Virus record (IMG/VR): IMGVR_UViG_3300044719_000253
Location: 162,012-226,011 of that record
Length of the DNA stretch: 64,000 bases
Strand: one strand, 5' to 3'
Origin: a virus
Lineage: Duplodnaviria > Caudoviricetes
Positions 1 through 64,000 of this stretch are shown piece after piece. The notes under the pieces were generated by a model that did no database searches, was not told the DNA's origin, and worked only from the letters and a program-made list of their open reading frames with translations. How positions within the stretch are numbered: position 1 is the first letter of the stretch; the number at the start of each line of letters is the position of its first letter. The translations under genes and the position numbers were made by a program.

Positions 1-87
1 GTACCCCGTACGTACCGGTAGCTGGTGGTAACCGTTACACGCCACCGTGTGTGAATGCTGAATGCCAACAAAATTTGCGCGCTTGGG
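1..87 (-). CDS. Exon 2 (partial, runs off the window) of the virion RNAP beta subunit
   Basis: Manual translation from 87 down gives PKRANFVGIQHSHTVACNGYHQLPVRTGY. This continues the exon 1 ...SDRDD and parallels bacterial beta EHDDANRALMGSNMQRQ...PLVGTG. Confidence 0.9.
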
Positions 88-453
88 CCTTTGGTCTTCA
101 GGTAGGTCGTTAAGCTACCCCGCACCATTACGTGCCTAGCTCCAGAGTTTTCCTCTGGACGTTGAGACTATATCTTCACCCTCTCCCATGGAGGTGGGGT
201 GCTTCCCATTTCGAGGCCACTTGGTCCCCTATGGACATTTGTCCTAGTCGTTGAAGTTTATCCGTGGCCGCGTTGCGGCTTTAGGATCTTACCTGCTAAA
301 GAGAGTCTTCGACTCTACGGTTCCGCAATCCGCTCCGTTTTCAAACCATCACGAATGATCTTTCGATCTGCGTTGTGGTGGAGCAGCTCTCAGTCGGTTC
401 CAGCAGTTAGAGAAGATTCAGTTAAGCATTCCGGCTTAACTGGACCCCAGTTG
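88..453 (-). ncRNA. Group I self-splicing intron (366 nt, IA-like, no homing endonuclease ORF)
   Basis: Minus strand carries P (AACUGCUGGAA), Q (UUUAGCAGG), R (UUCAACGACUA) and S (AAGAUAUAGUC). P7 is GACUA/UAGUC and P3 is CUUCUC/GGGAAG, with a 9-bp P2. The IGS UGGGGUC pairs with exon 1 GAU (U.G at the splice site) and exon 2 CCCA (P10). Terminal G at 88. Removal restores the frame. Confidence 0.93.
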
Positions 454-3400
454 ATCATCCCGGTCAGAACCGGGAGCGAGCAATACAGCAGTTGACAGCA
501 GCGGTGCGCTACCCATCGTTTCTTTGTTATAGCGGCGTGTCACCCCGCGCAGCGACGTGAACTGCGGGTCGGCGCTGGTGTAGGTGTTAATCGCCACATC
601 CGAACTGTCGACGGTGTCGGTCGAAATCAAACCCATGTCGTTCTTGTGGTACGTCCGGGTTTCTTTCGTCATGGTGCGGCTATTGCGACCACCGGTGCCG
701 TTATACGTCACCGCTTCCTGTTCCTTCAGATTCTGGATCGGGTTGATCTCATTGGTCTGGGCTTTGGAAGCATCGGTCTGAATCGCCGTAAACACCGCAA
801 ACGGGTCCATGTTCAGTGGTGAACGCGATTTACCGGCACTGGCGTTGTGACGACGAATCGCCGTGACCATTTCCGAGTACACTGCTCCGGCCATCCGCTC
901 ATAACCCCGCAAGCGCATGTAGGCACCATCGAATTCATCCGGATGGTCATCGCGCACCAGCATGGTGCCGGCTCGGATCAACAATGCGCGCATGTCGGTG
1001 GGTTCATTCATCTCCACCAGAATATCGTGCGTGATCGGGTCGATGAACATTTGGTAGAACAAGTCCATCTCACGGATGTAACGTACCCCCAATCCATCGG
1101 CTTCCAGCACGTTCAGGTACACCTCTTTGTTATTAAACAGGTGTACATTGTAACGGCGGATGTGACGGTGGTATTCGTTAAAGCCACCCAAGAACAGTCC
1201 GGTGAGGTGATCGTTCTTATCAAAGATGATGGTCTCATCGTTGAACATCACCGGCTCTTCATTTAGACCCAGATCGAGACGGGTCCCTGCTGGGACACGG
1301 CGTACCTTGGACTTGAGCAGCGCCAGCATCGGTTCCAACCCCATCTCGTAGGCCAGAATCACCCCGACCGGAATCGATGCACCGCCGAGTTTCATCACCG
1401 CCACATCGACTGGCGCTTTCCGCCGATCCAACCCCACCAGTTCCTCAAACGACGGGAATTGGTACACGGCTGGTTCCCCCGTACGGCTGGGGCCGACGAT
1501 CGCCACGGTCGAGGATTTACCGATCAACACATAGTGCGTGCCCATGGTCGACTTACCAGCAATGATGGCGCCGTTCTGTTCGTACTTGGCCAGCGCCTCT
1601 TTGCCAAACAGCTCTTCCCGTTTGGTGTGATCGAACGACATGTTGAATGTCAGTTGACCGAGATCACGCGGATAAGCTTGTGGTGTCAGGGTAAAGCTGT
1701 TGAAGGCCGACGCGATCACCGAATACACCCGCGGCACGCTGACTTCGCTGTCCGACATATCGCCGGTGTGACCGTTGGTGATGGTTGGATCGGCATCGTC
1801 CAGCATCTTGGCCATCAGCCCGTTGGTCAACCACATGGCGTAGTTGTTGACTTTCTTTTCACTGCGACGGATGAAGGCTTTGCCGTAATAGCTCGTGAGT
1901 GCCACGGTATCCGGAGCGGTTTTACGGATCGGCAGATCGATCCGCTGTTTGCGCAGTGAGTACGACACGCCGTTGGCCAGGTACGTGCCATCTTCGCCCA
2001 CTACCGGCAGTTTGAAGCGCACAGTCGAAGCCGTACCATCCGTCGGCAACAGACGCACCGTGTAGATGTTGTACGCCCCCATCAGGTCTTCCACTGGCTC
2101 CACGTGATACTCAGTAACGCCATATCCGGCTTGGGCGAAACACATCACCATCGAGGCCACATCGCGTTGCATCACTTCGCTGGTATAACGCCGATCGAAA
2201 TCGAGCAGTGAGGACTTCAGCATCGACTTGTCCGGCACCGTAGGGATATCCGGAATCGCCGTGGATTCATTGACTTTGAGCGTCTCCGGAGGAATCGTGA
2301 TGTATTCCGCCACCGTCATCTTCGGATCGGGGGAAGGCATGGTCTTGTAAGCACTCGCCACCCGTTCGTAGTTACGATACTGCGCCGCCGTAATCGCCCC
2401 CGACAACATCCGGGCCTTGGCCACGCGCAACAGAGCTTCATCATGCGGTAAGCGCTTCAGGGGCGGGATCTCGGCTTCCACCAGTTGCGGGGTGTCGATC
2501 GCGGCTTGACGCTTTTCCAGCAGACTTTGTTCGGTCGCGGTATCGTCTACCGGCTCTGGCGTCAAAACCTTTTCCATCTCGGCCAATTCGGCATTGATGG
2601 TTTCGTCCAACTTCTCATCCACATGCACCGTATCGGCCGTGTCATCCGGTTTATCGTCCACTGGGCTACCCAGTTCTGCCTTCAGGGTCGCCGTCGGGAC
2701 CTTAGCGATACCCGTGGTCGGATCCACCACCGCCGGACCATTGCCGACCTTGGTGACGCTGGCCAATTCTTTCTTGAGGTCTTCCCGATCGTCCGCATCG
2801 AAAACTTGTTTCTCATGGGCATCGAGCTGATCGACTGGCGCTGCCGAGCGCAGCTGCGTGACCGACATGAAGAAACGCAGAATACGATTCTGGAAACGCG
2901 GGGGGTCGATCAGGTTCGGTTTGACGACTTCGTTCGGGAATAGTTCATCTTGGGTCGGTTTGCGCCAGGCGTCCAACATCCCGAGATTGACCGTGGTCCA
3001 TTGTCCTGATTCCAGGAACACCAGGTTAATCCGCGACAGGTATTGGCGCGGCACTAAACCCAACATGGATTGTTTGCGGTTAGCGCCGAACCATTTCCAC
3101 ACTTCGCCCAAGAACAGATGTTCATTGGAGAAGAACATGCGCATCAGACGCTGCACTGGTTTGCGGGGATCCATCGCTTCGTACTGTTGCAAGATCGAGC
3201 GCGGTGGCAAGACTTGCGGCAGATGCATCACCACAAATTGCGGCCGGTCCGTGATTTGGGCCAGACGGGCGATCTCGGTCCATTGGGTGCGTTCGATGTT
3301 GTACCATTCCAGATACTGGTTCATCGGGCCACGCGGGTAACGCACCAGGTGCGGCAGCATGCCGTAGTTATACACCAGCAGGCTGCTGGCGTCCGCCAAC

Positions 3401-3783
3401 ACTCGATCATCGACCGCATTACGGAAACGGCGATAGTGTTGGTGGTACTGCCGAATCACCGTGCCCGGTTGCACTGCTTGTTTGGTGGGTGTACCCAGAA
3501 TCCCCGGAGCCATGTTCAACACGTGATGCACCCAGATGTTGCGGGCCTGGGCTTTTTGCAAGACCTTGTCATCTTTCATGATGGCGGCTGAAAAGCCTTG
3601 CAACACCACATCCGAATCCGACGGACCGTACGCGGTTGGGCTCAAGTGAGCCATGTGCACAATGGCGCGCCGGGGCAGTTGAAACCGTTCCAGACGCCCG
3701 AACTTCGGCGTCATCAGTTGTTCAACGCGGCGCAAGCCATAGGTGCGATAAAAGACATTAAAATCGAGCAGCATAAAGCTCAA
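454..3783 (-). CDS. Virion RNA polymerase beta subunit, exon 1 (phiKZ gp178-like)
   Basis: 1110 codons up to DRDD. Beta-like motifs LRKQRID, LTSYYGK, NPIQNLKEQEAVTYNGTGGR and GLISTDTVDSSDVAIN. Adjacent to the beta-prime gene and tape measure as in phiKZ gp178-181. The ORF-track end at 436 is inside the intron. Confidence 0.88.
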
Positions 3784-5399
3784 TCTCCAGTGAGGTTATG
3801 GAGCACCAGTTCCACGGTGTGCACCGAGGTGCTGGAAATAAAACGACCATCGGTCCCGACATACGCGCGGCGTTTGGTGAAGTACTCTGCCACTTCGGCA
3901 CGGGCTTCGTCCGAGTACGCGATATTACAGTTCATCATGTCGCCATCGAAGTCACCACCGAGTTTCGCCAGGCGAGTCGGGTGTGGGGACATTGACTTCA
4001 TGTACGGACCCGGAATCGGGAATTCCAAGGCGATATGGCTATCGTCCATCGGGGCCCAGTTACGGTCCAATTCACGGCGCCGTTCCGCCACCGTGGTGGT
4101 ACGGACATACAGATTGGTGGGATAAATCGACCCCACCCCCGTGATCGGATAACGGGCGACGGAGGCCGGGTAAGTATTCCAGACACGGTAACCCGACAGA
4201 TAGATCAATTCGCAGAACGTGAGCGGATACACGTCTTCGCGTTTCCGGCTGGGCGGCAACTCATCGATGTCATTGAAAATCTTGAAGGTGCCATCCGGGC
4301 CTTTATAAATCAAGCCCAAATAATGCCCTTCGATTTCCATCGGCAGATCCCGCAATGACTCTTCCCGGAATGCATTGATGACTTTCTCCAACCCTTCGTT
4401 GGTTTGGAAGCGATCGTAGTATTCGTTCTTGAGCGGAATGGCTTTGCGCTTGAGGGTCTTCTTGTCGACCAGATACGCTGGTTGGCTGATATCCGGGAAC
4501 ACTTCTTTGAGCCAGCCATGCTTGAGTTGATACAGGGTGATGGGCAACATTCCTTTGATCAGTTGAAATAAACCCACCGCGGTGTCATTAAAGCCCGCAC
4601 TACCGTGCTCACCCAAATATTGGGTTTCCACAGGTAGGGCGGTGATCACGTTACCGGTGCCGTTCATCACACGACGGCTGGCCCATTTTCCTTGGATCAG
4701 TTTGTTCTTACCGTAGATCAGCCGTTCAAACAGTTCGTAGATTTGCACGAACGTAGTTTGCAGCTTAAAGCGTGCCCGGTCGATCAGTTCCGGATTGGAG
4801 CGAATCGCGATATCCGACAAGGTGTTGGCCACCGCCAGCAGTTGACGGTACATCGGGTTGATCTCGTCTTCGCGAGGACGACCATCGGCACCGATCTCGA
4901 CATCGCGTAAACCCGCTGGCAACACCAGCACTTTACTGGTCATGGCCACGGCTTTGTACTTCTCGATCAAACGAATCGCCAGATCCCGTTTGTCCGAATT
5001 GGTTTTCGAAAAATCGATTTGGTCCCAATACTGACTGAAGTAATGGTAACCGGTTTCGCCATTGACCGCGTCTGAACGTTCGAAATCCTTTTTCTCCGGA
5101 TTCCACAACGCGTATTCGTTGCCGGACATAATCCCGCCATACAGGCGCTTGAGCGAAATCAGGGTATTATAAATGATCGGGTGAAATACCCCGACTTTGA
5201 TATCGATGTAGGCATAGCGGCGGCACCGCACATCGTCACCGACCCGACCGAAGATTCGAGTCGAGAATAACCCCTCAGGATGAAAGTTGTGGGTGATACC
5301 ATCGTACATCGCCAACGAGGTAATGGGAAACAGCCCTGCCAGCTTGGCAGGAGTTAACGCCAAAATCTGGACGTTGAAGGGGACCATCGATTTTTGCAT
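3780..5399 (-). CDS. Virion RNA polymerase beta-prime subunit with catalytic motif (phiKZ gp180-like)
   Basis: Catalytic LGGDFDGD motif, EGLFSTRIFG and VLVLPAGLRD. 4-bp overlap with the beta gene. Confidence 0.92.
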   Translation of the reverse strand: MQKSMVPFNVQILALTPAKLAGLFPITSLAMYDGITHNFHPEGLFSTRIFGRVGDDVRCRRYAYIDIKVGVFHPIIYNTLISLKRLYGGIMSGNEYALWNPEKKDFERSDAVNGETGYHYFSQYWDQIDFSKTNSDKRDLAIRLIEKYKAVAMTSKVLVLPAGLRDVEIGADGRPREDEINPMYRQLLAVANTLSDIAIRSNPELIDRARFKLQTTFVQIYELFERLIYGKNKLIQGKWASRRVMNGTGNVITALPVETQYLGEHGSAGFNDTAVGLFQLIKGMLPITLYQLKHGWLKEVFPDISQPAYLVDKKTLKRKAIPLKNEYYDRFQTNEGLEKVINAFREESLRDLPMEIEGHYLGLIYKGPDGTFKIFNDIDELPPSRKREDVYPLTFCELIYLSGYRVWNTYPASVARYPITGVGSIYPTNLYVRTTTVAERRRELDRNWAPMDDSHIALEFPIPGPYMKSMSPHPTRLAKLGGDFDGDMMNCNIAYSDEARAEVAEYFTKRRAYVGTDGRFISSTSVHTVELVLHNLTGD

Positions 5400-5469
5400 A
5401 AGGAATCCCGGAAAGCTAAAAGTATGACACCTCGGGTAGAGGATAGACTATATACAGGAGTAGAACGGT

Positions 5470-8400
5470 ATGGCCAAGCAATCGAATAACGAAAGGCTGG
5501 ACCTGGATTCGTACGACTTCGGGGATGAATTCAATTTTGATGAGTTCAGTCTGGAACCAAAGCCGGTCAAAACCAAACGAGAAGCCATTGAGCGTATTGG
5601 CGAAGGGGTCTGGGAAGGTACCAAAGATACGGTAAAATCACCGAGTTTCTTCCGTGAATTTATCAAGAAAGCCTTGCCACGTGGCTATGGTGACATGGTC
5701 GATTTGCTCGACCAAGGGGCCTCGTCCGTCCGTGAGCTATACAATGAAGGCGAAAAGGAAGCCAAGCCTTTGCTCCGTGATGTGAGCCGCGCCATCGATA
5801 AAATGATGCCGGCCAGCAGTAAATATCTGCCGAAGTCAGCGGAGAAGCTACTGAAGGATTTTGCCGACCGTAACCGCGAGCAAACCCAAGCTGGGGTCGG
5901 TGCCAACAGTGCGACTGATCTGGCCGTGGCTGCGATGCTGGCCGACACCTTCCGTTACGGTGCCAAAGAAGATACCCGCCGGGAAGCCAAACAAGACGCC
6001 CGCGAAACTATCCGCGACGCAGTCGAGAATGACCGCTTCAATTCGAACATCGCTCAACTTGACGGAATCCGTAAGTCGGTGGTGTCGATGGCGGCGTACC
6101 AGCGTCGGGTCGAATTCGGTTACCACAAGAAATCGCTGGAACTGCAAGCGCGGCAATACTTCGTCAACGTTGAGATGCTCAACGAGATGAAGCGCAGTAA
6201 TCTGCGCACCGGGGAAATGCTCTCGGGGATCTTGCACAACACCGCATTGCCGGATGTGGTTAAACTCAAGACCAGCGAAAAGTTCAAAGACATGCTGCGC
6301 AACAAGCTGATGGCAGGCTTGCAAGACGGTATCTTTGGGCAGCGGAATAACTTCGTCCAGAATCTGGGTAAAGCCTTTCGGGAACAAGCGCTGGGGAGTT
6401 TGCAGCACTTCATCGGTGGCGCTCGCGACGGCATTACTGGCGCTGAGATGGCATCCGATTCGATGGCCATGGCTCAAGACATGGGGATGGATAAGTTCCG
6501 CATGGCGGGGAATGTGGTGGGCGGGGAAGGTGCCAAGTGGCTGGGGAAACTGGCTGCAACCCGTCTGGGGAAACGCATCTCGGAATCGACCAGCCGGCAC
6601 ACCCAATCGCTGCGTCGCTTTGGCAACCGTCTGCAGCACGGCGTGGAGAATGCACCGCAGATTGCGACCGATTGGTCGAATACCGCCAGCGATGCTTCAT
6701 CGTCGATCGACCAGTTTCTGGAAAACCGGTTCGGCGAACGGCTGTCGGATAACAAGCGCCGCTTCTTGAGTAACCTCTTGGGTGGGGTTGGTGATCCGCT
6801 GATGGACTTGGCCAAAGGAACGATCCGTCGGACCAACAGCCGCGCGACCCAAGTTAAAGAAGGTGGGGTGGGGGATCTGTACACGCCTGCAGTCTTTAAC
6901 AACCAAGCCCACAAGTCGCTGGTCGAAGTGATCCCGGGGTATTTGGCTCGCATCTATCAAGAATTGCAAATCCAACGCACGGGCGATACGTCGATCGACC
7001 TGGCCCAGTATGACTACGCCAGCGGGCGATTCTCAACCACCCGGGCAGTGCGCCAAGCCACCTTCCATCGGTTGTTTGATGAGTCGTCGCGTAATGGCGT
7101 GAAATACGAACGCGAGCGGTTGCTGGAGTTGGTCGATCCACGCGGTGAACTCACGCCGGAACAACGCAAAGAATTGGCGGATCGCTTGATGCAGGATAAC
7201 CTGCGTGGACGGGCCGGCTATGAAACCGGGCGGATCAGTAACTACACCCGGGCTGGCAGCTTCGGTGAATCGCGCCATGGCGACAAATTCGCGGAACTCT
7301 TTAAACGCCTGGCAGAGAAAGACAAAACCACGGAAGGTGCCACCAACGTCGACTTCGCGGCGCGTTTCCGTGGCGTGGGACGTTCGGCAGCCAATCGTGA
7401 GAATGAGATCCAGCAACTGTTGGAAGTTTATCCACGTGATCTGCTCGAAGACATGGGGTTGTTAAAGCCAGGTTCAAGCCAAATCGACACGGCCAAGATC
7501 AATGCCTATTTCGGTGGTGACGTGTATACCGCCAACGGCGTGCCCGGTTTGGCAGGTGCCGGTCGACGTCGAATTCGTCAGGGCGGTGCGAATACCCGTC
7601 TGACCCACGCTGAATCCGCGCCGATCACTTCCATGGCGGATGAAGTCAAGCGTTTGATTGAAATCATCGAACTGCAGAACACCAAACCTCTGGTCTCAGA
7701 TATCAAAGAGATCTTGCTGGCGATGCAAGCGGATCTGCATCACCCGGGAGGTGCGGGTCCATCGACCCTGGATCGCGTCATCGATGGAGTGGGCTCGGCT
7801 ACCCGCGCAACCGCACAAGCCGCGCAGCGCACTGGACGTCAGTTCATGAACCAGAATCAGCGTCGTGTTGCGGCGCTGGTCGAACAAGCCAAACGCCGCG
7901 CACGCCGTGCCCAACGTCGGGCGACCGTCGGCGCAGGGCGTTTGCAACAACGCTATCAACCACAACTCGATGCTGTGCGCGATATGTGGGATCATCGTGA
8001 TGAAGGGTTGAGTCACCTCGGCGGGATGTTGCGTAATCGTTGGGACCAATGGCGCGGGTATGCTGAAGAGGCTTATGACCATTTGCACGGCGATGAGTTC
8101 CGTGACCAAGTGCGTCAAGCCCGTACCCGGGCTGGCAACGCCATGCGCAATGCGCAGACCCAAGCCCGGGGTGTGGGTGAGCAGCTGTTACGGAATGTCC
8201 AAGGTCAAAGCGAAGCATTGCGACAAGCGGCTGCCGCAGGTCGAGAAAAGAATGTTTTCACGGAGATCAAAGAGATTCTGCTGGCCATCCGCGACCGCCT
8301 GGAAGATGGGATCATCACCACGGGTGGGGTTCCGCCTGAAGGCGTCCTGCGTCGTGCCGGTGGCGCCACCCGTCGTGGGTTGTCGCGTCTGAACATGCGC

Positions 8401-11400
8401 TTGACCGATTTGGTCAAAGGAGGTTTCGGTCTGGTATCCGGTACCGCTCGTCTGGGTGGTCGGGTGGTCAATGGGTTGGTCGGCGGCAGTGCCCGACTGG
8501 GTTGGGGACTGGCCAAGGGTACTGCTGGTCTGGCGGGTGACGCGGTGGGGTTTGCCGTGTCGTCACAATACCGCCGCGCCCGTGGCTTCGTGGATATCTA
8601 CGTGGGCAATGAACGCAAGCCGCGTTTGTATGGTCGCATGCTGCAAGAAGGCAATGTCTATTTTGACAAAGAGTCGGGTAAACCGATCCGCCGTCTGAAA
8701 GACATTGTCGGCGATGTGGTGCGTCATACGGCCGAGGGTGAGCAACTCATTATGTCCGCCGAGGAAATCGAGCACGCCTGGCAAAAGATCGGTCCGGTCA
8801 AGAAAACCTTGAAGGCACTCGGGGTGACCGCTAAATCCGCCTACGGCATCGGCAAGAAGATTTTCGGCGTGGCCATGGATGGCGTACCACCGGTATTCCG
8901 GATGGCCATGTGGGGTGCCAAGAAAGCCTGGGGTCTGCTCGACATGGCCCAAGACATCTTCGTGCGTGATCGTCTCGATAGTCCAGCGATGACAGCAAGG
9001 CTGATGCGGGCCGGGTCGTACTACTCGGCCACTTCCTGGAAAGTCATCAAACGGCCTTCGCAAATCGATGGCCCGGTGTTGATTGGTGAAGGGGATCAAG
9101 CTGAAACTGTGCTGACCCACGATGATCTGCGCAAAGGGTTGGTGGACAAGAACGGCAAAACCATCCGCACCGGTTTGTCGAAACTGCTCTTTACGGCCAC
9201 TGCCGGGATTCGCAAGGTGACTGGGTTGGCATGGCGGGTGGGCAAGCAAGTCAATGCGGCTGCCGTCGGACTGGTGAAGAACGGGATCAAGCTGGGCAAA
9301 GCCGCGGTGAAAACTGGGGTGAATACCATCGGCGGGGCCTTTGATCTGCTGCGCGGTAAAAACCCATTTGCTCAAAAGACTTCGACTGAAGTGTTGGCGG
9401 CTTCCGCCCACATTCAGCTGGAGCAAAACTCGTTCTTGAAAGAGATTCGAGATTTGCTGCGCGAGCGTTTGCCCAAGCCGAAGGAACACAGCGACTGGGA
9501 CAGCAACGGGGATGGAATCCGTGACGGTAGTTACGAAGACCAGTTGCGCCAGAAAGCTGAAGCGGAAGGCGCACAGGCACCTATGGCTAAAGGACCCGGC
9601 GTTGGTGCGCGAATCAAGAATGGGGCTAAAGCCTTGTGGGGTAAGCTACGCGGTAAGAAAGATGAGGACGGTGAGGAAGGCGGTGACATCAACGTGACGG
9701 CGGGTGGCGGAAATACTGGGGAAACTCGGGATGAACGCCGCAAGCGCCGCATGGCCCGTCGCCCTGGCGGTAGCTGGGCGACCTCGAAAGGCTGGAAAGG
9801 TAAGGGTAAGTTCTTGCTGGGCAAGGCCGGTGGATTGCTGAAGGGTGTTGGTAAATTCGGCCTGGGTTTACTCGGTCTGGGTGAACTCGGTTTGGGCGGG
9901 GTATTGGCCGGCGCTGGCGGCATGTTGGCCAGTGGCGCTGCTGCGGTTGGAGGTGCCTTGGCCACAGCTGGTACAGCCATCGCGGGGGTATTGTCAGCAC
10001 CAGTGTTGCTGGGTGCCGCTGCGGTGGCCGGGGTAGCCGCTGGGGCGTATTTCGGGTATAAGTACTTGACCCGCAAAAAGCTCGGGTTGCTCTCGCGTGT
10101 TCGTTACGTGCAGTATGGTTTCGCACCACAAGACACTGACCACCTGGCAGCAGTCTTTGGGTTGGAAGACAAACTCAAAGACGCCATCATCTACGGCAAA
10201 GACGAAGCCAAACTCGATCCGAAGCGTTGTGATCCGATGACGCTCTTCAAAGACTTCGATGTCAGCCAAGACGACAAGACGGCCATGGAGAATTGGATCC
10301 ACTGGTTTAGTGTACGCTTCAAACCCATCTTCTTGACCCATGCAGCAGGCCTCAAAGCCGTGGCGGGGGACAAATGGCTGAGTGATGTGGACGGTCTGGA
10401 ACCTGCTGTGGCGTTGCAATACTTGAACGCGGTGCGTTGTCCGGATGGTGCTTATAACGACGGCACTTCACCATTCAAAGATCTCGATACCCTGAAGATG
10501 GGGGCTGGGGATGTGCAAGCGATCATCCAGCTGGCCGAGCGTGAACTCAAACGCAAAGCGCCCGATGCGCAAGCAGCGGGTGTGGTGGCAGCCGGCGCTG
10601 TCGGTGCCACTGCCGTAGCAAAAGCGGGTGAGGTCGCCGTGGGCTCAACCACCCCAGGTGGGGTCTCGGCTAAAGCCTTGGCGCAAGCGGGTTTGGCGAC
10701 CTCCGTCCAACCAGCCAAAGGTGCGCAAGTCATGGCTTCGGGCTCGTCGGTGGTGTTGGAATCGCTCGGCGTCAACAAACTCGATGGCGTGGACGTGGTG
10801 CGGTTTAAGGCGTATGGCTTGGTGAAGATGGAACTCGATAAGGTGCGCGCCCTGCAAGCCTTGGAGAAAGCCTTGACACCCAAGCTGTCCTACGTCAAAA
10901 ACGTCGCGACATGGTCGGGCTCGGTCGAGCAACAAGTGCTGGTGTCGGGAGCGGCTTTTGGGGTGGATACCTCGAACGATGCCATGACGGCCAATTGGAT
11001 CAGCTGGTTTAACCAACGGTTCTTGCCGGTCTTCTTGAACTACGCCAGCTTGATGAAGGCCCAGACTGGTAAGGATGATCCGGTGGAAGGCAAGAGCTTA
11101 CTGAAAGCCGCGCAGGCGGTTGATGTGGCCACGGCTTTGTACACCACCAGCACCAACGGTGGCAGCATCTGGAACGTCAGTGTCTCGCCCTGGGAAGGGT
11201 ATGCGCTGAATACCGATGTGCGCTCGACAGATGGCAATCTGCAAGGCTTGAAGGACATGGCCAAAGCAGTGATCCTGACGGAGCCCGGCGGTAAAGGGGC
11301 GAACCAACCGACGGCAGGCAAGAGTACGGCCAACAGCCAAACCACGCCAGCAGTAACACCGTCGACGGGGGTCTGGGGTAGCATCAAAGACTTCTGGAAA

Positions 11401-12651
11401 TCCACCAGCAACGCCGTTCAAGCGGCGGTCGGTAGCAACGCTACTGTGGCGACCGGTCAAGTCGTGACCAACCCGAACAGCATGAACGGGAATGGCATGG
11501 CGGGTGGGCGGGAAATGAACCAACCTGGTCGCGGGACTGGCGGTGATATCAATGCCATCCCGAAACCACAGGGCAACAAGAGTTGGGCAGCCCTGAAGGA
11601 TACGATTCTGGCGGCAGCCAAGATGGTGGGGGTGGATGGGAAACTCATGGCTGCGATGGCGGCAGTGGAGTCCGGGTTTGATTACTCGGTCAAAGCAGCC
11701 AAAACCTCGGCCACGGGTCTGTACCAGTTTGTGGCGAATACCTGGAATTGGATGCTGAAGAAATATGGCGCCAAGTACGGGATCGCCCCAGGCACCCCCG
11801 CCACCGATCCGCGCGCGAATGCGCTGATGGGCGCGGAATACCTGAAGGAGAGTGTGAATGCATTGGAAGGCAAGATCGGTCGACCACTCACCGATACTGA
11901 CATCTACTTCTCACACTTCTTAGGACCGGCTGGCGCGAAGAAGTTCTTGACCGCTGACCCGAATGCCCTGGGCGCCATGATCTTGCCGGAAGCCGCCGCG
12001 GCCAACCGCTCAATCTTCTATAGCCGTAACGGTGGACCATTGACCGTGGGACAAATCTACCAGTTGGTGAACAGCCGACTGCAAAATAAATCCCAAGGGT
12101 TGTCGATCGATGGCGGCGAAGCGACGGTTGCCACCCAAGCTACCGAAGCCCCTCCGGCTACGGCGAAGAAAGATGACGGGAAAGCCACGGCGCCGAAACC
12201 GGCGTTCGGGTTGGGGATGCCGGGCTTGCCTGGTAATTCACCGAGTCCGACGACCGCACAGGCACCGGCTCCGGTATCCTCGACATCGACCCAGGTTCCA
12301 GTGGCACCAAGTGCTCCTGCTATCAACCCAATGCTGGGTGGGGGCTTCATGCCACCGACGCGTACGCAGGACCAACTGGCCACGGCCCAGCAACAGATGG
12401 AAGTGCGGGTGGCGAACCTGACCGATACCAACAAGATTCTGTCGGACTCGTATAACGTTCAACGGGATTCACTGAAGGTGTTGGAACAGATTCGCGATGG
12501 CTTAGGTAAACTCAATGTGGCACCGAGTGCGCCGACACCCACCCCTGTTACCCCAGTGGCGGGCTCGCCAGCGGTGATGGCGCGCCAGCGTCAATCCAGC
12601 GAACTGCCACGGGCGCCGGTCTCGGTGGCGCGCCCCGCTGCACCGTTCTAA
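5470..12651 (+). CDS. Tail tape measure protein with C-terminal lytic transglycosylase (phiKZ gp181-like)
   Basis: 2393 aa, helical and Ala/Gly-rich with a hydrophobic central segment. SLT motifs AAVESGF...SATGLYQF...ANALMGAEYL...YFSHFLG. Divergent from the RNAP genes. Confidence 0.9.
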   Translation: MAKQSNNERLDLDSYDFGDEFNFDEFSLEPKPVKTKREAIERIGEGVWEGTKDTVKSPSFFREFIKKALPRGYGDMVDLLDQGASSVRELYNEGEKEAKPLLRDVSRAIDKMMPASSKYLPKSAEKLLKDFADRNREQTQAGVGANSATDLAVAAMLADTFRYGAKEDTRREAKQDARETIRDAVENDRFNSNIAQLDGIRKSVVSMAAYQRRVEFGYHKKSLELQARQYFVNVEMLNEMKRSNLRTGEMLSGILHNTALPDVVKLKTSEKFKDMLRNKLMAGLQDGIFGQRNNFVQNLGKAFREQALGSLQHFIGGARDGITGAEMASDSMAMAQDMGMDKFRMAGNVVGGEGAKWLGKLAATRLGKRISESTSRHTQSLRRFGNRLQHGVENAPQIATDWSNTASDASSSIDQFLENRFGERLSDNKRRFLSNLLGGVGDPLMDLAKGTIRRTNSRATQVKEGGVGDLYTPAVFNNQAHKSLVEVIPGYLARIYQELQIQRTGDTSIDLAQYDYASGRFSTTRAVRQATFHRLFDESSRNGVKYERERLLELVDPRGELTPEQRKELADRLMQDNLRGRAGYETGRISNYTRAGSFGESRHGDKFAELFKRLAEKDKTTEGATNVDFAARFRGVGRSAANRENEIQQLLEVYPRDLLEDMGLLKPGSSQIDTAKINAYFGGDVYTANGVPGLAGAGRRRIRQGGANTRLTHAESAPITSMADEVKRLIEIIELQNTKPLVSDIKEILLAMQADLHHPGGAGPSTLDRVIDGVGSATRATAQAAQRTGRQFMNQNQRRVAALVEQAKRRARRAQRRATVGAGRLQQRYQPQLDAVRDMWDHRDEGLSHLGGMLRNRWDQWRGYAEEAYDHLHGDEFRDQVRQARTRAGNAMRNAQTQARGVGEQLLRNVQGQSEALRQAAAAGREKNVFTEIKEILLAIRDRLEDGIITTGGVPPEGVLRRAGGATRRGLSRLNMRLTDLVKGGFGLVSGTARLGGRVVNGLVGGSARLGWGLAKGTAGLAGDAVGFAVSSQYRRARGFVDIYVGNERKPRLYGRMLQEGNVYFDKESGKPIRRLKDIVGDVVRHTAEGEQLIMSAEEIEHAWQKIGPVKKTLKALGVTAKSAYGIGKKIFGVAMDGVPPVFRMAMWGAKKAWGLLDMAQDIFVRDRLDSPAMTARLMRAGSYYSATSWKVIKRPSQIDGPVLIGEGDQAETVLTHDDLRKGLVDKNGKTIRTGLSKLLFTATAGIRKVTGLAWRVGKQVNAAAVGLVKNGIKLGKAAVKTGVNTIGGAFDLLRGKNPFAQKTSTEVLAASAHIQLEQNSFLKEIRDLLRERLPKPKEHSDWDSNGDGIRDGSYEDQLRQKAEAEGAQAPMAKGPGVGARIKNGAKALWGKLRGKKDEDGEEGGDINVTAGGGNTGETRDERRKRRMARRPGGSWATSKGWKGKGKFLLGKAGGLLKGVGKFGLGLLGLGELGLGGVLAGAGGMLASGAAAVGGALATAGTAIAGVLSAPVLLGAAAVAGVAAGAYFGYKYLTRKKLGLLSRVRYVQYGFAPQDTDHLAAVFGLEDKLKDAIIYGKDEAKLDPKRCDPMTLFKDFDVSQDDKTAMENWIHWFSVRFKPIFLTHAAGLKAVAGDKWLSDVDGLEPAVALQYLNAVRCPDGAYNDGTSPFKDLDTLKMGAGDVQAIIQLAERELKRKAPDAQAAGVVAAGAVGATAVAKAGEVAVGSTTPGGVSAKALAQAGLATSVQPAKGAQVMASGSSVVLESLGVNKLDGVDVVRFKAYGLVKMELDKVRALQALEKALTPKLSYVKNVATWSGSVEQQVLVSGAAFGVDTSNDAMTANWISWFNQRFLPVFLNYASLMKAQTGKDDPVEGKSLLKAAQAVDVATALYTTSTNGGSIWNVSVSPWEGYALNTDVRSTDGNLQGLKDMAKAVILTEPGGKGANQPTAGKSTANSQTTPAVTPSTGVWGSIKDFWKSTSNAVQAAVGSNATVATGQVVTNPNSMNGNGMAGGREMNQPGRGTGGDINAIPKPQGNKSWAALKDTILAAAKMVGVDGKLMAAMAAVESGFDYSVKAAKTSATGLYQFVANTWNWMLKKYGAKYGIAPGTPATDPRANALMGAEYLKESVNALEGKIGRPLTDTDIYFSHFLGPAGAKKFLTADPNALGAMILPEAAAANRSIFYSRNGGPLTVGQIYQLVNSRLQNKSQGLSIDGGEATVATQATEAPPATAKKDDGKATAPKPAFGLGMPGLPGNSPSPTTAQAPAPVSSTSTQVPVAPSAPAINPMLGGGFMPPTRTQDQLATAQQQMEVRVANLTDTNKILSDSYNVQRDSLKVLEQIRDGLGKLNVAPSAPTPTPVTPVAGSPAVMARQRQSSELPRAPVSVARPAAPF

Positions 12652-12658
12652 TGTAGTA

Positions 12659-12688
12659 CCACGGGGGCTCAACACCCCCGTGGCCTTT
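12659..12688 (+). terminator. Intrinsic terminator-like hairpin
   Basis: CCACGGGGG-loop-CCCCCGTGG followed by CCTTTT. Confidence 0.5.
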
Positions 12689-12700
12689 TGAGGATGTATT

Positions 12701-14686
12701 ATGGCAGTCAAACCAGACTCTTCATGGGTACGGCGCTCCTTCCTGGTGAAGAAGGATGAGCTTGACCCCCAATCGGAAGATTATCGGCGGCGGTTCTTTA
12801 CCACTGCCGTGATCGACTACACGGACACCCGTCCGGGTGGCAGCATCTGTATCAACCCACCGGCTTCACGCACCCGTTTTGCCGATATCCGGGTACAAAA
12901 CGCTTTGACCGGCAGTCTCGGTAAAGGGCGGGCGTACAAGGAAATCATCGATGACAATTCGCAGATCATTCACATGCGTTTTGGCATTGAGATGCACAAC
13001 TCACTCACCAGTTTCTTCACGGGCTTTTACAACAGTTCCGCGGCGCAAATCGCCCGCACCGGGCGGGTGAGCAATCGCTTCTTTTACGCCATCGGTCAGC
13101 TCGGTGGTTTCGTGATTCAGTTGGCGTCGTGGAAATTGCTGGCGGTGCACTTCTTGGGCGCCGCAGTGAACTTCCTTTCCAAAGTCCCACAAACCAAGTT
13201 CTACTATTCCAAGCCAGCGATGCCGTTGTATTGGAACGCAGTCTCCACCATGGTCAACCACATGGCGGTGAACCGGGGAGTGGTGCCGCGGGTGTTTGGT
13301 AATGCCAGTGAAGTGATCGATCCGGGTTATACCGGTGCCGCTGCCGGACCGCTGATGCATGACAAGATGCCCACCATCTTTGGCCCGAAAGGCAGTATCG
13401 ATGTGTATGCATTGGCCAACCGCGCCAAACGGCTGGAGCGGCAGCGGATGGCGTTACTCAAGCAGCGGCTGGACCAGATGCAAGCCTTGGGGATTGCGGA
13501 TCTGGAAAAGGCCACGCGCGAAATCATGTCGACCCCGCTACCATTACCCGGCAGTAAAGATCCGAACCTGGAAGACTACCTGCAATCGTGGTTGGAAGCA
13601 GCCCCGGCTAAATCCACCACCGGCGATAAAGGTAGTCCAAGTGAATCACTGGAAGACACCTTCCAAAACGGCACAGACCAGGCCGATGGGTTGATCGCCT
13701 CGTTGGTCAAGTTCGGACAAGCCGAGCTGGATGATGGCGCGGCGTTCGCTTCGTTTCGGGTGAATGCCACGGGCCCGATACAAGATTCATTCACCAGTGG
13801 TGTCGGTGAATCCAACCTGGCCACCCGAGTCAACGGGATGTCGGCGGACATGCGCAGCAAGCGCTTTGACTTTGCCGATGGTAATTTGGTTGGCGGGGCG
13901 ATTGGTGCAATGTTCGGGGAAGTCAAAGATGCGGTGACCTCGTTCGGTCAAGGAATGCTCGATTCGGTCCAGATGTCAGGTCTGGCAACGCTTGCGGGCA
14001 ATGCGTTCGTCGATATGCCGAAGTACTGGCAAAACTCGACCGCAAACCTGGGGCGCTCGACCTACACCATGAACCTGGTATCGCCGTACCACAACCCGAT
14101 CTCGCAGATTCTCAACATCGATATCCCGCTGGCGATGATCTTGGCAGGGGTGCTGCCGAAATCTACCGGCGCGCAATCGTACACGGCCCCGTTCCTGGTT
14201 GAGTTGTATGACCAAGGGCGTTGCCAAACACGGTTGGGGATGATCGATTCCGTGTCGATCACCCGTGGCGTTGGTAACGTCGGCTTCAGCCAAGACGGTA
14301 AAGCGTTGGGGGTGGATGTCACGTTCAGTATCGTTGACATGTCGTCCATCATGCACATGCCGATCGCCGAAAACTTCAGTTTCACCCAAGGGGTGGCGCA
14401 AGCCATCGGTCAAGCTATTGGTGGTGAAACCGGTCAAGTGGCAGCAGTCGCATTGACAGGATCAGCGTTCACCCCCGATACCGTGTATTCGGACTATCTG
14501 GCAGTGCTCTCGGGTATGGCGTTGAATGACCAGATCTACGGGTTCCGGAACTTGAAGCTGAACCTTACCCGGGAACTGGCCAAGTACGAGCAGTGGAAGT
14601 CCCCTGCCCACCTGGCCAGCTTCTTGGGCGATACCTTCCCTGCCCGAGCCTTGGGGATGTTTTACCGTGGTACGGACAAACAGTAG
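12701..14686 (+). CDS. Tail tip/baseplate structural protein (phiKZ gp182-like)
   Basis: 661 aa directly after the tape measure. Contains a tube-like segment (RLGMIDSVSITRG...VDVTFSIVDMS). Assignment rests on synteny. Confidence 0.7.
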   Translation: MAVKPDSSWVRRSFLVKKDELDPQSEDYRRRFFTTAVIDYTDTRPGGSICINPPASRTRFADIRVQNALTGSLGKGRAYKEIIDDNSQIIHMRFGIEMHNSLTSFFTGFYNSSAAQIARTGRVSNRFFYAIGQLGGFVIQLASWKLLAVHFLGAAVNFLSKVPQTKFYYSKPAMPLYWNAVSTMVNHMAVNRGVVPRVFGNASEVIDPGYTGAAAGPLMHDKMPTIFGPKGSIDVYALANRAKRLERQRMALLKQRLDQMQALGIADLEKATREIMSTPLPLPGSKDPNLEDYLQSWLEAAPAKSTTGDKGSPSESLEDTFQNGTDQADGLIASLVKFGQAELDDGAAFASFRVNATGPIQDSFTSGVGESNLATRVNGMSADMRSKRFDFADGNLVGGAIGAMFGEVKDAVTSFGQGMLDSVQMSGLATLAGNAFVDMPKYWQNSTANLGRSTYTMNLVSPYHNPISQILNIDIPLAMILAGVLPKSTGAQSYTAPFLVELYDQGRCQTRLGMIDSVSITRGVGNVGFSQDGKALGVDVTFSIVDMSSIMHMPIAENFSFTQGVAQAIGQAIGGETGQVAAVALTGSAFTPDTVYSDYLAVLSGMALNDQIYGFRNLKLNLTRELAKYEQWKSPAHLASFLGDTFPARALGMFYRGTDKQ

Positions 14687-14737
14687 CAAAAAAGAAAGAC
14701 GGCATACGCCTCTCCTACCCTTGCGGGTAGGAGAGGG
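14687..14737. terminator. Bidirectional terminator-like hairpin, near-identical to 63727-63778
   Basis: A-tract, then GCATACG, then a 12-bp stem CCTCTCCTACCC/GGGTAGGAGAGG, between convergent genes. Confidence 0.75.
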
Positions 14738-14741
14738 TAGG

Positions 14742-16022
14742 TCATTGCAAAATCGTATCAACGTCCAAAGCGCTGATCTGCATTGGTGTGAACGTAAGAT
14801 TGCTATTGGTGGTCTGGGTGCCGATACTGGTCACCGTGGTCGGAAATGCACGGCTGAGTTCTGCTTCCGGTGAAGTGCTGGCAAACATCCCGCCCACCGC
14901 CAACCATTTCTTTTCCGGATCAGTCGAATTGATCGCCCCCTTGACCATGGTGGTACGAAAGTCTGCACTGCCTTCTTGGATCAAGGAGATATCAGTCACC
15001 GGAAAATCAACGACTGGCAAGTGAGTGGCGACATCCACTTTCATCCGGTCTTCGCGCATCCAGCCTGGGTCGATGGCATCGAGGGTGTCATTGATATCAG
15101 TGAAATCGGCAAGCCGAGTGGCGTTCGAGATGGGTGCCGTGTCCGAGGGCCTGTACCCGGTGGACAGATTCTTGCCCAAGGATTTTCCAACCGATCGTAA
15201 CGCTGGCGCCCCGACCGTGGTGACTACGTCTTTCAAGCCCCCAATATTCCCAGTCCCGCTGGCGTAACGGGTGGCCGCGTTGGCGGCAGCTAAGATGATC
15301 TGTTGGTCGTTGCCCGCCAAAGTCGAGAGTGAACTGAATGAGTTATTCATACCGCAGCTCATCCCGCCCATCGACAAGCCCGCAATCAAACGGGCGGTGC
15401 CATCTTTATCAACAATGTTGGTGTTATTGGTGCCCATCACATTGTTGATCAGCGACCCCATCTGGAACGATTGGTTGACGCTGTTATTGGGCAACCGCAC
15501 CATGTTAGTGCCGACTTGACCGTAGGTGCCCATCACCGAGGGAATCGGGGTATTGAACAACCGTTTGACTTCTTCAGGCATGGCGTTATTGCGCAGCGCG
15601 GTAGCAACCGAGGTCAAGCCCGCACCATTCAACCCTGGGATACCGCTAAGCGAACCACTGGACAGGCGCGCCAACAAGCTGGGACCGGACATACTGGCCA
15701 GGGCTTTGATACCGGATACGCCGCCGACGGCTTTGGACATCGAGGAAGCGTACGACTTGACCGTGTCGAGGAAGCCACCCGAAGTAGCTGATTTCACCGC
15801 GCTCGCGCTACCGCCGATGGAGTCGAGGGTTGGCAGATTGGCCAACATGGCATTGCCGCCGCGCAGCTCGCTGGTGATGTCGCTGACGTCGGCGATGGCA
15901 GACGGGACGGGCAGATCGTTAATCACCGCATCGCTTTGGATCTCATACACGTCCGGCGTTGCGAGGTCATCTTGAGGACCTGCCACAAAGGTGGTTGATG
16001 CAAGAGGGCGATTCGTTAACAT
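14742..16022 (-). CDS. Hypothetical Gly/Ser/Ala-rich protein, possibly a virion component
   Basis: 426-aa ORF with coding-like bias. No motif recognised. Confidence 0.7.
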   Translation of the reverse strand: MLTNRPLASTTFVAGPQDDLATPDVYEIQSDAVINDLPVPSAIADVSDITSELRGGNAMLANLPTLDSIGGSASAVKSATSGGFLDTVKSYASSMSKAVGGVSGIKALASMSGPSLLARLSSGSLSGIPGLNGAGLTSVATALRNNAMPEEVKRLFNTPIPSVMGTYGQVGTNMVRLPNNSVNQSFQMGSLINNVMGTNNTNIVDKDGTARLIAGLSMGGMSCGMNNSFSSLSTLAGNDQQIILAAANAATRYASGTGNIGGLKDVVTTVGAPALRSVGKSLGKNLSTGYRPSDTAPISNATRLADFTDINDTLDAIDPGWMREDRMKVDVATHLPVVDFPVTDISLIQEGSADFRTTMVKGAINSTDPEKKWLAVGGMFASTSPEAELSRAFPTTVTSIGTQTTNSNLTFTPMQISALDVDTILQ

Positions 16023-16037
16023 ACGCTACCTTTAAGC

Positions 16038-16066
16038 AAAAAAAAGACACCCCAGCACGGGGTGTC
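16038..16066 (-). terminator. Intrinsic terminator
   Basis: GACACCCC/GGGGTGTC stem with an 8-A tract (U-tract on minus). Confidence 0.7.
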
Positions 16067-16080
16067 CAAAGGGAAGTAAA

Positions 16081-16659
16081 TTAAGCCTTACGCAAACGTT
16101 CGTAGAATTCCGAACTGAGTGGCGTGGGCTGGCGCTGTTGTTGCATGAGTTCGCGCAGGTGGCTTAAGGTTTTCATCAGCATCACCGCATTGCCTTGTCG
16201 AATCGGGACCTTCCCATCACCGTGGAAATAATACGCATCGAACGGTAAATTTGATTCGGTAAACAGTGCGGCTATCACAGGATGTTGTTGCAACTGGGCG
16301 TGAAGCGCCTGCAGAAACACTTCTGACTCTTGCGGAATCTCGCGCTTACTCAGCACGCCCAGGCGGCATTGTTCCCGGTAATAGCGTTTGGCTTCGGTGC
16401 CATTCAGGTGGCGGAAGGCATCATCACGGCAACCGGTACGCACGTACAGCATGAAACCTTCGATACATTTGAACGGACCGAAATACGGATGGGTGAAACG
16501 GGCGATGTAGTAGGTCGATAACATCCGGCCCAGTTTGGTTTGGCTGTCCTTGTAATGAACGTTGATGTGAGTGAGGCCATCCAGAGCCGGCTCTGGCGGC
16601 GGCATAGTCGTTGGGGTAGGCTTAGGTGTTGGCATAGGACGGAGTGCAGCGTTCATCAT
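16081..16659 (-). CDS. NADAR / T4 gp30.3-like protein (putative ADP-ribosyl hydrolase)
   Basis: HINVHYKDSQTKLGRMLS...FTHPYFGPFKCIEGF...LNGTEAK resembles phage NADAR proteins. Confidence 0.55.
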   Translation of the reverse strand: MMNAALRPMPTPKPTPTTMPPPEPALDGLTHINVHYKDSQTKLGRMLSTYYIARFTHPYFGPFKCIEGFMLYVRTGCRDDAFRHLNGTEAKRYYREQCRLGVLSKREIPQESEVFLQALHAQLQQHPVIAALFTESNLPFDAYYFHGDGKVPIRQGNAVMLMKTLSHLRELMQQQRQPTPLSSEFYERLRKA

Positions 16660-17303
16660 TGGTAGATCGGATCATCGTTGGCGCCATCGGCTTCGGGCGG
16701 TTCATCTTCATCGTCCTCATCCTCGTCATCGTCGTCGGTATCTGTGCCGAGGTCGGTGTGGACAATCCCGGCTTGGATGTCGTCCGGATGGGGGTCGAGG
16801 AACACAATGGGTTCTTGGTCTTCGGGGACGGGCAGGTTCGCCGCCTGGGGATTGTCGGCGCGTTCTTCCAGCACCTGTTCCAATTCCTCTTTGAAGCGCG
16901 GATCATTCAACAACAGATCGTCGTCCAAGTTCGCCATAGTGCGGTGTACGGTGATGTGGCCATCACGGTGCCGGGCTTCCAACGTAATACGAAACTCGAT
17001 GATTTGCGCAAACCGCAGCGCTTTACAAAACACCTTCCAGCTCATGGCCGGATTGGAAAATTCCTTATTCAGATTACCGCGGTTGTCCGCATGCTCCTTG
17101 TTGTTCTTCTTGGAGCGGTTTTTAGGGTCGTTCAAGAAACGATCCATCAACATCCAGAAACGGTATCCGGACACATGATTTTCTTTCAAGAAAATCCGCC
17201 AGAGTTTCGAGAGCAATCCCCACGAACCGTAGGTTTTGTTGATGCCCTTATTGGGATCATCCAACATTTGCTGGACCGGACGTACCCGTTTACGATCAGC
17301 CAT
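16656..17303 (-). CDS. Hypothetical protein with acidic C-terminal tail
   Basis: 215-aa ORF with ATGA overlap to the next gene and a DDDDEDEDDEDE tail. Confidence 0.75.
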   Translation of the reverse strand: MADRKRVRPVQQMLDDPNKGINKTYGSWGLLSKLWRIFLKENHVSGYRFWMLMDRFLNDPKNRSKKNNKEHADNRGNLNKEFSNPAMSWKVFCKALRFAQIIEFRITLEARHRDGHITVHRTMANLDDDLLLNDPRFKEELEQVLEERADNPQAANLPVPEDQEPIVFLDPHPDDIQAGIVHTDLGTDTDDDDEDEDDEDEPPEADGANDDPIYQ

Positions 17304-17375
17304 GGCTACCTCAAAGTAAAAGTAAAGTCAAAGAAAGTAAAGCAAAACAAAAGTCAAAGAAAAGTCAAAAGAAAG

Positions 17376-17903
17376 TTAAGAGCGGAATTTGATCTCGGCG
17401 GCGATCTCCATTAACCCGGTACCCAAGTCATACAGCGTGAACAACAACGCATTGAGCATACGCAGGTTATACGAATAGTAATCGGTCGGTTGGGTCTGCT
17501 CAACGTGGCTAATCAGTTCCAGGACACTGAGTTGCAAGGTACGCAGGGCCTCATAGACCGAAGGTAGATAACAACCATCTTCGGTCAACAGGAACCGATT
17601 GATGGGGCGGGAAAAGTGTTGGTATTGTACGCGCTCTTGATCGATGTAGTGTTGACGCTCCAGTTGTTGAATGTGGCGGGTGATATCGTGCACACACGCC
17701 TCGATGGTGGGATGGGCCACTTGCACCACTTTACCGCGCCCATCGTTCAAGGTGAACTTTTGATACGGCGATAAATCCATGGCACTGTAAATCACCCGTA
17801 CCCGTTCGATGATTGGCAGTTGTGCCAGATCGACCTCTGGTTCTTTGGTGATGATGGGCTTGCTGAGCGCAGCACGTACCCGTTCCCAGATGGGTTTAAA
17901 CAT
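17376..17903 (-). CDS. Hypothetical protein
   Basis: 175-aa ORF with AAGGAG RBS. Confidence 0.75.
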   Translation of the reverse strand: MFKPIWERVRAALSKPIITKEPEVDLAQLPIIERVRVIYSAMDLSPYQKFTLNDGRGKVVQVAHPTIEACVHDITRHIQQLERQHYIDQERVQYQHFSRPINRFLLTEDGCYLPSVYEALRTLQLSVLELISHVEQTQPTDYYSYNLRMLNALLFTLYDLGTGLMEIAAEIKFRS

Positions 17904-18004
17904 GGACTCTCCTTGTAGAAATTACACATGCTTACATTTTAATGATATAGACCTGAGATCTGTTAGAATCTCTGTGAACCGCATACGTTTATAAGGACTG
18001 CATA

Positions 18005-18553
18005 ATGAGCGCTGAAGACGATTTCGATGGGGTGGAAGAACAGTACCCCGCTATCCAGCAACAAGCCAAGGAAGTCATGAGCACCCCAGCGGAAGTGAGT
18101 TACGTGCCGCCGTTGCCGAGCAACCCCACCGATGTGCTGGACCTGGACAATGTGTTGGCTTTTACCCAGAATGTACGTCTGGGGGCGATCAAGACACTGA
18201 ACCATGCGCTCAAACAAGGCGTGGATTCGGAAACTGTCAATGCGCTGTTGAAAGCGGCGAGCGATATGGACAAAGCGGTGGTTAACCGTCGCCGCGTTGG
18301 TATCGAAGAAGAAGCGGCCAAAACGTCGGAACAAACCCAACGCGATACGGCGGCGATCTTGCGCAGTCTGGCTGGCAAAGCCAATGCGTTCCGCTTGGCC
18401 CCGAATGAAGTCGATCCCAACCGCAAAGCCCCGAGTCTGGATGCCACCATTCCGCTGCCGGAAGGGGTGCCGGATGAAACCGCGATCGGCACGCAACAGA
18501 TGACATACGACGGCTTCGCCAAAGAGAATGGTTTCCAAACCCCCCAGTCGTAA
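18005..18553 (+). CDS. Hypothetical protein
   Basis: 182-aa ORF with AAGGA RBS, followed by hairpins. Confidence 0.75.
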   Translation: MSAEDDFDGVEEQYPAIQQQAKEVMSTPAEVSYVPPLPSNPTDVLDLDNVLAFTQNVRLGAIKTLNHALKQGVDSETVNALLKAASDMDKAVVNRRRVGIEEEAAKTSEQTQRDTAAILRSLAGKANAFRLAPNEVDPNRKAPSLDATIPLPEGVPDETAIGTQQMTYDGFAKENGFQTPQS

Positions 18554-18579
18554 CTGGGGGCTGGGTTACCTGCCTGCAA

Positions 18580-18620
18580 CCTACTACCCAACCCTCGCGG
18601 GCGGGTAGTAGGGGCGTATG
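18580..18620. terminator. Hairpin between convergent genes
   Basis: CCTACTACCC/GGGTAGTAGG arms followed by GGCGTATG. Confidence 0.6.
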
Positions 18621-18623
18621 ATG

Positions 18624-19367
18624 TCAATTCACTGGCTGGACGATGCTAAATTGTTCAATGGGTAGGAACTGAAGGTCTAAACCGCCACGTATTCCACGTT
18701 GTAATGCTTCAAAAGGTCCCCAATCAAATTCGGTTTGCTGTTGTGCGATCTCTTCTTCAGTGGGTGTATGAACAAAATAGAGAGCTGGCGCAAAAAGCGT
18801 GACCTCGGGCATGGGTCGTTGGGTAAGCGCAAGCTGTTGCACCTTGAGCCAATGTTCGTAATCGTACATCAACATCGCTGAGAAATTGGTTTTGCAGTAA
18901 TCAGGGGTTAGCGCTTCATCAGGTAAGTGTTCCGCAACGACAGAGAGGGGTGCTTTGACCCCAGGGTCGGGTAGTAACTTAGTGACTACGGCTCCCAAAA
19001 TCTGCTGGGTGATTTCATCAGAGAGCTGGTACGGGTACGTGTTGATCACCACGCGCACACCTTGGTGGAACGGCCTGGATAATGTTTGCTTCAGCAGCGA
19101 AAGAACGAGTTCACGCAAAAACGTGTCGATGTTAGTCGAGCACGACAAAGCAAGCGTCTCTTCATCGCGTGCAGCATACAGAGTTTTGTAGGCTTCCACA
19201 CTCACGGCTGGAAAGTTATCATCCTTTCGGTTATGATAGTTTCCTTGTAATACTTGTAAAGCCACTGCATGACCGGCCAACTTGGCCACGGTCGCAATGC
19301 GGGTATCGAGGAGAACATCCAACGATACCAGTACACCGGATACTACTGTGTCGGCAGAAGCTGTCAT
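18624..19367 (-). CDS. Hypothetical protein with degenerate HAD-like N-terminus
   Basis: 247 aa. VLVSLDVLLDTR resembles HAD motif I but lacks the first Asp. Confidence 0.6.
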   Translation of the reverse strand: MTASADTVVSGVLVSLDVLLDTRIATVAKLAGHAVALQVLQGNYHNRKDDNFPAVSVEAYKTLYAARDEETLALSCSTNIDTFLRELVLSLLKQTLSRPFHQGVRVVINTYPYQLSDEITQQILGAVVTKLLPDPGVKAPLSVVAEHLPDEALTPDYCKTNFSAMLMYDYEHWLKVQQLALTQRPMPEVTLFAPALYFVHTPTEEEIAQQQTEFDWGPFEALQRGIRGGLDLQFLPIEQFSIVQPVN

Positions 19368-19398
19368 GACACGGTGTCTCTTTCAGTTTTGGATGTGT

Positions 19399-19926
19399 TT
19401 ATTGGTCTTGGTTATTATTGGTACCGGGCGTTTGTAATACCTCGTGTACCATCGGGATGAAAGCGATCGACAGCAAAATCACCACCACCCAATTGTTGGA
19501 TGCCAGCAACTTCTTGGCGTCCGTATGCGTCAGAATCTCCTGGGGGAATTGCTCGGGCATGCCGGACAACTCCACCAGATCTTGGTCTTCCAACCCCAAC
19601 GCTTCGGCTGCACCCAGATCGAGTGAAGCACTTTGAGCGAGGAGGTCGATGACCGTCCCCACCATCGATTGGCCGTACGCAAACGCCACGCGGGTAAAAA
19701 ACACGTAGCGGGTGTTAAATAGCCAATCGCGAAACACTTCGTCGGCAAACACTTCGTCGTTTTTCTCGTTGAAGTGGTCTTGCGAGAACAAGTACAGGGC
19801 GGTCCAACTGCCTGCGATTTCAATCAGCTTGGTGCGGACTTTGATCGCTTGTTCATCCGACAAATTACTCAGCGTCTGTCGGACCGTTTCGATGAAGATC
19901 GGCCCGACCTCGTTAAAATTCTGCAT
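19399..19926 (-). CDS. Hypothetical protein with C-terminal hydrophobic helix
   Basis: 175-aa ORF ending WVVVILLSIAFIPMV. Confidence 0.7.
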   Translation of the reverse strand: MQNFNEVGPIFIETVRQTLSNLSDEQAIKVRTKLIEIAGSWTALYLFSQDHFNEKNDEVFADEVFRDWLFNTRYVFFTRVAFAYGQSMVGTVIDLLAQSASLDLGAAEALGLEDQDLVELSGMPEQFPQEILTHTDAKKLLASNNWVVVILLSIAFIPMVHEVLQTPGTNNNQDQ

Positions 19927-19985
19927 TTCCCCGTCCGCAACATTTTTGGTGTTATTTATCGATTGTCAAATCGACAGCACAGCGA

Positions 19986-20669
19986 TCACGTCAACTTGGT
20001 CGACAAGTGCATGCTGGTCAAATACGTCTCCAGCGTGCGGGTCGATTCCACCCCACCGGCCAAATGCTCAATGGCTTTCATGGAGAATCCCCCGGTCTTG
20101 TCGATCATGGCGTTGGAGGCATCGAAGGCTTTGATGTCACCGCCACGCACTTTAATCTGTTCCGTGATCAGGTTCGGCAAGTCGAGCGCGGCCAGCACCT
20201 GGATCTCGGGTGACGACAGTTTACTGCCTTTCGATTCGCCAGCGGCTTGGCCGGTGAGTTCATCCACCGAACGGTTGTGTTTCGGGATCCTGGCTTTCTT
20301 TTCCAACAGCTGTGCTTGGCGACGGTACGGCAAATCCACCACCAAGTACTTTTTGTTAGTGAGAAACGCCGGCGTCTTGCCATCGTTCGGATTGATCCAC
20401 ACACGCTGGTAAAATTCATGCCCCATGTCTTTCGCCATGGCCAGCGCATTTTCGATCGTGAGTTTATGGGTGCCGAGATTCGGGTCCAGAATCGGCAGAC
20501 GAATGCCGCTTTTGATCTTCATCATGAAGGCATCAAACGCAACATCGTCCATCTTGGCAAACAGGTCACGGTAAATCTGGGTGGTGGGGCCACCCGGCGC
20601 CATTTGCTCAACCCTTTTCAGGATCACGGCTTCGGCGGCTTGTCGATTCTTTGGCATCTTGATCCTCAT
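19986..20669 (-). CDS. Virion RNA polymerase beta C-terminal subunit (phiKZ gp149-like)
   Basis: HNRSVDELTGQAAGESKGSKLSSPEIQVLAALD parallels bacterial beta HARSTG..TQQP..GG.R.GEMEVWAL. Start may be 20657. Confidence 0.85.
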   Translation of the reverse strand: MRIKMPKNRQAAEAVILKRVEQMAPGGPTTQIYRDLFAKMDDVAFDAFMMKIKSGIRLPILDPNLGTHKLTIENALAMAKDMGHEFYQRVWINPNDGKTPAFLTNKKYLVVDLPYRRQAQLLEKKARIPKHNRSVDELTGQAAGESKGSKLSSPEIQVLAALDLPNLITEQIKVRGGDIKAFDASNAMIDKTGGFSMKAIEHLAGGVESTRTLETYLTSMHLSTKLT

Positions 20670-21159
20670 CTTGATCTATGGTGACAAGATAGTTCGCGCA
20701 CGGGCTACCATGCCCTGCCACGTATTCCATCATGTCTTGGGTGTCAGATGATACCCCGTCATAGAAAGAGATGCCATGCGTACAGACTTCCGCCATTTCC
20801 TCGTTACACCAAAAGCCCGCCAAGGCATTATACGTCTTACCTTGGCGATTGGTGCGCACCCGTGCGCCTTCGACATCGATATCATCCCAGGCCGGGATGA
20901 ATTCGCACCAATGGTAACCGTGTTCCAGGCACCAGTCAGCAATCAACTTGCTCACCCCGCTACGGCCTTCACTGAAGATAAAGCAGATGCGGGATTGGAT
21001 CTCAGGTTGATCGAAACCTTGGGTGCGCAGGTACAGTTCCATGCATTGATTAAACAGCACACGGTCGGTGAAAACACGGCTACCAAAGACCACGATGCGA
21101 TAGTCGAATTCGCTTAAGCGTTCCTTTTCAATCGGCCGCTTGGGGTGTTTCGGGTTCAT
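20608..21159 (-). CDS. SLOG / YspA-like (DUF2493-like) protein
   Basis: RIVVFGSRVFTD...WD...NALAGFWCNEEMA...FYDGVSSDTQDM. Confidence 0.65.
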   Translation of the reverse strand: MNPKHPKRPIEKERLSEFDYRIVVFGSRVFTDRVLFNQCMELYLRTQGFDQPEIQSRICFIFSEGRSGVSKLIADWCLEHGYHWCEFIPAWDDIDVEGARVRTNRQGKTYNALAGFWCNEEMAEVCTHGISFYDGVSSDTQDMMEYVAGHGSPCANYLVTIDQDEDQDAKESTSRRSRDPEKG

Positions 21160-21529
21160 GAGCTTTTACCTTCAACGCGCCCGCGCGAATGGCGCTCGGG
21201 ATCACGTCCTTCTTGAAATGGAAGATCCAATCCGTCAACTCCCAGCGCCCGTCGACCAGGCAGCCACGGGCATTGCGGGTCAGCAGAATCTGTTCGTTGG
21301 TCAAGCCTTCGATCAACAGTCCACGCCAGCGGCGGTTGATCAAGAAGCGTTGCACGTTCAGGTCCGACGAAGTCAAGGCTTCTGGTTCCAGCCCGACTTG
21401 CCAGGCTTCTGGATTTTCCACCCCAGCTTCGGTGAGCATCAGCGTCACGGTTTCCACCAGCGACAGCGGATGGTCGTGCTGTTCGGAAGGGTTTTGCTCA
21501 GCGGACAGGGTTTGATCTACAGTATCCAT
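21128..21529 (-). CDS. Hypothetical protein
   Basis: 133-aa ORF packed in the operon. Confidence 0.7.
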   Translation of the reverse strand: MDTVDQTLSAEQNPSEQHDHPLSLVETVTLMLTEAGVENPEAWQVGLEPEALTSSDLNVQRFLINRRWRGLLIEGLTNEQILLTRNARGCLVDGRWELTDWIFHFKKDVIPSAIRAGALKVKAHEPETPQAAD

Positions 21530-21575
21530 ATCAGAAGTAATTAAGTATCAAAAAGTTAACGAACTGAAATTTCTA

Positions 21576-21740
21576 TTATTTCCGGTACAACGCCACCAGG
21601 ATCTGAACCAGCATCAGAAAGATCCCCAGCAACAGCATAAAAATTGCTTTAGCTGGCTGACCGCTATACATGAAGAATAAACTACCGCCTGTGATCGTAG
21701 CGCTCATGATCCCCAGCAACGTATGCATATAGCGAGTCAT
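21576..21740 (-). CDS. Small two-TM membrane protein
   Basis: AGGAGG RBS and ATGA overlap give start 21740 (MTRYMHTLLG...). Two hydrophobic segments. Confidence 0.65.
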   Translation of the reverse strand: MTRYMHTLLGIMSATITGGSLFFMYSGQPAKAIFMLLLGIFLMLVQILVALYRK

Positions 21741-22222
21741 ACCACCTCCTCGAAGCGCCCATCTTCGATCTCGTCGCGACAGCGCGCCCATACGAGGCCG
21801 GTGTCCAGGCTTTGGTAAAAGTAGGCCGGAGTGTTGGTGGCTTCCAGTCGCGCGACATCAGGCCCCATGATCACGGTGTACAATCCGCCCGACTTCTTAT
21901 GGCGGATGCATTGCCCCACCCCAAACATAAACGACGGGATATTGACCCGGCGGTTCTCGTGCGGAACCTCAACACCTTGATCCGAATAGAAGCGGTGGCG
22001 GATTTCATCTACTTCATTAGGCGGCAGCGCATACCAATCGCCGTTCTCCACGTAGGTTTGCGTATAAAAGCCGACTTTATCTGATCCGCTTGTAAAGATC
22101 ATGTACGCTGGCGCCCCGTGATGTTGACAATGTTCCGGAGTCGCCAGAATTAAGCAGTGGAACACACTGCGCTTATAACGCAGAATCTGCCCGCGACTGA
22201 ATTGTGGTTTGATTTTGGACAT
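21737..22222 (-). CDS. Protein with two DUF1653-like domains
   Basis: GQCIRHKKSGGLYTVI...AYFYQSLDTGLVWAR...DGRF, with a similar N-terminal copy (GQILRYKR...YMIF...NGDW). Confidence 0.55.
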   Translation of the reverse strand: MSKIKPQFSRGQILRYKRSVFHCLILATPEHCQHHGAPAYMIFTSGSDKVGFYTQTYVENGDWYALPPNEVDEIRHRFYSDQGVEVPHENRRVNIPSFMFGVGQCIRHKKSGGLYTVIMGPDVARLEATNTPAYFYQSLDTGLVWARCRDEIEDGRFEEVV

Positions 22223-22251
22223 TGAAGCAGTATTCGAGTTGTTATGAAAAG

Positions 22252-22276
22252 ATACGCCCCCGCTCGGAGGGCGTAT
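22252..22276 (-). terminator. Terminator hairpin
   Basis: ATACGCCC/GGGCGTAT stem with adjacent A-tract, downstream of the RecA-like gene. Confidence 0.55.
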
Positions 22277-22280
22277 TCGA

Positions 22281-23849
22281 TTATGCAGTCTTCAGTTCCA
22301 GTTCTTTGGCGAGACCGTAGATCGCTTTGCCTTCTTCCATATCGGTCAGGAGCGGACCCCATTCCATGGCGTTCAGCTTCGACTCATACGGGCCCTTATT
22401 GACCTTCCTGGCCGCTTCTGGACCGACGACTTGGTCGTACCAGTACGGATGGTAGCCGCCGTGGTACATGCGCCACAGGTCGATGGTGGACAGTTCCGGG
22501 CATGGACCTTCGCCGAGGCACCAGTAACCACGCGTGTTGAGCAGGACCTTCCAGTCATAACCACGCGCCGTCAAACCCTTGTAGAGTTCATCCGGCTCCA
22601 CGAACCAGCCTTCTTCGATGATCCACGGCCAGTGCTCGTGCATCTGCTTCATTTCCATCGTGAAGTTCAGAGCGCGGCGGAACAACGGATCGTCATCGAT
22701 CACCATACGCACGGTGTTACGGGTCACCTTCACGCCAGGATACAGCATCAGTTCCATGATCGAGCCACCGCCACCGGAGACTTCCATACCCCAGCGTTTG
22801 CGGCTGCGCAGGTAGTGAAATTCGGTCAGTTCCGGTTGCACGCCATATTTCTGCGACACCAGCAGTTCATGCCAGATACCCGATGCACCACCTTTGCAAC
22901 GCAGTTGCTTGAGCTTCGACAATTGCAAGTCAGTGTCACCAGGGCGGGCCAGTGCCGGTTCCAGCGGGTATTCCGGCTTCTTGTCATCGTCCCAGAGGGG
23001 GTCGGACTTTTCGATCCACCAGCAGTCATGCGTAACCGTGGTGAATTTGTTGGTGGCGCCTTTAATGGCTTCCGACGATGGCAGATTACGCAGTTGACGG
23101 CGCGGCGGTGCATGGGGCGAAGCGCCGATGTCCATGTTCTTGCCTGTCTGTGCCACCAGCACCGTGTAGTTGTTGGCCTGGATCGTCACACGCGGCAGTT
23201 CGGCGAGGAAGTTGGTTTTGACCAGACTGGCGCGCATGTTGATGATGTTCTGCGCACTCGATCCCAGTTCCGTCTTTTCGCGCACTGCGTCAATATCGTC
23301 GGTATCGAATTCCGACAGCGGGTCCACGGCACAGAAGGTCGGCACGAACATCTTGAAAGGCGTCTTACCGCCGCGGTCGACAAACGGCGTGTCGTAGTTA
23401 TTTTTGCGATCTTTCCGTTTGGCTTCGAGCCAGTCTTTGACCACTTCGAAAAACTTGTTGCCACTGTAGACGACTTTGTTCGTCAACGTGAAACGGCCTG
23501 CCGAGAACAGATCACGCCCACAGAGGTCGCGGATCCCGAGCTGCAGATCGGTCATACGTGGCTCGTTTTTATTGACGTCCGCATCGTAGAAGATACCTGC
23601 ACTAAGGGTCGGGAAATCCCAAGCTGTCACACGCCCCATGGCGGTATAAATCATCCATTCAGCCAGCGTGGATTTACCGTTGTTACCACCCGAGGCAATC
23701 CCCATGATGTAGGAAAGACCGCCCGACAAGACGTTTTGACGATGCAATCCTCTGTAGTAGCTTCCGTTGAGAACGTCGAAGCCAGCACCAATGGGGCATG
23801 ACGGATTAATAAATGCTGCGGGTTGAAGATTGGTGGGAAGTAAGCTCAC
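22281..23849 (-). CDS. uvsX: RecA/UvsX-like recombinase ATPase (phiKZ gp152-like)
   Basis: Walker A GIASGGNNGKST, Walker B CAVDPLSEF, position near the gp149-like gene. Confidence 0.75.
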   Translation of the reverse strand: MSLLPTNLQPAAFINPSCPIGAGFDVLNGSYYRGLHRQNVLSGGLSYIMGIASGGNNGKSTLAEWMIYTAMGRVTAWDFPTLSAGIFYDADVNKNEPRMTDLQLGIRDLCGRDLFSAGRFTLTNKVVYSGNKFFEVVKDWLEAKRKDRKNNYDTPFVDRGGKTPFKMFVPTFCAVDPLSEFDTDDIDAVREKTELGSSAQNIINMRASLVKTNFLAELPRVTIQANNYTVLVAQTGKNMDIGASPHAPPRRQLRNLPSSEAIKGATNKFTTVTHDCWWIEKSDPLWDDDKKPEYPLEPALARPGDTDLQLSKLKQLRCKGGASGIWHELLVSQKYGVQPELTEFHYLRSRKRWGMEVSGGGGSIMELMLYPGVKVTRNTVRMVIDDDPLFRRALNFTMEMKQMHEHWPWIIEEGWFVEPDELYKGLTARGYDWKVLLNTRGYWCLGEGPCPELSTIDLWRMYHGGYHPYWYDQVVGPEAARKVNKGPYESKLNAMEWGPLLTDMEEGKAIYGLAKELELKTA

Positions 23850-23986
23850 TGATAGCTCCGTTTTCTTGTGAATGAGGCACTGCTGCTTCGATGCCGGACC
23901 GTAGAATATGGCCCGGTAATAAATTTTATGATTCGCAATTCCGATGTGTAATCGGTTCTCCCAACTTTTGTGAAAAGATCACGACC

Positions 23987-24853
23987 ATGACTCTCCCCGC
24001 CCACCACCTGAAAACCGATCCGCTCCAAGAGATGGAGCGCCTGCGCCTGCTGATCAACCATGAAACCTTTTCGGTCTCGGGTATCGTGCATTCGCTGCAA
24101 AACCTGATCCCGACGCTGCAAAAGAATTTCCAAGGTTTCATCCACGGCTTCAGCAAATCCGAGCCGGCGGTGCAACTGAAGGGTGACGAGCGTGACTTCC
24201 TCAAACAAGTCGAAGGGCGGGTGTACCTGAACCTCGCACCGTTGCTGGCATATGTTCCGGAAGGGCTGGACGTGCCGTACCTGGAATACCTCAGCGTGCT
24301 GCAACAAGCGGTCATGCATTGCCACGAAACCACGCTGAAAACCCTGAACGACTACTCGGTGTATCTGGCCCAGATCATCACCAACCGCCAACTCAAGATC
24401 ACCGGGATGCCCCATGACGCGGCGTATGCGAAGATGGAAAAGACTCGGCAAGAGCTGACCCAACGTCTGGCCAAGTGCTTCAAGACCGGCTCGTCGCGGG
24501 CTGAAGCCACCTATGGCGATGTGGTGGGCCGGAATGGTGACTGGGCTGAAGTGTTTAAAGAGATCGCTCGCATCGACCAGCTGGTTAACAAGATCGACCG
24601 CAGTGCACTGCATCAAAAGGCCGAGGAATGCAATACCCAGCTCAACACCATCATCAAGCAGATTCGCAACAACGAGTTTGAAGGCGCGGGCCCGGAAGTC
24701 ACCAACAACCTGGCCGGGGGTGCCTACCAAGCGGGCGCGGAACTGGAATTCTTCGCCGCTACGTACTTCCGCGTGATGACGCTCAATACTGCGATCGCGG
24801 ACACCATGCGCAAGGTGAGCGAGATCCTGAAAGAGCAAAACGAAAATCGCTAA
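23987..24853 (+). CDS. Probable virion structural protein (phiKZ gp153-like)
   Basis: Helical ORF of about 288 aa, divergent from the RecA-like gene. Start adjusted to MTLPAHHL. Assignment by synteny only. Confidence 0.55.
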   Translation: MTLPAHHLKTDPLQEMERLRLLINHETFSVSGIVHSLQNLIPTLQKNFQGFIHGFSKSEPAVQLKGDERDFLKQVEGRVYLNLAPLLAYVPEGLDVPYLEYLSVLQQAVMHCHETTLKTLNDYSVYLAQIITNRQLKITGMPHDAAYAKMEKTRQELTQRLAKCFKTGSSRAEATYGDVVGRNGDWAEVFKEIARIDQLVNKIDRSALHQKAEECNTQLNTIIKQIRNNEFEGAGPEVTNNLAGGAYQAGAELEFFAATYFRVMTLNTAIADTMRKVSEILKEQNENR

Positions 24854-24901
24854 GGCATAGGCCCCCGCCCGCCCCTTTAGGGGACGGGTGGGGGTATGTC
24901 G
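24854..24901. terminator. GGCATA...TATGTCG family hairpin between convergent genes
   Basis: GC-rich stem with conserved outer arms. Confidence 0.65.
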
Positions 24902-24915
24902 TCACGGCGCGGGGT

Positions 24916-25317
24916 TTAGGCGCCTAACAGCTCAATCCGACCTTTGAGAATGACGGCGACGTCATTCTCGATTTCTTCCTGATTCCCGTACAGCAGCCAT
25001 GAGGGCATACTGTTCAGAATGTTGGCAACGATCGCTGCGATTCGATCCGTGGTAAACGTGCCTTGGGTCACATCTTCTTGACAGACCTCGTAGCTGGTCT
25101 TGCCATGCCAGATCACCTTGGACAAAATCGCCGGGACCGCGAGCGCTGATTCCCCCGATTCGGACAAGGCCAAGACGTGATTCAATCGCTTGAATGTTTC
25201 ACGGTCATACGACGTTGCTCCCTTCAGCAGTGCCGCGAACGAAGCCAAAAACACTTGCCGCTTGGTTTTGGCTGGCAACTTTTCGTTCAAGACATTACTG
25301 ATCAATCGCTTGAGCAT
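24916..25317 (-). CDS. Hypothetical protein
   Basis: 133-aa ORF with AAGGAG RBS. Confidence 0.75.
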   Translation of the reverse strand: MLKRLISNVLNEKLPAKTKRQVFLASFAALLKGATSYDRETFKRLNHVLALSESGESALAVPAILSKVIWHGKTSYEVCQEDVTQGTFTTDRIAAIVANILNSMPSWLLYGNQEEIENDVAVILKGRIELLGA

Positions 25318-25362
25318 GATAGACTCCTTGGGCCCAGCCCATGTTAAGTAATAGCTTGCTCC

Positions 25363-26880
25363 TTATGATTGAGGATTAAGCAAGCGCAGGTTGCTGTACG
25401 TGCCCGCCCAGATACCCACTGCGTCCTTCACTTTGATGATAGTCGCAAATCGGAAAGCGTGCGGCTCTTCCGACCAGGTAACGAGACGAACTTCCGGTTC
25501 CAAGTCTTCGAGCCGACGCAGACCATTGCGGTCCAGTAAATCCAATCCGAGCAACAGATTGATTTCTGCGGTTTCAGTAACCCGACCCGGACGACGGAAT
25601 TGCACTTCCGCAGTCATCCGATCGGTGCCCACCACGAATTCTGGACGCAGACGCGTGACTCGTTTCTCGTCGCCCTTTTTATTGGTTTCGACAAGTGACT
25701 CATAAATTAGCGAGGTGATATCAGTGGTGACCATTTCAGTGTTGCCCGCCAAATAATCATCCAGAATTTCCTTCAACTGCGCCAACTCATTTTCACAACG
25801 CGCAATCAAGAGCGGCGGGTTGTGTTCCCGGGTTACATGCTCTTTTTTGTCCCGCACCACAGCGTCCAAATACGACTTGGCATCCGGTGGATTGTTCAGC
25901 ACATGGTCGCCGTATTGCAACAGATACGCATGCACCTCGGCCTTGTAGATATAGTCGACCCGAGCGATCATCACGGTGTCAGCACCATCCGCCACCTTGC
26001 AGCTATGTTGCCGCACCGTCTCCAGCGCCATTTCGGGTTTTTCCAGTCGTACATATGCGTACGCACCATTGGCCATACGCTTACCGGCCAAGTCATCGTC
26101 TTTGTCGTGTTCACCCAGACAGTATTCGCCCGGCAGATTCGATTCCGGCAGGGTGTTGTAATACATGCGACGGTGACTGATGAACGGGTGACGGTTGGCA
26201 TCGTACTTCCAGTAGCCATCCGGTTTACTCAGAGTGACCCGAGTTTCCATCTGACCGTTGGTGGCGTAACGCATCCCCACGAATGCCATGCCGTCGGCCA
26301 ACTCATTGCCAAACGTGCCCGGATCACCTTCCACCCCGTGGCCTTTGACCCAGTTCACTCCGATATCGACACCACGCTCTTGCAGTTCCCGATACAAACG
26401 CTGGGCTTCTCGCCACAGTTCCGGGTTCATGGGTTCTTTACCGCTGGACAGCCGCCAGTTGTTTTTCTCCCAAGTAAACACTGCCACGATGCCATGCACG
26501 ACGTACTGGCTGTCCGACCAGATCCGCAGTTTCTTGACGTCTTGTTCCAACGCCAATTTAAACATTTCAATCAGACCCGTCAGTTCTGCTTGGTTGTTGG
26601 AAGATCCATACGGCAGCGCACCGAATGCATCGATATACAACAACGGGGTCACCAGGGGCAGGTTGGGCATCGTCGCCTTTTCAGTCTTGGTGAGGTAATC
26701 GTTCTCAGTCAGGACGTAATCCGGATTGCCGGTACCTTTGGTGGGTTCGGTTGCTTCGTAGATGTAGCCGTGGGCGCCCCAGCCCGCGTACACTTTATTC
26801 GGCCGCGCGGATCCATCCGCGTGTACCATCATGCCCTTCATGCCAGGCACTTTTTCTTCTGCGTCTTTTTTCTTGGCCAT
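25363..26880 (-). CDS. rnhA: Ribonuclease HI with C-terminal extension (phiKZ gp155-like)
   Basis: HADGSARPN, SNNQAELTGL, IWSDSQYVVHGI, WVKGH and GNELADGMA: all four catalytic acidic residues present. Confidence 0.92.
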   Translation of the reverse strand: MAKKKDAEEKVPGMKGMMVHADGSARPNKVYAGWGAHGYIYEATEPTKGTGNPDYVLTENDYLTKTEKATMPNLPLVTPLLYIDAFGALPYGSSNNQAELTGLIEMFKLALEQDVKKLRIWSDSQYVVHGIVAVFTWEKNNWRLSSGKEPMNPELWREAQRLYRELQERGVDIGVNWVKGHGVEGDPGTFGNELADGMAFVGMRYATNGQMETRVTLSKPDGYWKYDANRHPFISHRRMYYNTLPESNLPGEYCLGEHDKDDDLAGKRMANGAYAYVRLEKPEMALETVRQHSCKVADGADTVMIARVDYIYKAEVHAYLLQYGDHVLNNPPDAKSYLDAVVRDKKEHVTREHNPPLLIARCENELAQLKEILDDYLAGNTEMVTTDITSLIYESLVETNKKGDEKRVTRLRPEFVVGTDRMTAEVQFRRPGRVTETAEINLLLGLDLLDRNGLRRLEDLEPEVRLVTWSEEPHAFRFATIIKVKDAVGIWAGTYSNLRLLNPQS

Positions 26881-26967
26881 GCCTCGTATCCGTTATCTAA
26901 AAATGTCAAGCCATCACTGGTCTAAAGGATGAGGCGACGGGATAAAAAACCGATTGGTTAAGGTCTT

Positions 26968-27390
26968 TTAGTATTTACTCACGACTTCGCAGTGGTTGGC
27001 AAAGTAGGTTCTGGCCTCACGCGCCAACCGTTTACGTTCGCTGATGTACGCCCGTAGCTCATCGATATGTTTGCGCTCAATCCGCTCGATTGCATACACG
27101 TCCCCATTGGCAGCCGCCAGCGCTTTGCTGGGAAGTTCCGGTGGGTTCCCGGGCGTGGGATAGGGCGAGATGGTGCACGGGGTGGATTTGGTCTCGACGG
27201 TGATCTGTTGTGGGGGTGCGCTGATGCTGGCCAGCTCTTCTTCCTCCGTGGCCGGTGTGACGTGTGGATCACGGATGGTTTCAGTGCGTCCAAGGGGGAA
27301 TGAATATGTGTTGAAGCTATTGTTAAAGCTTCCGCAGCCGCCTAACACCAAGATGAATACGGAGGCGACCATTTTAGTCGATCGTTGCAT
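26968..27390 (-). CDS. Lipoprotein, o-spanin-like candidate
   Basis: Lipobox VLGGC after a hydrophobic stretch, a Pro-rich segment with Cys, and a helical C-terminus. Confidence 0.5.
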   Translation of the reverse strand: MQRSTKMVASVFILVLGGCGSFNNSFNTYSFPLGRTETIRDPHVTPATEEEELASISAPPQQITVETKSTPCTISPYPTPGNPPELPSKALAAANGDVYAIERIERKHIDELRAYISERKRLAREARTYFANHCEVVSKY

Positions 27391-27411
27391 GTTGGAATCC
27401 CTAATGGCAAA

Positions 27412-27843
27412 TTAATGTTCTGTTGCTTCGCGTTGACGAATCCTCTCAAAGTCAGACCGGACTTCTTCCGCCAGATTGGTATCAGCTTTGGAGGTCGAGT
27501 GCGCTTTGTTTTCTCGTTTCACTTCCGTCACCACTTCGGTGCTGTTTACGATAGGATGGCGCGACGACCCTTCCGGTAAGGCCTTGTTTTTCTCGACCAC
27601 CGCCATCTTCTGTTTCAATTCTTCATTGGCGCGGGACAGTTCCAAATAGTGATACGCCAAGGTACCGGCTTTGGTCATCAATAACACATTAAAGATCACC
27701 GATATCACCACCACTAAGGTCAAGATCGTCTTGCCACGATTTTCTCGAAAGGCTTGGCGCCAAGTCTTCTTACCGAGTATCATTTCTCGTAAGAAAGGTA
27801 CCAAGTAAGGAATGAGTTTGAATATAAGGGCGAAAAAAGACAT
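27412..27843 (-). CDS. Membrane protein with coiled coil, i-spanin-like candidate
   Basis: TM segment TILTLVVVISVIFNVLLM followed by a coiled coil. Confidence 0.5.
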   Translation of the reverse strand: MSFFALIFKLIPYLVPFLREMILGKKTWRQAFRENRGKTILTLVVVISVIFNVLLMTKAGTLAYHYLELSRANEELKQKMAVVEKNKALPEGSSRHPIVNSTEVVTEVKRENKAHSTSKADTNLAEEVRSDFERIRQREATEH

Positions 27844-27935
27844 CCTGCATTCCTTTAAGTTATTTTATAGATCTCGGGCCAGTATCCGGCCTTTTATACC
27901 TTCACCCCACGCCACCCCTACGGCAGGAGAATTCG

Positions 27936-29228
27936 ATGTACGTACAGAAGAGTTTCATGACAAATAACACCTTCGCCAATAACACGCCTGGTGTGGTGGC
28001 GAAGCTGGGGGAACTGTCGGACAACGCCCGCACGTTTGCACGTGAGAAAGGCATTTACAGCGACGCCTCCAAGGCACCGAATCTGGTGCTCACCAGTTTC
28101 ATTTCCAAACTCGACGGCACAGCGATCGTGATGCCAACCGTCCTTGTCCAACAAACCCTGGACATTGGCAACTTCGTCTACACCCATGGCAACACCACGG
28201 CGACAGTGTTGCTGGAAAACCTCTTGACCACCTATGCGGGGACGGCCAGTAACTTCGCTTGCGGGAATATGATCACAGACGGCGGGGTCACCTTGCCGGA
28301 ATGGGTCTCGTGGAAGAGCTTGAGCGATACCGCGCATCCGGATAACTTCAACAAGGTCTGGTTTGTGGACAGCAGCTTTCAGCTGCAGTATGATGAGACG
28401 GAAATCTACGTCGTTCCGCCATTTGACACGCTGGATAACTTCTTTCAAGCCGGCGATCAAGTCCAGGGCTACGTCAGTGCCTTGACCAGTTCGGATGCCA
28501 TGAACCGCATCATGGTTGCCAAACAAGGATATTCGGAAACCTACATCCGCACCAACACCTTTAACTGGATCGATCCACTGAACGTCAACCACAAGATCGC
28601 CACGGATTGGAGTGTGTTGATTTACGGTCCGGCCGGTGACAATCCCGACTCAATCAAAGATGCGTTGATGGCCTACATCTTGGCCAACTCGACCCATAGT
28701 CGGGATGAGTGGGTGACGCGATTTCCCGATATTTTCAAGCGGACTGAATTCATCATTCTGCCGCTCTGGGATCAATTCGCCATTCCGAATAAAGAACTGA
28801 CCACCGGAATTTATTCGCCGCAGATCGCTTACGCGAGCATCAGCGCCAAAATGGCCCAGTTCGCAGTCCAGTACCCACCGACTCATATTGATGCGAATCT
28901 GACGATGTATAGCCATCCCTATCGGTCGCTGGCATTGTGCTCGGTCGGCTCGCCCGATAACCGCAACGCGGTGTACCAGCTGCCCGGGATGTTCCCCGAC
29001 CTGATCGCAGTCAGCTCCACCTCGCTCGACTTCAACCGCATGAAGCAAGCGACGCAAGACTGGGCGGCGATGCTGGAGCGTATGTTGGTGGCAGCAGAAA
29101 CGGTGACGCAGTACACCAGCGTGCCGGTGGAGATGCACAAGGTCACCCGAGACGGGGTGTTGTACGTGACCCAAAGCTACCAGAACGTGAACTATCTGGT
29201 GGTGGCTAAATCGAGTGTGGATGCATAA
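27936..29228 (+). CDS. Probable virion structural protein
   Basis: 430-aa ORF with AGGAGA RBS in the conserved phiKZ-like structural block. Confidence 0.6.
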   Translation: MYVQKSFMTNNTFANNTPGVVAKLGELSDNARTFAREKGIYSDASKAPNLVLTSFISKLDGTAIVMPTVLVQQTLDIGNFVYTHGNTTATVLLENLLTTYAGTASNFACGNMITDGGVTLPEWVSWKSLSDTAHPDNFNKVWFVDSSFQLQYDETEIYVVPPFDTLDNFFQAGDQVQGYVSALTSSDAMNRIMVAKQGYSETYIRTNTFNWIDPLNVNHKIATDWSVLIYGPAGDNPDSIKDALMAYILANSTHSRDEWVTRFPDIFKRTEFIILPLWDQFAIPNKELTTGIYSPQIAYASISAKMAQFAVQYPPTHIDANLTMYSHPYRSLALCSVGSPDNRNAVYQLPGMFPDLIAVSSTSLDFNRMKQATQDWAAMLERMLVAAETVTQYTSVPVEMHKVTRDGVLYVTQSYQNVNYLVVAKSSVDA

Positions 29229-29851
29229 TGACTCAGTACATCGTTCCCAATCTGGGAGCCAGCGGGGTCATTAAACTCAAAGACCCGTTCGCGGGTCTGT
29301 GTGCGGCGAATACCCCGTACACGGTCACCAGTATTCAGACGCTGCAAGATATCGTCGCTGATGGCCAAGACCCGTTCGCGCTCTATTATAGCCCGTTTGG
29401 CTTGGATCAAACGGTGTATGCCCAAGACATCAATGACCGAGTGTGTATCGTGTCCCTCACCCCCTCGGATGGGGATGTGGTCAGGGTACCCAACAGTTAT
29501 TTGATTTCGTTACCGATCGCCATGGGGATTCCGTACGCCACCATGATGGTCGGGATCAATCTCGGGGCATTACCGCAAGATTTGAGCCTGGCGTATTTCA
29601 TGACTCAAGTGGCTGAACTCGCCCATGATCTACTCGGGGTGGACAACGCGGCGGTGCGCGCCATGCGCGCTTCATCCCTGACGTATTTGTCAGTGGACGA
29701 TGCTGCCACGATTGAAGCGGCGCGCCAGACGGTGATGCAAGCCGTTACCACCGAAACTGCCCGGCGCTTGGCTGCAGAAACTGCGCTCAATGCGTTGCAA
29801 CAGAAGTACAACGATCTGGAAGCGTACGCGCTGGCCCACACCACGCCGTAA
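29228..29851 (+). CDS. Hypothetical protein, probably virion-associated
   Basis: 207 aa, TAATG-coupled to the upstream gene. Confidence 0.65.
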   Translation: MTQYIVPNLGASGVIKLKDPFAGLCAANTPYTVTSIQTLQDIVADGQDPFALYYSPFGLDQTVYAQDINDRVCIVSLTPSDGDVVRVPNSYLISLPIAMGIPYATMMVGINLGALPQDLSLAYFMTQVAELAHDLLGVDNAAVRAMRASSLTYLSVDDAATIEAARQTVMQAVTTETARRLAAETALNALQQKYNDLEAYALAHTTP

Positions 29852-29896
29852 CGGCATACTCCCGCTACCCCACGAGGGGTAGCGGGAGCTATGTCG
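29852..29896. terminator. CGGCATA...TATGTCG family hairpin
   Basis: 13-bp stem CTCCCGCTACCCC/GGGGTAGCGGGAG between convergent genes. Confidence 0.7.
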
Positions 29897-29911
29897 ACCT
29901 ACTGATTTTCT

Positions 29912-32482
29912 TTAATTGACAATCTTCACGTGTTCGTTATACACACGCCCCGATGACAACACCACGTTACGGTCGTCCAACACACACATCTCGGCATTGG
30001 AGAAGGCCGAATAATTGGGCGCGTAGTGCGATATCATCCAGATCTGTGGACAATTAGAGTTGTCCACTTTCCACTTCAAGGCATTGGTGAACGAATCGCG
30101 ATGTTCATCGTCGAACGTTTTTCCAGCTTCATCAAACAAAAATGGAGTCTCAGCCAGATTCAAATAACGCAGCGCGATTTCCTTGAACGCCAAATCGATC
30201 ATCTCTTTTTGCCCTTCGCTGGCGAGGGAAATATCTTTGACGATATTGTCTTCGCGATCGACCATGAGCTTGAACTTGTAGTCCAATTCCACAGTCTGTT
30301 CCCGATTGGCGGTATCGTAACCGGTCGGGATGATTTGCAGCGGGTACAGCCAGATCTGATTGATATAAGTGTTCATCTGCCCCACGAACGCACGAATGAA
30401 GCCGAGCAGACCTTCTGCGATTAAGCCATGGGTGGGTGATAAGGCTTTCACCATGGTTTTGGCCGCTTGTTCCTGGATCTCGAAATCTGCCACTTGCTTC
30501 TTAAGGATTTCCACCAATTCCTTTTGACGTTTAGCCGCACGCAGCGACTCTTGCCGCAGGGTCAAGGCATTCTCCACTTCGCGCAGACAGTGCTGGATGC
30601 TTTCCCGCCGAAACGCTTCGATGTGGTCGTAGTGCTGTTGTTGCACGGCCGCATGTAAACGCTTGAGCTCTTCCCCGAGTTGCAAACCCGCATTGAGTTG
30701 GCGGCGGTATTCGGCATACTCTGCCACAGCACGTTGGACCTGGGATAAACTCGCCGTCAGACTCCCGAGTTGATCCGCCAGGGTGGCCATGTTGGCACGG
30801 ACCTCATTCAGATTCGCGTCACCCACTTCTTCGGCTTGGATACGTAGTTTCTTGAGTTCCTCCGCTGTGGTTTCCAGTTCCTGGATTTCCACTGAGATCA
30901 ACAAATCACGTTTGACTTGCTGTACCAGTGTGACCGCTTCCAACGGCGATTCAGCCAAGGTCTTGGAAGCGAGCAAATGTTCCCAGAACGGGCGCAAGAT
31001 GCCGATGGATTTGGTGTAGGCCATCACGTCACGGTACTGTTGGAAATACCCTTCCACCTCCACCATGTCTCGCTTCAACGCGTCATACACAGTTTGCTGA
31101 AGGCGTAACTTGGTTTCGGCGTCTTTGATCTCGGCCACCAATGCCGCATACTCGGTTTCATTGATTCCGATCACCCAAGTATGCTGACATTGTGGGCAAG
31201 TATGGCGATTTTGGCCCCGGTGCAGATCCGCATGGTCTTTCTGGGCGCGCAGGCGATGCAAGGCTTCGGTCCGTTGGTTAAGCACCTCGACCAAGGCCAA
31301 ATGCTGTTGTTGCATCCCGTCGTAACGGGCCCGGCCATACCGACGGCTACCGTGTTCGTCTTCGCTATTGATCGGCAACTCACGCAGCTGATCGATCAAC
31401 GGCGTCTCGATGGTTTCCAAAGCTTGCAGCGCGGCTTTAGCATCCGTGAAGACCAGTCCCAAGCGTAAGCGGTTCACCCGCTGGGAAATCTGTTGCTGGG
31501 TTTCCTCGATTCGTTTGGTCAAACTCTCGACCCCTTCGGCCCCGGTCTTCATCAAAATATCGTACTGACGTTGCAGCTTGTTAAACTGCTCGGTCACAGT
31601 GACCAAGGTCGCTTCACGGCCAGTGACGATATGCTTGAGGCGATCGATCTCTTGATCAATTTCATCCAGCGAGCGGATCGACACCCGTTTGATTTGTCCC
31701 CATTCATCGCGTTCCAACCGGCCGTCGGTGTAGGCGTACGGTACCACCACTTTGTTCCGCAGCAAGCGCATCGAGACATCGTTGAGGGCTTGCAAAGCTT
31801 GGGTGCGTTGATCCAGATAGTGCTGGGACGATTTCTCAACCGGGATCCGTTCGGCTTGCAGCACCTTCAGTTCCGCCAGTAACTCATCCACTTCTTGTTC
31901 CAGCTTGGCTTCTTCCGCGTCTGAGATGATCTTGGCGGTTTCCACCCCGAGGTTCTTCTTGTTCAGTTCGACCGCCCCGCCCAGTTGGGTCGCGCGCTTA
32001 CGCAGCTTATCGTAGGCTTCCAGGGCGAAGGTGGTGTCGGTATCACACAGCGAGATCAACCACTCACGTCGTTTTGCTGGCAGCAGTTGGGTGAACTTGA
32101 CAATCCCGCGCATCAGGTCATGCGAATCATCCGTGACATTGAAATACTTCTTGCACAGATCGCGTTGCACGGTGGCGGTGCCACCAGGATTGAGTTCCTC
32201 ACCGTCCATTAAGAAACTGTGTTCCATGTCCTTGTGCATCCGGCTGATGCATTCAAACGTGTGACCGTGGCTTTCGATGGTGATGCTTTTGTAGCCGCCT
32301 TTAATGAACGCTGAGGCTTCCGCAGGCAGCGGCGTGAGTTGGTCGAGCAGCGACGATTTTCCACAGCCATTGGTCCCCAGAATCAACTGGATATTCGAGC
32401 TCGGGGTAATGGTGATTTTACCAATCTCATTTAAGAGTATCCGCCGAAATCCGGATAATGTTAAAGAAAGTATGCGGTACAT
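29912..32482 (-). CDS. sbcC: SbcC/Rad50-like SMC ATPase (phiKZ gp165-like)
   Basis: Walker A GTNGCGKS, long coiled coil with CPQC hook, signature LASEGQ and Walker B FLFDEAG. Confidence 0.92.
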   Translation of the reverse strand: MYRILSLTLSGFRRILLNEIGKITITPSSNIQLILGTNGCGKSSLLDQLTPLPAEASAFIKGGYKSITIESHGHTFECISRMHKDMEHSFLMDGEELNPGGTATVQRDLCKKYFNVTDDSHDLMRGIVKFTQLLPAKRREWLISLCDTDTTFALEAYDKLRKRATQLGGAVELNKKNLGVETAKIISDAEEAKLEQEVDELLAELKVLQAERIPVEKSSQHYLDQRTQALQALNDVSMRLLRNKVVVPYAYTDGRLERDEWGQIKRVSIRSLDEIDQEIDRLKHIVTGREATLVTVTEQFNKLQRQYDILMKTGAEGVESLTKRIEETQQQISQRVNRLRLGLVFTDAKAALQALETIETPLIDQLRELPINSEDEHGSRRYGRARYDGMQQQHLALVEVLNQRTEALHRLRAQKDHADLHRGQNRHTCPQCQHTWVIGINETEYAALVAEIKDAETKLRLQQTVYDALKRDMVEVEGYFQQYRDVMAYTKSIGILRPFWEHLLASKTLAESPLEAVTLVQQVKRDLLISVEIQELETTAEELKKLRIQAEEVGDANLNEVRANMATLADQLGSLTASLSQVQRAVAEYAEYRRQLNAGLQLGEELKRLHAAVQQQHYDHIEAFRRESIQHCLREVENALTLRQESLRAAKRQKELVEILKKQVADFEIQEQAAKTMVKALSPTHGLIAEGLLGFIRAFVGQMNTYINQIWLYPLQIIPTGYDTANREQTVELDYKFKLMVDREDNIVKDISLASEGQKEMIDLAFKEIALRYLNLAETPFLFDEAGKTFDDEHRDSFTNALKWKVDNSNCPQIWMISHYAPNYSAFSNAEMCVLDDRNVVLSSGRVYNEHVKIVN

Positions 32483-32554
32483 AGACGCTTTCTAATATGG
32501 GCCTTTTACAGAACATACACAGCAGGAATCATTTTTCATTGGAAGGAGTTCGCC

Positions 32555-33463
32555 ATGCCATTGGCAGGTCAAGCATCCGAGTTAAAGTTTTACTCGTACG
32601 GCATCGTGGCCGAGAATAAAAAGCTCGACAGCAAAGTCGTCGAGATCACGCCGGTCGAAGACCTTACCATGCTCGATGGTGAAGTGAAGTCCGGCTTGGT
32701 GACTAGCACCGTCACCAGTACCGATGACCAAGGGGGACAAACCCAGATCCAAAGTACCACTGCCAATAGCGTGCCGGCTACCTGGATCCCACTCGGCAAT
32801 GACAACCGCTTCACCGCCCCCGACGTGCGGCGTGGCGCTGCGGTGATTCTGTATCGCTTTTCTGACCGCCAGGAGTTCTTTTGGACGACCCTGATGGATG
32901 ATTTGAAACTGCGGAAGCTGGAAACCGTGATCTATGCCTGGAGCGCGACACAGAAAGAAGGCGCTGAAGTCAATGGTGACAGTTACTATTTCCTGGAAGT
33001 GTCCACCCACCGCGGCGTGGTGCGTTTTCACACCAGCCAAGCCAATGGTGAATTCTGCGCGTACGATATCGAAATCAATGCTAAAGACGGTGTCATCCAG
33101 TTCGTCGATAACGTAGGCAACTTCATCATGTTGGATTCCCGAGAACATCAGATCTCGGCCAAGAATGCAGATGACTGTTACATTGATCTCAACAAAAAGA
33201 ACCTCACCATCCAAGTTCCGGAAACCTACACTTTGCGAGCCAAAAACAAGGTGGAAGAAATCGGCGAGACCGTGAAGATCACTTCGGGCAATAGCATCAC
33301 CGAAAACACCAAAACATACCAAGTCACCGCTTCCGACAGTTTGCAAGAACACGCCGGCAGTTACAGTTTGAATTCTGATGGCGCCATTAGCGAAAAGGCG
33401 GGCGGCCATATCGACATCGATGGCAATGGGGTGAAGATCAGTAGAGGCGTCGCACTCGCATAA
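32555..33463 (+). CDS. Baseplate central spike protein (phiKZ gp164-like)
   Basis: OB-fold-like N-terminus (FTAPDVRRGAAVILYRF), beta-repeat C-terminus, directly upstream of PAAR. Confidence 0.8.
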   Translation: MPLAGQASELKFYSYGIVAENKKLDSKVVEITPVEDLTMLDGEVKSGLVTSTVTSTDDQGGQTQIQSTTANSVPATWIPLGNDNRFTAPDVRRGAAVILYRFSDRQEFFWTTLMDDLKLRKLETVIYAWSATQKEGAEVNGDSYYFLEVSTHRGVVRFHTSQANGEFCAYDIEINAKDGVIQFVDNVGNFIMLDSREHQISAKNADDCYIDLNKKNLTIQVPETYTLRAKNKVEEIGETVKITSGNSITENTKTYQVTASDSLQEHAGSYSLNSDGAISEKAGGHIDIDGNGVKISRGVALA

Positions 33464-33474
33464 GGGGAACAGGT

Positions 33475-33732
33475 ATGAGCAATATTGCAAAGTTGGGTGA
33501 TCAAAGTGATCATGGCGGCACTATCATCCAAGCATCGGGTGGATTTACGGTGGACGATATCGCGGGTGTGGTGGACGGCGATCTGCACCAGTGCCCGATT
33601 CACGGTCACGGCACTACCTCGATTACGGCCACAGGCAATGCAACCGGCAATGGGCGTGGGATTGTCCGCAGTGGCGACAAAGCGGGATGTGGTGCGACGA
33701 TCATCGGTACGGGATCTGGAACACTCGATTGA
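33475..33732 (+). CDS. PAAR-like spike tip protein
   Basis: AKLGDQSDHGG, VDGDLHQCPIHGH and RSGDKAGCGATI. Confidence 0.9.
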   Translation: MSNIAKLGDQSDHGGTIIQASGGFTVDDIAGVVDGDLHQCPIHGHGTTSITATGNATGNGRGIVRSGDKAGCGATIIGTGSGTLD

Positions 33733-33776
33733 ACGCATACTCCAGCTACCCCTGTGGGTAGCTGGAGCTTATGCCG
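33733..33776. terminator. GCATA...TATGCCG family hairpin
   Basis: 12-bp stem CTCCAGCTACCC/GGGTAGCTGGAG between convergent genes. Confidence 0.7.
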
Positions 33777-35021
33777 TTAAGGTAAATAGAAGTCGCTGCC
33801 AATCAGCTGGAAACAGGCTTGCGAATTACTGTAGCCGAGTGAGATGATATCAGCACTGCTGACCGACACCTGATCCCGGGTGACCACGGTTTCAAAGTTT
33901 TTATGGCCTTGCCATGCGCCGTTGGTATTGATGGAATACTGGTCCGCCTCTTTACGTGGCCAGTACACCTCATGGCGCCCCCGCCCCAGCAGCAACGGAT
34001 AGATCGGTTTGGTCATGGCTGTGTATACCCCGATCAACGGCGATTGCCGCAATTCAATCGTGTCAGTGAAGATGTCAGTATTGTCGAGCACCACCAGGAA
34101 AGTTTGCGACAGCTGTAGATACTTACGCAGTACAGCATCACTGAACAAACTGTTGAGACTGATCTGGTCAGGATTCGTGGGCGCGGTCTCAACCCCGAGG
34201 CTATCCAAGTCGATCACTTTGTACGATTCGTAGTAACGCTCCACCAACGGAATCTGGCCAAAATCGATCCCGAATGCCCCCAGACCGACTCGGAAGAAGG
34301 TGCGGTTATCCGGCAAATGCAGATAGCCCCCCAACACCAACAACACGGTTTTGTTACTGAGATCCAGTCCCGTTTTGATGTAGCAGTTCGTCTTGAGCTG
34401 TTGCTCGGGGCGTTGGGTATAGATCATGTCATCCGTAATCGGGATGAATGAGAGCTTACCCAGTGCCAGGAAGTCAAGCAACCCGACTTCATTACGACCC
34501 GACTTCAAGCAGGTCTTCATGCCATCGGTGATGTACAAGCCTTCTGGGCTATGGTCGGTCTGATGATAAAACCCATTCACATTGGCCAGCACATGATCGT
34601 ACACCAGCTGATAATCCTGATCAGTCTTGGTGAGCAAGGCATGGGTCTTGTCTCCCACGGGCAAGGTCGAATCCGGCGCGATGGTGGGGTGAGTCGGGGT
34701 GATCTTGTACCCCGAGCGCACGACATCCGAAAAGTAGGCATACCGGGTGTTGATAGTGGGGACGCTGTCCGAGGTTGGCAGTGAATTGCTGCCTTGGCTG
34801 GCCAACCAATCATTGAACGTCAGGGTCGAACTACCGAGGTCGGCCCGGAACCCTTCCAAGTCCAAACTGACCGACTGGGTCAAGACCGCGTTGTTGAGAA
34901 TCGCGATGACTTGACTGAAATCGCTGAATAAAACATTGAGCGGGACATTCTCAATCCCCATGGTGCGCCAACGACTGTTCGTACCAAGCGGTTTGACGAG
35001 GGCAGAAACCAAGCTGTACAT
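33777..35021 (-). CDS. Probable virion structural (baseplate) protein
   Basis: 414-aa beta-rich ORF among baseplate and fibre genes. Confidence 0.55.
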   Translation of the reverse strand: MYSLVSALVKPLGTNSRWRTMGIENVPLNVLFSDFSQVIAILNNAVLTQSVSLDLEGFRADLGSSTLTFNDWLASQGSNSLPTSDSVPTINTRYAYFSDVVRSGYKITPTHPTIAPDSTLPVGDKTHALLTKTDQDYQLVYDHVLANVNGFYHQTDHSPEGLYITDGMKTCLKSGRNEVGLLDFLALGKLSFIPITDDMIYTQRPEQQLKTNCYIKTGLDLSNKTVLLVLGGYLHLPDNRTFFRVGLGAFGIDFGQIPLVERYYESYKVIDLDSLGVETAPTNPDQISLNSLFSDAVLRKYLQLSQTFLVVLDNTDIFTDTIELRQSPLIGVYTAMTKPIYPLLLGRGRHEVYWPRKEADQYSINTNGAWQGHKNFETVVTRDQVSVSSADIISLGYSNSQACFQLIGSDFYLP

Positions 35022-35115
35022 GATGAAATCATCCTTCTTTTGAGAAATTATATAGTCGCCGGGACCTTAGCATAGGATGATCCGGCATCACCCTTGACCT
35101 CTTTGAAGGCCCTAC

Positions 35116-36348
35116 ATGACCACCTTAGCTAACCTCACTTACGCCTTTGATCCCACGGGTCAACTCAGCGCCAACCGTATCACGGGTGAGCTGCAAGCAC
35201 TCACGGGCGCGGGTGCCGCCTACACGTTTGTGATTCCCCGCCTCGCACCGTTTTTCGGCGAAAGTATCTCGCTCAGTTTCAAAGATTTGCAGGGCAATAT
35301 TCGACCGATGGTGCTGGGGGTAGATTACTATTTATCGCACACCTTCATCGGCGCGTCACGCGCCTGCAGTAAACCGGTATATGGTTCGATCACGATCCTC
35401 AATACCGAATTGGTGGGCACCCTGATTTTCGCCCCGTACCAAATCGTTGGGGGTGAATGGGCGCTCGATGCGGCCACCATCACGGCGATTCTGGCTGATC
35501 AAATCCATAACCCGCGCACCACCAGCTGGGATATGGTCGCGGGTTATCCGTCGATCTTCCCGCCAACTCCGCATGCCTGGAATCTGCAAGACATGGTCGG
35601 GATGAGCGCGATCGTGGCCGCCCTCAACCAGATCACCGACGCGATTCTGACCCAAGCCAGCAGCACCCTGACCACGCACGTCAATGACCATAACAACCCA
35701 CACGGGGTGACCGCCGATCAAATCGGCGCCATGACGTCAGGCCAAGTCGCGATGGCGATCCAAAGTGCACTGGTGGGGGTGGCGTCAAATACCGACAAGG
35801 TCCCCGAAGGTGATGTCAATAAGTACTTCACTGAAGCGCGGGTTTTGGCAACACGGCTGGCTAACCTTCAGACTCTGACCGCCCAAAACCTGGCCGAAGG
35901 TGATACGGTGTTGACCGCACTGGAGAAACTGCAAGGTCAGTGTCAAGCGCTGCTGGATGCGCTCGGTAAAAAGGCCAATAGCGCACGACCTGCTTTCAGT
36001 GGCCTGGGCTCGCAAAACACGGTCGCAATCGACATGACCACCACCCTCGCCATCGATATCTCGCTGAGCGAAGCGTTTATCGTGAATATCAAGGGCAATG
36101 GCGCGATCGGTTTTAACACCAATAGCGTCGGTGACATGACTGGCCGTCTGGTCGAATTCGCCGTCACCACGGTCAACGACAATAGCGGAAACAGTTACGC
36201 CATCGCGTGGCCGTCGAATGTCAAGTGGGTCGATGGTGCACCCCCTCCCCGTTCCACCGCCGCTGGTGCCAAAGATATCTGGTACTTCGTCTCGGATGAC
36301 AACATGGTCACGTGGACTGGTTCGCTGTCCAACGCTAACCCGCGCTAA
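35116..36348 (+). CDS. Tail fibre base/adaptor protein (phiKZ gp145/146-like N-terminus)
   Basis: N-term YAFDPTG...NRITGE...VIPRLAPFF, HVNDHNNPHGVTADQIGA fibre repeat, C-term IAWPSNVKWVDGAPPPRS fibre domain. Confidence 0.75.
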   Translation: MTTLANLTYAFDPTGQLSANRITGELQALTGAGAAYTFVIPRLAPFFGESISLSFKDLQGNIRPMVLGVDYYLSHTFIGASRACSKPVYGSITILNTELVGTLIFAPYQIVGGEWALDAATITAILADQIHNPRTTSWDMVAGYPSIFPPTPHAWNLQDMVGMSAIVAALNQITDAILTQASSTLTTHVNDHNNPHGVTADQIGAMTSGQVAMAIQSALVGVASNTDKVPEGDVNKYFTEARVLATRLANLQTLTAQNLAEGDTVLTALEKLQGQCQALLDALGKKANSARPAFSGLGSQNTVAIDMTTTLAIDISLSEAFIVNIKGNGAIGFNTNSVGDMTGRLVEFAVTTVNDNSGNSYAIAWPSNVKWVDGAPPPRSTAAGAKDIWYFVSDDNMVTWTGSLSNANPR

Positions 36349-36366
36349 TAACAAAGGTACATCAGC

Positions 36367-38616
36367 ATGAGTCGTCTTACTAAACAACTCAGGCGAGAAA
36401 AGACCAATGCCAGGATCGTTCCGAATACCTCGGTGTTTAATGCACCCGGTACGGTGGTCCTGCCATATGGTAAATTTCACGTCATCGTGTCGGGCACTGG
36501 GTCACCCGGCAGTGCGCCGGTACCTGGGAATGCCCAGTACAATCCACCCACCCCGGGCAATATCGCCGGTTATAATCCGGTCACCCCCGGTAACATCAGT
36601 GGCTATAATCCAGTGTCACCCGGGAATCTGACGTATAACCCCACGACGCCGGGGAATGCCAACTATAACCCGACGGTGCCTGGAAATGTGGCTTCCTACA
36701 ATCCCCCGACCGGTGGCACTGTGGCGGGTTATAACCCCGTGGTACCGGGTTACAGCTATACCAACCCCGGCACATATACCCCGGGTAACTATGTGCCGGC
36801 GTCGTATACACCGGGTAACACGTCGTATAATCCCAACAGCTATACGCCAGGGAACTTGGTGCCGGCCAGCTATACCCCGGGTAACCCCTACACCAACCCA
36901 CCGACCTTCGTACCCGGCAACACGTATACCAATCCACCGTCATATGTGCCGGGCAACACCAATCCGGCGTCGTACAGCGAGTTGGATATCGCGATGACGC
37001 AAAACTGTCCGGTTGGCTGGGACACCGGGTACGATTACAACGATCTGGGTAAACCCTTCAAGGTGTGTACCACGTATAGCCCGGGAACCACCAACCCCGG
37101 GACGTACACGCCAGGGAATACGACGTCCAACCCAGGTTACACCACACCCGGCAACAGTGCCACCAATCCCGGTTCGTATTCGCCGGCGTATTACAACCCG
37201 CCGACATACACCGCAGGGACGGCATACACCAATCCGGGTTCGTATTCGCCCGCCTACACCAACCCAGCGTCGTACGTACCCGGCAACACGGGTTCGAATC
37301 CGACTACGGGCGGTACGGCTAACTATAATCCGACAGTGCCGGGCAATGCCAACTATAATCCACCCAGCGGTGGCACGGTAGCGGGCTACAACCCGGTAGT
37401 ACCTGGCAATGTGGTTACCAACCCGGGCACCCCGCCATCCGGTGGCAATCCGGTGTACAACCCGACTACGGGGGGTACCGCGAATTATAACCCCCCAACC
37501 GGTGGTACGGCGTACTACAATCCGCCAACGCCAGGCAATATCGCGTATAACCCGCCGACCCCTGGGAATGTAGCGAACTACAATGCACCTACCGGTGGCA
37601 ATCTGGCCAACTATAATCCACCCAGCCCAGGGAATTATGCGGGTACCAACCCCGCCACACCAGGTAACGTGTCTGGCTATAACCCGGTACAACCGGGCAA
37701 TGTGTCCGGTTATAACCCGCCGACGCCGGGTAACTATGCGGGTACCAACCCCGTAGTCCCAGGTAACATCAGTGGATATAATCCGCCGACGCCGGGTAAC
37801 AGCTACACGGTACCCGGGAACTATGTGCCAGCTTCGTACACCCCCGGCAACACCAACCCGGGCTCGTATGCGCCGGGTAACCCCGTGACCTATTCACCCA
37901 CCTACACGCCGGGTAACGTGAATACGGACCCGCAGTATGCAGAAGTGAATATGGGCACGCCCTGCCCAGCAGGTTGGGCATTTGCGTGGACCAATCCCCC
38001 CAACTATGAGGGCAACCCGAACTACGTTCAAACCACCGAATGTATTCTGGATGCCGGCACCACCAATCCGGGGACGTACACGCCAGGTTACACCAGCTAC
38101 AATACGTACAATGCGCCGTCATATGTGCCCGGGAATACCAACCCCGGTAACTACACACCAGCGTATACCAACCCAAGTAATACCGCATACAACCCTACGG
38201 CCGATGGCACGGCGAATTACAATCCACCGACGGGCGGCAATGCGAGTTATAACCCGGCAACCCCGGGTAACGCAACATATAACCCAGCCACACCTGGCAA
38301 CGCCAATTATAATCCAACGACCCCTGGCACGGCGTATTACAACCCGACCACACCGGGGACGGCAAATTACAATCCGGTTACCCCAGGTAACGCCAACTAT
38401 AACCCCACGACGCCGGGGAATGCCATCTATAATCCGACCACGCCCGGAGCGGCTTCGGCACCGTTCCAAGCGTTGGGGGTCACGTTCCCCGGCGCCCCGG
38501 CGGCGACACCTGGCAATTATGTGGCAGAGCATGTGATCAATGTGGCGTATTCCGCCAATGGTGTACCGGTAACTGTGGGACCCGGTGCCCAGGTGATTAT
38601 CAAACAACAGTTCTAA
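36367..38616 (+). CDS. 749-aa Pro/Asn/Tyr/Gly/Thr repeat protein, putative fibre or appendage subunit
   Basis: About 30 (N/T)xx(x)YNPxxPG units and about 20 (S/T)YxPG units, two CPxGW...C inserts, and short non-repetitive termini. Confidence 0.85.
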   Translation: MSRLTKQLRREKTNARIVPNTSVFNAPGTVVLPYGKFHVIVSGTGSPGSAPVPGNAQYNPPTPGNIAGYNPVTPGNISGYNPVSPGNLTYNPTTPGNANYNPTVPGNVASYNPPTGGTVAGYNPVVPGYSYTNPGTYTPGNYVPASYTPGNTSYNPNSYTPGNLVPASYTPGNPYTNPPTFVPGNTYTNPPSYVPGNTNPASYSELDIAMTQNCPVGWDTGYDYNDLGKPFKVCTTYSPGTTNPGTYTPGNTTSNPGYTTPGNSATNPGSYSPAYYNPPTYTAGTAYTNPGSYSPAYTNPASYVPGNTGSNPTTGGTANYNPTVPGNANYNPPSGGTVAGYNPVVPGNVVTNPGTPPSGGNPVYNPTTGGTANYNPPTGGTAYYNPPTPGNIAYNPPTPGNVANYNAPTGGNLANYNPPSPGNYAGTNPATPGNVSGYNPVQPGNVSGYNPPTPGNYAGTNPVVPGNISGYNPPTPGNSYTVPGNYVPASYTPGNTNPGSYAPGNPVTYSPTYTPGNVNTDPQYAEVNMGTPCPAGWAFAWTNPPNYEGNPNYVQTTECILDAGTTNPGTYTPGYTSYNTYNAPSYVPGNTNPGNYTPAYTNPSNTAYNPTADGTANYNPPTGGNASYNPATPGNATYNPATPGNANYNPTTPGTAYYNPTTPGTANYNPVTPGNANYNPTTPGNAIYNPTTPGAASAPFQALGVTFPGAPAATPGNYVAEHVINVAYSANGVPVTVGPGAQVIIKQQF
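36529..38448 (+). repeat. Coding tandem repeats of 27-36 nt, synonymously diverged
   Basis: Recurrent AAY CCN NNN NNN CCN GGN units visible in the DNA. Confidence 0.9.
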
Positions 38617-38633
38617 AACTAGAGGAAATCAAC

Positions 38634-39251
38634 ATGAACCACCCCGTCCGTTACACGATTCCGCAGCGTACATTCGAATACAAATCGTACGTAGAACTTT
38701 TCAACGCGTTCAACAAAGAAGAATGTGCGCGTATCAAAGATCTGGGCGATCTGATGGTGTTCCAAACCGGTTTGGTCGGCAACAATGTGACTGATACGGT
38801 GGCGCGCGATTCAAAGATTGCTTGGATCAATGATGACCCGGCCCTGCCGGCACTGGACGAGCGCCGTCAACTGATCGGTAAGATGGCGGACATCGCCGGG
38901 ATGGTCAATCGTGACAAGTTCCAGATGCTGATCGACAGTTTCTACCCCCTGCAATTTACCAAGTACGGCCTGAACCAGCATTATGATTGGCACGTCGATG
39001 CCCATGAAAATCTGGAAACCACCGAACACCGCAAGCTGTCCGCCGTCCTGATGCTCACCGGACCAGACGAGTATGAAGGTGGTGAACTCGAACTGAACAT
39101 CGGTGGCAACCCCGATAATACCGTGCTGTTGAAGCCGGAAGCCGGTACCGTGGTGTTCTTCTATTCGTTCGTGGCCCACCGGGTGCGTCCGGTCACGAGC
39201 GGTAACCGCGCCTCGATCGTCATGTGGGCCCTGGGCCCGAAGATTTGCTAA
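38634..39251 (+). CDS. 2OG-Fe(II) dioxygenase (prolyl hydroxylase-like, P4Hc/PiuC group)
   Basis: YDWHVD (HxD), RKLS, YEGGEL, AHRVRPVTSGNRAS (distal His and 2OG-binding Arg). Confidence 0.9.
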   Translation: MNHPVRYTIPQRTFEYKSYVELFNAFNKEECARIKDLGDLMVFQTGLVGNNVTDTVARDSKIAWINDDPALPALDERRQLIGKMADIAGMVNRDKFQMLIDSFYPLQFTKYGLNQHYDWHVDAHENLETTEHRKLSAVLMLTGPDEYEGGELELNIGGNPDNTVLLKPEAGTVVFFYSFVAHRVRPVTSGNRASIVMWALGPKIC

Positions 39252-39261
39252 GGGTAGAAGG

Positions 39262-40074
39262 TTGATTATGCTGAACCGTTTGATTCGTTTTTTATTGACT
39301 GAAAGCCGTCTGAGTGAAATGGGGTTGCGTGAAGTCACCCAGGAAGACTTGGACGCGCTGTTGCCGGTGATCGAGTTCTCGATCGAGCCACAATGGAATG
39401 GGGTGCTCAAGCCCCCCGTGCCGGCATATAAGCACATCGCGGACTGGTGGAAGAAGATTCCGGCGCAGATGCCACGTCAAGGCAATGCCCCGCGGGATCA
39501 ATTCGGCGACGTGGCGATGACGGCGAAAAGCTGCATCCCGCTGCTCGATGGCATGGGATTGGGGTACACCATGACTTTAGCCGCCGATGTGCATGTGCGC
39601 ACCGACCCGGAAGGCAAGTTCTTAGAAGTGCGCTCGGGCCCGGCCTTCAATGCCGCGTCAACCCACTCGAAGGATCAGTTGGGGAATCACTACCCGACTT
39701 ATCCGATGCCGGCGATCAAGTTCCACAATCCGTGGGTGATCCGCACCCGTCCCGGGTACTCGACGCTGTTCATTCCACCCCTGAACCGTGTGGAAGAAAC
39801 CCGGTTCCAGTGCTTGGGTGCCGTGGTCGACACTGACACCTACGATAAGCAAGTTAACTTCCCGGGCCTGTGGTTTGCCAAGGGTTACGATGACATGGTG
39901 GCCGCAGGAACCCCCTTGGTCACCGCCATTCCGTTTAAACGGGCGGATGTGCCACGGGAACTGTTGTTGCGTAACATGACCGCGGCTGAGCAATTCCGCA
40001 TCGAGCAAATGGCCAAGATCCAAAACTCGCGGCAAGGGATGTACACCCGTGAGCTGCGGGAGGATCGTCGATGA
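39262..40074 (+). CDS. DUF6065-like / dUTPase-like-fold protein
   Basis: TAKSCIPLLDGM..GY, KFHNPWVIRTRPGYSTLF, VVDTDTY...VNFP and GTPLVTAIPFKR. Confidence 0.6.
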   Translation: MIMLNRLIRFLLTESRLSEMGLREVTQEDLDALLPVIEFSIEPQWNGVLKPPVPAYKHIADWWKKIPAQMPRQGNAPRDQFGDVAMTAKSCIPLLDGMGLGYTMTLAADVHVRTDPEGKFLEVRSGPAFNAASTHSKDQLGNHYPTYPMPAIKFHNPWVIRTRPGYSTLFIPPLNRVEETRFQCLGAVVDTDTYDKQVNFPGLWFAKGYDDMVAAGTPLVTAIPFKRADVPRELLLRNMTAAEQFRIEQMAKIQNSRQGMYTRELREDRR

Positions 40075-40847
40075 TTACCCGTCTGCTCGATGCTGGGATT
40101 CGCCAACTGGGGAAATTGAATCACTGGTTGCGTCGAATCGGCAGTGATTCGGTGATTCGCTTCAAGAGCACCGTGGGGGCGTATCACTACATCAATCCGG
40201 TGGTGGCAGCCAAAGAGATCAAACCGGACTGGCTCAAGGTACAAATCGAACGCGCCAAGAAAGAACGCAAATCGGTCAAGTTCGTGCGTTGCCCCGGGAT
40301 GCATGATTATTCCCAGGAAGGCTTCCTGATCCGCGCTCACACCGATATCCATATCAAGGCGAACAGTGCGGGGGTGGTAGTCAGTACGCCGAATGTGGGT
40401 GAACAGCGGCTGGCGCCGGTGGAGATGGATGTGGAAGTCATCGATGGTTTGCCGCCGGTGGATGGCGTCAAGCTCAAGGTGTTTAAGGTGCCCCTACCCT
40501 GGGGCATTTTTACGGAACCGGGTCACTCCGTCCATCTGTTGCCCGCCCTGATGCATTTCCCCCATCTGGACAAGATCTTCGTGTACCCGGGCACGGTGGA
40601 CTACGAGGAATTCCATACGGCCAATCTGATCATCACGGCGATTCGCCCCTGTGAGATCGTGATCAAGGCGGGCGATGTGATCCTGCAAGCCTTGCCGTTT
40701 AAACGGGTAGGTTACCATGGTGTTTGTGGTAAAGCCACGCAACAGGAAGCTGACCGCCAACACTTCGGTTTCTTGTCGCGCACCATGGGTTACTACCGCC
40801 GTATGTTCCACTTTAAGAAGGTTTATACCAGCGAGGTGCAAGAATGA
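40071..40847 (+). CDS. Second DUF6065-like paralog
   Basis: RCPGMHDY..EGF, KVPLPWGIFTEPGHSVHLLP, GTVDY and GDVILQALPFKR. Coupled by 4-bp overlaps on both sides. Confidence 0.6.
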   Translation: MITRLLDAGIRQLGKLNHWLRRIGSDSVIRFKSTVGAYHYINPVVAAKEIKPDWLKVQIERAKKERKSVKFVRCPGMHDYSQEGFLIRAHTDIHIKANSAGVVVSTPNVGEQRLAPVEMDVEVIDGLPPVDGVKLKVFKVPLPWGIFTEPGHSVHLLPALMHFPHLDKIFVYPGTVDYEEFHTANLIITAIRPCEIVIKAGDVILQALPFKRVGYHGVCGKATQQEADRQHFGFLSRTMGYYRRMFHFKKVYTSEVQE

Positions 40848-41314
40848 GCAGCATTACAGGGTTGGTTTACCTGATTAACAAACAAACCAAAACGATCCTA
40901 TACGCCGGAGAAGTACCGGAAGTGTACGGCAACATCACCGGTCTGACGAATGTGGATTATGCCGTGCTGCAAGACTTGCATGGCACCTGGGCCTCTCCGG
41001 AATATCTCGATCTCGGGTTCTTGACGGAAGCTGATGCACTGGCGTTGGGGGTATCCCAAATGGCCATCGGGATTGCCCGTGCCGGTGCGTGGGAACTCAA
41101 GTGGAACAGCTTGGATGCCACCCGCAGCGAACTGATCGATGACCAACGCTGGCGTGTGGACCGCTACAACGATGAAACGCTGATGAATTGGCCGCACACC
41201 GAAGACATCACCCCGGTGCTGACGTACATCCAAGCGCTGCGCGATTTGCCGACCACTTACCCGGATCCCTACAACATCGTATGGCCAACGGTGCCGCCCC
41301 TACCTGGCGGTTGA
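40844..41314 (+). CDS. Tail fibre assembly chaperone (Tfa / Phage_tail_APC-like)
   Basis: C-terminal RSELI...YIQALRDLP..YPDPYNIVWPTVP. Confidence 0.8.
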   Translation: MSSITGLVYLINKQTKTILYAGEVPEVYGNITGLTNVDYAVLQDLHGTWASPEYLDLGFLTEADALALGVSQMAIGIARAGAWELKWNSLDATRSELIDDQRWRVDRYNDETLMNWPHTEDITPVLTYIQALRDLPTTYPDPYNIVWPTVPPLPGG

Positions 41315-41335
41315 TTTTTCACGCATGATTCCCGT

Positions 41336-41374
41336 GCCAGCTTAGGTCCATTCGGACCTAGCTGGTATGTTTTG
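41336..41374 (+). terminator. Terminator-like hairpin
   Basis: CCAGCTTAGGTCC/GGACCTAGCTGG followed by TATGTTTTG. Confidence 0.55.
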
Positions 41375-41394
41375 ATCTGATTTCGGAGCCCCCT

Positions 41395-42459
41395 ATGTCT
41401 TTAGTTCCAGTCAAATACCCGCTTGATTTGACGGGTGCGGCTGTCAGTAACCGCGTCACCAACGAATTGCATGTGTTGCCTGGCACTAATATTCGGATAT
41501 TGGTGCCGGACTACGGTGCATTTTTCTCGGACAGCGTGGCAGTGCGTGATGCCGCCACTAACCGCACGCTGGTAAAAGGGGTGGATTACTACCCCAGCCT
41601 GCTCTACACCGACCCTACGTCGCGCACTGGCCGGGATATCCACCAGATCCTCGTGATCGTCGATGCCACGTGTGGCGCCAATGTGATGTTCGATGCCCAA
41701 ATGTTGGGCGGCGAATACAGTTTCAGCTATGACGCGATCGTGCAGCTGGTGAAGAACTTGGGGCTCGACAACCGCGCCATCCAGTTTAACAACATCATCG
41801 GCAAACCCGACGGTTTCCCGCCCGCTCCGCACTTGCACGATATCGGCGACGTGTACGGTTTTGAATACGTGGCAGCGGCCATCGACCGCATGCGTGACGC
41901 AGTCCTGCTGGGTTCAGCCGCTGGCCAGAAGGGTATGTACGATTACCTGAACAACGAACTGGCGCAGATGCAGTCGGTGATCGATGCGGTGGTGCAAGCT
42001 CGTTCGACTGCCCAATCGATCATCAACACTCTGGGTTATACTCCATTCGATGCCCGCGGCGGTACGATGGGAGGTAAGCTGGACGTCAACGGTTTGATGT
42101 ATCAAAAGGCGGGTTATCGCGAGACCGCCAAAACGTTGGATGCCACCACCACAACCACGGTACTGAATCTGGCATCGGCCAACCGCTTCGTGGTGAACCT
42201 GAAAGCTAACACCCTGTTCAAACTGGATCCGTCCTTGGTGACGGGGATCGCCGGCACCGATTTCTTGCGTTGCAGTCTGCTCCTTAAGAATGATGCCACG
42301 GGTAATCGCACTATCGGTTTCGTCTCGACCGTGATCTGGCCCGGTAAAACCATGCCGCCGCGGGCAGCAGCGGCCAACGCGATTAACGAGTACGAGTTCA
42401 CCAGTTATGACGGTGGTGTGACGTGGAACGGTAAACTGGTGGCAGCTGATCTGGGTTAA
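41395..42459 (+). CDS. Second tail fibre base/adaptor protein, paralog of 35116-36348
   Basis: YPLDLTG..SNRVTNE...LVPDYGAFF, FPPAPHLH (compare FPPTPHAW), C-term VIWPGKTMPPRA...YEFTSYDGGVTWNG. Confidence 0.75.
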   Translation: MSLVPVKYPLDLTGAAVSNRVTNELHVLPGTNIRILVPDYGAFFSDSVAVRDAATNRTLVKGVDYYPSLLYTDPTSRTGRDIHQILVIVDATCGANVMFDAQMLGGEYSFSYDAIVQLVKNLGLDNRAIQFNNIIGKPDGFPPAPHLHDIGDVYGFEYVAAAIDRMRDAVLLGSAAGQKGMYDYLNNELAQMQSVIDAVVQARSTAQSIINTLGYTPFDARGGTMGGKLDVNGLMYQKAGYRETAKTLDATTTTTVLNLASANRFVVNLKANTLFKLDPSLVTGIAGTDFLRCSLLLKNDATGNRTIGFVSTVIWPGKTMPPRAAAANAINEYEFTSYDGGVTWNGKLVAADLG

Positions 42460-42553
42460 TGCTTGGTAGCAGAATGTTGCTGCGAAGAAAACATTATCCA
42501 TTGTTATGGAGGCGTTGTCGCCTTCGCAACTTCATTCTTTAAAAGGTATTAAC

Positions 42554-42781
42554 ATGCGTTACGGGCGGTTGTACAAGAATGTGGTAGTGGCGGTCACCGT
42601 GCTGCCCGTAGGCCACAGCATCGAACAACACGTCGGGCAAGATCAAGCGGATAACTACGTGGAGATCCCCGACGACGTGGATGTTGGCTATTATCAATCC
42701 TTGGATGGGTCATGGTTGACTCCCGAGCAATATGAACTGAAGAAAACGAAAGGAAACAAACATGTCCAAACTCCATCGTAA
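42554..42781 (+). CDS. Small fibre-associated hypothetical protein
   Basis: AAGG RBS, start MRYGRLY, C-term VDVGYYQSLDGSWLTP. Confidence 0.6.
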   Translation: MRYGRLYKNVVVAVTVLPVGHSIEQHVGQDQADNYVEIPDDVDVGYYQSLDGSWLTPEQYELKKTKGNKHVQTPS

Positions 42782-43148
42782 GGTGCTGGCCATCACCCAG
42801 CAAAGCTGGGAACTGTTCCAGCGCATGTTCGCCCGCAGTGTTGCACTGGCACTGCTGACCTGCCTCGGCTTCGCTCTGGTGGACCATCTGGTCGACTCGG
42901 GCATGACCGACCGCTTCGCGCTGGTACATCGCTTCCCGGAATTCATTCCGATGATGCTGGCTGCGGCCAAGCTGACGTTCATCGAAATGAGCGTGTTCTG
43001 GATTCGTTTCGCCACCCAGCCACGACTCGATGTGCAAGCCTGTGTCGAATACGTCCATCCGAACTCGGTCGCGGGCGCCATCACCCATGGGGTGAATTCG
43101 CTGGTGTGGGCGTTCCGTATTGTGGTGCTGCTCTATCTGGCGCAATAA
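42762..43148 (+). CDS. Putative holin-like membrane protein
   Basis: 128 aa with about 3 hydrophobic segments, directly upstream of the endolysin. Confidence 0.55.
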   Translation: MSKLHRKVLAITQQSWELFQRMFARSVALALLTCLGFALVDHLVDSGMTDRFALVHRFPEFIPMMLAAAKLTFIEMSVFWIRFATQPRLDVQACVEYVHPNSVAGAITHGVNSLVWAFRIVVLLYLAQ

Positions 43149-43150
43149 TC

Positions 43151-43870
43151 ATGCGCTGGGCAAATTGGATTGCCGGGATTGTGCTGGGAATCTTGGCGCT
43201 ATTGTTTGCAGCGTCGGAAGTGTACGCGCAAAAGCTGCCCGGAGACTCGGCACAGCTGCTGCCCGTGCTCGATCACGAGATTACCACGTACTGGCCGGAC
43301 CTGCAAGAACGTCCCTGGATGGCTGCGATTCCAGATCAAGAATCGAACTGGAAACTCAAAGCCACCCTGAAGACCTCGCGGGAATTTGGTTGCGGCCTGG
43401 GACAGTTCACCCAAGCGTACAATGCCGATGGCTCGGTGCGCTTCGATGCGTTGGCCGAAACCAAACGACTGGATCCTTCGCTCAAGGGTTGGACCTGGGC
43501 CGATTGCTACAATGCCCAATACCAGTTGCGGGCACTGGTGCTCAAAATGCGGGTGAATGAACGGACCTGCAAAGCCGTGATGCGCGGGAATCGTAACATC
43601 AAAGCCTGCGATACCGCCAGTTACAATGGCGGGTTCGGGAGCGTGACCAAACGCATCCGCAGCTGCCGTATGACACCGGGCTGTGTACCGGACACATGGT
43701 TTGGTCATCTGGAAAAGCAGTGCCCACAAGCCAACGTGAAAGTGGCGGGGTATGGAGAATCGTTCTGCATGATCAATTCCAAGTACCCGGGCCGGGTGGA
43801 AGCACGCCAATACAAGTTCCAGCCGTATTGGCCCAACGCCCCGATCTTCGCCGATCAGGCAAAAAAATAA
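43151..43870 (+). CDS. SLT-family lytic transglycosylase endolysin with N-terminal signal peptide
   Basis: PDQESNW (catalytic Glu), GLGQFT and ASYNGG. N-term MRWANWIAGIVLGILALLFAASEVYA-Q. Confidence 0.85.
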   Translation: MRWANWIAGIVLGILALLFAASEVYAQKLPGDSAQLLPVLDHEITTYWPDLQERPWMAAIPDQESNWKLKATLKTSREFGCGLGQFTQAYNADGSVRFDALAETKRLDPSLKGWTWADCYNAQYQLRALVLKMRVNERTCKAVMRGNRNIKACDTASYNGGFGSVTKRIRSCRMTPGCVPDTWFGHLEKQCPQANVKVAGYGESFCMINSKYPGRVEARQYKFQPYWPNAPIFADQAKK

Positions 43871-43880
43871 AGACCGCAAA

Positions 43881-43921
43881 ATAGACCTCCTTCACCCTGC
43901 GGGGTGAAGGAGGCTATGCCG
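43881..43921. terminator. ATAG...CTATGCCG family hairpin
   Basis: 12-bp stem CCTCCTTCACCC/GGGTGAAGGAGG between convergent genes, with an upstream A-tract. Confidence 0.7.
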
Positions 43922-43929
43922 TCAACTGA

Positions 43930-44412
43930 TTACGATTTTTCAGGGTAGAACGGTTCGAGTTGCAAATCTGCCGACAGGATTCGATGATTCTCATCGGTGT
44001 GAGGATTCAGAGGCCAGATGGCTGCGACTTGGCTCGCCAACCCATTACCGACCCCAACCCACACTTCCCGCGGTTCGCCATCCTCGTCGATTTCCGACCA
44101 TCCCGCAACGATGGGCTTCAGTTCAGCCACCGTGAGCCCTTTCGGAAATTTTTGCATACGCATGACCACTTCATTTTGCTCCGTCATCAATTCTTTTTGC
44201 AGATCTATGGCGATCATGACGGCATACCGACCGAGGGCTTGGCTGATACTTTCGCTCATGGCGGCGTAGAATGCTCTGTCTTCCGCCGACAACCCTGGTC
44301 GATCTGCTGCGTTCAATACCGTCGCATGCAACTTATTGAGGTAGATTTCGCTCATATCGAGCGTGTAATTGTCTTCGTTAAAACGAATGCCTTTGTTAAC
44401 GAGGATATCCAT
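43930..44412 (-). CDS. Hypothetical accessory protein
   Basis: AAAGGA RBS, start MDILVNKG. Confidence 0.75.
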   Translation of the reverse strand: MDILVNKGIRFNEDNYTLDMSEIYLNKLHATVLNAADRPGLSAEDRAFYAAMSESISQALGRYAVMIAIDLQKELMTEQNEVVMRMQKFPKGLTVAELKPIVAGWSEIDEDGEPREVWVGVGNGLASQVAAIWPLNPHTDENHRILSADLQLEPFYPEKS

Positions 44413-44440
44413 GTTGTTTTTCCTTTCTGTTGTTAATTGT

Positions 44441-44914
44441 TTATTCGACGATGATAGTGACCTTCGTGGCACCGAGGGCTTTCATGGCGTACTCGAAGTA
44501 CGGCCAGGTCAGGTACGAACTGGCGAAGTTGTCGCGCAGGTGATCCATGATCTGGTCGTGATCGAAATCATTGATCTGTTCACCTTCGACCATGGATTCC
44601 AGGGCATCGTTGAATGCTTTTTGGGTAACTTCGCCCGCCTTCAGAATTTCGCGAAACAGGAGCGTGAGTTCAGTCGACCCCATCATCAGATCACTGAAGT
44701 GCAGCTTCGACAGATCCGTGGCGTGCGTGATCACGACTGATCCGGCGCGTTCGAGCAGCATGCTATTGGTGAGACCTTCATCTGATGGGTCCATCTGTTC
44801 CCAGATGGGATCATCGACCGGTTTGACTTGGAAGGCAGAACCGTCGGGGTGTTGCAAACCACGTACCAGCATGGCTGCATAGTCGTGGCGTTCAGCAGGG
44901 AATTGAAGCGACAT
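44441..44914 (-). CDS. Hypothetical acidic accessory protein
   Basis: Leader motif plus AAGGA RBS, start MSLQFPAE. Confidence 0.75.
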   Translation of the reverse strand: MSLQFPAERHDYAAMLVRGLQHPDGSAFQVKPVDDPIWEQMDPSDEGLTNSMLLERAGSVVITHATDLSKLHFSDLMMGSTELTLLFREILKAGEVTQKAFNDALESMVEGEQINDFDHDQIMDHLRDNFASSYLTWPYFEYAMKALGATKVTIIVE

Positions 44915-44934
44915 GGCAATATCCTTGTTGTTGG

Positions 44935-45336
44935 TTATTGTTGGGCGATAATGGCGTACGCGTTGAAGAAATCGAAAGCTTGGTTTGCTTTGTCGGCGTC
45001 TTGGGTAAAATAAACCGGTTCTTGGCAGTACCACTCTACGGTATTGACCACCTTCGTGATCAGATAACCTTGAGTTGCCGAGCCAACGAACGCTAGAACG
45101 CGTTCCATGTCGATTAGGCGTTCATTCTGATGCTTTAAATTAATGTTCAGATCGTAAACTTCGATCTCGTTCGCCGATTCGGACAGTTCAGCGAGTTCCC
45201 GATGAGTTTTAAAAAGAATCTCTCGTTCGTTGTTACGTTCAGACAACAGTTCTTCGAGTTCATGCAGTTGATAAACATACTCGTTTTCGCTATTCCTTTG
45301 CAGAAAAATCTCGAACAATTCAAGTGCGGTAGCCAT
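44935..45336 (-). CDS. Hypothetical coiled-coil protein
   Basis: AAGGA RBS, start MATALELF. Confidence 0.75.
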   Translation of the reverse strand: MATALELFEIFLQRNSENEYVYQLHELEELLSERNNEREILFKTHRELAELSESANEIEVYDLNINLKHQNERLIDMERVLAFVGSATQGYLITKVVNTVEWYCQEPVYFTQDADKANQAFDFFNAYAIIAQQ

Positions 45337-45373
45337 GATGATATCCTTAAATGTTGTTAGTTGTAGGAAACGA

Positions 45374-45760
45374 TTAAGCGTGTTTGGTCCAGACCACGCG
45401 CTGTACTTCGCCGGAACCAGGAGAACGGCGGCGTTTGACCGCCACATCCCGCACTGGTTTCATGGCGGTGCGGACTTCCATTTGCTGTTTGGTGGCACGG
45501 CGATTTTCAATCGGTGGCGCTGATCCTGGCACTACGCGGTATTCACGCGCACCACCCCGACTTTCCCGTCGTGTAGAACGACGTTGTTCAATAAGCGCGG
45601 GATCGGCTTTACCTAACATCCGATACAGTGTCAATGGTGAATAATGACTTGTCTGTACTGCTTCGATAATTTCTTTACCCGTCATCCAACCTTTCCCATG
45701 CATCGCTTTCCAAATGCACGTGATCGGTCCATCGAACGGCAAAAATGCTAAACTAATCAT
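45374..45760 (-). CDS. Winged-helix-like protein, paralog of 45991-46401
   Basis: DGPITCIWKAMHGKGWMT...EYRVVPG. Confidence 0.6.
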   Translation of the reverse strand: MISLAFLPFDGPITCIWKAMHGKGWMTGKEIIEAVQTSHYSPLTLYRMLGKADPALIEQRRSTRRESRGGAREYRVVPGSAPPIENRRATKQQMEVRTAMKPVRDVAVKRRRSPGSGEVQRVVWTKHA

Positions 45761-45765
45761 GGTAT

Positions 45766-45981
45766 TCAATTTCGATGCCTCGGAAAATGAGCTGCTTCGC
45801 GTAATGCCCAAGCGGCGAATTCTTGACTGGGAATATGGTGCACCACATGTTCGTCTTCTTGGACATAATACACGTGGTTCGGAGTGAAGTCGCTATCGGG
45901 TCCGACAATCTGATAGATGTATCGCCTCACCCCTTTCTTGTTGCGATAAGTCTTTCCTTCAATGAGTTGAGCAACTTTCAT
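45766..45981 (-). CDS. Small hypothetical protein
   Basis: 71 aa, GKTYRNKKG..RYI...VYY...EFAAWA pattern. Confidence 0.65.
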   Translation of the reverse strand: MKVAQLIEGKTYRNKKGVRRYIYQIVGPDSDFTPNHVYYVQEDEHVVHHIPSQEFAAWALREAAHFPRHRN

Positions 45982-45990
45982 GTGGTTGGG

Positions 45991-46401
45991 TTAATTGCGT
46001 TTAGCGAACGCCATCATCATGGCGGACATGTGATCCACCGCCGTGTTCATGGTTTCTTTGCGGCGGGCTTCTTTGACTTCTTCTGCTTTCGTTACTGCCG
46101 CCGGCGCTTTGCGTGATTTCTTGTCCAGATCAACTGGCATTTCCACGCCACGTGGTACACGGTAATACTTGCTGGAACCGTACGAGGTCTTCGGCAAAGC
46201 GTTTTGGGTTTCCAAGACGCCGCGCGCCATGGCGAAGAGTTTGTTCCGTAGCGTCGTGTCAGCGTACGGGCAACTTGCGTCATGGAGCAGTTCCAGAACC
46301 TGAGCGCTGGTCAGCCAGCCTTTGTCTTCCATCACTTTCCAAATGCACGTGGCGGGGCCATCGGACTCCAACAGGAGCGGTTGAGTTTTGGTATCGTTCA
46401 T
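45991..46401 (-). CDS. Winged-helix-like protein
   Basis: DGPATCIWKVMEDKGWLT...YYRVPRGVEMP. Confidence 0.65.
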   Translation of the reverse strand: MNDTKTQPLLLESDGPATCIWKVMEDKGWLTSAQVLELLHDASCPYADTTLRNKLFAMARGVLETQNALPKTSYGSSKYYRVPRGVEMPVDLDKKSRKAPAAVTKAEEVKEARRKETMNTAVDHMSAMMMAFAKRN

Positions 46402-46476
46402 GTTCGTTATTAGAAGCTACAAGTAAAAGGAGAGGACTTCCCTTGACCACCTCAGAGAAATGGCCAAGAGAACACT

Positions 46477-46677
46477 CTACTTGCGCAGGGTGAAGATGCG
46501 GTGATTGATCACGTCGCACCAGCAATAATACATGTTGTCAGGAATACCACCCCAGTCCAGCATGGGGTAGCGTGCCGCTTCCTTCTTGATCATGCTGCGC
46601 GGCATACTGCGCGGGGCACGAGCGTTCTGGATGCGCGCTTTGTTCTTGGCAATGAAGTTCGGTTGCAGGTGCGACAT
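46477..46677 (-). CDS. Small basic hypothetical protein
   Basis: 66 aa with AAGGAG RBS. Confidence 0.65.
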   Translation of the reverse strand: MSHLQPNFIAKNKARIQNARAPRSMPRSMIKKEAARYPMLDWGGIPDNMYYCWCDVINHRIFTLRK

Positions 46678-46696
46678 AGATACTCCTTGTGTTAAG

Positions 46697-47545
46697 TTAT
46701 TGCGGCGGTTTCCATTCGCCGACGTTGGTGTTGAATTCCAAACCCTCGCGTTTTACCCAGTCCTTGATTTTCCGTTCCGTGGTTTTACCCACACCAACGA
46801 TCTTCGACAAGTCTTTGGGATGCATCGCGATCAACTGGCCGACATAGCGCACACCATCGTTGGCCAAACAGCCGCCGACATAACCCACCAGTTCCGGGAT
46901 ATCGGCGATACGTTGATTCCAGACCGCCTGGGGTTGGTTTCTCCGTTCTGCCGGAGTGAGCCAGCCTGCCGTGTCGGTCTCCAATTTGAGGCCGTGCGCG
47001 GTGAGTCGCTCGACGATGTTGGCGAGACCTTTAGCGCCCAGTTGTGGAATCTTACGCAGTTGCGCTTCCGAATAACGTACGAGTTGGCCGACGTAATCCA
47101 GGGAACCGATGGGTGTACCGCACAGCGATTCCGTCTGCAAGCAGTGATAAGGTCGCTTATCCAACCCCAACGCTTCGATCTTTTGATCCCAGATCCATGG
47201 ATGACTGATGACCGGTGATTTATCGTCGGTGACTGGAGTTTCATCGTGCGGGGTCGACGGTTGGACGTGACTCAGTTGGAGACCGAGTTCGATATTCAGT
47301 GCCGCGAGAATGTTTTCCACATCGCGGTATTCGAGCTTGTCTTCCAGGAAATGCTGATGGGTCAAATTCGCCATGAGCTCAGCGCGGAACCCGGTACGTT
47401 CACGCTCGCTATATCTGTTCTCGAAATAGCTGCGCAGGAGAGGGAGCAATTCTTCCCCCGCCAGATTTTTCATCCTGAGGGCTTCGAAGATCAGAGCGCC
47501 GTACAGTTGAGAAAAATTGTTGATGCCACTGATATTGATACGCAT
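46697..47545 (-). CDS. Protein with two tandem RNA polymerase alpha-CTD-like domains
   Basis: IEALGLDKRPYHCL...VGQLVRYSEAQLRKIPQLGAKGL...GLKL and a second copy YVGQL...LSKIVGVGKTT...GLEF..GEWKPP. Both parallel alpha-CTD [42 protein letters not shown]..ENWPP. Confidence 0.85.
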   Translation of the reverse strand: MRINISGINNFSQLYGALIFEALRMKNLAGEELLPLLRSYFENRYSERERTGFRAELMANLTHQHFLEDKLEYRDVENILAALNIELGLQLSHVQPSTPHDETPVTDDKSPVISHPWIWDQKIEALGLDKRPYHCLQTESLCGTPIGSLDYVGQLVRYSEAQLRKIPQLGAKGLANIVERLTAHGLKLETDTAGWLTPAERRNQPQAVWNQRIADIPELVGYVGGCLANDGVRYVGQLIAMHPKDLSKIVGVGKTTERKIKDWVKREGLEFNTNVGEWKPPQ

Positions 47546-47560
47546 GGTGATATCCTTTCG

Positions 47561-47977
47561 TTATTGAGGTAAGCATTTTTCGAGAAGCTTGAGGAGACGC
47601 GTAGCAGCTTCCTCACGTTCATCTTGATCGACCCAGTTGTTGCGATACCAGAGCATGGCGTGGTACAGAAGTGGAACATAACGATCTGGGACTTCCATGG
47701 AGAAATCACCCAGCCAACGCTGCACCGAGTTGACTTCCCCGTTCACCATGTCGAAGCATTCGATCAACATAAATGCTTGACGGCGATTTTCGACCGCCTC
47801 TTTACGCTTCTCAGCCATCTCAGGGTGAGCTGCCGCCATCTCGATCGACGCACACATCTCGGTAATGTGTCGCGTCAAAGCGTAGCGGATGATCTTTTTA
47901 TCATCCTCGCTCAACGTAACGCCAGCGATCGTGACTTGAATCACACCGGTCGAAAGCTTTCGAATAGTAACGTGCAT
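47561..47977 (-). CDS. Hypothetical protein
   Basis: 138-aa ORF with GAGGA RBS. Confidence 0.7.
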   Translation of the reverse strand: MHVTIRKLSTGVIQVTIAGVTLSEDDKKIIRYALTRHITEMCASIEMAAAHPEMAEKRKEAVENRRQAFMLIECFDMVNGEVNSVQRWLGDFSMEVPDRYVPLLYHAMLWYRNNWVDQDEREEAATRLLKLLEKCLPQ

Positions 47978-47991
47978 CGTGGTTCCTCGAA

Positions 47992-48438
47992 TTAACGGCT
48001 GGGGTTGAATTGCGGCGTGTAAGCCATCCCGCGTTGATTGGCGTTGAGGGTGGCTTCTTTCATTTTAACCCGCAGTTCTTCACTCGGTGTTGGGGAGCGC
48101 CGCTCGAATTCAATCCAGAAGCGTCGTGTGGCGCGGCGGGTGGCCAGCAATACGAAGTACGGGGTCTCGTCGGTAATCTCGCGCGCCGCGTGATTCTTGG
48201 CCATGGCGTCGAGATTGAGCCAGCCTTCTTTGCCAGCTTTATCGACATACTTAAACGCCATACATGCCGACAGACGCCGAAAGAATGGCCGCCCGATCGC
48301 GCGGATCACTTTGATGGTTTGAACTTCACCGGTTCCCACCATGCCTGGACCGACGAGTGGGAAGTCTGCGTGGATCAGATAAAACGTTTTGCCAGCCTTG
48401 ATGTCACGCAGCTGGACCTTACCTGCTTGGGTTGTCAT
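47992..48438 (-). CDS. Hypothetical basic protein
   Basis: Leader motif plus AAGGA RBS, start MTTQAGKV. Confidence 0.7.
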   Translation of the reverse strand: MTTQAGKVQLRDIKAGKTFYLIHADFPLVGPGMVGTGEVQTIKVIRAIGRPFFRRLSACMAFKYVDKAGKEGWLNLDAMAKNHAAREITDETPYFVLLATRRATRRFWIEFERRSPTPSEELRVKMKEATLNANQRGMAYTPQFNPSR

Positions 48439-48463
48439 GTTGTTCCTTGTTGTTGATTTTAAA

Positions 48464-48670
48464 TTAATACCAGGAGTCGCCGCGCGCTTCGTCGGCCGCT
48501 TGAACCCAGCCATCGTTCCAGGCGGACTCTTTGGCTTCATCGACACCCTTATGTGGATTTCTTTGGACATAATAACGGTAGGCTCGACGACCTTCTTCAC
48601 GAACAACGTTCAATTCGATTTCGCGTTGAGTCATGTAGATCCCATTAGACAAAATGGTAGACATTTCCAT
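48464..48670 (-). CDS. Rmf/CrpP-like small protein
   Basis: EEGRRAY...NPH...SAWNDGWVQA resembles Rmf G..A...CPY...W..GW..A. Leader motif plus RBS. Confidence 0.5.
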   Translation of the reverse strand: MEMSTILSNGIYMTQREIELNVVREEGRRAYRYYVQRNPHKGVDEAKESAWNDGWVQAADEARGDSWY

Positions 48671-48686
48671 AGTTCCTTGTTGTTGG

Positions 48687-48908
48687 TTATTGGGCGAGCT
48701 TTTCTGCCAGCTCAGCGGCTTTCTGTTGATCGAGACTGGCTTGGAACCACCATTCCGGAATGACCTGGGGATTCCCGCTGCGGGCGACTTCTTCCGATTC
48801 GATGGCTTTGTCGAGCCACTCTTCAGCAGTGTATTTCGTGATCGGTACACCGAGTCGTTCTTCAACGACCCGAGCGCGCATTTTATCGAGTGCGGAAAGT
48901 TCAGCCAT
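48687..48908 (-). CDS. Small hypothetical protein
   Basis: GAAGG RBS, start MAELSALD. Confidence 0.65.
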   Translation of the reverse strand: MAELSALDKMRARVVEERLGVPITKYTAEEWLDKAIESEEVARSGNPQVIPEWWFQASLDQQKAAELAEKLAQ

Positions 48909-49179
48909 GTTGACCTTCTTTTTGTTTGTTAAAATACTTGCTAAAGAGCCCATTCGTCGCGTTATCCAGTGCTTCGACCATGTGGTCTGCTGCGCCGGGA
49001 TCTGTGACCATTGCACCAAAATCCGTCATCAACCAATTGGTGCCACTGGTTTCTGGCAGATCAATATTCACACCACCCATAGCGGGAAATAACCGCAGCG
49101 CCTGGCGGGTCGCTCGGGATAACCGAGCTTTCTTTTTGTATTGTCGTTTATGCGCTTGCGCTTTTTGTTGGTTATTCAT
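48901..49179 (-). CDS. Hypothetical protein with basic N-terminus
   Basis: 92 aa with AAGGAG RBS. Confidence 0.7.
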   Translation of the reverse strand: MNNQQKAQAHKRQYKKKARLSRATRQALRLFPAMGGVNIDLPETSGTNWLMTDFGAMVTDPGAADHMVEALDNATNGLFSKYFNKQKEGQHG

Positions 49180-49188
49180 TTGCGCTCC

Positions 49189-49509
49189 TTAAAAGAAATG
49201 GTACCAACGTTTCAGGCCTGCCTTCAGGAAGGTCAGAGGAATCCCGAGTTTGTCGGCGAGCTGTTGTTGGGTCAGATAGGCGCCATAGGCAAAACGATCG
49301 ATCTCGTCGCGACCCACCCGACGACCTTCGAAGATGGCATCAGTGATGAGTTGTACGGCACGCGCACGTTGATCCGCCAGACGTTTCATCTCTTGCTCCC
49401 GTGAAGCGAGGATCAGTTGCTCAGCAATACCGAGCATGCCGTGCACCACGCCGATGACCGCCGAATCCACGTAAGGCTCGACGTTCCGTTGTGCGGTATT
49501 GGATTTCAT
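49189..49509 (-). CDS. Hypothetical protein, possible C-terminal HTH
   Basis: 106 aa with GGAGG RBS and YLTQQQLADKLGI. Confidence 0.65.
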   Translation of the reverse strand: MKSNTAQRNVEPYVDSAVIGVVHGMLGIAEQLILASREQEMKRLADQRARAVQLITDAIFEGRRVGRDEIDRFAYGAYLTQQQLADKLGIPLTFLKAGLKRWYHFF

Positions 49510-49539
49510 ACTGCCTCCCTCTAGTGATATAGGCGCGAA

Positions 49540-49587
49540 ATAAAAAAGAGCATAGTCCGCCTAGGGGCAATGCCCCTAGGCGTATGC
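49540..49587 (-). terminator. GCATA...TATGC family terminator
   Basis: 11-bp stem CGCCTAGGGGC/GCCCCTAGGCG with A-tract (U-tract on minus). Confidence 0.75.
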
Positions 49588-49594
49588 TGTCTGG

Positions 49595-49813
49595 TTAGTG
49601 CAGGGTTTCGATGGTGCGGTTGACTTGTTCGAATGTTTCACTCAGGGCTTGGTTGTAAGCTTGCGATGCCAAGGCGAAGTAATGTTCGAACTGGGCTTTG
49701 GCAATCTCGACCAAATCGGAGTCAGCACCCCAAAGTTGTTCGACCCGTTCGATATTGGTTTGATGGAACTTGGCTTTCGCCAGCAGATGTTCTGCAGTTT
49801 GCATGGTTAACAT
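49595..49813 (-). CDS. Hypothetical helical protein
   Basis: AAGGA RBS supports start MLTMQ at 49813. Confidence 0.65.
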   Translation of the reverse strand: MLTMQTAEHLLAKAKFHQTNIERVEQLWGADSDLVEIAKAQFEHYFALASQAYNQALSETFEQVNRTIETLH

Positions 49814-49836
49814 GTAACGATTCCTTGTGTTAATGA

Positions 49837-50184
49837 TTAATACGCCATCGGAAACGGACTCATGAGGAAATAGAGTAACCACCCCCATAACGCGACTGTA
49901 GTGATTACGACAATCGGCTTCATGTTGGGGTAACTTGTCCATATACCGGCAGCTAAAAACACACCTGACAACACCATGACACCGGTCAGGAGAAGTGAGG
50001 TGTTTGGAGCGAAAAATGTATCAGGTGGATAGTTGTTGTACAGGAACTCCCGAGTGTCCATTGGAACCAACCCGTAGAACAAAATGATAAAAGCGCTTGG
50101 TCCAAGAAAGTACATGATCGCAGAACTACCAAGCAATAGCCCAGAAAACACGGCTTCAATGATGGCACTGACTGAAACTTTCAT
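49837..50184 (-). CDS. Multi-pass membrane protein
   Basis: 115 aa with 3-4 hydrophobic segments. Visibly more AT-rich than the core genes. Confidence 0.7.
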   Translation of the reverse strand: MKVSVSAIIEAVFSGLLLGSSAIMYFLGPSAFIILFYGLVPMDTREFLYNNYPPDTFFAPNTSLLLTGVMVLSGVFLAAGIWTSYPNMKPIVVITTVALWGWLLYFLMSPFPMAY

Positions 50185-50201
50185 GATGACCTCGCTGGAA
50201 G

Positions 50202-50354
50202 TTAACCGCCGATGGCGTGTTTGAAAGCAATGATCATGAGCGCGGTCACGATCCCGGTCACGATCAGGGTGATCTTGCGGTCGCTCCGGTCACGGTGCTC
50301 GGCAGCGATGGTTTGACCGATGGCGCTGTTGTTGAACTCGTTAATTTGGTACAT
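50202..50354 (-). CDS. Small membrane protein (50 aa, absent from the ORF track)
   Basis: Leader motif plus AAGGAG RBS. Translates to MYQINEFNNSAIGQTIAAEHRDRSDRKITLIVTGIVTALMIIAFKHAIGG. Confidence 0.75.
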   Translation of the reverse strand: MYQINEFNNSAIGQTIAAEHRDRSDRKITLIVTGIVTALMIIAFKHAIGG

Positions 50355-50468
50355 GGTGAAACTCCTTGTGTTGTTGGTTATAGGAAAGAAAATGTTTGTG
50401 AGAAACCGCAGCCTCTCAAAACCATTCTCACTCTAGGCCACCCGCAGGCAGCCTAGAGGGATGAAGGA

Positions 50469-51740
50469 TTATTCCAGTTCGTCGATCAGCGACAGGGTAA
50501 TGTCGTTGGCTTGGTGAACCGAGAACGGTTCGCCGTTGATGAGGATAGTCCGGACCACCGTCACGTACTTGCCGGGCACACCGTCAGCAACAGCCATGCG
50601 GTACCCGAGGTTTTGTTTCCTCAGTTCAGCCAGCAGTTTGCGGGCTTCCTTGTAGCTGAAGCGCTGACCCTTGATCGTGATGCCGCCGACTTCGACCAGC
50701 GGTACCTCTTTCGGCTTGTCCTCCGAAGCAGCTTCGACCAGATCCGGCAGATTGCTCGGCGTCGGAATCGGGGTTTCGTTCGGGTTGACGAATTCACCGA
50801 CCGGGGTATCCGGTGCCGTTTGGGGGTCAGCGCCGACGGGGAAGTCGGTGTTCTTTTGGAACACTTTGGATTGGATGGCGTACTCGGTTTTGGTTTGCAT
50901 CTCGGGTTCCTGGTTGAGCGGGAGTTGCGGTTGCGGGGTGGGGGTTTCCAGCGGGATGTTGGGTTTATACGGTTCCAAGCCTTCCGGCATCGGCACATCA
51001 TCGTTCAGGCGATACTGGAATTCCTGATAGTTCGACTTGTCGACGGCGACCATGTCACGCTTGACCATGAAGCGCAGATGGTAGCGAACGATGTCCGACG
51101 GATAGAAGTCTGCCAGCAGCGTCACCAGATCCGCCGACTTGTACCATGCATGGTCCATCATGGTCTTCCACAACGCGACCCGGACCGGATCGTTGGGTTC
51201 GACCACGAACACCTTTGCCTGTTTCGGTTCAGACCAGTGTACTGCCGTCGGCTCGGGTTCACCGGCCACAAACAGCGGATTGGTCGGCATTTGTTGCGGT
51301 TGGTTGTCCTGGGGTTGCATGATGGTCTCCGAAGTGTCGATGGTGCGGCGTTTGCGGTAGGTGATCGGCACAGCCGCGCGAGTCGGTTGCAGTACGATTT
51401 CGCTTTCCTTGACCTTGATCACCGGCTTGGTGTCATTCGTGAAGTCCGGACGCTTGGCGCCTTTCTTCAGTTCGTAGAGCACCTTACTTTTACCGCCATG
51501 CGCTTGCGTGAACATGTTGCGCTTGTGCAGCATCACCACCATGCGGCGATTGACATCGTCGCGTTTATACCCGAGCACCGCCAAGGCACTCACGACTTCG
51601 TTGACAGACCGTTTGCGGCCGTCTGCCATCAAGTCGTAAATCGCCAAGTCCAGATACAAGGGCGTGGTCGCCGCTTCACCGGTCATCTTGAGTTGGGAAA
51701 AATCCGATTGCAGCGTAAAGGTTTGTTGTGCTGGTTTCAT
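50469..51740 (-). CDS. Multi-domain protein with two winged-helix-like domains and Pro-rich linkers
   Basis: Leader motif plus RBS, start MKPAQQTF. Domains IYDLMADG...LYEL and LWKTMMDHAW...QYRL..VPMP. Confidence 0.7.
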   Translation of the reverse strand: MKPAQQTFTLQSDFSQLKMTGEAATTPLYLDLAIYDLMADGRKRSVNEVVSALAVLGYKRDDVNRRMVVMLHKRNMFTQAHGGKSKVLYELKKGAKRPDFTNDTKPVIKVKESEIVLQPTRAAVPITYRKRRTIDTSETIMQPQDNQPQQMPTNPLFVAGEPEPTAVHWSEPKQAKVFVVEPNDPVRVALWKTMMDHAWYKSADLVTLLADFYPSDIVRYHLRFMVKRDMVAVDKSNYQEFQYRLNDDVPMPEGLEPYKPNIPLETPTPQPQLPLNQEPEMQTKTEYAIQSKVFQKNTDFPVGADPQTAPDTPVGEFVNPNETPIPTPSNLPDLVEAASEDKPKEVPLVEVGGITIKGQRFSYKEARKLLAELRKQNLGYRMAVADGVPGKYVTVVRTILINGEPFSVHQANDITLSLIDELE

Positions 51741-51872
51741 GATATCCTTGTTGTTAGTTATACCAAGTAGGTTGTCACCCACCTGATTGGAATACTGAAT
51801 AATTTTCTTACCCAATTATGATGCCTAAAGCGCATCGGTTAGAACCACCCGGGCCCTAACCGATAAACTTTA

Positions 51873-52151
51873 TCAGGACACCTTGTGAAATTCATAGCCT
51901 TCACTCCAGCTCTCATTACGGTACTCCCAACGAGAGTCGCCACCGCACAGCTGCATCAGGTTAAACACCTGGCGTTGGTAATAATCAACGCACATATAGC
52001 GGCCGTTGTGCTCGAAGTGAAACCCGATTTTATCCAAATCGGGCATGGCACGAATTTCTTGCAAGGTGTAGGTGCAGCCTACTTTCGGATAACGAGTTTG
52101 TTCCTTCCATAACGTTTGCACTTTACCCAACAGCGTGGTAACGACACTCAT
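51873..52151 (-). CDS. Hypothetical protein
   Basis: 92 aa with AGGAG RBS. Confidence 0.7.
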   Translation of the reverse strand: MSVVTTLLGKVQTLWKEQTRYPKVGCTYTLQEIRAMPDLDKIGFHFEHNGRYMCVDYYQRQVFNLMQLCGGDSRWEYRNESWSEGYEFHKVS

Positions 52152-52168
52152 GTTAAGCTCCTATGAAA

Positions 52169-52261
52169 TCAATTAATGAATTGCTCGACAATGTCCGACA
52201 AGCCCGACAACAGCAGGGCGGTACAGATGACGATGAAGATAATGCGGGTATGCAGTTTCAT
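52169..52261 (-). CDS. 30-aa membrane peptide (absent from the ORF track)
   Basis: AAGGAG RBS. Translates to MKLHTRIIFIVICTALLLSGLSDIVEQFIN. Confidence 0.65.
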   Translation of the reverse strand: MKLHTRIIFIVICTALLLSGLSDIVEQFIN

Positions 52262-52285
52262 GATGGTTCTCCTTTTTCGTACAGG

Positions 52286-52603
52286 TTAAAATTTCTTCAC
52301 GATGACGTAGGCTTGCAACTCGCCTTGGCGGGGACAGTAAAACGCTCCAGCGATATTGCGGTCATACGCCAGATGTTCATTCTTGATAAAGCTCAAGCGG
52401 TCCACCATTTTACAATGGCGCATCGCGAGAGCGGTACGACCCAACGACCGGCGGGTCATATTCTTGGCCTGGTACGTCACGAATTGCACCCGGTGTTTGT
52501 GGTCTGACAAACGGTAGGTGCGCTCTTGATGACCGAGCGCAAAATGCGAAAACAACAGCAGATACAGAAATACAGCGATACGGATGGGAAAGTCTTTCAT
52601 CAT
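52286..52603 (-). CDS. Putative secreted or membrane-anchored protein
   Basis: AAAGGA RBS and hydrophobic N-terminus IAVFLYLLLFSHFALG. Confidence 0.65.
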   Translation of the reverse strand: MMKDFPIRIAVFLYLLLFSHFALGHQERTYRLSDHKHRVQFVTYQAKNMTRRSLGRTALAMRHCKMVDRLSFIKNEHLAYDRNIAGAFYCPRQGELQAYVIVKKF

Positions 52604-52619
52604 GTTTCCTTTTGAATAA

Positions 52620-52919
52620 TTAATGATACACGGAGTTGAGTGCATGGTAGGTGATCACGGCTTCTTCCAGCTCATCGACACGTTCACCATACTGCAAACT
52701 CATCCGTTGTGAGGCCAGGTGATACTCGCTGGCTTCGAGCATCGCCGCGCGGGTGAAAGCATGATGCTCCCCATAGCGGTTTTGCGCGTCAACCAAACGT
52801 TGCACCGACTTCCGGGCTTCGCCATAAGCGTAATCGCCGATCCATTCCAGAATGTCCACAACCACTTCCAGACGATCGACTTGTTGCAAGGCTTCTTGTA
52901 CCAAGGCGTGCATGATCAT
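52620..52919 (-). CDS. Hypothetical helical protein
   Basis: About 99 aa with AAAGGA RBS. Confidence 0.7.
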   Translation of the reverse strand: MIMHALVQEALQQVDRLEVVVDILEWIGDYAYGEARKSVQRLVDAQNRYGEHHAFTRAAMLEASEYHLASQRMSLQYGERVDELEEAVITYHALNSVYH

Positions 52920-52936
52920 TCCTTTCAATGTAGGGG

Positions 52937-53173
52937 TTATTTGGCTTGAACCGCGTAATACACTTTGTCGAATGATTTACCAAACACTTCGTTGTATGCC
53001 GTACGACCCTCTTTCAGTTGTCGCCACACGGCTTTGAGCCAGCCGGAGGGGAACATGTGGTACAGCACCATCACTCCTAAGTACAACAGAGTGATGAGGG
53101 TGAACAGTTCACGCAGAATGATCCCAAACGTGAACAGCAGATACAGTGCGACTTCAGTGGAGAATTGTTTCAT
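52937..53173 (-). CDS. Small membrane protein
   Basis: AGGA RBS, start MKQFSTEV, two hydrophobic segments. Confidence 0.65.
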   Translation of the reverse strand: MKQFSTEVALYLLFTFGIILRELFTLITLLYLGVMVLYHMFPSGWLKAVWRQLKEGRTAYNEVFGKSFDKVYYAVQAK

Positions 53174-53186
53174 AGGTGTTTCCTGG

Positions 53187-53414
53187 TTATTGCTTGGTGA
53201 GGTTTTCCCACAAGGCCTTGGACAAGCGCTGTAGCGCCAGCGCCGCCCTCGTCCGATCGTTGATATGTGCTTTAGGTGCACCGCGGTATAATGTTTCGCC
53301 ATCACTCGCCGCAGTGACTTGCTGAATCAAATGCAGATCTGTTTTCAGTTCTTCCTTTTGCTCATCCGTCAGAGAGTCAAACAGATGAATCATTTTGCCG
53401 ATCGTGGTTGTCAT
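53187..53414 (-). CDS. Hypothetical protein
   Basis: Leader motif plus AAGGA RBS, start MTTTIGK. Confidence 0.7.
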   Translation of the reverse strand: MTTTIGKMIHLFDSLTDEQKEELKTDLHLIQQVTAASDGETLYRGAPKAHINDRTRAALALQRLSKALWENLTKQ

Positions 53415-53494
53415 GATAAAATTCCTTAAGTGTTGTTGGTTATAAGTGCAAAGTGCATCCACTAACCTGCTCGTAAACAGGCTAGGAGATTACT

Positions 53495-53851
53495 TTACTT
53501 GTACGAATCGGGGATCGCGAAGATGTGGTTAAACTTGTCGATCGAATCGATCGTGCCAAACGTGAGAAAACCATTACGGCTCATCGACGCCAACTGCGCC
53601 ATCCTCGGATCGCAGCAATAGCAGATTTGACCTTGGCTATTGTTGAACATCACAAGGGCACCATCCAGCGTATTGATGGCCAGAAATGGATACCCTTCCA
53701 TTGATTTACCCCGCAGCACTTGATCGCGCTTGAGGGCTTTGACTTCTGGATTGAACGTAGCTTCAAAGATACGCGGAACGATAGCGCTGTACGAGCGCAC
53801 GTTGTTGGTATCGTTGTAGCGATCGTTAAAAGCTTTGAGAATGTCTTGCAT
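53495..53851 (-). CDS. Hypothetical protein
   Basis: 118 aa with leader motif plus AAAGGA RBS. Confidence 0.75.
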   Translation of the reverse strand: MQDILKAFNDRYNDTNNVRSYSAIVPRIFEATFNPEVKALKRDQVLRGKSMEGYPFLAINTLDGALVMFNNSQGQICYCCDPRMAQLASMSRNGFLTFGTIDSIDKFNHIFAIPDSYK

Positions 53852-53883
53852 GATAGATCCTTTCTGTTGTTAGTTATGAGTTG

Positions 53884-53915
53884 CATCCGTAAGGGTTTTA
53901 TCGCCCTTACGGATG
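53884..53915. other. Perfect 12-bp intergenic hairpin without U-tract
   Basis: CATCCGTAAGGG/CCCTTACGGATG. Confidence 0.6.
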
Positions 53916-53933
53916 AATCCTCGGCATTTAGTC

Positions 53934-54266
53934 TTACCGACGGTTTACACCGAGTAAGCGTTCCAGGCGTGCTACCTTGGCTTTTAACTCAGCGATCTCT
54001 TTTTCCAGTTCCAGATCGCGTCGCTTGACGACATAACGCACAATCCCACCAGGCGCACTTGTTTCTAAAATTCCCGCCTTGATGAGCTGGCCGAGTATGA
54101 CACGCAGAACAACTTCTTTCGAATGCTCCAGCGCCACTTCTTCCCGGTATCGTTCCACCACAGATAACGGCAGATACAAATCGATATCGCCAGGCGTAGC
54201 CCCCATCAACCCATGGTTAGCCACGATTCCTACGACCAGATCTTTCAAAACAGTTTCATGATTCAT
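53934..54266 (-). CDS. Hypothetical protein with C-terminal coiled coil
   Basis: GAGGA RBS, start MNHETVL, C-term LEKEIAELKAKVARLERLL. Confidence 0.7.
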   Translation of the reverse strand: MNHETVLKDLVVGIVANHGLMGATPGDIDLYLPLSVVERYREEVALEHSKEVVLRVILGQLIKAGILETSAPGGIVRYVVKRRDLELEKEIAELKAKVARLERLLGVNRR

Positions 54267-54661
54267 GTATTCCTCTCGATGGTTAATATTGCAGGGAACA
54301 TTGTGTTTCCTATTCACCCTAGGTATATAGTTTTGAAATTTTCTAGTGCCATATTCAAATGACGTCATAACGCCAGTCCTTAATGGACTGGCTTAGCGTC
54401 TTGTTAATTCTCTTTTATAAGGGCTCGCCTCTTGGCTCGCCCCCAAACCCCCAAAGCATAGATCTAAAGATAGGGATAGAGACAGACACAGCATGCACCC
54501 GGGGGATAGGGGTAGGGGTGGAGTGGGGCTATCAATTAAGGTCCCCACAACGCAGCTCTCCAAATAAGTGAGGAGAACACCGTCGAACTCGCAAACGGTA
54601 AAGTTTGCACAGCATAGAAGCTCATCCGTAAAAAACTAACCGAAACGTAAGTGAACAACAA

Positions 54662-54711
54662 CATACCCCCTCCTAGCCCATAAGAGGGCTAGGAGGGCAG
54701 TATTTATGCCG
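54662..54711 (-). terminator. CATA...TATGCCG family hairpin
   Basis: 12-bp stem CCCTCCTAGCCC/GGGCTAGGAGGG at the end of the CYTH gene. Confidence 0.65.
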
Positions 54712-55402
54712 CTGGTTTCTCGATCACATCCGGATAGGTTTGCACCAGATACGGATTGGGTAGACTCAGGAACGGTTTCATCTGATCAATGACATGTTGC
54801 TGTTCCATGGTGGGGGTTTCCACCTTGGCATTGAACGCATCCAAAAACCCAGCAGGCAGATCGGGGATCGGGTAGTCCAGCGAAGGTACTTCGATATCGA
54901 TTTTCGCCCACGAGATGTACTTGGTCGAATACATCGATTCCCCCGGTTCGACGAACATGTCGACTTCCCAGGTCAGCTCAGTCCCCACGATCGGAAAGCG
55001 ATAGCGATGTTTGATCATGCCCGATTCGGCCATGACTTGGAACGCCTTGAGCTGGTCTTCAGTCGATTCCACCGAGACTTCCAAGGACGTACCATCCGAA
55101 CGTTTGAGCTTGGTAGTCAAGACGATTTGCTCGGTGACATTGAGCGTATCGAAGTGGCCATTATGAATTGGCTTGTTAATCACCTTTCTGACGCGATTAG
55201 AGCCCATTCCAGCGTTGCCATCGGTCTTGTTCTGCCACAACCCCCACTGCTGTTGAATTTCGCAGCACATGGCGTTTAAGAGCGTTTCTGGCGATGCCAC
55301 CCGGGCATAGAACATGTGCTCGATCTCAGCCTTCAATGTCCCGCTGACATCTTCAGCTTCGGTCGACAGTTTGGTAAATGCATTTGAGCGAAAACGGCGC
55401 AT
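54704..55402 (-). CDS. CYTH-domain (triphosphate tunnel) protein
   Basis: AEIEHMFY (ExExK-like), KHRYRFP, WEVDMF and IDIEV. Confidence 0.75.
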   Translation of the reverse strand: MRRFRSNAFTKLSTEAEDVSGTLKAEIEHMFYARVASPETLLNAMCCEIQQQWGLWQNKTDGNAGMGSNRVRKVINKPIHNGHFDTLNVTEQIVLTTKLKRSDGTSLEVSVESTEDQLKAFQVMAESGMIKHRYRFPIVGTELTWEVDMFVEPGESMYSTKYISWAKIDIEVPSLDYPIPDLPAGFLDAFNAKVETPTMEQQHVIDQMKPFLSLPNPYLVQTYPDVIEKPAA

Positions 55403-55406
55403 GATG

Positions 55407-55955
55407 TTATTTTGAACTAAAGATGATTTTGATGACCTCGGCAGCGGTCTCCATGATGGTTTTGAAGACGGCGTTGTCGGCAGTATGGTTGTGGGTCATG
55501 ATGGCCACCATTGCCCCCATCAGAATGAACAGGGTGCCGATTACACACACCACGGCGCACTTGACCAACCAACGGTGCAGTTGGCGGTCTTCCTTCTGCT
55601 CATCCGTTTCACGGGGACCGAAGACCGCGGCAGCTTCTTGCTCTTCATATTGCCCATCGCCTTGACCGCGTTCATGGGTGGCGTTGCCTTTGTCCGAGTG
55701 AGCGAAATGAGATAAATATCGATCGAGCAAATGGTGCAGATCCAGCGCCGGCACATGGGTCAGGTAATGTTTGAACTCCTGTCCATAAGTGTCACCAGTG
55801 ACCATCTTCAAATGCTCGTCTTCTGCCGCTTGTGCAACGATCGCCAGTTTGTTGTAGTCATTCACCAGTTCCGCCACAGCGGGGGAATTGGTGATGAGTT
55901 GAAGCATCGGTTGGTCGTTATCGATCTTGCGCAGCACATGTCCGATGACACGCAT
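55407..55955 (-). CDS. Membrane protein with C-terminal TM helices, lysis-associated candidate
   Basis: AAAGGA RBS, start MRVIGH, TM CAVVCVIGTLFILMGAMVAIM, directly downstream of the spanins. Confidence 0.65.
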   Translation of the reverse strand: MRVIGHVLRKIDNDQPMLQLITNSPAVAELVNDYNKLAIVAQAAEDEHLKMVTGDTYGQEFKHYLTHVPALDLHHLLDRYLSHFAHSDKGNATHERGQGDGQYEEQEAAAVFGPRETDEQKEDRQLHRWLVKCAVVCVIGTLFILMGAMVAIMTHNHTADNAVFKTIMETAAEVIKIIFSSK

Positions 55956-55957
55956 GA

Positions 55958-56407
55958 CTATTCCTTTTGCTGAGTATTCAGCGCTTGGGTGGCGGTCACT
56001 TTCCATTCCCGCAATTGTTGGAGCCGCTTATTACAAGCATCCAGATTCTGGTATTGATGCATGGCCAGATCGCTGAGCTGACCCTCGCGGGCTTCGAGCT
56101 CTTTGATCTTCTTGACATACAGCGCTTGGTAATACGCCGAATCCTTTTGCAAGCTGATGTTCGGGTTGATGCCCGGGGTTGCGGCTACATATGTCGCTTT
56201 GGCCGGGGGCGGTGTCACCTCGCAATTCACCAACAGATTGTCAGCTGGTGCGACCACGATGTGTTGAGTGATCACGGTCGGGGCTTTCGGCAGCGTGTCG
56301 CAACCAGCCAACATCATAGCGGTAGCGCCACTGGCGACCAGGACCACGCCGCGCAGATAAAATAGCTGAAAGAGTTGGCTGATGAAGGTTTGCAAAGATT
56401 TACGCAT
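55958..56407 (-). CDS. Outer-membrane spanin (Rz1-like lipoprotein)
   Basis: Start MRKSLQ overlaps the end of the i-spanin gene. Lipobox MLAGC, LLVNCEVTPPP and C-term LDACNKRLQQLREW. Confidence 0.75.
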   Translation of the reverse strand: MRKSLQTFISQLFQLFYLRGVVLVASGATAMMLAGCDTLPKAPTVITQHIVVAPADNLLVNCEVTPPPAKATYVAATPGINPNISLQKDSAYYQALYVKKIKELEAREGQLSDLAMHQYQNLDACNKRLQQLREWKVTATQALNTQQKE

Positions 56408-56858
56408 GGGGTACTCCAGAAGACGGTTGAGGTTGGCAATCCGGCGCATCAGGTTGGGTAGCGCAATACGCTTGCCAGAGACCATCGATGCGGGCGGTCG
56501 AGAGTTGATCCGCTTCCGCCACCACATTCTCCGGGGTCGGCGGCAGCTCGGTATAAGTTTGTTCGATTTGCTGCTCACGATCAGCCACCTTGTGCTGGAT
56601 CGCGGTATGATGCTCTACCGTCTTTTGAACGGCTTGTTGTACAGCGACTTGGGTGTGTTCTTCGATCTTGGCGACGACTTGGTCAGTCTTGATCGCCTGC
56701 TGTTGCGATTTGATCGTAACTTGCTGGGCGGTGATCACCGTCTGGTCCTTGGTCACCTGATGTTGCAGGTACTCATACCGGCCCGCCAGGATAAAGCCAA
56801 TTGCCACCAATCCAATCAACAACCATCCTTTTAAGCTGATGCCGGTAAAGAGTTCCAT
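56400..56858 (-). CDS. Inner-membrane spanin (Rz-like)
   Basis: N-term TM (WLLIGLVAIGFILAG), long Gln-rich coiled coil, C-terminal Cys pair. Confidence 0.75.
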   Translation of the reverse strand: MELFTGISLKGWLLIGLVAIGFILAGRYEYLQHQVTKDQTVITAQQVTIKSQQQAIKTDQVVAKIEEHTQVAVQQAVQKTVEHHTAIQHKVADREQQIEQTYTELPPTPENVVAEADQLSTARIDGLWQAYCATQPDAPDCQPQPSSGVPHA

Positions 56859-56865
56859 GATAACC

Positions 56866-57450
56866 TCAACGGATTTGTTTCAAACGAGTGTAGGCAATGG
56901 CCAGACTGTCGACCGCGTGTTCCGACAAAATCTCCAGTGGCGCATTACCCGGGACAGCGAATTCACGATTCGCTTTGAGTGCATCTAATACGGATGATTT
57001 GTTGGTGCCGGCTTTCTTCGACCAGCCCACAGCCCCGACTGCGGTTTTAATCACCGATGGTTCAATCAAAGTCAGGGGCATGTACGGGTCGTATTCCAAC
57101 ACCGCCAAACGGATACTGTTGATCGATTTCAGCAATGGCGCATAGGCGCCTGGCGTGCGTCGATTAAAGAACGCGTCTTCGCTGGCGATGATGCTGGGCC
57201 GTAGGCGCCGGAAATATTTCACCAACGTGTCTTTATGGGCGTCGGTGCGGGCCCAGGTATGTCCGTGGGTGGCCACCAGTAAATCTTCATCATCCATGAG
57301 TTTGGTGGCCACCAACGTATATGCTTCGTACGAACGAACTTGATAGGTATACATATCCACATGCAAAACACCGAGCCCGAGATTGTGCGTCCCAGGGTCG
57401 GTGCCGCAGATGGTGAATGTATCCCCACTGTTGGCAGGGACATGGATCAT
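56866..57450 (-). CDS. ruvC: RuvC-like Holliday junction resolvase
   Basis: ICGTDPGTHNLG, IASEDAF and EHAVDSLAIA. Start adjusted to MIHVPAN. Confidence 0.85.
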   Translation of the reverse strand: MIHVPANSGDTFTICGTDPGTHNLGLGVLHVDMYTYQVRSYEAYTLVATKLMDDEDLLVATHGHTWARTDAHKDTLVKYFRRLRPSIIASEDAFFNRRTPGAYAPLLKSINSIRLAVLEYDPYMPLTLIEPSVIKTAVGAVGWSKKAGTNKSSVLDALKANREFAVPGNAPLEILSEHAVDSLAIAYTRLKQIR

Positions 57451-57461
57451 AAACAATTGCC

Positions 57462-58304
57462 TTAAGAAATGTAAAGGGGCTCCGAAGCGCCGATATCCAG
57501 GGAGAACTGCACCCCATCGGCATTGAACTGCAGCGGCGCGCCGATGTTGACCAGATCGCTGACCTGGACCGCGATCGCTTCTTTCATATTGAACGAAGAC
57601 TGACCCGGATCGGTGACTGCCACTTGCAAGTCCAGACCCGAGCACAGGGCCAGTTCCGAAATCACTGCGGCGTTGGTGTTTTGGTAAATGATGCTGAACA
57701 CGTTCAACAGTTCAGTGGTATCATTGGCGTTCAGCACCACATTCAGCGGCGCCGAGGCACTGACGTAGCTACCATCGGCAGTCACGACACCGGCCGACGA
57801 CACACTCGGCGGAGTCGGGTGCAAGACCGAGGAATCCGGCACAAATGGCACGGTGGTTTTCACACCATCTACCACGGTGGTTAAAAACATACCGGCGCTG
57901 AGGTTGGTCTTGTCCAGCCGCTTGAGGTAGTACGCAATGTACGGCACGCCGTTGCGGGTTTCCAGACGACGCAGAGCGTAGTTCTGGCGCACGTCCGGCG
58001 TCAGGTCATTGCCAATCGCGCGCAGGATCAGCGGGATCGGGTTGTACGGTGCCGCGTTGGTGGCTTGGAACACCTTGGGGATCATGGCCAGATTACCATC
58101 ACTCAGCAAGCTGGCTTCGAGGCCACCGTTTCCCAGACTGAGATAACTCACGGTCGGATAGACGTTGGCATCCGGGACCCGGTCGGCTTGGATCGACAGC
58201 AACTCATTCAGCGTGGTGTTGGGTGCCAGCGTGAACGGGATACCCAGGTTGGCGCACACTTGACGATACAAGCCGTAAACTGTACGCGTGCTCTTTTCAG
58301 CCAT
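57462..58304 (-). CDS. Probable virion structural protein
   Basis: 280 aa downstream of the large structural gene, in the portal-adjacent conserved block. Confidence 0.55.
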   Translation of the reverse strand: MAEKSTRTVYGLYRQVCANLGIPFTLAPNTTLNELLSIQADRVPDANVYPTVSYLSLGNGGLEASLLSDGNLAMIPKVFQATNAAPYNPIPLILRAIGNDLTPDVRQNYALRRLETRNGVPYIAYYLKRLDKTNLSAGMFLTTVVDGVKTTVPFVPDSSVLHPTPPSVSSAGVVTADGSYVSASAPLNVVLNANDTTELLNVFSIIYQNTNAAVISELALCSGLDLQVAVTDPGQSSFNMKEAIAVQVSDLVNIGAPLQFNADGVQFSLDIGASEPLYIS

Positions 58305-58331
58305 GTTAATACTCCTAGTTTCTTCGTTAGA

Positions 58332-60671
58332 TTATTGCGGATAGGTCTTACCCAGCAAGACGGTTTGGACACTACGCGACAGCGGTTCGGTGCGGTTCTC
58401 ATCCAGCATCCACAAGCCTGGCAATTCCGTGATCACCACCACTTGTGTCAACGGGGTTTTGGTTGGCGGGGTATACGGATTCGACGGGTTGTATGGATCA
58501 ATGATCTGGCCGATCTGATCTGCCGTCAAATTCAAGAAGTACTCAATCCCGACAAACGGAATCCAGCCACGCGGAATTGGCACATTCGCTGGATCAGGAC
58601 TGGTGACCCCGATGTTGGCAATCGGACGTTCGAAGTAATAGGTGGTAGGGTGCGATAACAAATCCCCATCCATGCCGACTTCGATATCCACCCGATGCTT
58701 ACCGTATTGCACCACCGTGGGATCCACCGCCGGATGGTTCATCGGAATGTCGATCCCGATTGTCATTGATTCGCGCACGTCTAACAGCTCGATGGCTGCA
58801 TCGGGATTTTGAGGATGGGCATCCAATTGACTGATGACATTACCCACCCGCACTGCCGGCCAATCGGTCTTGCGGATATTCGCATCGTTGATTTCCGCGA
58901 TGATCTGGACCCCATAGGACACCAGCTGGGTGAACATATTCACCATCGCGCTTTGCAACGACTTGAGGGATGATTCCGGATGCAGACTGGCGCCCGTGGC
59001 TTGGGCCACCAAGTCATTGAACATCACTTGATAATCCGCCCGCGCCAAACCCGACAGATCGATATTACGGCTAGAGAGCCAGGTGCTGTACAGCGTTCCG
59101 GCCGGTTCCAACTCCAACCACTGATCTTGATAGATCCGGCTTACCATCCCCAGCACTTGTGCGCGTCGCTCATAATGTTGCTGCCTTGCAATAAGACGTC
59201 GCTGGAATTGCACCGCTTCATTGATGGCATAGCTCAGGTCATAAAACGCATCGATCGAGATCACTGGTTTGATGACGGGTTGTTGGGACAACGCTTCCAC
59301 CGCCACAGCGCGTTCAATGAGTTTGTGGTCGACCAGCCCGTAGATGGTATCCACACTCACCGGGGTGACCGTCTGCACTCGGCTCGCATATGCCTTGGGT
59401 ACGGTCACCAAAGTCTCATCCATGGTTTTGGAAAAGAGATACAGGGCCAGTGTAAAGGCTTCTTTGGCGGTCAGTGGGATCTTTTCATTGGTTTTGGGGT
59501 TGGTGGCGGTGACATAGGCCGTGTACAACCCTTGACAACTCAAATACAACCAATGATTAAACAGAATCTCACTGAGAATCCACGGTGACGAATTGGTTTC
59601 GTCCACCACCGACGATTCGAGCACCTTGGTGGCCACCACGTTCGAAGGTGAATTCTTCATCACCGTGGTGATCTGGTCGGTCACGTCCGCCACGTCCAGG
59701 GTATTGCTTGGCGCTAATGGCGCTTCCTTGGCCAACATCTGCGCCACCGAGATCTTATTGTTTTTAGGCAATGCAATCCCGAGGTTAAGCTGGCGTTTGC
59801 GGAAGATGACTTCGGGGTACAGATTCTCCGTTTGGTCGGTCACGTCATGTTTCATCGTGTACTCTGCCAGCGGCAAAGTCCGTTTTGTCATGATATGCTC
59901 GGTTAACGAGTCGAAGGTGTCGTTCCGCCCCGCGTGGTGTTCGATGTAGGCAATGTTCCGGTAGAAATACAATGCTTGTTCGAGTGTCAAGCTATCGGCA
60001 TACGCATCCAGATACCCGTGGCTGGCCAGATATTCCCGCACATGGTAACTGTGGGCTTCGTTGGTGTTACACGCCGCATCCCGATACGTTAGAATCGCTT
60101 GCACCAACAAGGCATACATGTAACCCAACATGGTGGCATGATACAGTTCGTCAACATAGTCGAACGCCGGCACATGCCAACGCTGTTTAAAATGGTAAAT
60201 CCATTTTTGCAAGCGCGGAATCAAGCTATATTCATTGTCTTCGACTAACCCGGGCGGGTAAGACAGAATTTGACCATCTTTGGCACTCACCGCGAGGTTG
60301 ATATCGGTGGGATACAAAATCCCGAGGATGAGTTGTTCTTGGTTCGGATACCGCTGAAGCAAACGCGCATAATCGTCCGTACCGTATTGGTACGCGCGCG
60401 CGGTGGCTAAGTGGATCGCCAGATTCGCCTTATTAAAGACGATTTCTTCCAAGGTATCCAGCGAGACGACCGTCATCACTTGGTCGATGCTATGGTATTC
60501 CCCTGCAAGATTGAGATAATACTTCCACGTGGTGGGATCGGGATCGGTCGTGTGACCAGTCGCTTCCACCCATGCATTGAGCGCTTGCGCAGAATAAGAC
60601 GATTTGATGACGATCGTCTCTGCCAGCTGCAGGGTTTGATTGATATAAATCTGATAGTTATTTGAACTCAC
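58332..60671 (-). CDS. Large virion structural protein (phiKZ gp128-like, baseplate candidate)
   Basis: 779 aa divergent from the portal. WKYYLNLAGEYH motif. Assignment rests on synteny. Confidence 0.65.
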   Translation of the reverse strand: MSSNNYQIYINQTLQLAETIVIKSSYSAQALNAWVEATGHTTDPDPTTWKYYLNLAGEYHSIDQVMTVVSLDTLEEIVFNKANLAIHLATARAYQYGTDDYARLLQRYPNQEQLILGILYPTDINLAVSAKDGQILSYPPGLVEDNEYSLIPRLQKWIYHFKQRWHVPAFDYVDELYHATMLGYMYALLVQAILTYRDAACNTNEAHSYHVREYLASHGYLDAYADSLTLEQALYFYRNIAYIEHHAGRNDTFDSLTEHIMTKRTLPLAEYTMKHDVTDQTENLYPEVIFRKRQLNLGIALPKNNKISVAQMLAKEAPLAPSNTLDVADVTDQITTVMKNSPSNVVATKVLESSVVDETNSSPWILSEILFNHWLYLSCQGLYTAYVTATNPKTNEKIPLTAKEAFTLALYLFSKTMDETLVTVPKAYASRVQTVTPVSVDTIYGLVDHKLIERAVAVEALSQQPVIKPVISIDAFYDLSYAINEAVQFQRRLIARQQHYERRAQVLGMVSRIYQDQWLELEPAGTLYSTWLSSRNIDLSGLARADYQVMFNDLVAQATGASLHPESSLKSLQSAMVNMFTQLVSYGVQIIAEINDANIRKTDWPAVRVGNVISQLDAHPQNPDAAIELLDVRESMTIGIDIPMNHPAVDPTVVQYGKHRVDIEVGMDGDLLSHPTTYYFERPIANIGVTSPDPANVPIPRGWIPFVGIEYFLNLTADQIGQIIDPYNPSNPYTPPTKTPLTQVVVITELPGLWMLDENRTEPLSRSVQTVLLGKTYPQ

Positions 60672-60707
60672 GACTATCCCTAATGAGAAACTGAAAAGAG
60701 GTTAGTT

Positions 60708-63700
60708 ATGCCGATGCAAACTGGGGACCAATTGAATCCTCTTGAAATGCAAAATTCAGGCGTTCGGGTACCTGCCATTCGGCTGGTGAAAGACAATCCC
60801 AAAGCGGCTGCGTTGGTGAGTAAGTTGGTGGTCGACCAGCGCGCCCAACGCACTACGGATGCCATGCAAGCCCAAGGGGCCGGCGTTAACCTGGCCGCCT
60901 TGCGTGGGATTTCTCACGAGGGCATGCAAAACGTCAACGACCATGAAACCATTCGCCAGTTGCTGTCCGATACGGACTTGGCTGCCGCGATTCTGGTCTC
61001 GGTGATTTTGTCACCGAAAGACATGGTCGGTGTCGAAGTCGGCTACCTGGCCACGCTCTCGCGCTGGCAGTTACCGCACGAAGTTAACGGCACAATGGTG
61101 AACCGGGTGCGCAAGTACCTGGACGAAGTCTATAAAATAAAGCCGCGACTGCCAGAGATGCTGGAAGACATCCTGTTCCGCCGCGGTAGCTACCCGGTGG
61201 CGGTTCTGCCCGAGAACGCGGTCGATGATTTGATTCACGGCAACGGCAGTTTGTCGATGGAGAGTCTGCGTCCGATTCTGCGTCCGGATGGCCAAATTCA
61301 ATCACTCGGTCTGCTCGGTCCGTCGGATAAAGAGAAGGCCAAAAACGAAGAGCGTCCGCGTGGCTACCAGCAAGGGATCGGCTTGGCCCTGGAACATCTG
61401 CTCACGCACCAGCCCAATAAAGAATGGGATAGCCGTCTGCATTTCGAGCTACCGGCGACGGAAAGCCAAAAGGCCGAAACACTCGATCCCCATGTGACAG
61501 TGACAGACAATATTGGCATTTTGAAGATGCCGCTGGTCAGTGAGAAGCTGCGGCAACGCAAAATGCAAGATATCGTCGGTCGCACAGCTTCTTTGTCAAC
61601 TGAGGCAATCGCCAAGCGCGTGGTCAGCCCAATGGATATGCCTAAAGTGACCGGTGACGCGATCATGGCGCGTACGTTCCATCGCCCCAACATGCAGCAC
61701 ACGGTGGTGAAGGAAGTCAAGACGCAAGATAAACTCAAGCGCCGGTCGGTGGGGATGCCGCTGGAAATCCATTTCCCTTCGGAAGCTGTGATCCCGGTGC
61801 ACGTACCGAATCAGCCGAGTAAGCAAATCGGTTTCTGGTTGATTCTGGATGCGGAGGGCAATCCGATCAACCGCGGCATGGGTGTCAACCATTATCGCCA
61901 ACTTGGCGCGAGTTTGCAAAACAACAGTTTCTCGTCGGCGATGATTCAGCGTGCCGGCCTGGCCATGGGTGATAATTCCTCGATCTACGGTCAAGGGAAC
62001 TCGTATGCCACCGCCGCCCAGATGTATGGCAGTATGTTGGACCGGGAACTGAAACAGCGCATGCGTAACGGTTTGGTGGGTGGCAATGTTGAGATTGCTG
62101 GACATGAGGAAGTCTACAACCTGATGCTGGCGCGCTCGATGGCCAACCAGTTCACCCAGCTGTTGTTCATCCCGGTCGAGTACATGACCTACATGGCGTT
62201 CGAGTACAACCCGAATGGCACCGGTCGTAGCTTGTTGGAAAACACCAAGATCATCGACTCGATGCAAGCCAATTTGCTTGTCGGTACTATCATGGGGACG
62301 CTGCGTAATGCTATCGGCCGCACCCACGTGGAGATGAAACTCGACGAGCATACACCGGATCCGATGAAAGCGATCGAGCAAGGTATCGGCGAAATGATGC
62401 GGGTTAACAGCAATGGTTTCCCGCTCGGCACCATTGACCCACTCGATATCAAGGAAGGTCTGCAACGCAGCGCGTTTGAATTCAGTTTCACTGGCAGTCC
62501 GAAGTTACCCGATATGTCGGTGGATTTCTCGGAAAAGAATTCGAACTACCAACCGCCCGATTCCAGGGTGATGGAAGACCTGCGTAAACGCCGCTTGATG
62601 TCGTTCTGGCTCACGCCGGAAATGGTGGATGCGGCCACGGGCGCTGACTTTGCCCGTTCGGTGGTGAACAATTCGACGCTGCTCTCCAAGCGCGCGATGA
62701 TGTTGCAACAAAAGTTCACCCCGCAAGTCTCGGCCCACATCCGCAAACACATCATCAACAGTGGTGATCTGGTGGATGACTTGATCGAAATTCTCAATGA
62801 AAACTTTGATGAAATTATCAAAGACTTCAGTGACGATGAAAAGATCGAGATGTTTGATGGTACGGTGGTGACCAAGGCTGAACTGAAAGATGATCCGCTG
62901 GTCAAGGTGCAGTTCATCCGTGAATTGATCGAAGACTTCGTCGGTGGCTTCAGCGTGACGTTGCCGGAGCCAGATACCACCAAACTGGAAAACCTGGGTG
63001 AGTTGTACAGCAAGCAAAGTCAGCTGGTGGAAGAAGCGATCAAAGCGTGGATTTCGCCGGACATGATGGACCCGGCCGTGGTGGGTGAAGAAGTGGCCAG
63101 CCACATCGGGATTGTGGCAGCGCAGATGAAAGCTTATCTGCTGCGCGATTGGCAGATCAAAAACGGTCTGTTGCCGGAACTGACGGCGTTGACGGCGAAG
63201 AATGAAGACGGCGAAACCGATGTGGATATCGCTGAAATTCAAGCCGCGCACAACGCATCCATCATGGACATCGTGGAAACGCTGTTGGTGGCCAACAAGA
63301 AAGCCAAAGAGAAAACCGCGAAAGCCCTGGAGAAGGCCGGTATCGAAATGGGTTCCACCACCAGCTTCGGCAGCGATGCCTCTTCCAGCAGCTTTGGGGG
63401 TGGCTTTGGTGACAGTGGTTTTGGTAGCGATAGCAGTAGCGGTAGCGATAACTTCGGTATGGGTGGGGATGATTTCAATTTCGACATGGGTGGAGACACG
63501 GGCGGTAGCAGTGATCCGATCAATGGCGAAACAAATGACACCAACCCGGACAACAGTGAAGATAACGCGAATGCCGAGGCAGAACCGGAGAATGGGGAGC
63601 AACAGGCCACGCCTGAAGAGACCCCGCCGGAACCTGAACCGGAACCCGCGACTGATGCGCAGCCCAAACCGGATGACGGTTCGGACGACGAGGTGAAAAC

Positions 63701-63725
63701 CGACGAGGAAGAACCGAAGTCGTAA
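60708..63725 (+). CDS. Portal protein (phiKZ gp129-like)
   Basis: 1005 aa. LFRRGSYPVAVLPE, GRSLLE and IGRTHVEMKLDE, with a long acidic Gly/Ser C-terminal tail typical of this group. Confidence 0.75.
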   Translation: MPMQTGDQLNPLEMQNSGVRVPAIRLVKDNPKAAALVSKLVVDQRAQRTTDAMQAQGAGVNLAALRGISHEGMQNVNDHETIRQLLSDTDLAAAILVSVILSPKDMVGVEVGYLATLSRWQLPHEVNGTMVNRVRKYLDEVYKIKPRLPEMLEDILFRRGSYPVAVLPENAVDDLIHGNGSLSMESLRPILRPDGQIQSLGLLGPSDKEKAKNEERPRGYQQGIGLALEHLLTHQPNKEWDSRLHFELPATESQKAETLDPHVTVTDNIGILKMPLVSEKLRQRKMQDIVGRTASLSTEAIAKRVVSPMDMPKVTGDAIMARTFHRPNMQHTVVKEVKTQDKLKRRSVGMPLEIHFPSEAVIPVHVPNQPSKQIGFWLILDAEGNPINRGMGVNHYRQLGASLQNNSFSSAMIQRAGLAMGDNSSIYGQGNSYATAAQMYGSMLDRELKQRMRNGLVGGNVEIAGHEEVYNLMLARSMANQFTQLLFIPVEYMTYMAFEYNPNGTGRSLLENTKIIDSMQANLLVGTIMGTLRNAIGRTHVEMKLDEHTPDPMKAIEQGIGEMMRVNSNGFPLGTIDPLDIKEGLQRSAFEFSFTGSPKLPDMSVDFSEKNSNYQPPDSRVMEDLRKRRLMSFWLTPEMVDAATGADFARSVVNNSTLLSKRAMMLQQKFTPQVSAHIRKHIINSGDLVDDLIEILNENFDEIIKDFSDDEKIEMFDGTVVTKAELKDDPLVKVQFIRELIEDFVGGFSVTLPEPDTTKLENLGELYSKQSQLVEEAIKAWISPDMMDPAVVGEEVASHIGIVAAQMKAYLLRDWQIKNGLLPELTALTAKNEDGETDVDIAEIQAAHNASIMDIVETLLVANKKAKEKTAKALEKAGIEMGSTTSFGSDASSSSFGGGFGDSGFGSDSSSGSDNFGMGGDDFNFDMGGDTGGSSDPINGETNDTNPDNSEDNANAEAEPENGEQQATPEETPPEPEPEPATDAQPKPDDGSDDEVKTDEEEPKS

Positions 63726-63726
63726 G

Positions 63727-63786
63727 CAAAAAAAAGAAAGACCGCATACGCCCCTCCTACCCTTGCGGGTAGGAGGGGATATGTCG
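63727..63786. terminator. Bidirectional terminator-like hairpin, near-identical to 14687-14737
   Basis: A-tract, GCATACG, 12-bp stem CCCCTCCTACCC/GGGTAGGAGGGG, then ATATGTCG. Confidence 0.75.
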
Positions 63787-64000
63787 TTAATTCAACGATT
63801 GACTGCCTTGGCCCACCAAGTACACGTCCAGCGGCGCAACGGGATCGGTGCGAAACAAATCACCTGTCGTGGCGTTATACACTTCATTGTCCACGTAGTT
63901 GATCTGTTCATTGTCGGCGATCGATGTCACACTTCGCACCCCCATACGCAGAAACGCCGAAGCGATGGCTTTGACGAGCTGCGATTCCTTATCGGTCGGA
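63787..64000 (-). CDS. C-terminal end of a gene entering from beyond the window
   Basis: Open frame ...PTDKESQLVKAIASAFLRMG...GQGSQSLN-stop. Confidence 0.7.
   Translation of the reverse strand, partial: PTDKESQLVKAIASAFLRMGVRSVTSIADNEQINYVDNEVYNATTGDLFRTDPVAPLDVYLVGQGSQSLN

What the first reader, a model, noticed from the sequence alone, without database searches (positions are those of the whole stretch)
88..453. Hidden group I intron splits the virion RNAP beta gene at the DD|PKR active-site motif
Seen: the ORF track truncates beta at ...DRDDQLGSS*, but the next 366 nt contain a complete group I core. It has P, Q, R and S elements, P2, P3, P4, P7 and P8. An extra GGAC-AAAU-GUCC hairpin between P7 and P3 suggests subgroup IA. 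The IGS pairs with both exons. Splicing 454 to 87 gives GAT-GAT-CCC-AAG-CGC, i.e. DDPKRANFVGIQHSH. Established: this aligns to bacterial beta HDDANR, whose Arg (E. coli R678) contacts the incoming NTP. Inference: splicing is essential to make functional vRNAP.
Basis: partly seen in the sequence, partly recalled or inferred. Interest (0 to 1): 0.85.

Follow-up and report, generated by a model that had tools for sequence, protein, structure and literature searches.

The report
Group I intron in phage polymerase
A 366-base self-splicing-type (group I) intron does interrupt this giant phage's virion RNA polymerase beta gene right after two active-site aspartates, but introns at exactly this spot are already known in phages 201phi2-1 and PhiPA3, so it is a new example of a known thing.

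Summary
Window 453..88 (minus strand) is a 366-nt group I intron with no ORF. [quoted passage not shown]

- **Model hit:** Rfam's group I model is the only hit in the window (E 1.3e-7, 43 bits, below the gathering score of 50).
- **Boundaries:** The closest intron-less relative reads GACCGGGATGAT|CCCAAGCG across the site, identical to our exon edges. In many phages the two halves abut codon to codon (DD|PKR).
- **Structure:** All core helices are present, plus P7.1/P7.2 (subgroup IA type) and P9.1/P9.2. Relatives show compensatory changes in nine helices.
- **Guide:** UGGG|GUC pairs 4 bp with exon 2 and 3 bp with exon 1.

PhiPA3 carries a homologous intron with the gp210 HNH endonuclease at this same site (Birkholz 2024). 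201phi2-1 has an ORF-less 336-nt intron there, supported by proteomics and two spliced long reads. HPP-Temi, BUCT660, EL-like phages and two IMG/VR contigs also have the site occupied. This scan has logged many group I introns in jumbo-phage RNA polymerase genes on other DNA.

Splicing itself was not tested, because no RNA data were available.

The parts
454..3783 (-). Exon 1 of the vRNAP beta-N gene (phiKZ gp178 orthologue), 1110 codons, ending ...GSDRDD. The last base, U454, is the 5' splice-site U.
   Evidence: the phiKZ match is annotated PHIKZ178
88..453 (-). Group I intron, 366 nt, no ORF, 51% GC
   Evidence: Rfam; empty-site alleles; fold; covariation
443..449 (-). Internal guide sequence UGGG|GUC (intron nt 5-11). 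449..446 pair with CCCA of exon 2 (P10); 445..443 pair with GAU of exon 1 (P1, with the U454.G wobble).
   Evidence: sequence
421..440 (-). P2 hairpin GUUAAGC-CGGAAU-GCUUAAC (7 bp). PhiPA3 and L013 carry their HNH ORF in the corresponding 5' part, upstream of P3.
410..415 (-). P3 5' strand CUUCUC, pairs with 207..202
400..406 (-). P4 5' strand (element P) CUGCUGG, pairs with 299..293
300..399 (-). P5 with extensions (about 100 nt). It includes an extra hairpin that is absent from PhiPA3 and present in L021.
293..299 (-). P4 3' strand (element Q) UUAGCAG
256..292 (-). P6 / P6a / P6b
245..249 (-). P7 5' strand (element R core) GACUA, pairs with 170..166
233..244 (-). P7.1 hairpin GGAC-AAAU-GUCC
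213..229 (-). P7.2 hairpin
202..207 (-). P3 3' strand GGGAAG
177..201 (-). P8 hairpin
166..170 (-). P7 3' strand (element S core) UAGUC, preceded by J8/7 AAGAUA
141..159 (-). P9 hairpin
100..135 (-). P9.1 (135..122) and P9.2 (120..100). The stretch 97..140 is 43/44 identical to the DNA polymerase intron of rV5-like phages.
88..88 (-). Terminal G of the intron (omega G)
1..87 (-). Start of exon 2 (PKRANFVGIQHSH...). It continues 1032 nt beyond the window edge (G000:C1 down to 160980), for 372 codons in all.
3780..5399 (-). Context only: the upstream gene for the beta'-N subunit (GGDFDGD motif). Gene order is the same as PhiPA3 gp212-gp211/209.

Best explanation
Window 453..88 (minus strand) is a subgroup IA-type group I intron without a homing-endonuclease gene. 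[quoted passage not shown]

Inferred mechanism: the pre-mRNA folds into the P3-P9 core. The guide GUC pairs with the exon's GAU so that U454.G marks the 5' splice site. An external guanosine attacks there. UGGG then aligns CCCA of exon 2 (P10), and the terminal G88 is exchanged. This joins ...GAU GAU to CCC AAG... and restores one 1482-codon reading frame.

The intron belongs to the lineage that occupies this same site in PhiPA3 (with the gp210 HNH endonuclease), 201phi2-1 (ORF-less) and other phages. Having no endonuclease, it cannot home on its own. It is either a decayed mobile intron or one that never had its own endonuclease.

Shown here: the sequence anatomy, the boundaries and the homology. 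Inferred: the splicing chemistry and whether it happens.
For: - **Model hit:** The Rfam group I hit is the only one in 64 kb, E 1.3e-7.
- **Protein-level boundaries:** Exon 1's end and exon 2's start are adjacent codons in RP12, RP31, FLC1-1B, RTH11, LucasX and KEN51, and in 10 of 12 IMG/VR relatives.
- **DNA-level boundaries:** The L006 empty site is identical to our exon edges over 20 nt. Only a 1-nt ambiguity remains, and the U...G rule resolves it.
- **Homology to PhiPA3:** The core aligns with the PhiPA3 intron along its whole length (blastn segments 71-76% identical), and both introns end in G directly before xKR.
- **Covariation:** Compensatory pairs occur in P3, P4, P6, P6a, P7, P8, P9, P9.1 and P9.2 across 8 relatives.
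- **Fold:** MFE z = -3.33 with the same helices.
- **Guide:** P10 (4 bp) and P1 (3 bp) are contiguous on the guide, the best combined solution found.
- **Need for splicing:** A stop follows 5 codons into the intron, and exon 2 has no usable start.
- **Precedent:** 201phi2-1 gp273/274 is a joined CDS found by mass spectrometry, with two spliced long reads (PMC11512511). PhiPA3 has the same site (PMC11620839).
Against:
- The Rfam score of 43 bits is below the 50-bit gathering cut-off.
- P1 at the homology-defined site has only 3 bp.
- The Rfam alignment prefers a register 3 nt upstream (U457.G9, 4 bp), which would delete one Asp.
- A further 4-bp pairing of the exon with GUUA (intron nt 14-17) competes with P2.
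- The source is a metagenomic record estimated 83% complete, so a defective genome cannot be excluded.
Confidence: 0.88

Rival explanations
1. It is an intron, but the 5' splice site is 3 nt upstream, after U457 (GGGAU|GAU...). That register uses the stronger P1 pairing GGAU/GUCC, and the product carries a single Asp (DRD-PKR).
For: The Rfam covariance-model alignment puts its conserved splice-site U.G at U457.G9 with 4 pairs, against 3 for U454. GAUGAU is a direct repeat, so both registers can pair.
Against: - All homologues, including bacterial beta, keep both Asp residues, and the empty-site alleles read GATGAT|CCC.
- BUCT660 has GAC GAU at the site, so only the -1 register offers a U there, with a 4-bp GUCG/CGAU pairing.
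- L013 has a 5-bp P1 in the -1 register.
- P10 abuts G9 in the -1 register.
Confidence: 0.05
2. It is a decayed, splicing-dead intron remnant. The gene is then either a pseudogene in a defective genome, or the two halves work as separate polypeptides, as other RNA polymerase subunits of these phages are naturally split.
For: - It has no homing endonuclease and scores below the Rfam gathering cut-off.
- The RNA polymerases of phiKZ-like phages are built from split beta and beta' pieces.
- In PhiPA3 and 201phi2-1, exon 2 happens to begin with AUG.
Against: - Every core helix and joining segment conserved among relatives is intact, with the differences falling as compensatory pairs.
- Both exons keep long open frames with about 90% amino-acid identity to intron-less relatives.
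- Our exon 2 begins with CCC, has an in-frame TAG upstream and no start before codon 15, so a separate product would lack the conserved PKR...IQHSH.
- The break lies inside a conserved active-site motif.
Confidence: 0.05
3. It is a chance resemblance: an ordinary intergenic spacer between two genes, not an intron.
For: The score is below Rfam's curated threshold.
Against: - E 1.3e-7 in the whole window.
- Homology to Rfam-positive introns (65-102 bits) at the same site.
- Covariation in the helices.
- Exact restoration of a conserved frame.
Confidence: 0.01

Closest known systems
Group I intron of Pseudomonas phage 201phi2-1 vRNAP beta-N gene (gp273/274)
   Same: - The host gene is the same (phiKZ gp178 orthologue).
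- The insertion point is the same: after the second Asp codon and before xKR (GATGAT|...G|ATGAAGCGG).
- It is ORF-less and of similar size (336 vs 366 nt).
- It has a clear Rfam group I hit (87 bits).
- It has the same P9.1/P9.2 3' module with the UAACGA loop.
- It is annotated as a joined CDS, was found by mass spectrometry, and has two spliced ONT reads (PMC11512511).
   Different: - The sequence is divergent; blastn found no segment at E < 1e-3.
- Exon 2 starts with Met there and with Pro here.
- Ours has a longer P5 extension.
- The hosts differ: ours is nearest to Burkholderia and Ralstonia jumbo phages.
PhiPA3 gp210 intron in vRNAP beta gp211/209 (Birkholz et al. 2024, PMC11620839)
   Same: [quoted passage not shown]
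- The ribozyme core is homologous (blastn segments 71-76% identical; alignable from P3 to the 3' end).
- It ends in G directly before xKR.
   Different: - The PhiPA3 intron is 1352 nt and carries the 330-aa HNH/NUMOD nicking endonuclease gp210 in its 5' part, upstream of P3.
- Ours has only a 20-nt P2 hairpin in its 5' part and no ORF.
- The 226-kb record contains no gp210-like gene.
- The interference-competition role shown for gp210 therefore cannot apply directly.
phiKZ-type introns in the nvRNAP genes (KTN4 locus next to KTN4_074/075; phiKZ gp55/gp56)
   Same: It belongs to the same intron sequence subfamily: 74.6% identity over 203 nt, and 40/44 in the 3' module.
   Different: It sits in a different host gene and site (the beta' NADFDGD motif). 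The phiKZ-type copies carry HNH ORFs.
DNA polymerase A intron of rV5-like phages (e.g. Escherichia phage LL12, annotated 'intron-interrupted gene')
   Same: The P9.1-P9.2 module is 43/44 identical to window 97..140. It is a group I intron by Rfam (65 bits).
   Different: It is in an unrelated phage family and host gene. The rest of the intron is only distantly similar.
Classical phage subgroup IA2 introns (T4 td, nrdB, sunY; SPO1; Twort). Recalled from the literature, not compared here.
   Same: P7.1/P7.2 lie between P7 and P3'. The intron is inserted at a conserved active-site codon of an essential nucleic-acid enzyme. A stop codon follows shortly after the 5' splice site.
   Different: No sequence comparison was run against them, and the IA2 assignment was not tested against a subgroup-specific model.

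Membership tests
Group I intron (Rfam RF00028) | Significant match to the covariance model | tested here: met
   E 5.9e-9 in 3 kb and 1.3e-7 in 64 kb, full-length model 1-253, the only hit in the window
Group I intron (Rfam RF00028) | Score at or above Rfam's curated gathering cut-off (50 bits) | tested here: not met
   43 bits. Long insertions (97 nt in P5, 34 nt for P7.1/7.2) and the P1 register cost score. The same-site introns of BUCT660 (37.5) and EL-like HHBS8_1 (39.3) are also below the cut-off, while PhiPA3, L013, 201phi2-1 and HPP-Temi score 68-87.
Group I intron (Rfam RF00028) | Conserved core: P3, P4/P6 and P7/P8 helices with the P3-P7 pseudoknot, and conserved J3/4, J6/7 and J8/7 | tested here: met
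   All helices are located. Compensatory changes among 8 relatives fall in P3, P4, P6, P6a, P7 and P8. The joining segments are invariant in alignment A1.
Group I intron (Rfam RF00028) | 5' exon ends in U paired to G of an internal guide (P1); the intron ends in G | tested here: met
   U454.G9 plus 2 Watson-Crick pairs; terminal G88; a 4-bp P10 adjoins. P1 is short and a competing register exists.
Group I intron (Rfam RF00028) | Guanosine-dependent self-splicing | not testable with these tools
Subgroup IA | Extra helices P7.1/P7.2 between P7 and P3' | tested here: met
   P7.1 at 244..233 and P7.2 at 229..213 appear in the MFE fold. P7.2 covaries among relatives. No subgroup-specific model (GISSD) was available, so IA1, IA2 and IA3 were not distinguished.
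DD-site intron lineage of chimallivirus vRNAP beta (PhiPA3, 201phi2-1) | Host gene is the phiKZ gp178 orthologue | tested here: met
   The junction-spanning query hits PHIKZ178 at 47.7% identity, one place per genome. Gene order matches PhiPA3 gp212-gp211/209.
DD-site intron lineage of chimallivirus vRNAP beta (PhiPA3, 201phi2-1) | Insertion exactly between the second Asp codon and the xKR codons | tested here: met
   Junctions of ours, PhiPA3, 201phi2-1, HPP-Temi, L013 and L016 printed side by side. For BUCT660 the homology-defined insert sits at the same codons but ends in A, not G, so its exact boundaries are unresolved.
DD-site intron lineage of chimallivirus vRNAP beta (PhiPA3, 201phi2-1) | Ribozyme sequence homology | tested here: met
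   blastn segments to PhiPA3 (71-76%) and L013 (76-79%), and an end-to-end alignment. Homology to 201phi2-1 shows only in the 3' module and structure.
Mobile (homing) group I intron | Intron-encoded homing endonuclease | tested here: not met
   There is no minus-strand ORF of 30 aa or more inside 88..453. The plus-strand 98-aa ORF has no Pfam hit. No gp210-like protein is found in the 226-kb record (the record is 83% complete).
Mobile (homing) group I intron | Sporadic presence among close relatives | tested here: met
   The site is empty in L006 and L008 (about 90% aa identity) and in L007 and L017 (about 80%). It is occupied in 2 of 12 IMG/VR relatives. In the 60-row sample of 291 phage records, 6 rows are split in two pieces and one (2050HW) has two separate places.

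The most novel reading that the evidence does not exclude
The endonuclease-free intron may be kept by selection as a shield. By splitting the GATGAT|CCNAAR target, it would make the essential vRNAP gene immune to gp210-like homing endonucleases of co-infecting jumbo phages. This is the weapon shown for PhiPA3 against phiKZ, without the cost of carrying a nuclease. The many ORF-less occupants of this one site (ours, 201phi2-1, HPP-Temi, L016) would then be 'vaccinated' alleles rather than decaying parasites.
Probability: 0.2. Interest if true: 0.5.

Novelty: new member of a known kind. Interest (0 to 1): 0.25.

Why it matters
For annotation, the two ORFs (1115 aa with a false QLGSS tail, and 'PKRANF...') should be joined into one 1482-aa vRNAP beta-N protein.

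For biology, it adds a Burkholderia/Ralstonia-phage-like, metagenomic member to a growing set of introns that all target the DD|xKR codons of the jumbo-phage virion polymerase. It also shows that ORF-less and endonuclease-bearing versions of one ribozyme lineage coexist at this site.

That set of aligned, same-site introns is useful material for asking whether endonuclease-free introns persist as protection against rival phages' homing nucleases. It does not open a new question by itself.

Tried and rejected
- **Close DNA relatives:** megablast against phages found only a 44-nt match, so there is no near-identical sequenced genome.
- **Endonuclease in trans:** a search of the phage's own 226-kb record with PhiPA3 gp210 found nothing. 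The record is incomplete, so this is weak evidence.
- **ORFs inside the intron:** the plus-strand 98-aa ORF has no Pfam family, and the minus strand has none of 30 aa or more.
- **Co-conversion tract:** 30-nt identity windows against the empty allele L006 show no distinct block next to the junction. The ungapped comparison failed for L008, L007 and L017 because of an indel in exon 1.
- **A conserved guide across same-site introns:** most contain a GUC triplet that could pair with the exon's GAU, but the best P1 solutions differ between introns. I could not define one shared P1, and P10 is good only in ours.
- **Covariance model and the count of structure pairs:** I did not build a model of the roughly 330-nt core, because calibration would exceed the allowed time. 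I did not use the count of structure pairs, because it needs a 509-character typed structure. I counted pairs on alignment A1 in a script instead.
- **Global pairwise identities:** these are inflated by free end gaps and were not used as evidence of homology.

Full report
**1. What is there**

On the minus strand, a long ORF (window 3783..436) ends ...GSDRDDQLGSS*. After GAT GAT at window 454 the frame runs five more codons into a stop. From window 87 a second frame, PKRANFVGIQHSH..., is open to the window edge. The window is G000:C1:162012-226011 of a 226-kb IMG/VR record. After fetching the neighbouring DNA, that second frame continues for 372 codons in all.

The 366 nt between the two frames (453..88) match Rfam's group I intron model over its full length. 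The E-value is 5.9e-9 in 3 kb and 1.3e-7 in the whole window, and it is the only RNA family hit in the window. The score of 43 bits is below the curated 50-bit cut-off.

**2. Boundaries**

In tblastn against sequenced phages, the last exon-1 residue and the first exon-2 residue fall on adjacent codons in RP12 (40516|40515), RP31, FLC1-1B, RTH11, LucasX and KEN51. Among 12 IMG/VR relatives, 10 have a gap of 0 nt between the two matches.

The closest relative, L006 (about 90% aa and 80% nt identity), reads GACCGGGATGAT|CCCAAGCG across the site, identical to our two exon edges.

A Thermus beta chain aligns EHDD|ANR opposite DRDD|PKR (weak E-value, expected position).

**3. Anatomy**

Window coordinate = 454 minus intron position.

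| Element | Window coordinates |
|---|---|
| Guide UGGG\|GUC | 449..443 |
| P2 | 440..421 |
| P3 | 415..410 with 207..202 |
| P4 | 406..400 with 299..293 |
| P5 (long extension) | 399..300 |
| P6/6a/6b | 292..256 |
| P7 | 249..245 with 170..166 |
| P7.2 | 229..213 |
| P8 | 201..177 |
| P9 | 159..141 |
| P9.1 | 135..122 |
| P9.2 | 120..100 |
| Terminal G | 88 |

The unconstrained MFE fold of the whole intron recovers these helices, apart from the P7 pseudoknot, which that method cannot draw. Its z-score is -3.33 and 0 of 100 shuffles fold as well. P7.1 and P7.2 between P7 and P3' are the hallmark of subgroup IA. That assignment rests on my knowledge of the Michel-Westhof classification; no subgroup model was available.

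**4. More than chance**

I aligned ours with PhiPA3, L013, L021, L023, L031, a KTN4 intron and the LL12 intron (alignment A1). I then projected our helices onto the alignment. Compensatory double changes occur in P3, P4, P6, P6a, P7, P8, P9, P9.1 and P9.2, while the joining segments are invariant. A wider MAFFT alignment of 15 pattern-selected relatives shows the same for P7.2, P8, P9 and P9.2.

**5. P1 and P10**

At the homology-defined site, the guide gives U454.G9, A455-U10 and G456-C11 (P1, 3 bp). Immediately 5' of that, U5-G8 pair with CCCA of exon 2 (P10, 4 bp). This is the best combined solution in a scan of the first 80 nt.

This is the weak point. The Rfam alignment chooses U457.G9 (4 bp), which is possible because GAUGAU is a repeat, and that would drop one Asp. 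I reject that register for four reasons:
- Both Asp residues are universally conserved.
- The empty alleles read GATGAT|CCC.
- BUCT660 has GAC GAU, so only the -1 register offers a U there.
- L013 has a 5-bp P1 in the -1 register.

Only cDNA can settle it.

**6. Is splicing needed?**

This is inference. Exon 1 alone ends inside the active-site motif. Exon 2 has an in-frame TAG 10 codons upstream and no ATG, GTG or TTG before its codon 15, which is after PKRANFVGIQHSH. A separately translated second half would therefore lack the conserved Arg.

**7. What it is related to**

The host gene is the phiKZ gp178 orthologue: the junction-spanning query hits the feature PHIKZ178, with one place per genome. 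The gene order, beta'-N followed by beta-N, matches PhiPA3 gp212-gp211/209.

Birkholz et al. [quoted passage not shown] My own reading of the PhiPA3 DNA gives GATGAT|UGUUAUUG...AUCUCG|ATGAAACGC, which is the same site. Our intron aligns with the PhiPA3 core from P3 to the 3' end.

In PhiPA3 and in IMG/VR contig L013 (1393 nt), the HNH+NUMOD ORF lies in the 5' part of the intron, upstream of P3. In ours that stretch holds only the 20-nt P2 hairpin.

ORF-less group I inserts at the same site:

| Phage or contig | Insert length | Notes |
|---|---|---|
| 201phi2-1 | 336 nt | Joined CDS gp273/274, 'identified using mass spectrometry ... interrupted by a mobile ...' |
| HPP-Temi | 348 nt | |
| BUCT660 | 424 nt | Homology-defined 3' end is A, not G |
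| L016 | 337 nt | Followed by a mini-exon and a second intron |

EL-like phages also have an insert right after their DD codons that scores as a group I intron; its exact size was not worked out.

PMC11512511 reports two ONT reads spliced 'exactly matching' the 201phi2-1 intron, together with earlier proteomic support. The kind of element, the host gene, the exact site and the ORF-less state all therefore have published precedents.

**8. Distribution**

The site is empty in the four closest relatives and occupied in 2 of 12 IMG/VR relatives. In a 60-row sample spread over 291 phage records, six rows are split into two pieces and one row (2050HW) has two separate places. That is the sporadic pattern expected of a mobile or formerly mobile intron.

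No gp210-like gene is present in this 226-kb record, which is 83% complete.

**9. Verdict**

It is a new member of a known kind.

This scan has already logged many group I introns in jumbo-phage RNA polymerase genes on other DNA, and this same stretch was read twice more.

The one reading with some novelty is that endonuclease-free occupants of this site persist as shields against rival phages' homing nucleases. That reading is untested.

Noticed in passing
L016 3323-3999 (IMGVR_UViG_3300042566_001512): In this relative the DD site holds a 337-nt ORF-less intron (3323..3659). It is followed by an 11-nt mini-exon CCAAAACGAGU (P-K-R-V, 3660..3670) and a second 329-nt group I intron (3671..3999). 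Rfam finds two more group I hits in the same locus, at 1457-1892 and 4891-5133, probably in the same gene.
   Followed up: partly
G000:C1:115413-115687 (-), = L018 1501-1775, about 46 kb before the window: A second group I intron in this genome scores higher (65 bits). It splits a beta'-like gene inside the catalytic motif (...GFNADYDG|intron|D...), like the phiKZ gp55 intron. No ORF is evident in it.
   Followed up: partly
window 97-140 (-): The P9.1-P9.2 module is 43/44 identical to the annotated DNA polymerase A intron of rV5-like E. coli phages (59 records), including stem bases that vary freely in other relatives. The rest of the two introns is only distantly alike. This suggests exchange of a 3' module between introns of unrelated phages. 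The 14 'Campylobacter phage' records of about 137-143 kb (one of 75.6 kb) that match look like rV5-type genomes.
   Followed up: partly
window 109-115 and 421-427 (-): The P9.2 loop contains GCUUAAC, an exact repeat of the 3' strand of P2. It could therefore pair with the P2 5' strand GUUAAGC instead. Whether this is a tertiary or alternative pairing or a coincidence is unknown.
   Followed up: no
window 256-292 (-), alignment A1: The two P6 closing pairs are G-C and U-A in our intron. The first pair is C-G in all seven relatives (a flip on both sides). The second is C-G in five, U-A in KTN4a and G-C in LL12.
   Followed up: no
L037 1798-2221 (Serratia phage BUCT660): The homology-defined 3' end of its same-site insert is A, not G (...GACUAGA|CCAAAG). 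Its true splice boundaries may be shifted, or the intron may be atypical. It also scores below the Rfam cut-off (37.5 bits).
   Followed up: no
L036, L037, L038, L003 (HPP-Temi, BUCT660, HHBS8_1, PhiPA3 GenBank records): In these records the two exons are annotated as separate 'RNA polymerase beta subunit' or 'hypothetical' CDSs, with small spurious ORFs called inside the introns. Only 201phi2-1 has a joined CDS.
   Followed up: yes

Follow-up and report, generated by a model that had tools for sequence, protein, structure and literature searches.

The gene for the β subunit of the virion RNA polymerase in an uncultivated phiKZ-like jumbo phage is split by an element that we consider, with a probability of roughly 0.8, to be a group I intron without a nuclease gene, of the same family and at the same site as the intron of Pseudomonas phage phiPA3, and most likely an ORF-less phase in the cycle of that mobile intron. 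That the element is a group I intron is secure. The DNA analyzed here, referred to as the window, is a stretch of 64,000 nucleotides at the end of an IMG/VR virus record of 226,011 bp that consists of one linear contig. Positions are those of the window unless stated otherwise, and gene and intron lie on the minus strand.

The interrupted gene is the orthologue of phiKZ gp178. Its first part resides in an ORF (3783..436) whose product ends with ...LLAPGSDRDD and then continues into the intron with QLGSS and a stop codon. Group I introns of phages and bacteria commonly have such an early in-frame stop (PMC3984707). In tblastn comparisons, exon 1 shares 51% identity with Burkholderia phage FLC9, 47% with Ralstonia phage RP12 and 37% with phiKZ-like RNA polymerase β subunits, and the alignment terminates at the invariant DD. 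The adjacent upstream gene (5399..3780) has the DFDGD motif of β′. Exon 2, whose first codon is CCC and not a start codon, comprises 372 amino acids in total, extends past the window edge into the part of the genome upstream of it and is colinear with uninterrupted homologues (tblastn). Removal of the intron yields a reading colinear with 65 uninterrupted homologues, and its DD|PKRANF lines up with FLC9, RP12, phiKZ and 60+ uninterrupted sequences. The position after DD is termed site A in the following. The features of the locus are compiled in Table 1.

Table 1 Coordinates of the split polymerase gene and of the structural elements of its intron in the window
Feature	Position	Strand	Basis or remark
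Exon 1, virion RNA polymerase β	454..3783	minus	ORF 3783..436 and translation; ends ...GSDRDD
Group I intron, no endonuclease ORF	88..453	minus	366 nt; RF00028 match, phiPA3 core homology, fold
Internal guide sequence GGGGUC (intron nt 6-11)	443..448	minus	read from sequence
In-frame stop, five codons into the intron (DD-QLGSS-stop)	436..438	minus	translation
P2 hairpin	419..442	minus	helix 1; 8 of 10 pairs with compensatory changes
P3 5′ strand (410-415) and P4-P5-P6 domain	255..415	minus	helices 2-8
Catalytic core	166..249	minus	helices 9-12, 90.6-100% paired
P7 (GACUA with UAGUC)	245-249 with 166-170	minus	pseudoknot with P3 (3′ strand 202-207)
P7.1/P7.2	213-244	minus	part of core
P8	177-201	minus	part of core
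J8/7 stretch GAAGAUAUAGUC		minus	part of core
P9, P9.1 and P9.2 hairpins and 3′ tail	89..159	minus	helices 13-15
Exon 2 start	1..87	minus	frame reopens at 87 with PKRANFVGIQHSH

The intron matches Rfam RF00028 across the whole model (positions 1-253) with 43 bits and an E value of 1.4e-9, a score under the curated cut-off of 50, and a search of the whole genome returned the same intron at E 1e-10. With curated thresholds, Rfam yielded no match in the entire window, such that the intron becomes visible only with E-value reporting. In other phages (loci L028, L030, L044 and L057), introns at this site or the adjacent one score between 54.6 and 86.7 bits. The minimum free energy (MFE) of the intron was below that of all 100 shuffled sequences (z -3.3). 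The single-sequence MFE structure contains P2-P6 and P7.1-P9.2 and lacks the P7 pseudoknot because pseudoknots cannot be represented by this method; P7 comes from a covariation analysis in which ten site-A introns from different phages were aligned with a structure that includes the P3/P7 pseudoknot. In this alignment, 72 pairs are present with 95% of cells paired, and compensatory changes occur in 53 of them. None of 500 shuffles was as good, and slid partners were only 36-45% paired. The window copy makes 68 of the 72 consensus pairs. P7 is substituted on both sides in L068, and the P5 extension hairpin in the P4-P5-P6 domain of the window intron is shared with L067 only. We predict an intron of IA-like type, equipped with P7.1/P7.2, that is self-splicing.

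The boundaries of the intron follow the usual pattern, as it is preceded by U (position 454, the last base of exon 1 and directly before the 5′ splice site) and has G as its last base (omega-G, position 88). The sequence-only reading of this DNA had given positions 88-453 for the intron, and these coordinates are exact. A boundary search according to the U/G rules gave a unique solution at the same position for eight other site-A introns. A 5′ splice site three bases further upstream, as suggested by the Rfam alignment, was rejected, since no 3′ site then restores both frame and motif. The internal guide sequence is complementary to GAU|CCC, the junction of the ligated exons: its GUC and the GAU at the end of exon 1 would form P1 with a U·G pair, while its GGG and the CCC of exon 2 would form P10. 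P1 would comprise only 3 bp. The guide element GUCC is conserved across all aligned site-A introns.

The 3′ end of the intron has a counterpart in a different gene. Positions 97-140, which cover P9.1/P9.2, share 43 of 44 nucleotides with the 3′ terminus of the intron that is annotated in Vequintavirus (rV5-like) coliphages within their DNA polymerase A gene, and a near-identity DNA search with positions 1-6000 of the window returned these 44 nt of Vequintavirus phages as its sole match. Elsewhere, the two introns resemble each other far less, a contrast suggestive of a terminal module that is shared or was exchanged.

GenBank lists two CDS for the polymerase gene of phiPA3 (gp211/gp209) and likewise for that of Pseudomonas phage EL (gp186/gp187), and on this precedent the spacer in the window might not be an intron at all but separate two polypeptides that together make up the β subunit. 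We regard this as very improbable. The group I core of the spacer is complete and strongly covarying, the break lies within an invariant motif that 65 homologues have in one piece, and exon 2 opens with CCC instead of a start codon. A reading as two independent genes was rejected on the same grounds.

In phiPA3, two conserved aspartates directly precede the insertion point of the intron that encodes gp210 (Birkholz et al. 2024, PMC11620839). The sequence-only reading had described gp210 as an intron-borne HNH enzyme with a target in phiKZ near a conserved Asp, in agreement with the published work (PMC11620839), and had made its interpretation dependent on a common insertion site. The site is indeed common to both phages: the window intron follows the second Asp codon of DD|PKR and its position is nucleotide-identical to that of the phiPA3 gp210 intron. 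The junction reads ..CGG GAT GAT, 366 nt, CCC AAG CGC in the window and ..AAC GAT GAT, 1352-nt intron, ATG AAA CGC in phiPA3 (GenBank). The uninterrupted phiKZ sequence is ..CAT GAT GAC CCT AAG CGA (GenBank), where the GAC before CCT AAG encodes D1072. Because the three junctions line up, the insertion positions are identical to the nucleotide. The two introns thus share an orthologous host gene, the insertion point and phase 0. They also share sequence, as nt 37-118, 191-209 and 231-359 of the window intron are colinear with nt 1065-1347 of the phiPA3 intron at 71-76% identity (blastn E values of 3e-12 and 4e-10), and when the intron was used for a database search, phiPA3 was the match of greatest coverage (58%). 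They differ in that the phiPA3 intron is 1352 nt long and carries the 330-aa gp210 ORF downstream of the 5′ splice site and ahead of the guide sequence, whereas in the window this interval comprises 5-8 nt and contains neither an ORF nor a remnant. The other introns armed with a nuclease gene resemble that of phiPA3 and have the ORF between the 5′ splice site and the GUCC guide element. A further HNH gene is present in phiKZ, the intron-less victim of gp210: gp179 is a free-standing HNH_3 gene (L004:6661-7734) situated between gp178 and gp180, and gp210 is similar to gp179 according to its annotation in the phiPA3 record.

The sense strand of the window intron does not contain any ORF of 30 or more amino acids, which bears out the earlier claim that there is no internal ORF. 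Two antisense ORFs (199..495, 98 aa, and 132..254, 40 aa) matched no Pfam family. When seven gp210-like nucleases were compared with the intron by tblastn, no remnant was found (best E 2.0). Neither an HNH nor a GIY-YIG gene, the free-standing types that the sequence-only reading deemed worth looking for, was found in the 226-kb record. This record, which is estimated to be about 83% complete so that a nuclease gene could sit in the missing part, gave no Pfam match for HNH, HNH_3, GIY-YIG, NUMOD1, NUMOD4 or LAGLIDADG_3 and no tblastn match for gp210-type proteins (best E 0.35), and no nuclease gene adjoins the polymerase genes. A weak match to Endonuclease VII at genome positions 11378-11566 was discarded; it corresponds to a CxxC zinc ribbon, and its best PHROG is 'anti-termination protein Q-like'. 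Given the lack of an HNH ORF, the window intron is related to the autonomous mobile introns but does not belong to them.

Mapping of intron positions across gp178 homologues, a check already proposed in the sequence-only reading, uncovered two adjacent sites: site A and a site B about 11 nt downstream, after PKRV. Among the 80 homologous IMG/VR loci listed, 18 are occupied at one of these positions and 62 are uninterrupted. Site A is occupied in nine loci, with an HNH ORF of 307-343 aa in L036, L038, L062 and L066 and without an ORF in L046, L053, L067, L068 and L028. The nine loci occupied at site B are divided into L050 and L058, which have an HNH ORF, and the ORF-less L030, L031, L044, L045, L047, L057 and L072. 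For the L030/L031 intron, no solution for exact boundaries was obtained under the U/G rules, while the boundaries of the other site-B introns were solved. The nucleases encoded at the two sites are mutually homologous proteins with HNH_3 and NUMOD/I-HmuI-like DNA-binding modules, 31-64% identical among themselves and 35-50% identical to gp210. In GenBank, 258 of 289 phage records are uninterrupted across the site, and the exceptions include Serratia phage Kodama (armed, site A) and phage EL (ORF-less, site A). The seven closest relatives listed for the window phage (94-69% amino acid and about 81% nucleotide identity) are all intron-less and belong to the 62 uninterrupted IMG/VR loci. On an 87-row tree of the host gene, the window phage falls into a well-supported clade of eight, the other seven members of which lack the intron. 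The 22 occupied alleles on this tree, 14 of them ORF-less, require at least 17 gains or losses, and 15 of these events are forced by well-supported branches. Clearly, the family is patchily distributed and moves horizontally, and the insertion region is an intron hot spot.

Locus L028 (IMGVR_UViG_3300042566_001512) is a special case. Here, both sites are occupied by ORF-less group I introns (5250-5930, Rfam scores of 86.7 and 77.5 bits), which are separated by the 11-nt micro-exon CCAAAACGAGT, and the ligated exons read DD-PKRV-NFVAIQ. Hence an intron at one site was no obstacle to the gain of another at its neighbour. In total, the 9.7-kb polymerase locus of L028 has six group I matches. Further group I introns reside elsewhere in the polymerase gene cluster of L030 (1480-1807 and 6442-6705), L072 (3400-3819) and also L057, and several uncultivated jumbo phages have intron hot spots in the genes of this cluster. 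The genome under study itself has a second ORF-less group I intron on the minus strand, 46 kb before the window (C1:115413-115687, 65 bits). It splits the catalytic motif NADYDG|D in another RNA polymerase β′ gene, and related sequence is present at 50.4 kb in phiKZ.

Two of the ORF-less introns retain traces of a nuclease gene. L067 (5302-5385) still encodes the last approximately 28 residues of an HNH nuclease (E 6e-8) and L044 (5324-5401) the last 26 residues of the nuclease of its armed sister L050 (E 2e-10), which shows that the nuclease gene was lost there by internal deletion. Loss by deletion is shown for these two introns only, and the window copy holds no remnant. On the intron tree, ORF-bearing and ORF-less forms interleave, and the window intron has no resolved sister, L067 being nearest by identity alone. 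Compared with the intron-less L007/L008, identity 30-90 nt upstream of the insertion point is 0.60-0.77 as against 0.81 overall, in a region where the protein segment is variable. A co-conversion tract is undetectable, since the nearest relatives are only about 81% identical in DNA.

As an alternative, the ORF-less intron could have been mobilized in trans, with a nuclease supplied either by another phage in the same infection or by a free-standing gene within the unsequenced 17% or so of the genome. Such collaborative homing is documented in other phages (PMC3984707), and a nuclease acting in trans would be compatible with the finding that the seven ORF-less site-A introns are scattered on the host tree as singletons among intron-less relatives, just like the ORF-bearing ones. 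The free-standing HNH_3 gene gp179 that adjoins gp178 in phiKZ points in the same direction. Nevertheless, rapid deletion of the ORF after ordinary homing would give the same pattern and is seen directly in L067 and L044, the 226-kb record contains no nuclease gene, not even beside the polymerase genes, and no co-conversion tract was detected against the nearest relatives with their DNA identity of about 81%. We therefore entertain mobilization in trans as a minority option.

Under the preferred reading, that of an ORF-less stage in the gp210-type cycle, a gp210-type intron, or a relative of it that was unarmed by then, would have invaded the lineage and persisted there as an unarmed ribozyme. 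Its transcript is expected to splice through attack of guanosine at the U·G pair of P1, followed by exon ligation guided by P10, which would restore DD-PKR. The phage would be unable to spread the intron by itself. Since the intron parts the two halves of a gp210-type target, the occupied allele should be a poor substrate for the nickase, as a mere by-product of occupancy.

The experiments on phiPA3 and phiKZ bear on whether such occupancy would protect. The gp210 enzyme nicks the intron-less phiPA3 and phiKZ targets (PMC11620839) and lowers the fitness of phiKZ via the DD|PKR site (PMC11620839). Escape mutants of phiKZ are changed at G3214 or A3215 in the D1072 codon (PMC11620839), i.e., at -3 and -2 relative to the insertion point, and phiPA3 was left unaffected by gp210-GFPmut1 expressed in the host (PMC11620839). 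Immunity to gp210-like nickases as a consequence of occupancy is plausible, because the escape mutations abut the insertion point and phiPA3 did not suffer from gp210-GFPmut1. The protective idea is not new: target occupancy by ORF-less introns underlies 'collaborative homing' (PMC3984707). Nor is this kind of immunity universal, as it fails for enzymes of the I-HmuI type (PMC3428280).

Two opposing views of this immunity have to be weighed. According to the first, the nuclease-free intron is more than a by-product and is kept by selection as a shield that guards the essential polymerase gene against the HNH nickases of co-infecting jumbo phages, which would kill intron-less phages and not convert them. 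The harm that gp210 does to phiKZ through precisely the DD|PKR site (PMC11620839) speaks for such a role, as do the occupation of the site in many unrelated lineages and the high share of ORF-less forms (14 of 22 occupied alleles) with an intact and covarying ribozyme. Conservation of the ribozyme is nonetheless uninformative, because a ribozyme in an essential gene must work with or without protection. In addition, the seven closest relatives of the window phage do without the intron, and the double occupancy in L028 implies that protection is at best partial. We consider a selected shield in the window phage rather unlikely. The broader proposition that, in nucleus-forming jumbo phages at large, nuclease-free introns at DD|PKR(V)|NF are positively selected shields against rival nickases that kill divergent or compartment-isolated genomes is unlikely in our estimation. 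If true, it would account for the prevalence of ORF-less forms with a perfect ribozyme among occupied alleles and for the use of two sites separated by 11 nt, in L028 even both together.

The second view denies immunity altogether: like I-HmuI and I-HmuII, the HNH nickases would have their main contacts in exon 2 and would nick alleles with an intron as well, and the intron would be only a selfish leftover. The site nucleases possess HNH_3 and NUMOD/I-HmuI-like DNA-binding modules, I-HmuI and I-HmuII cleave intron-containing as well as intron-less genes (PMC3428280), and in L028 both sites, separated by 11 nt, are occupied. On the other hand, the phiKZ escape mutations reside in the last codon of exon 1 and show that exon-1 bases matter for gp210, intron-containing phiPA3 was unaffected under host-expressed gp210-GFPmut1 (PMC11620839), and I-PfoP3I, another HNH nickase, spares intron-containing DNA (PMC3428280). 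A complete lack of immunity appears improbable to us.

Among known systems, that of phage EL (NC_007623) has the same outward form as the window intron: in this cultured jumbo phage, site A holds a group I intron without ORF, approximately 409 nt in length (..CAT GAC GAT|...|GTC AAA CGA; L087:2060-2464). EL differs in its Rfam score of 40.5 bits and its very divergent host gene, the longest branch of the tree, and its record is annotated with two CDS (gp186/gp187) and not with an intron. Collaborative homing has been described for psbA and F-CphI of cyanophage S-PM2 and for mobE and the nrdB intron of T4 (PMC3984707). In these systems, an ORF-less intron and a free-standing nuclease share one target, whereas no free-standing nuclease was detected in the approximately 83% complete genome studied here, and a partner would have to come from another phage. 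The introns encoding I-HmuI and I-HmuII are likewise group I introns of phages and interrupt a polymerase gene within a conserved motif, their enzymes are of the same nicking type with HNH_3 and NUMOD modules as the nucleases of the DD|PKR site, and competition between the intron-bearing phages is documented. They differ in that another gene and other phages are concerned, the introns carry the nuclease and the enzymes also cut intron-containing DNA (PMC3428280).

The phiPA3 study established that an intron nuclease can serve as a weapon between co-infecting phages and covered one armed intron and one unarmed target (PMC11620839). The locus described here and its relatives add the missing natural states: unarmed introns, armed and unarmed sister pairs, remnants of nuclease genes, a neighbouring second site at a distance of about 11 nt and an allele with both sites occupied. 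While the window intron alone is an ordinary member of its family, the comparative picture is of greater interest and extends the phiPA3 work, as the natural alleles are substrates for asking if an intron by itself confers protection and at what rate nuclease genes disappear after invasion.

Follow-up and report, generated by a model that had tools for sequence, protein, structure and literature searches.

The question raised by this locus is what a long repeat protein encoded directly behind a tail fibre gene does, and how its chain is laid out. The 64,000-nt stretch of DNA analysed here (the window), whose carrier is probably an uncultured phiKZ-like giant phage, holds an uninterrupted frame at 36367-38616 on the plus strand, with AAAGG 9 nt 5' of its ATG, that encodes a protein of 749 aa (P0001); full-length orthologues, 54-82% identical, are present in IMG/VR contigs. 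Our favoured reading, to which we give a little better than an even chance, is that P0001 is an enzyme-matured, tail-fibre-associated clasp protein with two paired-arm hairpins bearing variable host-contact tips.

The preliminary description of the locus had read the protein as A7-B-tip1-B-A15-B-tip2-B-A9 between short N- and C-terminal parts, A and B being two classes of repeat unit, and this order proved exact. Along the plus strand, the N-terminal half of a predicted beta domain, the clasp (aa 1-50, 36367-36516), is followed by a first A run of seven YNP units of 10-11 aa (aa 51-124, 36517-36738), arm B1 of (S/T)YxPGN / TNP units (aa 125-200, 36739-36966), tip1 (aa 201-235, 36967-37071) and arm B2 (aa 236-312, 37072-37302). 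The middle A run of 15 units (aa 313-473, 37303-37785) leads to arm B3 (aa 474-516, 37786-37914), tip2 (aa 517-565, 37915-38061), arm B4 (aa 566-607, 38062-38187), a last A run of nine YNP units (aa 608-690, 38188-38436) and the C-terminal half of the clasp (aa 691-749, 38437-38613). Counted by motif, the YN(P/A)-type units of 10-11 aa in the outer runs end at residues 58-122 (seven units) and 608-688 (nine units), the middle run has 12 YNP units plus 3 TNP variants within residues 320-471, and (S/T)YxPG / TNPG units occupy the whole of the four B arms. The repeat register is broken at the irregular segment TNPGTPPSGGNP (aa 351-362, 37417-37452), a candidate hinge between the hairpins; the extra hairpin of a three-tip relative (L006) aligns at this place.

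Each unit contains two turn-forming motifs (Pro-Gly-Asn and Asn-Pro) and a stretch of 3-4 residues ending in Tyr, and the single aromatic residue per unit is strictly kept. The 556 aa of arms hold 48 Pro-Gly and 49 Asn-Pro, Gly makes up 12.7% of P0001 residues at one per unit, and the earlier impression that the repeats are almost free of charge is borne out by a single charged residue in the arms. Self-similarity of the protein has maxima at offsets 10, 20 and 22, and no two-unit super-period was found in its sequence. At the DNA level, the gene has no exact repeats of 30 nt or more, Tandem Repeats Finder returned weak arrays only (69-77% matches), and units that agree in a residue also agree in its codon 38-39% of the time, where the codon usage of the gene predicts 40%. 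Repeat codons are thus synonymously scrambled, as had been noted before, which argues for selection at the protein level. Residues 305-355 are a direct, unmirrored copy of residues 85-136 (79% identity), so that the direction of an arm is not encoded in the A units. A collagen-like protein was considered and rejected, since Gly shows no Gly-X-Y periodicity (autocorrelation -0.14 for lag 3, 0.24 for lag 10), the period is 10-11 and Pfam Collagen gave no match; an RTX-type beta roll, with GGxGxD nonapeptides and acidic Ca ligands, was likewise rejected on the 10-11-aa units and the lone charged arm residue.

Iterated profile searches seeded with P0001 recovered 100 proteins of 176-529 aa that carry both end domains (best match P0002, E 5e-85), and the family comprises 191 representative clusters, found here only in uncultured phages. 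P0001 shares the features of this family, combining in one protein the conserved N-terminal part of ~50 aa and C-terminal part of ~58 aa with symmetric arms of ~10-aa aromatic-Asn / Pro-Gly units around each tip. Most members have one tip, P0001 has two and L006 three. Pfam and PHROGs gave no match to P0001, Pfam searched at E 10 with the end parts and the minimal members of 176-187 aa gave noise only, and a profile search of PDB sequences with P0001 found nothing at E 10. Searches of 50,697 phage records by megablast and tblastn, run with the region, with P0001 in full, with its last 74 aa and with a distant member, gave no credible match, the low-complexity filter probably masking the repeats. 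In the literature on DUF6065, PF11397 and hydroxylase-fibre links we found no paper on the family, which is undescribed, being without name, structure or cultured carrier.

The short terminal parts had been taken for two halves of one beta domain, and AlphaFold2 predicts just this, with pLDDT >90 for residues ~20-60 and 680-749 (91-98 for aa 21-50 and 95-98 in the C-terminal half). At this confidence the joined domain takes in the first outgoing and the last returning unit. In the model of P0034, a 297-aa single-tip member, both halves superpose on single small beta-sandwich domains. The best alignments of the clasp domain, obtained with VIA-align (an in-house aligner) against PDB representatives, were to the fibre of cyanophage Pam3 (7ypx; Z 5.3, rmsd 2.5 Å over 70 residues) and to C1q/TNF-like jelly rolls (Z 4.0-4.5), scores at the level of a common arrangement, of which even Z 5.3 is too weak for a fold name. 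Neither BFVD (predicted viral protein structures) nor AlphaFold DB clusters gave a Foldseek match at E <= 1e-3, the BFVD matches to phage proteins with glycine-rich domains reaching E about 2-4 only, and the ESM Atlas yielded nothing usable for P0034 and the DUF6065 protein. Across the two models the tips are predicted as beta hairpins with moderate confidence (pLDDT 60-82); in P0001, tip1 has a predicted hairpin at 219-224/230-235 (pLDDT 60-67) and tip2 short predicted strands at 537-539/559-561 (pLDDT 49-72). For the arms, monomer runs on a shallow repeat alignment gave pLDDT ~40 in the models of both P0001 and P0034, without secondary structure, so that no arm fold or pairing is predicted.

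The course of the chain can be approached from the lengths of its parts. In P0001 the B arms measure 76 and 77 aa around tip1 and 43 and 42 aa around tip2, and from Cys to Cys the closure is exact (a0 + a2 - a1 = 166 + 133 - 299 = 0 residues). Among single-tip relatives (n=42) the tip is central: the outgoing minus the returning length, relative to the length of the middle region (h/M), is -0.01 +/- 0.16, against a null sd of 0.58, and this holds over middle lengths of 76-336 aa. The two-island class, into which automatic island calling had wrongly put many proteins, was left out as a whole. Arm lengths correlate in family members with a Cys pair (r=0.85, range 21-154 aa). In nine variants that have a different repeat class in each arm, the unit counts co-vary from 13/14 to 28/28 (r=0.993), and the minimal family member P0105 (178 aa) has 3 + 3 units of two classes. 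Around 25 tips, unit counts correlate at r=0.76 and the residue lengths of the B zones, delimited by a crude boundary rule, at r=0.32. In two-tip proteins a0 + a2 equals a1 to within 0-11 residues in four out of five; closure is off by 54 residues in one two-tip relative and by 66-92 residues in the three-tip L006. When unit lengths were compared by eye, no mirror match of 10- and 11-residue units between paired P0001 arms was seen. A layout as one mirror-symmetric hairpin, in which the two tips would be paired bulges, was rejected, as a0 - a2 is off by 29-59 residues. It counts against a structural reading of closure that tandem duplication of a symmetric module would yield a0 + a2 = a1 without structural constraint.

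The preliminary description had the chain running out and back twice as antiparallel PPII or beta ribbons. The out-and-back course is supported by comparison across the family, where central tips, lock-step arms and closure suggest it, folding predictions adding nothing in its favour; a PPII or beta ribbon is a candidate fold for the arms, which are modelled at pLDDT ~40. Disorder without pairing in prediction and CD had been named as an outcome that would speak against the whole idea, and the low arm values formally touch on this, but we give them little weight in view of the shallow repeat alignment, the monomer runs and a possible modification of the arms.

P0001 contains only four cysteines, C214 and C234 in tip1 and C533 and C559 in tip2. 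As first described, the tips share a Cys motif and differ in their loops, with a CPVGW start in tip1 and a CPAGW start in tip2, and the limits originally given to them (36976-37068 and 37933-38052) fall within those used here. The Cys pairs flanking the tips are putative disulfides, as suggested by the parity of Cys counts, which are even in 51 of the 54 members whose middle region contains Cys; against this, 46 of 100 family members lack any tip Cys. The tips are also variable among relatives, as had been supposed, and no other parts vary as much between orthologues, their identity to orthologues being 12-49% against 47-77% in the flanking arms, with the exception of tip2 in the closest relative (78%). 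Tip1 is 34-49% identical to its orthologues, and tip2 is 12-22% identical to L004-L006, in which other tip types or unrelated islands replace it. In a second gene of this genome, which encodes a 296-aa paralogue, tip1 is kept at the protein level: the two tips are 81% identical, with the same codon at only 10 of the 26 identical residues and synonymous sites saturated, and the end domains of the paralogue share only 36-48% identity with those of P0001. The same pattern is seen between tip2 of L005 and L007. The tips are variable elements, exchanged among paralogues and phages and flanked by conserved repeats. Gene context and variability suggest that they bind the receptor.

The gene upstream of P0001 (35116-36348, plus strand) encodes a tail fibre of 410 aa, assigned to PHROG tail fibre and virion structural families, the N-terminal half of which matches jumbo-phage fibre proteins. 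P0001, starting at 36367, follows it directly, and across the family a gene ending in the same conserved fibre C-domain stands directly upstream in 54 of 55 cases. The order in the window is fibre, P0001, oxygenase, two DUF6065 genes, Phage_tail_APC and second fibre, all on the plus strand. The tail assembly chaperone-like gene lies at 40844-41314 (Phage_tail_APC, PF16778, 29.1 bits vs a cut-off of 26.6), and the second fibre gene at 41395-42459 (phrog_2163, phrog_9017) has the same N- and C-terminal domains as the upstream fibre.

We give little credence to a reading in which two small knobs dangle from a fibre-bound domain on arms that are intrinsically disordered, flexible tethers, with length symmetry as a by-product of repeat duplication. 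The low pLDDT and lack of secondary structure along all arms would agree with it, as would an uncharged composition rich in P, N, T, G and S, typical of disordered linkers; the closure relation is obtainable from module duplication alone, and a direct internal duplication (305-355 from 85-136) does exist. Duplication, however, could not produce the lock-step unit counts in arms of two different repeat classes, and tethers would not lead us to expect a tip that stays central over so wide a range of middle lengths, units kept at the protein level despite randomised codons, or one aromatic strictly kept in each. It is also unlikely that the 10-11-aa units form beta-roll or solenoid columns by coiling two units per turn, a hairpin then being two columns side by side and not a two-stranded ribbon or PPII pair. 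RTX 9-mers are arranged with two units per solenoid turn, and the two turn-forming motifs and short stretch ending in Tyr of each P0001 unit, together with the self-similarity maxima, would suit such columns, for which the return of the chain would still require equal arm lengths. Yet AlphaFold2, which usually recognises solenoids even from few sequences, recognised none in the arms; nor does the sequence have the two-unit super-period or the acidic calcium ligands that would go with them.

As for function, P0001 might not be a host-recognition element but a factor that helps to assemble or brace the adjacent fibre (acting as its ruler or sheath, or as a chaperone perhaps absent from the virion), tip variability then reflecting co-evolution with a variable fibre. 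The gene comes consistently after a fibre gene with chaperone-like genes alongside, P0001 is known from genes and not from particles, and there is a precedent in some T-even gp38 proteins, which are assembly factors only. We nonetheless regard this role as improbable: the tips are hypervariable but the domain of the upstream fibre that would partner P0001 is conserved, and the same tip is kept in two proteins of one phage behind two different fibres, which an external ligand common to both would explain better than a common fibre.

In our preferred reading, that of a fibre-associated clasp protein, the first ~50 and last ~60 residues of P0001 would fold into one small beta domain, the clasp, whose docking site is most likely the conserved C-terminal domain of the fibre protein encoded upstream. 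From the clasp the chain would go out and come back twice, each excursion forming a long hairpin whose arms of ~10-residue Pro-Gly-Asn / aromatic-Asn units pair unit for unit, and which is capped by a small variable tip with its flanking cysteine pair. The arms would serve as stiff, uncharged stalks and the tips as contact surfaces to the host that set specificity, and the tail assembly chaperone may assist in the maturation of P0001. P0001 is a good candidate for a novel type of host-recognition appendage, one that is matured chemically. Of all phage modules, those for host recognition are the most wanted for reading and re-targeting. The family offers both a sequence rule that locates the specificity loops (tips between symmetric arms) and a natural series running from one tip to three; if the arms prove to be a new paired-repeat rod, with matching numbers of units fixing its length, protein designers would take an interest as well.

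Among known systems, gp38 adhesins have conserved low-complexity motifs that alternate with hypervariable host-recognition segments shuffled as modules (PMC12032242). As with P0001, the gene for the Gp38 adhesin of Straboviridae phages (S16, T2, PP01) comes immediately after the distal fibre gene, the conserved N- and C-termini build one domain, and conserved ends and repeats surround hypervariable segments, which in the P0001 family are the tips exchanged among paralogues and phages. The two proteins differ in other respects. They have no sequence match (PHROG, Pfam, PDB); Gp38 has five glycine-rich motifs and P0001 one Gly per 10-residue unit; Gp38 forms a compact polyglycine-II sandwich with four short loops, whereas P0001 has arms of 125-150 aa, modelled at pLDDT ~40, and its family one to three large tips; and P0001, unlike Gp38, has a dedicated oxygenase/DUF6065 cassette. 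In the needle domain of T4 gp37, the receptor-binding end of the fibre, the chain also reaches the distal tip and folds back, but gp37 is a trimer of interwoven chains, held together by iron bound to His, without 10-residue Pro/Asn repeats, an N/C clasp or several hairpins per chain.

The cassette is present in its full form downstream of P0001, on the same strand: a PKHD/PiuC-like 2OG-Fe(II) oxygenase (38634-39251; PF13640, Pfam E 7e-20; nearest solved structure 3dkq, E 2e-11) and two DUF6065-like paralogues of 270 and 258 aa (39262-40847; phrog_7084, weak PF19541 match, conserved motifs in alignment A3). Across 80 related loci, which include many near-duplicates, the DUF6065 pair are the cassette partners and the oxygenase is found in 77, and a family member is present in all 74 informative DUF6065 loci; the single-tip paralogues have no enzymes adjacent. 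This linkage, together with the 48 Pro-Gly arm sites, makes P0001 a putative substrate for Pro/Asn hydroxylation, and its maturation would probably consist in the hydroxylation of repeat Pro or Asn by the oxygenase and the DUF6065 pair, for which enzymes it provides a defined candidate substrate in phages. The arrangement resembles viral and bacterial prolyl-4-hydroxylase systems acting on proline-rich or collagen-like substrates (PBCV-1 P4H; collagen) in that a PF13640 oxygenase adjoins a protein with many Pro-Gly sites, and in that one related locus adds a PLOD-like glycosyltransferase and a GlcNAc transferase of PF11397, a family that acts on hydroxyproline. Among solved structures, the P0001-linked oxygenase is nearest to PKHD/PiuC-type hydroxylases and not to the PBCV-1 enzyme. 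A bolder proposal, which we hold as possible, if speculative, is that the arms are a new rod-forming fold of antiparallel segments zipped unit by unit, stable only after hydroxylation (in some phages, glycosylation) by the co-encoded oxygenase and DUF6065 pair. Phages would then have their own equivalent of the maturation of collagen or extensin, with the stalk as a length-adjustable, recombination-proof scaffold for one to three exchangeable host-range tips. In haloarchaeal viruses, DUF6065 homologues adjoin thymidylate synthase and DNA polymerase, a setting that would suit a nucleotide-related role more than one in protein tailoring. The linkage of the cassette also occurs in an SU10-like podophage and other backbones, and the partner enzyme cassette is found in at least 543 viral contigs.

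The window forms the final 64 kb of a 226-kb IMG/VR virus record, and its source is, judging by the split multisubunit RNA polymerase beta genes, baseplate genes and virion genes that it carries, a phiKZ-like giant phage. The ORF at 36367-38616 (+) encodes P0001, a repeat protein of 749 aa; 69% of its residues are Pro, Asn, Thr, Gly or Tyr, and it has only four cysteines (C214, C234, C533 and C559). Seven units of 10-11 aa with YNP at the end (aa 51-124) are followed by a first block of (S/T)YxPGN or TNP units (aa 125-200), a variable tip beginning CPVGW (tip1, aa 201-235) and the short units again (aa 236-312); then come fifteen YNP/TNP units (aa 313-473), a third block of short units (aa 474-516), a tip beginning CPAGW (tip2, aa 517-565), a fourth short block (aa 566-607) and nine YNP units (aa 608-690). 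This matches, unit by unit, the A7-B-tip1-B-A15-B-tip2-B-A9 layout of the preliminary description, where A are YNP-type and B short units. The repeat runs (arms) are, as had been noticed, nearly free of charge, with 1 charged residue in 556, and contain 48 Pro-Gly and 49 Asn-Pro.

Synonymous scrambling of the repeats, previously taken to indicate selection at the protein level, was borne out: where two units have the same amino acid the codon is shared in 38-39% of positions, against 40% expected if codons were drawn at random with the usage of this gene, and no exact DNA repeat within the gene is as long as 30 nt. This marks the repeats as old and as kept up at protein level. One stretch is duplicated directly, aa 305-355 being a copy of aa 85-136 (window 37279-37431 and 36619-36774; 79% identity over 52 aa); the duplication spans an A-to-B transition, and the copy terminates at an irregular TNPGTPPSGGNP segment (aa 351-362). 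The extra hairpin of a three-tip relative, L006, aligns at this site, and the segment may be a hinge, or may mark where a third hairpin was lost.

P0001 has no match in Pfam, PHROGs, PDB sequences or 50,697 phage records. Metagenomic protein collections hold 191 representative clusters of its family (E <= 1e-3), and both end parts (about 50 aa N-terminal and 58 aa C-terminal) are present in 100 retrieved proteins of 176-529 aa. In the minimal members a short turn or tip is enclosed by two or three units on either side. One-tip proteins, frequently with a CPxGW...C tip, are the commonest form. Full-length orthologues in IMG/VR include L003 (82% identical), L004 and L005, with two tips, and L006 (967 aa, three tips). 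The L005 genome carries a single-tip paralogue, L007, and the genome of P0001 likewise encodes one of 296 aa (G000:C1:64499-65383, equivalent to L012:1495-2406, minus strand).

Comparison with L003-L006 upholds the expected hypervariability of the tips: tip1 is 46, 34, 40 and 49% identical in L003, L004, L005 and L006, and tip2 78, 12, 22 and 16%, against 47-100% for the arms and 61-90% for the end domains. In place of tip2, L004 has an island without Cys, and L005 and L006 have Cys-closed tips of other kinds. Within one genome, tip1 and the tip of the 296-aa paralogue are 81% identical over 32 aa, while identity is no more than 48% and 36% in the end domains of these proteins. Recent gene conversion of tip1 can be set aside, given only 70% nucleotide identity and a common codon at 10 of 26 identical residues; the tip is conserved as protein. 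The same relation is seen between L005 tip2 and the L007 tip. A tip kept within one phage and different between phages is what would be expected of a ligand-specific surface. The middle region lacks cysteine in 46 proteins and has two in 24 and four in 26, the other four proteins having 1, 1, 5 and 6, so that odd counts occur in only three; this parity fits paired cysteines, with the disulfides putative.

The preliminary description had the chain running out and back twice, and comparative lengths favour this. Where a member has exactly one Cys pair (24 proteins), the stretches preceding and following it (range 21-154 residues) correlate in length with r=0.85. Among 42 proteins in which one island was detected, the net out-minus-back difference amounts to -0.01 +/- 0.16 of the length of the middle region (sd 0.58 under random placement). 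The strongest evidence for arm pairing is a mixed-class subfamily in which the first arm consists of YNIVPGNATGT-like and the second of NGPQNFNAPT-like units. Unit counts in nine variants (395-701 aa) are 13/14, 18/19, 22/22, 24/25, 24/25, 27/28, 27/28, 27/29 and 28/28 (r=0.993), and residue lengths run from 143/151 up to 294/291. Duplication of one array is unable to explain this lock-step, since the arms are built of different repeat classes; any change in one arm has to be accompanied by a matching change in its partner.

In P0001 the short-unit blocks measure 76 and 77 aa around tip1 and 43 and 42 aa around tip2. Counted from Cys to Cys, the arms before the first tip and after the last together equal the stretch between tips (166+133-299 = 0); the same sum gives 4 in L003, 11 in L005, 11 in a 920-aa relative with a longer second hairpin, and 54 in one further two-tip relative, and closure in three-tip L006 is off by 66-92 residues. 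A single mirror hairpin, with first and last arms equal, is off by 29-59 residues. Closure in two-tip proteins would equally follow from duplication of a symmetric module, and the arithmetic fits two side-by-side hairpins and a straight rod with the terminal domain in the middle equally well. The L006 misfit and the direct copying of aa 85-136 are further caveats to arm pairing. AlphaFold2 with family alignments, run on P0001 and the 297-aa single-tip member P0034, joins the N- and C-terminal parts at pLDDT 90-98, in agreement with their description as halves of one beta domain (the clasp); the first outgoing and last returning units lie inside this confident region, with short beta bridges. 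Tips are predicted as beta hairpins (pLDDT 60-67 for P0001 tip1, about 82 in P0034), but all arms stay at about 40 with no secondary structure predicted, so the out-and-back course draws its support from length symmetry and co-variation. A fold search with the clasp gave cyanophage Pam3 fibre (Z 5.3), then C1q/TNF-type jelly rolls (Z 4.0-4.5), too weak for naming the fold, and Foldseek gave no match.

The observation is thus confirmed and its interpretation partly supported. In the best-supported model, P0001 would be an adhesin-like protein associated with the fibre and made up of a clasp domain, two stalks of paired arms and two exchangeable tips, probably matured by enzymes. A collagen-like protein is ruled out by the lack of a triplet period, and an RTX-like one was rejected. 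Closest in logic are the gp38 adhesins, in which the ends and the low-complexity motifs are conserved, the segments for recognition are hypervariable and the gene comes after that for the fibre (PMC12032242), although P0001 is outside that family by sequence and composition. P0001 would represent a new, widespread, uncharacterised variant among phage host-recognition modules.

The gene order in the window is a fibre gene (35116-36348), the P0001 gene, a PF13640 2OG oxygenase whose nearest solved relatives are PKHD/PiuC hydroxylases, two DUF6065-like paralogues, a chaperone-like Phage_tail_APC gene and another fibre gene; the genes are closely spaced and carry ribosome-binding sites. Scanning IMG/VR with a DUF6065 alignment gave 543 loci, and among the best 80 of these a family member is present in 74/74 with enough upstream sequence and the oxygenase in 77/80. 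The cassette also occurs in an SU10-like podophage and other backbones. The same fibre C-terminal domain ends the gene directly upstream of 54/55 family genes and is matched in 341 phage records. In the window its approximately 130 aa (35956-36345) are 36% identical to a 157-aa 'tail fiber protein' that is encoded on its own within the phi92-like coliphage baseplate cluster (L104, Escherichia phage muut gp023), a relation that suits a docking platform and makes the domain a candidate adaptor or docking domain. At L020:11383-17046 three more genes follow the cassette, encoding a PF11397 GlcNAc transferase (E 2e-29), a 628-aa Glyco_transf_25 + PLOD-GT + 2OG oxygenase fusion and a weakly collagen-like 219-aa protein, together a fuller set of collagen-type modification enzymes within a fibre module. 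The PF11397 family includes the Skp1 hydroxyproline GlcNAc transferase.

Two contexts weigh against a simple protein-tailoring role for the cassette. Single-tip paralogues occur without adjacent enzymes, the 296-aa one having as neighbours a 475-aa fibre gene that shares the fibre C-terminal domain and a chaperone-like gene (Phage_tail_APC+DUF4376), and no oxygenase in the vicinity. Haloarchaeal tailed viruses (L011, Halorubrum virus HSTV-2, NC_020159.1 28132-29001, and 48 other records) also encode DUF6065-like proteins, of about 31% identity to the product of 39262-40074; there they adjoin thymidylate synthase and DNA polymerase, not fibre genes, a setting that does not fit such a role.

The second fibre gene of the window (41395-42459) shares the N- and C-terminal domains of the first, but a repeat-protein gene does not come next; in the relatives L028 and L029 a second family member, of 313 and 715 aa respectively, lies after the equivalent fibre gene. 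The 920-aa two-tip relative in L029 (IMGVR_UViG_3300028588_000807, 2236-4995) carries two near-identical tips, both beginning CPVGW and terminating GHPFKVC, on hairpins of unequal length.

Follow-up and report, generated by a model that had tools for sequence, protein, structure and literature searches.

A phiKZ-related jumbo phage encodes a 282-aa protein that is built as a family-specific N-terminal domain (N-domain), a disordered linker, and two tandem alpha-CTDs, alpha-CTD1 and alpha-CTD2, carried on a single chain. The gene lies within a 64,000-nucleotide stretch of DNA that we analyzed as a whole and call the window. Both copies are genuine alpha-CTDs, and the polar residues that are conserved across the family are, judging from the alignments, the DNA-contacting ones. 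Taken as a whole, the best explanation, which we hold tentatively and with somewhat less than even confidence, is that this is a clade-specific early DNA-binding protein that would modulate transcription at UP-like DNA; DNA binding as such is the better grounded part of this explanation and appears rather likely. The coordinates of the gene, its domains, and its neighbors are collected in Table 1.

Table 1. Features of the alpha-CTD gene and its surroundings (positions are those of the window)
Feature	Position	Strand	Evidence or remark
N-domain/linker/alpha-CTD1/alpha-CTD2 gene (P0001)	46697..47545	-	282 codons plus stop; ATG start; ORF translation
N-domain (aa 1-88), four- to five-helix bundle	47282..47545	-	Domain-only AF2 model, pLDDT 85.4
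Disordered acidic, Pro/Thr-rich linker (aa 89-113)	47207..47281	-	pLDDT <50 at residues 90-113
alpha-CTD copy 1 (aa 114-200)	46946..47206	-	33 bits alone; TM 0.92 to 1lb2_B
alpha-CTD copy 2 (aa 203-282)	46700..46939	-	25.8 bits alone; HHH_5, 28.1 bits
Shine-Dalgarno sequence AAGGA	47553..47557	-	8 nt 5' of the alpha-CTD gene's ATG; read directly
Upstream neighbor, 138 aa, no known family	47561..47977	-	BLASTP/alignment E 4.6e-47 to 3.7e-11
Downstream neighbor, 66 aa, no known family	46477..46677	-	94% identical in the sister phage
Leader/early-promoter-type motif TAAC(C/T)AACAAC	48679..48689	-	Nearest full copy upstream of the alpha-CTD gene

The identity of the two repeats was established by profile and structure searches. 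PF03118 (RNA_pol_A_CTD) matched the protein in two stretches with 55.5 bits (E = 4.6e-15; gathering threshold, 23.8 bits), and in a six-frame search copy 1 (33.0 bits) and copy 2 (25.8 bits) each exceeded this cutoff singly. This bears out the first-pass annotation of the locus, which had described alpha-CTD-like repeats at aa 119-196 and 209-280 and had proposed HMMER against PF03118 as a check; the envelopes that we obtained, aa 114-200 and aa 203-282, are similar. The two copies recognize each other by BLASTP (E = 4e-6), share the N-cap (I/V)W(D/N)Q(K/R)I, and are separated by a short spacer of about 10 residues. The AF2 model superposes on the E. coli alpha-CTD chain 1lb2_B, which comes from the CAP-DNA complex, with a target-normalized TM of 0.92, an rmsd of 1.7 A, and 30% identity over a Foldseek alignment of 80 columns, and the rows for 3n4m, 9zum, and 8y5t reach TM 0.86-0.91. 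The phage copies thus share the (HhH)2 fold and the conserved hydrophobic core of the E. coli domain (RpoA 249-329; PF03118; 1lb2, 1coo, 3k4g, and 3n97), and a flexible linker to another domain is common to both proteins. Unlike E. coli RpoA, the phage protein has no alpha N-terminal dimerization and assembly domain (PF01000/PF01193) and carries two tandem copies on one chain, and copy 1 differs from the E. coli domain by an 8-residue insertion (aa 139-146) after helix 1. The earlier description of the pair as "dimer-mimicking" holds as an analogy only, since in the whole-protein model (pTM 0.35) the two copies take up no fixed position relative to each other. Copy 1 is the best-conserved part of the protein, with a mean pairwise identity of 42% compared to 31%, 26%, and 17% for the other parts (the linker being lowest, at 17%), and the second copies of P0001 to P0004 form one clade (support, 98/95).

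Comparative data indicate that the gene is real and conserved. At least eight lineages, diverged down to 27-39% identity, keep an intact frame in the corresponding place; synonymous change is saturated, with core and DNA-contact residues kept, and relative to the sister phage synonymous differences occur in 52 of 105 conserved codons. Translation starts 15 nt past the stop of the upstream gene, and only a partial copy of the leader motif (AATAAC-GAAAGGA) is found at this start. Two ORFs on the + strand, 46586-47218 and 47246-47572, overlap the gene; since homology is confined to the minus strand, they were taken as shadow frames.

Which of the known surfaces of an alpha-CTD the family has retained can be read from a comparison with E. 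coli RpoA (strain MG1655). Arg131 of copy 1 (codon 47153-47155) occupies the position of R265 (KRPYHCL versus VRSANCL in E. coli), Gly170 corresponds to G296, Lys172 to K298, and Trp195 to W321, with His134 at the N268 position. Copy 2 has Tyr222 and Gly225 at the R265 and N268 positions and retains the GVGK hairpin (G253 = G296) and Trp278. Across the complete 265 determinant (R265, N268, N294, G296, K298, S299, and E302), the residues are R, H, Q, G, K, G, N in copy 1 and Y, G, G, G, T, T, K in copy 2; the determinant is lost in copy 2. The first-pass annotation had pointed to the G.G.K turn and the terminal Trp signature, and the G296 and W321 equivalents are indeed present in both copies; it had also assigned an R265-type Arg to copy 1 only, and this Arg turned out to be invariant in the family. 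Among first-type copies, the R265 equivalent is present in all 12 lineages, the G296 equivalent in every case, and the N268 equivalent in 9 of 12.

The N-domain, overlooked in the first-pass annotation, is the constant companion of the alpha-CTDs in this family. Pfam gave no match to the N-terminal 95 aa, and a Pfam search of 11 N-domains at E-values up to 10 returned no HTH family (HTH_3, HTH_26, HTH_31, or related). Because alpha-CTD matches mask the N-domain in a whole-model Foldseek search, this domain was folded alone. Its top structural rows are mostly XRE/HipB/CI/C-protein HTH domains: VIA-align of aa ∼8-92 gave Z 5-6 over 65-70 residues with mostly XRE-type HTH domains in the top rows, superposing the N-domain on Cro/C1 HTH domains such as HipB, the TP901-1 CI N-terminal domain, controller C proteins, and HicB3, and HTH_3/HTH_26 clusters of the ESM Atlas were matched at TM 0.50-0.58. 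These fold scores sit within the range of chance helical-bundle matches, the Foldseek E-values are 0.8-4, and an ESM Atlas feature search was uninformative (best score, 0.78); XRE-type families lead the match lists from two independent structure predictions, and the models place the fold weakly nearest to the Cro/C1-XRE HTH. In contrast to a Cro/C1 HTH, the phage domain has no HTH Pfam match, and its would-be recognition helix (aa ∼46-52) is the most variable stretch, with indels between members and lower pLDDT; the conserved columns are hydrophobic core positions only. N-domain HMM matches were confined to proteins that also carry alpha-CTD(s), and on this evidence the domain is specific to the family.

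An exhaustive HMMER search recovered the orthologues P0002 to P0005 (E = 1e-48 to 4e-29), and at least seven further lineages, all uncultured, have a full-length or a positional orthologue. None was found in phiKZ, FLC9, RP12, or Xoo-sp14; INPHARED phages gave no match to the 8-kb neighborhood by megablast or to the protein by tblastn, PHROGs holds no family for the protein, a word-indexed search of 5.8 billion proteins returned only the self-match, and an IMG/VR pattern scan found the sister genome only. Outside the family, the protein is closest to multi-repeat alpha-CTD proteins, with 27-34% identity and E-values from 1e-21 to 1e-10. Among the non-RpoA relatives from metagenomes, P0006 carries 11 alpha-CTD copies, and P0011 and P0015 are fused to σ70 region 4. 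These metagenomic tandem proteins resemble the phage family in having a repeated alpha-CTD module detached from RNAP and differ from it in their partner domains and repeat numbers, none of them having the N-domain of the phage family. Recent capture of a host rpoA was ruled out on account of the low identity (phmmer against solved RpoA chains reached only E of around 1e-4) and of nearest relatives that are not RpoA. A search of the literature on phage or non-RpoA alpha-CTD proteins found no relevant paper.

The gene belongs to a block of small genes on one strand that includes three winged-helix-like paralogues, and its neighbors in the block look regulatory rather than devoted to replication or repair. 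The 138-aa upstream neighbor is homologous in six of the seven lineages examined, has no Pfam or PDB sequence match, and is probably cotranscribed with the alpha-CTD gene. Conservation of the 66-aa downstream neighbor is unusually high, and Pfam gave nothing significant for nine neighboring proteins. The leader motif nearest upstream presumptively marks the start of the transcription unit that holds the alpha-CTD gene. Between 44.9 and 53.9 kb, and on the minus strand only, the window has seven one-mismatch copies, each followed by AAGGA and a start codon, and an eighth match (49164-49174) falls inside an ORF; the genome has 16 exact copies of TAAC(C/T)AACAAC on one strand only, compared to 0 for the reversed control pattern. 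A similar kind of motif marks early operons in jumbo phages that encode an RNAP (PMC7598289). By this analogy the alpha-CTD gene would presumptively belong to an early block, and the protein would probably be made early in infection. UP-like A-tracts were not seen upstream of the seven leader motifs (A+T of 0.40-0.56 compared to 0.46 for the window), and a scan of the block for σ70-type promoters found 6 compared to 9.5 expected. Since σ70 promoters are not enriched, host-RNAP promoters in the block are unsupported, and together with the lack of A-tracts this means that no phage DNA target is evident.

These observations suggest how the protein may work. The N-domain, with its weakly XRE-like fold, would probably mediate pairing or docking and not act as a classical recognition HTH, and the disordered linker would tether it to the two alpha-CTD-type (HhH)2 domains. 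alpha-CTD1 could grip the A/T-rich minor groove and the backbone through Arg131, the N268 position, and Gly170, much as the host alpha-CTD does, and alpha-CTD2, which lacks the Arg and the Asn and keeps the hairpin glycine and a lysine, would probably add nonspecific backbone contacts or avidity. The protein would then most likely occupy promoter-upstream, UP-like DNA and thereby modulate transcription, in the preferred version by competing with the host RNAP's alpha-CTD at host promoters during takeover. Consistent with DNA binding, constraint within the protein is strongest on alpha-CTD1, the recurrence of alpha-CTDs outside RpoA follows the pattern of a reusable module, and the short spacer and flexible N-domain tether resemble the tethered-CTD design of alpha itself. 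Occlusion of UP-like DNA, an idea already raised in the first-pass annotation, is compatible with the conserved R265 and G296 equivalents and with an N268 equivalent in most lineages. The narrower claim that host UP elements in particular are occluded is possible, on the unlikely side. The probable nuclear life style of the phage weighs against the explanation as a whole: the genome encodes a chimallin homologue (matching phiKZ gp54; E = 8.1e-19 over residues 17-569), from which phage and host DNA probably reside in separate compartments. A tubulin (PhuZ) signal in the genome is weak, at 13.1 bits.

Several features of the DNA-binding surface could also be read in favor of a more general role, in which the (HhH)2 modules bind DNA without sequence preference and organize, protect, or process phage DNA, in the manner of the HhH arrays of repair, recombination, and topoisomerase proteins. 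K298 plays an important part when E. coli alpha-CTD binds UP elements, yet its equivalent is present within the family in this protein alone, and the S299 position of copy 1 is Gly. These unconserved UP-specific contacts, together with the His at the N268 position of this protein, count against our DNA-binding reading as well. An architectural or DNA-metabolic role would further fit copy 2, which scores as a generic HHH_5 domain, and the long alpha-CTD arrays that exist elsewhere. We nevertheless consider it unlikely, because an invariant minor-groove Arg and a usual Asn268 are specific to alpha-CTDs rather than to generic HhH modules, the neighboring genes are small and regulatory looking, and the gene is limited to a narrow clade.

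The main idea of the first-pass annotation was that the protein is a decoy for host activators. In this reading the free alpha-CTDs would soak up host factors such as CRP-type activators, σ region 4, or NusA, and activator-dependent host transcription would in consequence be switched off. The alpha-CTD fold is genuine, a chain with two copies recalls the pair of CTDs in an alpha dimer, the presumptive early block is where takeover genes are expected, and jumbo phages encoding an RNAP are known to have genes directed at host transcription (PMC13282480). The protein-contact surfaces point elsewhere. The 287 determinant, which contacts CAP (T285, E286, V287, E288, L289, G315, R317, and L318), is represented by S, E, A, Q, L, E, D, T in copy 1 and by H, P, K, D, L, N, N, V in copy 2, and the 261 determinant, which contacts σ region 4 (V257, D258, D259, and E261), by I, E, A, G in copy 1 and by I, A, D, E in copy 2; the 261 positions vary across the family, and neither determinant is conserved, be it relative to E. 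coli or among family members. R317 and L318 are replaced by a family signature, TDTGxW, with charge reversal: of 13 first or single copies, 11 have Asp or Asn at the R317 position, mostly reversing the charge. TDTGxW is one of two signatures of the family's own, the other being PxIWDxxI, and its conserved patch could be a protein-binding surface, a point against the DNA-binding reading. Moreover, identity to the E. coli alpha-CTD is about 30% (the alpha-CTD of the phage's own host might still be mimicked) and phmmer scores are modest, and the family evolves fast, with 34-39% identity between orthologues. Its nearest outside relatives are multi-repeat alpha-CTD proteins and not proteobacterial RpoA, so that it does not represent a recent copy of the host surface. 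Titration of host activators is therefore disfavored, with the determinants defined in E. coli not conserved, and we rate the decoy as distinctly improbable. Because the equivalents of R265, G296, and mostly N268 are kept and the 261 and 287 surfaces are not, DNA binding remains the favored reading.

The phage's own transcription machinery offers another setting. Split RNAP beta/beta' genes at 436-5399 (phrog_3148, E = 6e-299; phrog_2986, E = 8.5e-204), along with the chimallin homologue, identify the genome by homology as that of a phiKZ-related (Chimalliviridae-like) jumbo phage. The first-pass annotation noted that phiKZ-type RNAPs have no alpha subunit; the literature agrees (PMC7598289), and the alpha N-terminal domain (PF01000) had no match in the 226-kb record either, compared to matches in 14 of 14 control genomes. 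As the genome has no alpha N-terminal domain anywhere, the protein cannot serve as the assembly subunit of an RNAP. It might instead act in trans, with the N-domain docking on the virion or nonvirion RNAP of the phage, or on a promoter factor, and the CTDs contacting upstream DNA. Such a role would suit an alpha-less enzyme; the order of docking domain, flexible linker, and CTD is alpha's own, the N-domain is never found without alpha-CTDs, and a conserved partner gene lies alongside in most lineages examined. However, phiKZ, FLC9, RP12, and Xoo-sp14 share the RNAP type and lack the gene, so the protein cannot be a general RNAP subunit; the gene does not adjoin the RNAP genes, an A/T-rich upstream element was not seen at the conserved motifs of the phage, and no protein of this type is present in the purified nvRNAPs of phiKZ and AR9 (PMC7598289). 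We regard a trans-acting role of this kind as improbable. Its more specific form, in which the N-domain, perhaps together with the 138-aa partner, would sit on the phage RNAP or promoter and the CTDs would supply a UP-like contact, is very doubtful; if true, such a detachable alpha-CTD would give back, in trans, a function that disappeared from jumbo-phage RNAPs together with alpha. That the ORF is nonfunctional, either a chance ORF or a decaying captured rpoA fragment, has as its sole support the gene's absence from cultured relatives and is refuted, with next to no probability left, by the conservation data, namely, a frame kept in at least eight lineages, saturated synonymous change, and a proper ribosome-binding site.

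UP elements and class I activators dock on bacterial RNAP mainly through the alpha-CTD, and phages are known to attack this domain chemically: the Alt and ModA proteins of T4 ADP-ribosylate R265. Alpha is also reported to be cleaved as a result of the action of Rac, an acetyltransferase encoded by a phage (cited in PMC13282480). A free-standing phage alpha-CTD would represent another strategy, in which the phage competes for the DNA or the proteins that the domain contacts. With its small size, soluble-looking and modular build, and one diagnostic Arg, the protein makes the family readily amenable to tests. Proteins with alpha-CTD repeats also abound in metagenomes and are entirely uncharacterized. 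For a phage with alpha-less polymerases and probably a nucleus, the presence of such a protein would mean either that host promoters are still manipulated or that the alpha-CTD has been recruited for DNA transactions internal to the phage.

P0001, the protein under study, consists of an N-terminal domain, a linker and two RNA polymerase alpha-CTD repeats (copies 1 and 2). Against Pfam, it matched PF03118 (RNA_pol_A_CTD) over two stretches with 55.5 bits (E = 4.6e-15); the second of these also clears the generic HHH_5 model. When the complete phage record was searched in six frames, PF03118 matched only these two copies, which individually scored 33.0 and 25.8 bits (gathering cutoff, 23.8 bits). 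The copies align with each other (E = 4e-6), and the only PDB sequences matched by phmmer are RpoA chains, headed by the E. coli alpha-CTD 1coo (E = 2e-4). An AF2 model built from a five-member family alignment (pLDDT, 76.7) comprises a helical N-domain (residues 11 to 82), a linker disordered at residues 90 to 113 (pLDDT, <50) and a C-terminal part of two helical domains; its pTM is 0.35, and the domain arrangement is therefore not fixed by the model. Foldseek returned RpoA chains almost exclusively, including 1lb2_B, the E. coli alpha-CTD from the CAP-DNA complex (target-normalized TM score, 0.92; rmsd, 1.7 Å; 30% identity). The first-pass annotation, which had recognized a tandem alpha-CTD protein here, is thus upheld in both sequence and fold, and its coordinates, repeat boundaries and residue statements proved correct.

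The N-domain is tentatively called XRE-like in fold, from structural models, and no working helix-turn-helix (HTH) is claimed. Modeled by itself (pLDDT, 85.4), it finds mostly Cro/C1-XRE HTH domains as top matches in an exhaustive VIA-align comparison (Z of 5 to 6 over 65 to 70 residues; top rows include HicB3, prophage Lp1 protein 11, HipB, TP901-1 CI, C proteins and ClgR), and the ESM Atlas yields HTH_3/HTH_26 clusters (TM, 0.50 to 0.58) from its own ESMFold model and the AF2 model alike. We stop at the fold because, at an E value as lax as 10, none of the 11 N-domains compared from the family matched an HTH Pfam model, and because the would-be recognition helix is the most indel-prone stretch of the domain in the family alignment.

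The window forms the final 64 kb of a 226-kb IMG/VR record with an estimated completeness of 83%. The record carries beta-type genes of a multisubunit RNAP in split form (phrog_3148 and phrog_2986). Apart from a phiKZ nuclear-shell homologue (see the table), there is only a weak tubulin/PhuZ-like signal (G000:C1:129682-129945 on the full record; 13.1 bits). A comparison of RNAP beta places the record closest, among cultured phages, to Burkholderia phage FLC9 (41.6%), followed by RP12 and RP31 of Ralstonia (∼37%) and Xoo-sp14 of Xanthomonas (36%). The multisubunit RNAPs of jumbo phages are without alpha (PMC7598289), as had been stated at first pass for phiKZ-type enzymes, and a profile search of the phage record found no alpha N-terminal domain (PF01000). 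A less likely reading would have P0001 serve the phage RNAP, which has no alpha, as an alpha-CTD acting in trans; it is weakened by the absence of the gene from relatives with the same polymerases.

A word-indexed protein search recovered P0001 itself only. Exhaustive HMMER searching found four full-length orthologues (34 to 39% identity; 269 to 274 aa; E = 1.8e-48 to 3.8e-29) and ∼120 additional proteins with alpha-CTD repeats. The orthologue P0002 occupies the syntenic position on a complete 272-kb sister genome, and further positional orthologues (P0025, P0007/P0126 and P0020/P0128; contigs of 54 to 274 kb, two places without DNA) lie in the same small-gene block adjoining a fibre-type module, with a 2OG-oxygenase/DUF6065 cassette recorded at the P0002 and P0126 loci only. 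A domain search found no PF03118 in FLC9, RP12, Xoo-sp14 or phiKZ, and the gene is therefore accessory and belongs to a single uncultured clade.

In an N-domain HMM search, this domain occurred only in proteins also bearing alpha-CTDs, which number one (P0008, P0010 and P0125), two, or two with a weak third stretch in addition (P0007). The second copies of P0001 to P0004 and the single copy of P0010 form one clade (support, 98/95), so that the duplication is older than the divergence of these lineages. In the alignment, the single alpha-CTD of P0008 (a metagenomic relative of 184 aa, from a Logan contig) is copy-1-like in its first half (Arg, Asn and a short insertion) and copy-2-like in its second (AMHP...TT motif and WKPP end). 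This looks like the product of a deletion, with YIGQLV, a conserved segment, as the site where the two repeats recombined. Beyond the family, a large, uncharacterized set of non-RpoA metagenomic proteins (among them P0006, P0011, P0012, P0015 and P0022) carries 3 to 11 tandem alpha-CTDs, in some members fused to sigma-70 region 4, Sel1 repeats or IF2_N; P0014 and P0017 (∼320 aa), with two or three copies, bear the source name "RNA polymerase subunit alpha".

When the family's 24 alpha-CTD copies were all aligned to residues 245 to 329 of E. coli RpoA (MG1655), the two repeats proved distinct. At the R265 position, the first copy has Arg in 12 of the 12 lineages with a first-type copy, and the second has mostly Tyr, Met, Ser, His, Leu or Asp. 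Asn at the N268 position is found in 9 of 12 first copies (His in P0001) and is mostly lost from the second; Gly at 296 is present in all first copies and mostly kept in the second; Lys at 298 occurs among first copies in P0001 only and is not kept in the second. The 261 (sigma contact) and 287 (CAP contact) determinants are conserved in neither. At R317, 11 of the 13 first or single copies have Asp or Asn; the position falls inside TDTGxW, a signature specific to the family. Mean pairwise identity is highest in alpha-CTD1 (42%), followed by alpha-CTD2 (31%), the N-domain (26%) and the linker (17%). Because R265 and G296 are kept and the 261 and 287 determinants are not, selection seems to have maintained the DNA-contacting core in the first copy but not the host activator and sigma surfaces. 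The same determinants speak against the earlier proposal that the alpha-CTDs titrate host activators, which is disfavored.

Features of the alpha-CTD gene block and of the wider phage record
Feature	Position	Strand	Observation
P0001, alpha-CTD gene	46697-47545	-	ORF, 282 aa
Upstream gene, no known family	47561-47977	-	138 aa; homologous in 6/7 lineages, 27-50% identity
Downstream ORF, no Pfam family	46477-46677	-	66 aa, basic N-terminus; identity 94% in sister phage, 73% at L011, 43% at L004 (loci of relatives)
Three winged-helix-like paralogues	45374-45811, 45991-46401, 50469-51815	-	BLASTP E 7e-16 and 4e-6
phiKZ gp54 (chimallin) homologue	G000:C1:117276-119021 (outside window)	-	E 8.1e-19, 25% identity, residues 17-569

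The P0001 ATG follows an AAGGA Shine-Dalgarno site by 8 nt and the stop of the upstream gene by only 15 nt; the product of that gene is a candidate functional partner. Seven small minus-strand genes (window positions 44900 to 53900) are preceded by TAAC(C/T)AACAAC, then AAGGA and the start codon; an eighth one-mismatch copy (49164 to 49174) sits within an ORF. Genome-wide, the motif has 16 exact copies, on one strand only (reversed-pattern control, 0), in about five clusters spanning G000:C1 4178 to 215887, several downstream of stem-loops. In kind it matches the conserved A/T-rich signals of early operons read by the virion RNAP in jumbo phages that encode RNAPs (PMC7598289), and it probably serves this phage clade as a leader or early-promoter signal. 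In the block, sigma-70-like promoters were not enriched, and no UP-like A-tracts were seen upstream of the leader motifs. The P0001 gene is preceded by a partial copy only and probably belongs to a transcription unit starting at 48689. The downstream 66-aa protein shows 94% identity to its sister-phage counterpart, compared to 39% for the alpha-CTD protein and 39 to 44% for flanking proteins; about a third of its conserved codons (21/62) differ synonymously, and it is thus under very strong purifying selection. The three paralogues share a winged-helix-like module (GP.TCIWK.M..KGW), and a protein at the corresponding position of the sister phage (L003 11142 to 11363) matches PF26109 WHD_BrxR. 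Small DNA-binding proteins thus look plentiful in the block.

Literature searches turned up no description of alpha-CTD proteins other than RpoA, in phages or elsewhere. The best-supported reading of the sequence is that P0001 is a DNA-binding protein, probably made early. Like the host alpha-CTD, its alpha-CTD1 would use Arg131, the R265 equivalent, to contact the minor groove of A/T-rich DNA, and alpha-CTD2 and the N-domain would supply avidity, docking or pairing. Transcription is the process most likely to be affected, through occupation of promoter-upstream DNA, and we favor a version in which P0001 competes with the host alpha-CTD at UP-like elements; its candidate targets are the host nucleoid or phage DNA within the probable nucleus.
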